In this document: one piece after another, positions 1 to 8,871 of the stretch | Position numbering within the stretch: the first letter of the stretch is position 1 | Layout of the letters: every line of letters starts with the position of its first letter | Source: a virus | Lineage: Duplodnaviria; Heunggongvirae; Uroviricota; Caudoviricetes | Virus record (IMG/VR): IMGVR_UViG_2660238358_000005 | Direction: 5' to 3' (one strand) | DNA: 8,871 nucleotides | The notes under the pieces: model-generated | What the model was told of the DNA's origin: nothing | Seen by the model: only the letters and a program-made list of their open reading frames with translations | The model's database searches: none | Translations under genes and position numbers: made by a program

Positions 1-7
1 ATTACCA

Positions 8-12
8 CCTCC
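8..12 (-). promoter_or_regulatory. Probable Shine-Dalgarno (GGAGG on minus strand) for the next downstream gene, expected to be the major tail protein gene V, whose start codon would lie just outside the window
   Basis: Reverse complement of positions 1-12 is GGAGGTGGTAAT, immediately after the U stop codon (TAA at 15..13); spacing fits a start codon just off the left edge. Gene identity is inferred from lambda gene order only. Confidence 0.4.
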
Positions 13-414
13 TTAATTCGTGTACGTGATCTGGTACGTGATTTCCGCCATCGCCCAGGTGGCCATCTCATTATCACGTTGATAGTTAAAACCGAGTGGG
101 ATCATGGTGTCGATGAGTCCGGAAAGCACCGGAATATCCTTCATGGCCGGAAATATGGTGTTCTCCATCCACGTATCCAGCTCAGAATCCGGCGCCTGTG
201 CACGGACGAAAACGGCAATATGCAGAACAGCCTGCCAGTCGTCCTCATCCGTCATTTTTCCGGTGTACTGCGCATCACTCAGCCACACCGCCACGGCGGG
301 CAGTTCCTGCGCATCAATAAATGCCGGAAGCCCGTCAAAAAACGTGGCGCTGTCTCCACACTGTTCCCGAAGGCGTGCCAGCACGCTCTGACGGATTTGT
401 GTGTGTCGGTTCAT
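13..414 (-). CDS. U: Tail terminator protein gpU (lambda U homolog)
   Basis: 133-aa ORF aligns along its length with lambda gpU as I recall it (e.g. ATFFDG, FPAVAV, PDSELD.WME, LTY.ITY motifs). ATG at 414..412 overlaps the Z stop (ATGA overlap). Confidence 0.9.
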   Translation of the reverse strand: MNRHTQIRQSVLARLREQCGDSATFFDGLPAFIDAQELPAVAVWLSDAQYTGKMTDEDDWQAVLHIAVFVRAQAPDSELDTWMENTIFPAMKDIPVLSGLIDTMIPLGFNYQRDNEMATWAMAEITYQITYTN

Positions 415-998
415 TTACTCAGATGTAACCTCAGTTGTTGTTTCAGGGCATACCCCAGCTGTTTCGGCATTTCCGCAGCAATGATGCGGTCGCGGGCATC
501 TTCAAATGCCTGTGTCAGCGGTCCGGACATCGGGATTTTCACCACATCAATGGGGTAACGATTTTTGCCGTCAATACGCCGCATCACATGCCAGCGACCA
601 TTCGCCAGTTGCTGAATAAACGCATCCCGGAAAAGGTATTTCCCCACTTTCAGTACGCTGCCACGATGACGTGAGTTGCTGCCATGCCGGGAGCGGGCCA
701 GTCTGACCTGTGCGGTACCCAGCTTAATGGCGGGCAGGTTACCCCGGTTAACACGCATGCGGGCATACATTTTTCCTGAGGGGCTGGCTTTAAGCAGCCT
801 GACACGCTCCCTGACCGTTTTCAGGGGAATACCTTTCACCTGGTTATCCCCGGCAACGGTATTCTGCGCAACCTGCCGTGTGGCGACAGAAACAATCTTT
901 GCCGCCACACGGTTTACCGCCCATGCGCTGGTCTGTGGCACCATGCGGGTATCGAGGCTGTTCAGATTGCGGATGGCATTCTCAAGTCCCTTCATCAT
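411..998 (-). CDS. Z: Minor tail protein gpZ (lambda Z homolog)
   Basis: 195-aa ORF in the lambda position between FII and U, with size and sequence character matching lambda gpZ (about 192 aa). ATG at 998..996 preceded by GAGG; stop overlaps U start. Confidence 0.85.
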   Translation of the reverse strand: MMKGLENAIRNLNSLDTRMVPQTSAWAVNRVAAKIVSVATRQVAQNTVAGDNQVKGIPLKTVRERVRLLKASPSGKMYARMRVNRGNLPAIKLGTAQVRLARSRHGSNSRHRGSVLKVGKYLFRDAFIQQLANGRWHVMRRIDGKNRYPIDVVKIPMSGPLTQAFEDARDRIIAAEMPKQLGYALKQQLRLHLSK

Positions 999-1359
999 AT
1001 CGCCTCATTCTGGCATTATTCTGTGGGGCAGGACTGCCCCGCCTTAACCGGATATAACAGCATCCCCCGTCATCCGGAGTAATACGATCCACAAAGAAAG
1101 AATCATCCCCGATAGTTAACGTATCCTGACGGCGTAACTGCGATATATCTGCCGTTTTCACAAACAGGCACGGTGAGGAATCCTCAAGCCGGATCCCCCC
1201 GGCAACAAAAGAAATACTTTCGGGATCATCAAAAACCCCTGTCAGGTGTGTCCCCTCAAGTTCTCCGGACGTAATGACGGCGCTGATCCCCATATCACGG
1301 AGAATGACTTCATTGACACCGGCAAGCGCAGCATCAAACAGATTATCGAAACCGTCCAC
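982..1359 (-). CDS. FII: Head-tail joining protein gpFII (lambda FII homolog)
   Basis: Translation MDGFDNLFDAALAG...VFDDPESISF...SSPCLFVKT...LRRQDTLTIGDDSFFVDRITPDDGG matches lambda gpFII (MADFDNLFDAAI...VFDDPENISY...LRRGDTLTIGEENFWVDRVSPDDGG). Start is GTG at 1359..1357 with AGGAG 8 nt upstream; the 3' end overlaps the Z start by 17 nt. Confidence 0.88.
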   Translation of the reverse strand: MDGFDNLFDAALAGVNEVILRDMGISAVITSGELEGTHLTGVFDDPESISFVAGGIRLEDSSPCLFVKTADISQLRRQDTLTIGDDSFFVDRITPDDGGCCYIRLRRGSPAPQNNARMRRYDEGT

Positions 1360-1370
1360 GACATCTCCTG

Positions 1371-1757
1371 TTACTGCCTTTTTGCCAGACCACCTGCCGC
1401 CATGCTGGCAGCCACCTCAGCAGAAACACGAAACGACGTTCCCGGTGAAACAAATATCACTGAACCATTACATTTTGTATGCAGTGTCGCCAGTGCCACC
1501 ACCGTAACCTGCCCCGTTTCGTCTCCGGTAACAATGCCTGGCTGTTCAGGAACTGACTCGCCTTTATGCGCGGTCGGATCATCTTTCGATGGTGAGTACG
1601 TATCCGGCTCTGCGACCTCCCCCGCATCTCCAAGCTCTTCCTCCAGTTCCGCCACTCGCTGCGCAATATCTGCCGCACTACCGGAGACATCCGGTTCACG
1701 CCCCAGCCTCTCAGCCAGCTCACAAAGACGTTTCAGGTTTTCTTCTTTCGTAGCCAT
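1371..1757 (-). CDS. FI: DNA-packaging/head assembly protein gpFI (lambda FI homolog)
   Basis: Homology to lambda gpFI begins at the internal Met (MATKEENLKRLCELAERL vs lambda MTKDELIARLRSLGEQL), followed by an acidic low-complexity linker (ELEEELGDAGEVAEPD). ATG at 1757..1755 has AGGAG 6 nt upstream; the ORF-track start at 1790 lies inside the upstream hairpin and is rejected. Confidence 0.8.
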   Translation of the reverse strand: MATKEENLKRLCELAERLGREPDVSGSAADIAQRVAELEEELGDAGEVAEPDTYSPSKDDPTAHKGESVPEQPGIVTGDETGQVTVVALATLHTKCNGSVIFVSPGTSFRVSAEVAASMAAGGLAKRQ

Positions 1758-1775
1758 ACCCGCTCCTGATTGAAT

Positions 1776-1800
1776 GAAAAACGGGAGCATTTAGCTCCCG
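1776..1800 (-). terminator. Intrinsic-terminator-like stem-loop between E and FI (RNA: CGGGAGC-UAAAU-GCUCCCG followed by UUUUUCAUU)
   Basis: Perfect 7-bp GC-rich inverted repeat (1782..1788 / 1794..1800) with a 5-nt loop, followed on the minus strand by a T5 run (1777..1781); located 9 nt after the E stop codon and just before the FI ribosome-binding site. Confidence 0.45.
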
Positions 1801-1808
1801 CTCACGGA

Positions 1809-2837
1809 TTATTTCACCTGCACCACCACAAACTCATCCGGATCCGGCAGCACCATCAGCGGCGCGGACTGCGTCATGGTGAATTCACGCGCCGGATCAC
1901 CCACGGTCAGCCAGTGTTTCGGATAACGGGAAGACGCCACCACGCCTTCAGACAATGCCTGCGCATCCTGAATGGCACCGTAGCAACGAATACCCTCTGC
2001 GGCCGTATTTCCCAGTACCAGTGTGCCGTCCGGCAGATAACGTTTTTCGGTACCGTCCTCTGCCACATAGGACGTTTTTGCCACCACGATTGCCAGATCA
2101 CCATAATACCCTTTGAAGGACACCACCGCCCCCAGGTCTTTCACTGCCGTTTCCAGCTGTGAATTTGAGCCACGACGGGTATCCAGTTTTTCGCGGAACA
2201 GCTTAAAGCCATTCAGCAGACGCCAGACCTTACCATCCATAATGGCAATATTGATGGTGCCGGAAGCAAAATCACAGTACGCATCCAGATCATGCGTCGG
2301 ATCAAAGGTATCGCGGTCCTGAGCGCTCCACTCCGTCCCTCCTGCCTGCGTAATGTTATTTCCCACCGACCGGCCAAAATCGACCTCAACAGTTTCAAAC
2401 TGCTCTCCTTCCATGGTGTATTTGCCATACAGCACGGCATTCACCGCCTGCATCTCTTCCACCTGGACAATGGCGTGCTCTTCCTGTTTGAGGTTATCGG
2501 TGATGATACGCAGGCGACGGTAAGCCGGGCCGTTCAGCTGGGCCGGATCTTCACCGGGAAGACGCTCCACCGCCTGCTGGTAATTAAATTCGTGTTTCGG
2601 CTTAACGTAGCCCGGGCGCAGTACACGAGTTTCACCGCCACGGTGACGCAACACCTTTCCTTCAACAACCGGGGAGACATAGGCCGCCACCGGCGTTTTT
2701 CCGGTAATTTTGTCCAGCATTACCTCTTCGGTATGGAAATTCACCGTACGGCGGAAAAACAGCTCCAGAAACAGCGCACGAAATTTAACTTTTTGTTCGG
2801 TATAACCGAGTAACTGGCGGGTCGTAAACAATCCCAT
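1809..2837 (-). CDS. E: Major capsid protein gpE (lambda E homolog)
   Basis: 342-aa ORF collinear with lambda gpE (341 aa): PGYVKPKHE, QVEEMQAVNAVLYGKYTMEGE, NNITQAGGTEWS, KLDTRRGSNSQLETAVKDLG, MVLGNT, TGDPAREFTMTQSAPLMVLPDPDEFV. ATG at 2837..2835 with AAGGA upstream. Confidence 0.95.
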   Translation of the reverse strand: MGLFTTRQLLGYTEQKVKFRALFLELFFRRTVNFHTEEVMLDKITGKTPVAAYVSPVVEGKVLRHRGGETRVLRPGYVKPKHEFNYQQAVERLPGEDPAQLNGPAYRRLRIITDNLKQEEHAIVQVEEMQAVNAVLYGKYTMEGEQFETVEVDFGRSVGNNITQAGGTEWSAQDRDTFDPTHDLDAYCDFASGTINIAIMDGKVWRLLNGFKLFREKLDTRRGSNSQLETAVKDLGAVVSFKGYYGDLAIVVAKTSYVAEDGTEKRYLPDGTLVLGNTAAEGIRCYGAIQDAQALSEGVVASSRYPKHWLTVGDPAREFTMTQSAPLMVLPDPDEFVVVQVK

Positions 2838-2894
2838 AAATCAGTTCCTTTCATTCAGAAATCAGTCAGGCTACCGCAGTGACCTGATAAAATG

Positions 2895-3242
2895 TTACGG
2901 CAGCGCTGCGTGACTCAGGGCACTGCCGGCAAAGGCATTCGCCTTTTTGTGTGTATCCACTCTCTCAGGCCAGTGGATGGCCTCCGTCGCAAAGGTCCCC
3001 GACTTGTAATACGTCAGCACCGTCTCTGTACCTTCAAGCGGCAGTACCAGTATGCCAACCACATGGCCTGCCTTCTGTCCGTCCCAGACCACCAGTTTCC
3101 CGGTATCCTCATCCAGCATCAGGGGCGTCAGAGCCGGTGTTGCCGAGGAAATCCCGCTGCAGCCTGTGGCGGTATGGGCCGGATCATTACCGGCAAAAAT
3201 ACGTACTTCCGCACGCTGTTCAGTGATGGTTTTCGTTACCAT
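2895..3242 (-). CDS. D: Head decoration protein gpD (lambda D homolog)
   Basis: 115-aa ORF; DPAHTAT, TPLMLD, KLVVWDG, VGIL, FYKSGTF and KKANAFAG motifs match lambda gpD (110 aa). ATG at 3242..3240. Confidence 0.9.
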   Translation of the reverse strand: MVTKTITEQRAEVRIFAGNDPAHTATGCSGISSATPALTPLMLDEDTGKLVVWDGQKAGHVVGILVLPLEGTETVLTYYKSGTFATEAIHWPERVDTHKKANAFAGSALSHAALP

Positions 3243-3278
3243 ATTGTAAAAACCTCATATTGATGGTCAGCACTGACT

Positions 3279-4151
3279 TCATGGCATGGCCATGAGCATT
3301 TTCACGTCCGCATCACCGTCTGCTGACGTCTGTGGCACGCCACCCTGTACCGCTGCCGGTGAATGGTTCGCCATGAAATGTTCAAACATGGCGGGTGTGG
3401 GTGGAGGAAAACGGTNNNNNNNNNNNNNNNNNNNNNNNNNNNNNNNNNNNNNNNNNNNNNNNNNNNNNNNNNNNNNNNNNNNNNNNNNNNNNNNNNNNNN
3501 NNNNNGGGCATTCTCCACGGTCATCCCCGGACAGGCCGCCAGTTTTTCAGCCTGCGCCTCTGCCCCTTTTGCCTCATCCAGGGCCATAATCTGATCACGA
3601 AGTGAGGGTCCGGCATTCGCCTGCGGTGAAGCAGCCAGAATCGGACGGGCTTTTTCCACCGTCATCTCCGGCATCGCCGCCAGCGTTGCCGCCAGTTGTT
3701 CACGTCCTTTCGCCTCTTCACATGCCATAATGCGATCGGCTTCACTCTGCGCAGATACACCAGATTGTTGCGGTGCCGCCACGGCCAGAATCGCCCGGGC
3801 CTGCTCAACGCTCATACCCTGTTGCCCTGCCAGCATCGTGGCCAGTTGTTCACGTCCTTTCGCTTCCTGACACGTCAGGATCCCCATCACTCGCTGGTTC
3901 TCCTGCGCGGCAGCCTCCGTTGCAGTTAATTGCGGCATAGTGCCTCCTGTATCGTGTGTGTTCAGCGTCGCAGCCATCACGCTGATGGCGTCCGACGCAT
4001 TGATTAATTCATCCGCCAGTTCGGCCTCAATACCGGACTGACCTTCAAAAACGGCGGCCTCTGTTCCCATAACCGCATCCACAGATAAACCGGTATACAT
4101 CGCCACTTTTTCAGCAAACATCCGGCGCGCCGCATCAATGCGCTGCTGCAT
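3279..4151 (-). CDS. nu3: Putative nested scaffolding protein (lambda Nu3-like), in-frame internal start within C
   Basis: Inference from lambda, where Nu3 is translated in the C frame from an internal Met near the RIDA..RQMFAQKV region. Here in-frame Met codons occur at 4151..4149 and 4121..4119 in the homologous stretch (QDMQQRIDAARRMFAEKV). Neither has a strong Shine-Dalgarno, so the exact start is uncertain. Confidence 0.3.
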   Translation of the reverse strand: MQQRIDAARRMFAEKVAMYTGLSVDAVMGTEAAVFEGQSGIEAELADELINASDAISVMAATLNTHDTGGTMPQLTATEAAAQENQRVMGILTCQEAKGREQLATMLAGQQGMSVEQARAILAVAAPQQSGVSAQSEADRIMACEEAKGREQLAATLAAMPEMTVEKARPILAASPQANAGPSLRDQIMALDEAKGAEAQAEKLAACPGMTVENAXXXXXXXXXXXXXXXXXXXXXXXXXXXXXXXRFPPPTPAMFEHFMANHSPAAVQGGVPQTSADGDADVKMLMAMP

Positions 4152-4841
4152 GTCCTGGCGAACCTTTGCTGGCAGGGATTCAAACTGATTGCCATCCACC
4201 TTGTGCGATCCGGCGTAAATCAGCGTGATATCCACACCGGCCTGTGCCAGATGACCGGCATAGCTGACATGGCCCATCATCACCCCAATGGAGCCGATAC
4301 GGGATGTCTGGGTAACCAGCCGTCGGGAGCAGGCCGATGCCAGTAACATGGCGGCTGAACAGGCCGTGTCATTGCACAGTGCCCAGACAGGCTTCAGCTG
4401 CCGGAGACGGTAAATCATGTCAGCGCAGTCAAACGCGCCGGTGGCCTGCCCGCCAGAACTGTCAATGTCCAGCAGTACGCCCCGTACCTGAGTGTCCGCC
4501 ATTGCCTGCTGAAGACAGGCGACAATGCCGTCATAGCCAGTCATTCCGGAAAATGGCCGCATGCCACCCAGCCGGTGTACCAGCGTGCCGGTCACCGGCA
4601 GTACAGCAATACCGTTCACCACCCGGTAAACACGGGCAGGTCGTTTGCCTCCGGCCATGTACTCGTCCGTTTCAGCCAGCATCCCGGGAGCGTCAAGCTG
4701 TACCTGCTGTTGCGGTACCGAAAGGCTTGCTGCGCCCATCTCACGCCCGAGCGCGCAAAAGAAAACCCGCGCATAGGCGGGCTCCAGAAGCAGCGGCTCA
4801 TTGAATGCCGCAGCGATAATATGTGAAAGATTACGTCTCAC
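3279..4841 (-). CDS. C: Capsid assembly protease / minor capsid protein gpC (lambda C homolog, S49 peptidase-like); interrupted by an assembly gap so true length is unknown
   Basis: N-terminal two-thirds aligns with lambda gpC (AFNEPLLLEPAYARVFFCAL, NGIAVLPVTGTLV, SGMTGYDGI, GAFDCAD, KPVWAL, SRRLVTQTSRIGSIGVMM, ITLIYAGSHKVDGN, YTGLSV, TEAAVF, ADELINASDAI). Start is GTG at 4841..4839 with GAGGAG upstream, overlapping the end of B. The ORF runs through 90 N (3416..3505), so the C-terminal part and total length are unreliable. Confidence 0.85.
   Translation of the reverse strand: MRRNLSHIIAAAFNEPLLLEPAYARVFFCALGREMGAASLSVPQQQVQLDAPGMLAETDEYMAGGKRPARVYRVVNGIAVLPVTGTLVHRLGGMRPFSGMTGYDGIVACLQQAMADTQVRGVLLDIDSSGGQATGAFDCADMIYRLRQLKPVWALCNDTACSAAMLLASACSRRLVTQTSRIGSIGVMMGHVSYAGHLAQAGVDITLIYAGSHKVDGNQFESLPAKVRQDMQQRIDAARRMFAEKVAMYTGLSVDAVMGTEAAVFEGQSGIEAELADELINASDAISVMAATLNTHDTGGTMPQLTATEAAAQENQRVMGILTCQEAKGREQLATMLAGQQGMSVEQARAILAVAAPQQSGVSAQSEADRIMACEEAKGREQLAATLAAMPEMTVEKARPILAASPQANAGPSLRDQIMALDEAKGAEAQAEKLAACPGMTVENAXXXXXXXXXXXXXXXXXXXXXXXXXXXXXXXRFPPPTPAMFEHFMANHSPAAVQGGVPQTSADGDADVKMLMAMP
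3416..3505. other. Assembly gap: run of 90 N
   Basis: Directly visible in the sequence. It lies inside the C/Nu3 reading frame and abuts the tandem repeat region. Confidence 0.99.
3507..3890 (-). repeat. Tandem, diverged ~150-nt (50-aa) repeats, at least 3 copies, inside the C/Nu3 coding region
   Basis: Protein repeats IMGILTCQEAKGREQLATMLAGQQGMSVEQARAILAVAAPQ / IMACEEAKGREQLAATLAAMPEMTVEKARPILAASPQ / IMALDEAKGAEAQAEKLAACPGMTVENA...; at DNA level a 23-nt identical block occurs at 3691..3713 and 3841..3863, with related sequence about 150 nt earlier near 3538..3560. Confidence 0.8.
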
Positions 4842-6424
4842 GTGATGTTGTCTCCTCTTCCGGCCTGCGACTCTCCGCTATCTGCTGCTGATACGCCTGG
4901 GCTATCCACACCGGACGTGAGAGTCCGGCTTTTTCGCGCTCTGCGGATTCCCTGACCTGCTGGCGGAAAATGTCCTGATAATCTTCGCCCATCAGTGCCA
5001 GTTCTTTCTCATACGTGCTCAGTCCGGCCTCAATGCGCATCACCGATTCCTGGACCTCCTTGAGCCCGTCAATGGCCATTCTTCCGGAGCTAATCCACTC
5101 TGCCCGTGACCAGGCTGAACGCGCCTGGTAAAAATCAAAACGCGCCCGTGGCGGACGAATAATCCCCCGAAGAAGCGCCTCTTCCAGCCAGCAGGAAAAC
5201 ATCTGCGTGGCCAGCCGGGCCGCAATAAATTTTCGCCGCCCCATAAAATAGCGCCACGACTCATTGGCGGAGGCGCGGGCACTTGAGTAACTGACCTTCG
5301 AGTAATCACGGGACAACTGTTCGTAGGAAACGCCAAGACCGGCTGCAATATACCGCAGCAGCGCCTGTTCAAGCGCCGAAAATCCATTGTCTGAATCCTG
5401 CGCTGTCTGCAGGTTCAGCGCATCGCCAGGAAAAAAGGTGCGGAATTTTAACACCGCCCAGCGTCACGTTATTCGTGTCATACCAGCGGGTGAACTTCTC
5501 CAGAATATTAATAAGCGGATTATCCTGCTGACCTTGCGGTGCCCCCGCGATATATTCAAATGCCTTTTCGGTATCAAGTTCACTTTCGATTGTGGCTGCA
5601 TACATCGCCTTCACAATGGCCGACTGAAGCTGCGTGGCCTGCAGGGAGTCCAGCATCTTCATCCGCTCCATTACGCTGTAAAACTGATTAGCCCCACGGG
5701 TCTGCCCGTCCTCCACCGGCTCAAAAATATGCAGCATGGCCGGACGCCCGGTGGGAAGCTCACGCGGGATCCGCTCCCAGCGTCCGGCACCAGAGAACGG
5801 AAAATCATCCTCACAGATATGGTACGCAATCGCCCGCCCATACCGATCGACCTCAACCCCGGCCCGCAGAAAGTGGTTCCCCATACCGTGTCCTGGCGTG
5901 TCCACCCGTTTCGGACTCACGGCTTTAAAACGCGTACGGAATAACTGCGTGGTTTCCGTATCCCAGACCGGCTGCACAAAGATTTCGCCGTTAAAGGCAT
6001 GCACGCCCACCCCTTCACGGATAAATTCCGTAAACGTGCGTTTCCCTTCCACGTCGATCTCGCCAAACATTCCTTCTGCGTATTCCGACCAGGCTGCTTC
6101 CACCTCCCCGACAAAACTTTTTGCCGTGGTCTCCCGCATCCCCAGCCAACGCCAGTTCAGACGGTAGCTGATAAGAAACATGTGCCCGACGATATGATCC
6201 TTATGCAGGGCCACCGCATTAGCCGCGATACCGTTATTGCGCACCAGATCATCTGCCCGGGCATTCCCCAGACGCAATGCAGGCAACAGGGCCGCATCGG
6301 CACTCTGCGCCGGTGGTAACCACTCTGCCATTTGCCCGCCAAATCCTGCGCCGCCTCCGTTGTAGCTGAGACTCTCACGAAGCGGAACGCCGTTCACATC
6401 AATCAGGACAGGCGTTCGTTTCAT
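4831..6424 (-). pseudogene. B: Portal protein gpB (lambda B homolog), reading frame broken by a +1 frameshift in a homopolymer (pseudogene or sequencing error)
   Basis: The 351-aa ORF (6424..5369) matches the lambda gpB N-terminal two-thirds (GNARADDLVRNNG, KRTFT, REGV, HAFNGE, VSPKR, PVEDGQTRGAN.FYSVME.MKMLD.LQ.TQLQSAIVKAMYAATIESELDT) and the 207-aa ORF (5454..4831) matches the C-terminal third (PGDALNLQTAQDSDNG, LLRYIAAGLGVSYEQLSR, ARASANESW.YFMGRRKF, GRMAIDGLKEVQE, EAGLSTYEKE). The frames switch within the A6 run at 5431..5436; removing one base restores HLFPGDALNL, matching lambda HLMPGDSLNL. ATG at 6424..6422 overlaps the W stop. Confidence 0.85.
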
Positions 6425-6624
6425 AACCTCACTCCCAGCGGTCGGCGGCGTCGGGTCGTACCCAGAACCGACTCCGCATCGTTGATCGCACGGTTAAGCT
6501 CATTCAGGGACGCTGCCGTATATTCGATCCTGCGACCGTCTTTCTGTACCGACACAACCCGTTTACCGGTTAATAAATCAAGGCGCGCCTGACGCAGCGC
6601 CTGCAGTTCAGCGACTGTAACCAT
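6421..6624 (-). CDS. W: Head-tail joining / head completion protein gpW (lambda W homolog)
   Basis: 67-aa ORF; LLTGKRVVSVQKDGRRIEYTAASLNEL matches lambda gpW ([27 protein letters not shown]). ATG at 6624..6622 directly follows the A stop (TGAATG). Confidence 0.9.
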   Translation of the reverse strand: MVTVAELQALRQARLDLLTGKRVVSVQKDGRRIEYTAASLNELNRAINDAESVLGTTRRRRPLGVRL

Positions 6625-8535
6625 TCACTCCTCCGGACAGCTTCGCTGCCAGTTCTTCAAGGGTCGGTTGTGCAGTTGCATCCTTGCGGGATGCAACTGC
6701 ACAGCCAGATCAAGTTGCCAGCGTTGCACGGACACACGTAATGCCGCATAGGCATACACCAGGCAGTCCAGCGCTTCGTTACGCCGCTTTTTGTTATCCC
6801 ACAACAGACGCATCTTTCCTTTTTCCCACTTTTCCACCAGTTCCTCCGCCACCAGTTGTTGTGCCTCTGTCTGCGAAAAAATCTCCGGATTATCAGGAAA
6901 GCGGATGGCATACGATGTGGCCTCATTCACAGGGGTGGGATCGGCCTTCATTCGGGCATAGAGAATTTCTTTTGCGGTATCCGTCCCCACCTCACACAGA
7001 TACACACCCCGCTGATTGCGGGTTTTCGGCATGGTGATCACCGGCTTGCCATAGACAGAGGCACCTTTTACCGGCAGTACCCGGAAAATACCGTGTTTTT
7101 TTGACCTCTGATACACGATTTCGCCATCGATCCCCCCGATATCCCAGCAGACACGGGAAATGGTCATTTCGGTACCGTCTGCATGGCGGTATTTTTTATT
7201 GATCGCCGCATCCACACGTAACAGCGTCTCTTCCTCATCAGGACGTCCCATGATGATGATTTTATCCACCAGAAAGGCTTCCTCTCCCGGAGCCCACCCC
7301 CAGACATACATCTCAAAACGGTTTCGCTGCGAGTCAATGCCCGCCGTCAGATAAACCACCCGGACAGGCACCGTTGCCGTGTAAGGCACAACCTTATCCA
7401 TCAGTACCTGGTGATCGAGTTTTTCGCCCACGGCCTCTTCCCAGGTCTCGCCCAGCGTGGTGTTCACAAAAGTTTTCACGCCGTTGGGATCTTTCAGTGC
7501 ATCCAGCCAGTCACAGACTATCTGTACCCTGGTGGTGAACGGACTGTACGCCGTCCATATATGGAAAGTGATGGAGCGCGGCGGCGGAATTTCATTACCC
7601 GAAGCACTGAAAAACGTCAGACCGTCACACGTCCACATCCCGGTATTGTCACAAATCCAGCGCCCCCCGGTCTGATCAAGTTCAGACTGACGGATCACGC
7701 AGCCATTATGTTCACACAGGTAATACACCGTTTCCGGTTTACCCTTCTCCCATTTCAGGCCAAACGACGTCGCATCATCGCCAAACTTCAGATACTGCTC
7801 CTCCCCGCAATGAGGGCAAGGGACATAAAACCGCATGAAATGCGCAGATTCATTCGCAGCTTTTTCAATCTGACAGGAGCCTTTAATTTTTGGCGTTGAA
7901 CCGCGTATGGATTTTGGCCATACCGAACCTTCAATACGTTTATCGCCAAGCAGTGTTGGCGAACCTTCTTTTTCCACATCCGGTTCAAACGAGGAGAGTT
8001 CGTCATAGCAGACCACATCGACAGATTTTTCACGGTAGTTTTTGGCAGCAGCACCACCCAAACACCAGAACCCCACACCAGAGGAAAAACGCTTCAGTGT
8101 GAGCGTATTATCCCGGTGTTTCCGGCCCAGCCAGGGAGAAAGTTTTTTCAGGCAAGGAACATCACGAATTGTTGCTTCCACGTGAGACTTCATAAAATCT
8201 TCAGCAGCTGAGTCCGTCGGCTGAAAAAGAAGAGTGTTGCGGGATTTGTGCTCAATAAAATACCCGATCACACCAAGCACCATTTTTGTATAACCAACAC
8301 GGGCAGATTTAATCAGGTTAACTGTACGAATCTCGTCATTGCCCATGCAGTTCATGATGGCGACCTGAAACTGCAGCGTTTTCCATTCCCCCTCACCGTA
8401 TGACGATTCTTTAGGCAGGTAATAATTTTGATCGGCCCATTCTACAGCCGTCACCGGCAATACCCTGACCAGTGGCTGCAGTGCGATAGTGACTGCCACC
8501 ATCATATTACTCAGTTGTTGTTCTGATATATTCAT
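6625..8535 (-). CDS. A: Terminase large subunit gpA (lambda A homolog)
   Basis: Collinear homology over the full length with lambda gpA: TAVEWAD.NYYLPKES, VKSARVGY.KM.LGV..YFIEHK.RNTL, RDNTLT.KRF, GFWCLGG.AAKNYREKSVDV, GSPT.LGDKRIEGSVWPKSIRGSTPK, CPHCGEEQYLKFGD, HIWTAYSPFTT, TFVNTTLGETWE, YLTAGIDSQ, SKKHG.FRV.P.KGASVYGKPV, TEAQQL.AEE.VEKW, KKRRNEALDC. Start set at ATG 8535..8533 (MNISEQQ, as lambda MNISNSQ), not the TTG at 8592 used by the ORF track. Confidence 0.95.
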   Translation of the reverse strand: MNISEQQLSNMMVAVTIALQPLVRVLPVTAVEWADQNYYLPKESSYGEGEWKTLQFQVAIMNCMGNDEIRTVNLIKSARVGYTKMVLGVIGYFIEHKSRNTLLFQPTDSAAEDFMKSHVEATIRDVPCLKKLSPWLGRKHRDNTLTLKRFSSGVGFWCLGGAAAKNYREKSVDVVCYDELSSFEPDVEKEGSPTLLGDKRIEGSVWPKSIRGSTPKIKGSCQIEKAANESAHFMRFYVPCPHCGEEQYLKFGDDATSFGLKWEKGKPETVYYLCEHNGCVIRQSELDQTGGRWICDNTGMWTCDGLTFFSASGNEIPPPRSITFHIWTAYSPFTTRVQIVCDWLDALKDPNGVKTFVNTTLGETWEEAVGEKLDHQVLMDKVVPYTATVPVRVVYLTAGIDSQRNRFEMYVWGWAPGEEAFLVDKIIIMGRPDEEETLLRVDAAINKKYRHADGTEMTISRVCWDIGGIDGEIVYQRSKKHGIFRVLPVKGASVYGKPVITMPKTRNQRGVYLCEVGTDTAKEILYARMKADPTPVNEATSYAIRFPDNPEIFSQTEAQQLVAEELVEKWEKGKMRLLWDNKKRRNEALDCLVYAYAALRVSVQRWQLDLAVQLHPARMQLHNRPLKNWQRSCPEE

Positions 8536-8830
8536 CGAGTAAATCCGGTAATTTATCCCCCGCACGCGCGCACTGATTCGCTCCCTTAGCAATAAGGATT
8601 TTCAGATGATCAATATGACGCGGCGTTAAATCCGGGAACTGTCGTTGCATGGACAAAGGAATGGAGTCAAGCGTACTGGATAAAGCCATCGCCAGCTTAC
8701 TAAGGGCAAAAATACAAAATCCGGTATCGATAAGATTTCCTTTTGACACCTGATTTTTTAACTGCTGTGCGACAGCCTGTTCTGCGGTCAGTTCCCATCT
8801 GGCAATGAGTAGTTTGAGGTGTACTGGCAA
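8507..8830 (-). CDS. nu1: Terminase small subunit gpNu1, C-terminal portion only (roughly the last 100 residues by homology); 5' end unresolved and possibly disrupted
   Basis: GFCIFALSKLA...LDSIPLSMQRQFPDLTPRHIDHLK...LPDLLDEYI matches the lambda gpNu1 C-terminal region (AFCTFVLSRIA...LDGLPLSVQRRFPELENRHVDFLK...IPGLLSEYI). The 3' end overlaps the A start by 29 nt, as in lambda. The ORF-track start at 8830 is a TTG; an in-frame TAG lies at 8842..8840. Confidence 0.75.
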   Translation of the reverse strand: MPVHLKLLIARWELTAEQAVAQQLKNQVSKGNLIDTGFCIFALSKLAMALSSTLDSIPLSMQRQFPDLTPRHIDHLKILIAKGANQCARAGDKLPDLLDEYIRTTTE

Positions 8831-8871
8831 TAGCGGACACTACCATTTGTTCTTTTTTTAAGCAGCCATCT

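What the first reader, a model, noticed from the sequence alone, without database searches (positions are those of the whole stretch)
5421..5445. Portal gene B split by a frameshift inside an A6/T6 homopolymer
Lambda-type portal protein is a single polypeptide of roughly 530 aa. Here the homology continues without loss across two overlapping reading frames (6424..5369 and 5454..4831), and the switch maps to the run 5431..5436 (AAAAAA on plus, TTTTTT in the coding sense). Deleting one base gives ...IPHLFPGDALNL..., matching lambda ...VPHLMPGDSLNL.... Either this is a homopolymer-length sequencing error (plausible given the N gap elsewhere) or the portal gene is inactivated, which would make the prophage unable to form heads. 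A programmed frameshift is unlikely because no lambda-like portal is known to need one.
Basis: partly seen in the sequence, partly recalled or inferred. Interest (0 to 1): 0.5.

Follow-up and report, generated by a model that had tools for sequence, protein, structure and literature searches.

The report
Broken portal gene, defective Shigella prophage
The phage portal gene in this window really is broken by one extra T in a run of T's, and the same break is present in every Shigella flexneri genome examined here, so it is an ordinary, long-annotated pseudogene in a decaying prophage, not a sequencing error or a recoding signal.

Summary
A T6 run (coding strand, window 5436..5431) splits a lambda/phage-21-type portal gene into ORFs of 351 and 207 aa. 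Their Pfam matches abut at profile position 288. Deleting one T restores a 530-aa portal that is 1 residue from an intact E. coli prophage portal, 512/530 identical to phage 21 portal, and E=4e-213 to lambda gpB.

It is not a sequencing error. The window is 100% identical over 5,366 bases to Shigella flexneri 2a 2457T. The exact 351-aa truncated product is on record in 2,587 collection blocks (at least 1,000 contigs), including many finished S. flexneri genomes. All 15 S. flexneri loci fetched without requiring an intact portal carry T6.

The few S. flexneri assemblies with T5 also carry extra 1-nt deletions at other homopolymers of 6 or more bases. There the "repair" is the artefact.

The prophage is defective in other ways too. 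IS600 has replaced the Nu1 N-terminus and the DNA upstream of it. In this lineage the terminase large subunit C-terminus is frameshifted as well. No frameshift-stimulating features are present.

Verdict: a genuine, lineage-fixed pseudogene that is already in public annotation. Low interest.

The parts
5431..5436 (-). T6 homopolymer (A6 on the plus strand). It is a 1-nt insertion relative to the T5 of intact relatives and is the frameshift site.
   Evidence: The window and all S. flexneri loci L004-L015 and L026-L028 have T6. E. coli L001 and L002 have T5. L003 and phage 21 have T4.
5369..6424 (-). Portal pseudogene, N-terminal fragment ORF (351 aa). The last 20 codons after the T-run are out-of-frame read-through to a TGA stop.
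   Evidence: PF05136 profile 2-288, E=1.5e-67. One search shows it is annotated as 'head-tail preconnector gp5', AAN42336.1 and AAP16213.1.
4831..5454 (-). Portal pseudogene, C-terminal fragment ORF (207 aa from an upstream GTG). True portal homology resumes at about 5430.
   Evidence: PF05136 profile 288-354, E=1.9e-22. One search gives accessions AAN42337.2 and AAP16214.1.
6421..6624 (-). gpW-like head-tail joining gene, intact. It overlaps the portal start by 4 nt.
   Evidence: PF02831; synteny.
6625..8535 (-). Terminase large subunit (gpA-like), 636-aa form with an out-of-frame C-terminus.
   Evidence: (PF05876 and PF20454). The last 30 aa of the 642-aa form, LAASRKDATAQPTLEELAAKLSGGVNGYSR, are replaced by the 24 aa QLHPARMQLHNRPLKNWQRSCPEE.
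6695..6699 (-). Complex mutation (TGGCGG to AGTTG, net -1 nt) that frameshifts the TerL C-terminus. It is specific to the 2457T-like lineage.
   Evidence: It is absent from L007, L008, L011 and L013-L015 and from E. coli L001.
8507..8815 (-). Remnant of the terminase small subunit Nu1 (C-terminal part only, about residues 68-169).
   Evidence: homology to E. coli Nu1 starts 201 nt into the gene; PF07471 profile 85-163 of 164.
8816..8871 (-). Right end of an IS600 copy that replaces the Nu1 N-terminus and the upstream sequence. The window ends inside it.
   Evidence: window end = L012 3554-3609. Searches show the element annotated as an IS3-like IS600 family transposase.
3279..4841 (-). S49 prohead protease/scaffold gene (gpC-like), interrupted in this assembly by a 90-N scaffold gap. 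It overlaps the portal stop by 11 nt.
   Evidence: The gene is an intact 501 aa in finished S. flexneri genomes.

Best explanation
This is a genuine, inherited pseudogene. A single T was inserted in a T5 run (CAC CTT TTT CCT became CAC CTT TTT TCC T) of the portal gene of a phage-21/lambda-type prophage. The likely cause is replication slippage on the homopolymer (inferred). The insertion was already present in the common ancestor of the Shigella flexneri genomes sampled here. Translation now stops 20 codons after the run, giving a 351-aa product that lacks the C-terminal 199 residues (332-530) of the portal. A protein missing that part is not expected to form a working portal (inferred, not tested). 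The prophage is a decaying remnant with other lesions. IS600 has replaced the N-terminal part of the small terminase gene Nu1 and the DNA upstream of it, where cos lies in lambda-type phages (cos loss is inferred). Different S. flexneri lineages carry different further lesions in the large terminase gene. The window itself comes from a draft S. flexneri assembly whose contig runs from the IS600 copy to the start of the tail tube gene.
For: Identity of the window:
- It is 100.000% identical over 5,366 bases, including the T6, to S. flexneri 2457T AE014073.1.

Reality of the allele:
- The exact 351-aa product is indexed in 2,587 collection blocks. These include finished genomes AE014073.1, CM001474.1, CP007037.1, CP026765.1, CP026792.1 and LR213452.1.
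- It is seen on at least 1,000 contigs and deposited as AAN42336.1, AAP16213.1, ABF04804.1 and ADA73063.1.
- T6 is present in all 15 loci fetched by the truncated product, by the exact 44-mer, or by the unrelated gpU protein.

Ancestral state:
- E. coli prophages 99.8-99.9% identical over 1.8 kb have T5 and a 1,593-nt portal CDS.
- The repaired protein differs from that portal at one residue.
- Phage 21, a functional phage, has a single portal ORF that is 512/530 identical.
- None of 5,426 complete E. coli genomes has the T6 81-mer.

Apparent revertants are artefacts:
- The 530-aa S445 form occurs on only 20 contigs.
- The nine Logan loci fetched carry 18 further 1-nt deletions between them. 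Every one lies in one of the 10 homopolymers of 6 or more bases in the region.

Ongoing decay:
- Nu1 is truncated by IS600.
- The TerL C-terminus is frameshifted in this lineage.
- There are independent TerL indels in L004 and L010.
Against: - No reads were available for this particular assembly, so its own T6 is supported only by identity to other genomes.
- One finished S. flexneri genome (CP037996.1) shows T5. It has other indels nearby (a G insertion at L012 position 4149 and a 3-nt insertion in W). A true revertant there cannot be excluded.
- The other head genes (protease, decoration, major capsid, FI, FII, Z, U) remain intact in most genomes. This fits recent inactivation but would also fit some retained use.
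- No expression or protein data were examined.
Confidence: 0.93

Rival explanations
1. Homopolymer-length sequencing or assembly error: the true sequence has T5 and the portal gene is intact.
For: - The window is a draft scaffold with a 90-N gap.
- It has five discrepancies, including a 1-nt insertion, at 3395-3411 beside that gap.
- Homopolymers are classic error sites.
- A 530-aa form exists in 20 S. flexneri contigs.
Against: - T6 is present in every independently assembled S. flexneri locus fetched without requiring an intact portal (15 of 15).
- The exact truncated product is on at least 1,000 contigs in 2,587 blocks.
- From my own knowledge, the first S. flexneri genomes (Sf301 in 2002, 2457T in 2003) were finished by Sanger sequencing.
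- Outside the gap edge the window has no differences from 2457T over 5,366 bases.
- The T5 assemblies are the error-prone ones. Their extra deletions all fall in other homopolymers of 6 or more bases.
Confidence: 0.02
2. Recoding: a +1 ribosomal frameshift on CUU UUU UCC, or loss of one U by transcriptional slippage on the U6 run, restores some full-length portal, so the gene is still partly functional.
For: - A slippery U6 allows tRNA-Phe to re-pair one base downstream (read from the sequence).
- From my own knowledge, S. flexneri uses transcriptional slippage on longer A or T runs, as reported for mxiE and some mxi-spa genes.
- The frameshift has persisted without further damage to the 351-aa part in the genomes fetched. 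That set was selected on exact identity of the product, so this point is biased.
Against: - The site is not conserved as a frameshift. Lambda, phage 21 and thousands of E. coli prophages encode a single ORF with T4 or T5.
- There is no Shine-Dalgarno-like sequence upstream, and no stop or rare codon in the A site (UCC).
- The local fold is unremarkable, with z = -1.86 and 11 of 200 shuffles as stable.
- From my own knowledge, six bases is shorter than the runs that give efficient slippage.
- A restored portal would have little to do, because Nu1 is truncated and the sequence upstream of it is gone.
Confidence: 0.04
3. The truncated 351-aa portal fragment is kept because it is useful to the host, for example by poisoning portal ring assembly of superinfecting lambdoid phages.
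For: Only circumstantial. The allele is fixed in the sampled S. flexneri genomes, and the N-terminal ORF keeps its start, its translational coupling to W and its Pfam match.
Against: - Fixation is expected for any neutral lesion inherited from a recent common ancestor.
- Neighbouring genes are decaying in a lineage-specific, apparently neutral way.
- No test of expression or of phage resistance was possible here.
Confidence: 0.01

Closest known systems
Portal protein of Escherichia phage 21 (gene 4, 'head-tail preconnector'; OL657228.1, M81255.1)
   Same: DNA identity is 93.4-93.5% over the whole gene. Protein identity after removing one T is 512/530. The gene order is the same: TerL, W-like, portal, S49 protease/scaffold. 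The Shigella annotation name 'head-tail preconnector gp5' uses the same wording as the phage 21 record M81255.1.
   Different: Phage 21 has one 1,593-nt ORF with CAC CTT TTC CCT at the site. The window has CAC CTT TTT TCC T and two ORFs.
Bacteriophage lambda portal protein gpB (PDB 8k38 and related entries; Pfam PF05136)
   Same: Alignment is nearly full-length, E=4.4e-213, query residues 5-527 to gpB 7-530. The motif at the site is IPHLFPGDALNL against VPHLMPGDSLNL.
   Different: Lambda gpB is a single 533-aa chain. Here translation stops after residue 331 plus 20 out-of-frame codons.
Intact prophage portal of E. coli CFSAN029787 and relatives (WP_046880246.1)
   Same: DNA identity is 99.9% over 1.8 kb, with one amino-acid difference (S445G) after repair.
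   Different: These have T5 and a 530-aa CDS, and in L001 full-length Nu1 and TerL CDSs are annotated. The Shigella copy has T6, an IS600 in Nu1 and, in this lineage, a frameshifted TerL C-terminus.
Defective lambdoid prophages of E. coli K-12 (own knowledge, not tested here)
   Same: They are prophage remnants disabled by IS insertions, deletions and point lesions, and are inherited vertically.
   Different: This one still has an almost complete late operon, from the head genes to tail gene J, with only a few small lesions. That suggests more recent decay.

Membership tests
Lambda-family portal protein (Pfam PF05136 Phage_portal_2) | Significant match to the family profile above the curated cut-off | tested here: met
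   228.7 bits for the N fragment and 80.4 bits for the C fragment, against a cut-off of 32.9. E=4.4e-213 to lambda gpB.
Lambda-family portal protein (Pfam PF05136 Phage_portal_2) | Encoded as one continuous ORF of about 530 aa | tested here: not met
   there are two ORFs in different frames, switching at the T6 run. The sequence is therefore a pseudogene of this family, not a functional member.
Lambda-family portal protein (Pfam PF05136 Phage_portal_2) | Position in the head module between the gpW-like gene and the S49 protease/scaffold gene, downstream of terminase | tested here: met
Programmed frameshift or transcriptional slippage site | The frameshift arrangement is conserved in homologues from functional phages | tested here: not met
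   Lambda, phage 21 and E. coli prophages have a single ORF with T4 or T5 at the site. T6 was found only in the S. flexneri lineage.
Programmed frameshift or transcriptional slippage site | Known stimulators: an upstream Shine-Dalgarno-like element, a slow or stop codon in the A site, a flanking stable structure, or a run of about 8 or more A/T | tested here: not met
   the sequence GGTGTTAAAATTCCGCACC precedes the run, the A-site codon is UCC, and the run is 6 bases; fold z = -1.86, not exceptional. Actual frameshifting efficiency cannot be measured with these tools.
Sequencing or assembly artefact | The allele is confined to one assembly or to error-prone data sets | tested here: not met
   T6 is in all 15 independent loci and the product is on at least 1,000 contigs; it is the T5 state in S. 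flexneri that goes with homopolymer-deletion noise.
Defective (cryptic) prophage | Additional independent inactivating lesions in essential phage functions | tested here: met
   IS600 replaces the Nu1 N-terminus and the upstream region. The TerL C-terminus is frameshifted. Other TerL indels occur in other strains.
Defective (cryptic) prophage | No particle production on induction | not testable with these tools
   This needs mitomycin C or UV induction followed by electron microscopy or plaque assays.

The most novel reading that the evidence does not exclude
The frameshifted portal is not inert. Either a low level of +1 slippage on CUU UUU U yields some full-length portal, or the stable 351-aa N-terminal fragment acts as a dominant-negative subunit that interferes with head assembly of incoming lambda- or 21-type phages. 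Either would give S. flexneri a reason to keep this otherwise dead head module.
Probability: 0.03. Interest if true: 0.5.

Novelty: already known. Interest (0 to 1): 0.08.

Why it matters
It matters little beyond housekeeping. The result shows that this split portal is a real lineage marker of a defective phage-21-like prophage in S. flexneri. Annotation pipelines should therefore tag it as a pseudogene, not "fix" it or count the prophage as intact.

There is one practical lesson. At this site the error-prone data sets produce the intact-looking gene, because homopolymer under-calling turns T6 into T5. Prophage-completeness calls from such assemblies can therefore be falsely optimistic.

Tried and rejected
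- **Sequencing error.** Rejected after the exact-product look-up, the 44-mer scan and locus comparisons.
- **True revertants in S. flexneri.** The 530-aa S445 form exists. In the Logan assemblies it comes with other deletions confined to homopolymers of 6 or more bases, so it was judged artefactual. CP037996.1 remains ambiguous.
- **Programmed frameshift or slippage.** No conservation, no stimulators and an unremarkable fold (and the comparative calls).
- **Literature search.** The search for S. flexneri, cryptic prophage, portal and pseudogene and two papers read said nothing specific about this locus. I found no paper describing it. The evidence that it is already known is the deposited annotation.
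- **Conservation of the 351-aa fragment as evidence of selection.** Not pursued, because the loci were selected by exact identity of that product, which biases the test.
- **Cargo gene search.** I looked 10 kb downstream for a cargo gene that might explain retention, such as an ipaH effector. The stretch ends inside tail gene J, so the question is unanswered.

Full report
**Observation**

- Read on the minus strand, the region is ...GGC GGT GTT AAA ATT CCG CAC CTT TTT TCC TGG CGA TGC.... The six T's lie at window 5436..5431.
- The ORF list holds 6424..5369 (351 aa, ATG) and 5454..4831 (207 aa, GTG) on the minus strand in different frames.
- Both match Pfam PF05136, the lambda-family portal. 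The first covers profile positions 2-288 and the second 288-354 of 354. They are therefore the two halves of one gene, joined exactly at the homopolymer.
- Removing one T gives a 530-aa protein. It aligns with lambda gpB (PDB 8k38, 533 aa) over residues 5-527 at E=4.4e-213. The site reads IPHLFPGDALNL against VPHLMPGDSLNL in lambda.

**Where the window comes from**

- The reverse complement of window 8871..3506 (5,366 bases) is 100.000% identical to AE014073.1. The look-up lists that record under assembly GCA_000007405.1. From my own knowledge it is Shigella flexneri 2a strain 2457T.
- The remaining 3,415 bases are 99.85% identical to another S. flexneri assembly, WACK01000005.1.
- The high-coordinate end (8816-8871) is the right end of an IS600 copy. 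The low-coordinate end stops at the start of the tail tube gene.
- Most assemblies holding this gene have it on a contig of 5-10 kb (2,146 of 2,587 blocks). This fits short-read contigs that break at repeats.

**Error or real?**

- The exact 351-aa truncated product is indexed in 2,587 blocks of the assembly collection. These include many finished chromosomes (AE014073.1, CM001474.1, CP007037.1, CP026765.1, CP026792.1, LR213452.1 and others).
- The cluster look-up shows it on at least 1,000 contigs (the counter is capped). It carries deposited accessions from four S. flexneri genome projects: AAN42336.1 (named as strain 301), AAP16213.1, ABF04804.1 and ADA73063.1. They are annotated "head-tail preconnector gp5".
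- The 207-aa second half is deposited too, as AAN42337.2 and AAP16214.1.
- All 15 S. flexneri-type loci that I fetched without requiring an intact portal have T6. They were found by the truncated product, by an exact 44-mer, or by the unrelated gpU protein.
- None of 5,426 complete E. coli genomes carries the T6 81-mer. The five best have T5.
- The allele is therefore real, inherited, and confined to the S. flexneri lineage in the collections searched here.

**Ancestral state**

- Five E. coli prophages are 99.8-99.9% identical over 1.8 kb, for example CFSAN029787 and FDAARGOS_943. The two whose site sequence I read directly (L001, L002) have T5 and an annotated 1,593-nt portal CDS. In all five the match spans 1,800 bases against the 1,801-base query.
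- The repaired Shigella protein differs from that portal at a single residue, S445G.
- Phage 21 is a functional phage. Its gene is 93.5% identical in DNA and 512/530 identical in protein, and it reads CAC CTT TTC CCT at the site.
- The lesion is thus a +1 T insertion in a T5 run, the commonest kind of slippage mutation. Slippage as the cause is an inference.

**Apparent exceptions**

- The repaired 530-aa sequence with S445 does exist in the collection, as "phage portal protein [Shigella flexneri]" (QBQ21922.1), but on only about 20 contigs.
- Nine of the ten loci returned are Logan assemblies of SRA runs, eight from the SRR31555xxx series plus SRR16936277.
- Against 2457T they show almost no substitutions (1 each). 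Between them they carry 18 further single-base deletions.
- Every one of those deletions falls in one of the 10 homopolymers of 6 or more bases in the 8.7-kb region, at positions 3666, 4277, 4757, 5228, 5288, 5323, 5544 and 11168 of L012. They break TerL and FII.
- That is the signature of homopolymer under-calling. In these data the T5 is the artefact, and it spuriously repairs the gene.
- The tenth locus, finished genome CP037996.1, has T5 together with a G insertion in TerL and a 3-nt insertion in W. I cannot decide whether it is a revertant or an error.

**The prophage is defective in other ways**

- Homology to the E. coli prophage begins 201 nt into the small terminase gene Nu1. Everything upstream as far as the lysis gene is replaced by IS600.
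- The Nu1 remnant matches only profile positions 85-163 of 164. From general knowledge of lambda, the missing part is the DNA-binding domain, and cos lies just upstream. Loss of cos is inferred, not shown.
- In the window and in L006, L009, L010 and L012, a complex change at 6695-6699 (TGGCGG to AGTTG) shifts the frame of the last 30 codons of the large terminase. L007, L008, L011 and L013-L015 keep the 642-aa form.
- From my own knowledge, the C-terminus of lambda gpA is the prohead-binding end.
- Two strains (L004, L010) carry two further TerL indels.
- In some strains tail genes H, L or K are missing from the list of called genes. I did not check the sequences, so whether these genes are damaged is unknown.
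- The shared portal lesion and the shared IS600 junction, set against lineage-specific later lesions, are what neutral decay of a vertically inherited remnant looks like.

**Recoding**

- Restoring the frame needs a +1 ribosomal shift, or loss of one U in the mRNA.
- The run would let tRNA-Phe re-pair one base downstream. However, there is no Shine-Dalgarno-like element upstream, the A-site codon (UCC) is neither a stop nor rare, and the run has only six bases.
- The local RNA fold is unremarkable: z = -1.86, with 11 of 200 shuffles as stable.
- Above all, the arrangement is not conserved. Every functional relative examined has one ORF.
- Background-level slippage cannot be excluded without an experiment, but nothing suggests it is programmed.

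**Comparison with what is known, and novelty**

- The gene is a pseudogene of the lambda/phage-21 portal family. It meets the sequence and synteny criteria and fails the single-ORF criterion.
- The split has been in public annotation as two ORFs in the deposited S. flexneri genome records. From my own knowledge, these were the first finished S. flexneri genomes.
- My literature search found no paper discussing it specifically.
- It is already known and ordinary.
- One point is mildly useful. At this site noisy assemblies make the gene look intact, the reverse of the usual concern.

**Scores**

- Interest: 0.08.
- Novelty: already known.
- Confidence in the pseudogene explanation: 0.93.

Noticed in passing
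window 6695-6699 (TerL gene 6625-8535, minus strand): A complex mutation (TGGCGG to AGTTG, net -1 nt) frameshifts the last 30 codons of the large terminase, so its stop now abuts the gpW start. It is shared with 2457T-like genomes (L006, L009, L010, L012). It is absent from other S. flexneri genomes (L007, L008, L011, L013-L015) and from E. coli. It is a second, lineage-specific lesion in the packaging module.
   Followed up: yes
window 8507-8871: Only the C-terminal part of the small terminase Nu1 remains (Pfam profile 85-163 of 164). The N-terminal part and the DNA upstream are replaced by IS600, whose right end forms the last 56 bases of the window. The contig evidently breaks in this repeat.
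   Followed up: yes
window 3395-3505: The 90-N scaffold gap (3416-3505) stands in for only 34 bases of the S49 protease gene as found in finished genomes. The 17 bases beside it (3395-3411) hold 4 mismatches and a 1-nt insertion against all other S. flexneri loci. This is contig-end noise and the only likely sequencing errors in the window.
   Followed up: yes
window 61-298 (gpU gene 13-414): There are 22 substitutions against 2457T within about 240 bases but none against WACK01000005.1. The cluster suggests a recombination patch in the tail module. Exchange with another lambdoid prophage is a possible source that I did not test.
   Followed up: partly
L017-L025 (Logan assemblies SRR31555xxx and SRR16936277), compared with L012: These S. 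flexneri assemblies lose one base at many homopolymers of 6 or more bases. This breaks TerL and FII but makes the portal pseudogene look intact. It is a caution for prophage-completeness calls from such data.
   Followed up: yes
L004 and L010 (CP182556.1 and CP178302.1), TerL, corresponding to window 7938 and 7810: Two further single-base indels split TerL in these strains. CP178302.1 is labelled Escherichia coli. It has a 4.44-Mb chromosome, the T6 allele, and the same TerL indels as S. flexneri SFBU1023, so it looks like an S. flexneri-lineage genome.
   Followed up: partly
L016 (CP037996.1) 4149, 5971 and 6989 in L012 coordinates: This finished S. flexneri genome has T5 (an intact portal call) but also a G insertion in TerL and a 3-nt insertion in gpW. 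Whether it is a true revertant or an assembly error is unresolved.
   Followed up: partly

What the first reader, a model, noticed from the sequence alone, without database searches (positions are those of the whole stretch)
8831..8871. nu1 reading frame meets in-frame stops before its expected N-terminal domain
Homology to lambda gpNu1 covers roughly its last 100 residues and ends at 8830. Going upstream in the same frame there is TAG at 8842..8840 and TAA at 8860..8858, and all three minus-strand frames contain stops within the last 41 nt of the window. The expected N-terminal DNA-binding domain of Nu1 therefore cannot be encoded contiguously here. A T7 run at 8853..8859 is a possible indel site, but a single indel there cannot remove the TAG at 8842..8840. 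Options: a truncated small terminase (defective prophage), a recombination junction with a different N-terminal module, or further draft errors.
Basis: partly seen in the sequence, partly recalled or inferred. Interest (0 to 1): 0.45.

Follow-up and report, generated by a model that had tools for sequence, protein, structure and literature searches.

The report
IS600 cuts off prophage nu1 gene
The small-terminase (nu1) gene stops short because the last 57 bases of the window are the end of an IS600 insertion sequence that replaced the gene's front part in a decayed Shigella flexneri prophage, which is an ordinary and already sequenced situation.

Summary
The two in-frame stops (TAG 8842..8840, TAA 8860..8858) and the T7 run are real. 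The statement that all three minus-strand frames carry stops in the last 41 nt is wrong: the other two frames are open.

Window 8815/8816..8871 is the right terminal 57 nt of IS600 (IS3 family, 1264 bp). The TAA is the genuine stop codon of the IS600 transposase orfB (...HQMAA*).

Window 3506..8871 is 100% identical to finished Shigella flexneri chromosomes, including 2457T (AE014073). In those genomes one complete IS600 sits between a C-terminally truncated Rz lysis gene and nu1 codon 68. Its flanks (GGG / AAC) are not a target-site duplication.

A 99.7%-identical E. coli prophage carries an intact 169-codon nu1 and 2989 bp between the two breakpoints. So IS600 replaced the Rz 3' end, the nu1 5' end and everything between them, which by analogy with lambda included cos.

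The same prophage also has frameshifts in the large terminase and portal genes.

Verdict: an IS-truncated pseudogene in a defective prophage, already known, not a draft error at this site and not a new N-terminal module. Interest is low.

The parts
8507..8815 (-). 3' remnant of the nu1-type small terminase gene: codons 68-169 plus the stop of a 169-codon gene. Base 8815 is shared with the IS end, so the breakpoint is ambiguous by 1 nt.
   Evidence: 100% protein identity to residues 68-169 of the intact E. coli FDAARGOS_943 protein WP_074132335.1. DNA identity to intact alleles stops at 8815. Pfam Phage_Nu1 68.8 bits on profile positions 85-163 of 164. phrog_57 positions 87-189 only. Matches lambda Nu1 residues 86-180 at 45% identity.
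8816..8830 (-). IS-derived first five codons, including the TTG 'start', of the mechanical 107-codon ORF 8507..8830. This is not nu1 sequence.
   Evidence: the ORF listing. Alignment of the ORF to the intact protein starts at ORF residue 6. The bases are identical to the IS600 right end in L002 and L008.
8815..8871 (-). Right terminal 57 nt of IS600 (IS3 family), with the transposase in the same orientation as nu1. It includes the imperfect terminal inverted repeat at about 8815..8843 (TGAGGTGTACTGGCAATAGCGGACACTAC on the + strand).
   Evidence: 59/59 identity to the IS600 copy in Stx2a phage LC616045. Continuous with a complete 1264-bp element in L008 8458..9721. That element is 99.5-99.7% identical to elements annotated by RefSeq as 'IS3-like element IS600 family transposase'.
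8858..8869 (-). Last three codons (M A A) and the TAA stop codon of the IS600 transposase orfB. This is the 'TAA at 8860..8858' of the finding.
   Evidence: The orfB translation ends ...REKYHQMAA* in L002 and in L008 8860..9678. The NCBIfam IS3 family transposase model scores 336 bits.
6625..8535 (-). Terminase large subunit gene (gpA type), overlapping the nu1 3' end by 29 nt. Its last ~30 codons are frameshifted relative to the intact relative.
   Evidence: Pfam GpA_ATPase and GpA_nuclease. 636 aa against 642 aa, with a different C-terminus caused by a 1-nt deletion at about 6698.

Best explanation
The nu1 reading frame ends because the window runs into an insertion sequence. Window 8815/8816..8871 is the right end of IS600 (IS3 family, 1264 bp). 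The upstream TAA is the stop codon of the IS600 transposase orfB, and the TAG lies in the IS terminal inverted repeat.

The window comes from a lambdoid prophage of Shigella flexneri. In the full chromosomes a single IS600 joins a C-terminally truncated Rz gene to nu1 codon 68. Rz is cut after codon 134 of 155, and its stop is supplied by the IS's own TGA.

The two flanks are not a target-site duplication. An intact relative has about 3 kb between the two breakpoints. So this was not a simple insertion. IS600 replaced the Rz 3' end, the intervening accessory genes, the nu1 5' 201 nt that encode the DNA-binding N-domain, and, by analogy with lambda, the cos site.

The likely routes to this state, all inferred, are:
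- homologous recombination between two directly repeated IS600 copies, one in Rz and one in nu1;
- an IS-mediated deletion of one flank.

The remaining 102 nu1 codons are a pseudogene remnant. Together with frameshifts in the large terminase and portal genes, this makes the prophage unable to package DNA.
For: Shown:
1. Intact alleles match the window only up to 8815 (99.2-99.8% identity, annotated 'terminase small subunit'). Positions 8813-8871 instead match a multi-copy element, with up to 43 places per genome, on both chromosomes and plasmids.
2. That element is a 1264-bp TG...CA element. It has orfA (HTH_Tnp_1) and orfB (rve; NCBIfam IS3 transposase, 336 bits). It is 99.5-99.7% identical to RefSeq-annotated IS600.
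3. Window 3506..8871 is 100% identical to S. flexneri chromosomes, including AE014073 (2457T). The same junction is present in all 10 fetched loci and in CP182556 and CP178302.
4. The left flank of the IS is Rz truncated at codon 134 of 155. The right flank is nu1 from codon 68 of 169.
5. The flanking triplets are GGG and AAC. An IS600 copy in an Stx2a phage has a clean ATT/ATT 3-bp duplication.
6. In E. coli FDAARGOS_943 the two breakpoints are 2989 bp apart. That interval holds the Rz 3' end, a DUF4406 gene, four hypothetical genes and the nu1 5' end.
7. None of that interval, and no N-terminal nu1 fragment, occurs within +-10 kb in the S. flexneri loci.
8. The intact protein covers phrog_57 profile positions 12-189, as lambda Nu1 does (11-188). 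The remnant covers only positions 87-189.

Inferred:
- cos lay in the lost interval. In lambda, nu1 starts 191 nt from the cos end.
Against: - The window itself holds only 57 nt of the IS. Everything beyond 8871 is taken from other genomes that are identical over 3506..8871, not from the source assembly.
- The content of the interval lost in the S. flexneri ancestor is not known. It is modelled on one E. coli relative whose lysis region is only 94.6% identical.
- No cos sequence was identified in the relative. The lambda cosN 12-mer is absent.
- No pre-deletion intermediate, meaning IS600 in nu1 with the 5' part still attached, was found in GTDB representative genomes or JGI metagenomes. The route to the deletion therefore remains unresolved.
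Confidence: 0.95

Rival explanations
1. Simple IS600 insertion into an otherwise complete nu1: the N-terminal 67 codons and cos lie intact just beyond the 1264-bp IS.
For: IS insertion into prophage genes is the commonest event, and the window alone cannot exclude it. A control IS600 copy shows what a simple insertion looks like, with an ATT/ATT duplication.
Against: In every S. flexneri chromosome with an identical right junction, the other side of the IS is Rz codon 134. The flanks GGG and AAC do not match. No nu1 N-terminal coding sequence occurs within 10 kb.
Confidence: 0.03
2. Sequencing or assembly artefact: a chimeric contig end or indel errors in a draft create false stops in a really continuous nu1.
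For: The window is draft-quality elsewhere. It has a 90-N gap at 3416..3505 and divergent bases next to the gap. The T7 run at 8853..8859 is a typical indel site.
Against: The 57 nt are a perfect match to a real mobile element. The junction is identical in finished genomes from independent projects. The T7 run belongs to IS600 and is present in all copies.
Confidence: 0.01
3. Modular exchange: a small terminase whose lambda-like C-terminal half is joined to a different, non-lambda N-terminal DNA-binding module encoded upstream.
For: Even the intact relative shows BLASTP and Pfam similarity to lambda Nu1 only in its C-terminal half. So N-terminal modules in this family do diverge strongly.
Against: That divergent N-module (67 codons, aligned to phrog_57 positions 12-86) is exactly what is missing here. 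Upstream of 8815 are two stops, a transposase gene and a lysis gene, with no HTH-encoding ORF in phase.
Confidence: 0.01

Closest known systems
IS600 (IS3 family insertion sequence of Shigella and E. coli)
   Same: The 57 nt at the window end are identical to the IS600 right end. The full element in the matching genomes is 1264 bp, has TG...CA termini, imperfect inverted repeats and orfA/orfB, and is 99.5-99.7% identical to RefSeq-annotated IS600.
   Different: This copy lacks the 3-bp target-site duplication seen at a control copy. That indicates a later deletion or IS-IS recombination. Only the terminal 57 nt lie inside the window.
Bacteriophage lambda gpNu1 (terminase small subunit, Pfam PF07471, phrog_57)
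   Same: The C-terminal half is 45% identical to lambda Nu1 residues 86-180. From established knowledge of lambda gpNu1, this half carries self-assembly and gpA binding. The gene overlaps the start of the gpA-type large terminase gene, as in lambda.
   Different: The N-terminal DNA-binding half (phrog_57 positions 1-86) is absent and there is no natural start codon. Intact alleles of this gene are 169 aa, and their N-half is too diverged from lambda's for BLASTP.
IS-riddled defective lambdoid prophages of Shigella flexneri (e.g. in strain 2457T, AE014073)
   Same: Window 3506..8871 is identical to that chromosome (L008). The gene order is Q - holin - lysozyme - Rz' - IS600 - 'nu1 - A - W - portal (split) - protease - D - E - tail genes.
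   Different: Nothing substantive. The window adds only a scaffold gap and a few low-quality bases.

Membership tests
IS600 / IS3 family insertion sequence | Near-identity of the DNA to elements curated as IS600 | tested here: met
   Window 8813..8871 matches the IS600 copy in LC616045 at 59/59. The full 1264-bp element of L008 is 99.5-99.7% identical to RefSeq 'IS3-like element IS600 family transposase' loci.
IS600 / IS3 family insertion sequence | TG...CA termini with imperfect terminal inverted repeats | tested here: met
   IRL is TGAGGTAGCCTGAGTTTAACGGACACTCC. The reverse complement of IRR is TGAGGTGTACTGGCAATAGCGGACACTAC, and the element ends ...CCTCA.
IS600 / IS3 family insertion sequence | Two consecutive ORFs: orfA with an HTH and orfB with a DDE (rve) transposase domain | tested here: met
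   Seen in L008, outside the window. orfA is 100 aa with HTH_Tnp_1. orfB is 272 aa with HTH_21, rve and rve_3, and scores 336 bits against NCBIfam transpos_IS3 (cut-off 160). Only the last codons of orfB lie in the window.
IS600 / IS3 family insertion sequence | 3-bp direct target-site duplication flanking a simple insertion | tested here: not met
   The flanks are GGG and AAC in all S. flexneri loci. The control copy in L002 has ATT/ATT. This is read as evidence for a secondary deletion or recombination, not against the element's identity.
Lambda Nu1-type terminase small subunit (PF07471, phrog_57) | C-terminal half (self-association and gpA-interaction region) homologous to Nu1 | tested here: met
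   Pfam Phage_Nu1 scores 68.8 bits (cut-off 30) on profile positions 85-163. BLASTP to lambda Nu1 residues 86-180 gives 45% identity, E 5e-28.
Lambda Nu1-type terminase small subunit (PF07471, phrog_57) | N-terminal winged-helix DNA-binding domain that recognises cosB | tested here: not met
   The remnant covers phrog_57 positions 87-189 only, while the intact relative covers 12-189 and lambda Nu1 covers 11-188. Two stops and IS600 sequence lie upstream. No N-terminal fragment occurs within 10 kb.
Lambda Nu1-type terminase small subunit (PF07471, phrog_57) | Gene lies immediately upstream of, and overlaps, the large terminase gene | tested here: met
   The nu1 stop is at 8509..8507 and the A start is at 8535. 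The same arrangement is seen in lambda, with nu1 at 191..736 and A at 711..2636.
Functional cos-packaging lambdoid prophage | cos site upstream of nu1, plus intact nu1, A and portal genes | tested here: not met
   The region upstream of nu1 is replaced by IS600. Gene A is frameshifted at its C-terminus and the portal gene is split into 351 + 207 aa. cos itself could not be recognised by sequence; the lambda cosN 12-mer is absent from the intact relative.

The most novel reading that the evidence does not exclude
The retained C-terminal half of Nu1, which in lambda carries the self-assembly and gpA-binding region, might be kept and expressed by read-through from the IS600 transposase transcript. 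It could then act as a dominant-negative decoy against the terminase of superinfecting lambdoid phages. The evidence does not exclude this, but nothing supports it: there is no promoter-like site, no natural start codon, and the neighbouring genes are also decaying.
Probability: 0.02. Interest if true: 0.45.

Novelty: already known. Interest (0 to 1): 0.06.

Why it matters
It matters little beyond annotation hygiene. The ORF at 8507..8830 should be labelled a 5'-truncated nu1 pseudogene adjoining IS600, not a small terminase or a novel variant. The prophage should be scored as defective: cos and the nu1 5' end are deleted, and the large terminase and portal genes are frameshifted. It is one more example of IS-driven prophage decay in Shigella. 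It also shows that contig ends in draft assemblies often sit a few dozen bases inside an IS.

Tried and rejected
1. Pre-deletion intermediate. I looked for the nu1 5' part joined to the IS600 left end, allowing a 0-8 nt spacer. There were no matches in GTDB representative genomes or in JGI metagenome contigs. The choice between two-IS recombination and one-sided deletion therefore stays open.

2. cos site. I searched the intact relative's nu1-upstream region for the lambda cosN 12-mer with up to 2 mismatches. There was no match, so loss of cos rests on analogy with lambda.

3. Solved-structure homologues. The search with the intact 169-aa protein returned only chance-level hits. NCBIfam has no model for it. 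Pfam on the N-terminal 70 aa gave only a sub-threshold Sigma70_r3 hint.

4. Tandem repeat. I looked for one to explain the apparently longer protease gene. None was found. The extra length is a 90-N scaffold gap.

5. Promoter and terminator scan between IS600 orfB and gene A. Nothing was found.

6. Inversion or translocation instead of deletion. Rz', IS600 and 'nu1 are collinear and in the natural phage order and orientation, so a deletion is the parsimonious reading. A whole-genome search of S. flexneri for reciprocal junctions was not possible with these tools.

Full report
**1. The observation**

On the minus strand the nu1 frame reads MAA* KKNKW* CPLLPVHLKLLIARWELTAEQ....
- The TAA is at 8860..8858 and the TAG at 8842..8840.
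- The T7 run at 8853..8859 is also present.
- The mechanical ORF is 8507..8830 (107 codons, TTG start).
- The statement that all three minus-strand frames contain stops in the last 41 nt is wrong. The frames starting at 8871 and 8870 are open there.

The ORF matches lambda Nu1 residues 86-180 (45% identity, E 5e-28). It matches Pfam Phage_Nu1 only on profile positions 85-163 of 164. So the core observation holds: a C-terminal half of Nu1 preceded by stops.

**2. What the last 57 bases are**

Megablast of 8300..8871 against complete E. coli genomes finds prophages with an annotated, intact 'terminase small subunit' at 99.2-99.8% identity. Every such match stops at window 8815.

The remaining bases, 8813..8871, match a different, multi-copy sequence. 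It occurs up to 43 times per genome, on both chromosomes and plasmids. It also occurs in Stx2a phages.

In Stx2a phage LC616045 this sequence is the end of a 1264-bp element with these features:
- termini TG...CA;
- imperfect inverted repeats (TGAGGTAGCCTGAGTTTAACGGACACTCC and TGAGGTGTACTGGCAATAGCGGACACTAC);
- a 100-aa orfA and a 272-aa orfB that ends ...REKYHQMAA*.

orfA carries HTH_Tnp_1. orfB carries HTH_21 and rve, and scores 336 bits on the NCBIfam IS3-family transposase model. The element is 99.5-99.7% identical to loci that RefSeq annotates as 'IS3-like element IS600 family transposase'.

Hence the ATG GCT GCT TAA at 8869..8858 is the genuine 3' end of IS600 orfB. It happens to be in phase with nu1. 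The TAG lies in the IS terminal repeat.

**3. Where the window comes from and what lies beyond it**

The window's 636-aa large terminase is encoded verbatim in many Shigella flexneri genomes.
- Window 3506..8871 is 100% identical to eight of the ten fetched loci, including AE014073, strain 2457T (L008). The other two differ by one base.
- In L008 the IS600 occupies 8458..9721, exactly 1264 bp.
- The gene order is antiterminator Q, holin, lysozyme, Rz', IS600, 'nu1, A, W, portal, S49 protease, D, E, FI, FII, Z, U, V, G/T, tape measure.

So upstream of the IS there is no nu1 5' end. There is instead an Rz lysis gene cut after codon 134 of 155, whose stop codon is the first TGA of the IS.

All fetched loci that reach the left end share the same two junctions. 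The nu1-IS600 junction also occurs in CP182556 (S. flexneri) and CP178302.

**4. Insertion or deletion?**

The three bases flanking this IS600 are GGG on the left and AAC on the right. The IS600 copy in the Stx2a phage is flanked by ATT/ATT, the expected 3-bp duplication.

In E. coli FDAARGOS_943 the head region is 99.0-99.7% identical to the window over 3506..8815. There, the two breakpoints are 2989 bp apart. That interval holds the last 21 Rz codons, a DUF4406 gene, four hypothetical genes, an intergenic region, and the first 67 codons of a 169-codon nu1.

None of that interval, and no N-terminal Nu1 coding sequence, is found within +-10 kb of the junction in the S. flexneri loci.

The event was therefore a replacement of roughly 3 kb by one IS600, not a simple insertion. 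Because Rz', the IS and 'nu1 remain collinear and co-oriented, a deletion is the parsimonious reading. Possible routes are:
- recombination between two direct IS600 copies;
- a one-sided IS-associated deletion. IS transposition, and IEE-promoted excision of IS3-family members, are both reported to delete IS-flanking DNA (PMC9397093, introduction).

I could not find an intermediate allele, so the route is inferred, not shown.

By analogy with lambda, where nu1 starts 191 nt from the cos end of the genome, cos lay in the deleted interval. I could not recognise a cos sequence in the relative.

**5. What is missing from the protein**

The intact relative and lambda Nu1 both span the small-terminase profile phrog_57 almost end to end, at positions 12-189 and 11-188. 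The window's remnant covers only positions 87-189.

The intact relative's N-terminal 70 residues are too diverged from lambda's for BLASTP or Pfam. So lambda homology would have faded near 8800 even in an intact gene. But those 67 codons exist in relatives and are absent here.

From established knowledge of lambda gpNu1, the N-terminal domain is the winged-helix cosB-binding domain, and the C-terminal part carries self-assembly and gpA binding. The remnant therefore lacks DNA recognition, a natural start codon and a promoter-like site. It is a pseudogene.

**6. Other lesions in the same prophage**

Relative to the intact relative:
- The large terminase gene has a 1-nt deletion and three substitutions at about 6694..6699. 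These change its last ~30 residues.
- The portal gene has one extra base in the A/T run 5431..5436. This splits it into 351 + 207 aa.

Both lesions are present in finished S. flexneri genomes, so they are real and not draft errors.

The window does contain a 90-N scaffold gap at 3416..3505, with poor bases next to it.

**7. Comparison, novelty and verdict**

This is IS600, a known IS3-family element, truncating a Nu1-type small terminase gene in a known, sequenced, defective lambdoid prophage of Shigella flexneri.

The 'different N-terminal module' and 'draft error' options are not.

Novelty is 'already known', and interest is low (0.06). The only non-excluded novel reading, an expressed dominant-negative Nu1 C-terminal fragment, has no support (probability about 0.02).

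Noticed in passing
window 3416..3505 (and 3380..3415): A run of 90 N lies inside the S49 protease/scaffold gene, so the ORF listing reports a spuriously long 520-codon ORF. The roughly 35 bases next to the gap differ from all S. flexneri genomes and look like low-quality draft sequence.
   Followed up: yes
window 6669..6703: In the large terminase gene, a 1-nt deletion plus three clustered substitutions relative to E. coli FDAARGOS_943 turn a quasi-palindrome into a perfect 15-nt inverted repeat (6669..6683 / 6689..6703, 5-nt loop). They also frameshift the last ~30 codons (636 aa against 642 aa). This looks like a template-switch mutation. The lost C-terminus aligns with the lambda gpA tail.
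   Followed up: partly
window 5431..5436 (ORFs 5369..6424 and 4831..5454, minus strand): The portal gene is split into 351 + 207 aa by one extra base in a 6-nt A/T run. The same change is present in finished S. flexneri genomes, so it is a real frameshift.
   Followed up: partly
L010 7525..8829 and L016 1935..3225: In some S. flexneri-type genomes the IS600 at this locus is itself interrupted at IS position 372-377 by another IS, about 1.3 kb long with ends TGAACCGCCCCGGG... This is a nested insertion.
   Followed up: no
L003 4432..5853; L004 1..1167: A group II intron-type reverse transcriptase gene (RVT_1 + GIIM) sits between the Q antiterminator and the holin gene of this prophage in one strain. 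It sits at a different place in another strain.
   Followed up: no
L013 5633..5842 (intact relative, outside the window): The N-terminal 70 residues of the intact small terminase have no BLASTP or Pfam similarity to lambda Nu1's DNA-binding domain. They align with it only through the phrog_57 profile. PHROGs also holds separate families for the N half (phrog_7289) and the C half (phrog_1790), which suggests split or truncated nu1 genes recur in phage records.
   Followed up: partly
L013 3312..3491 and 5095..5274: A 180-bp direct repeat (94% identity) lies within the Rz-to-nu1 accessory region of the intact E. coli relative. Its meaning is unknown.
   Followed up: no
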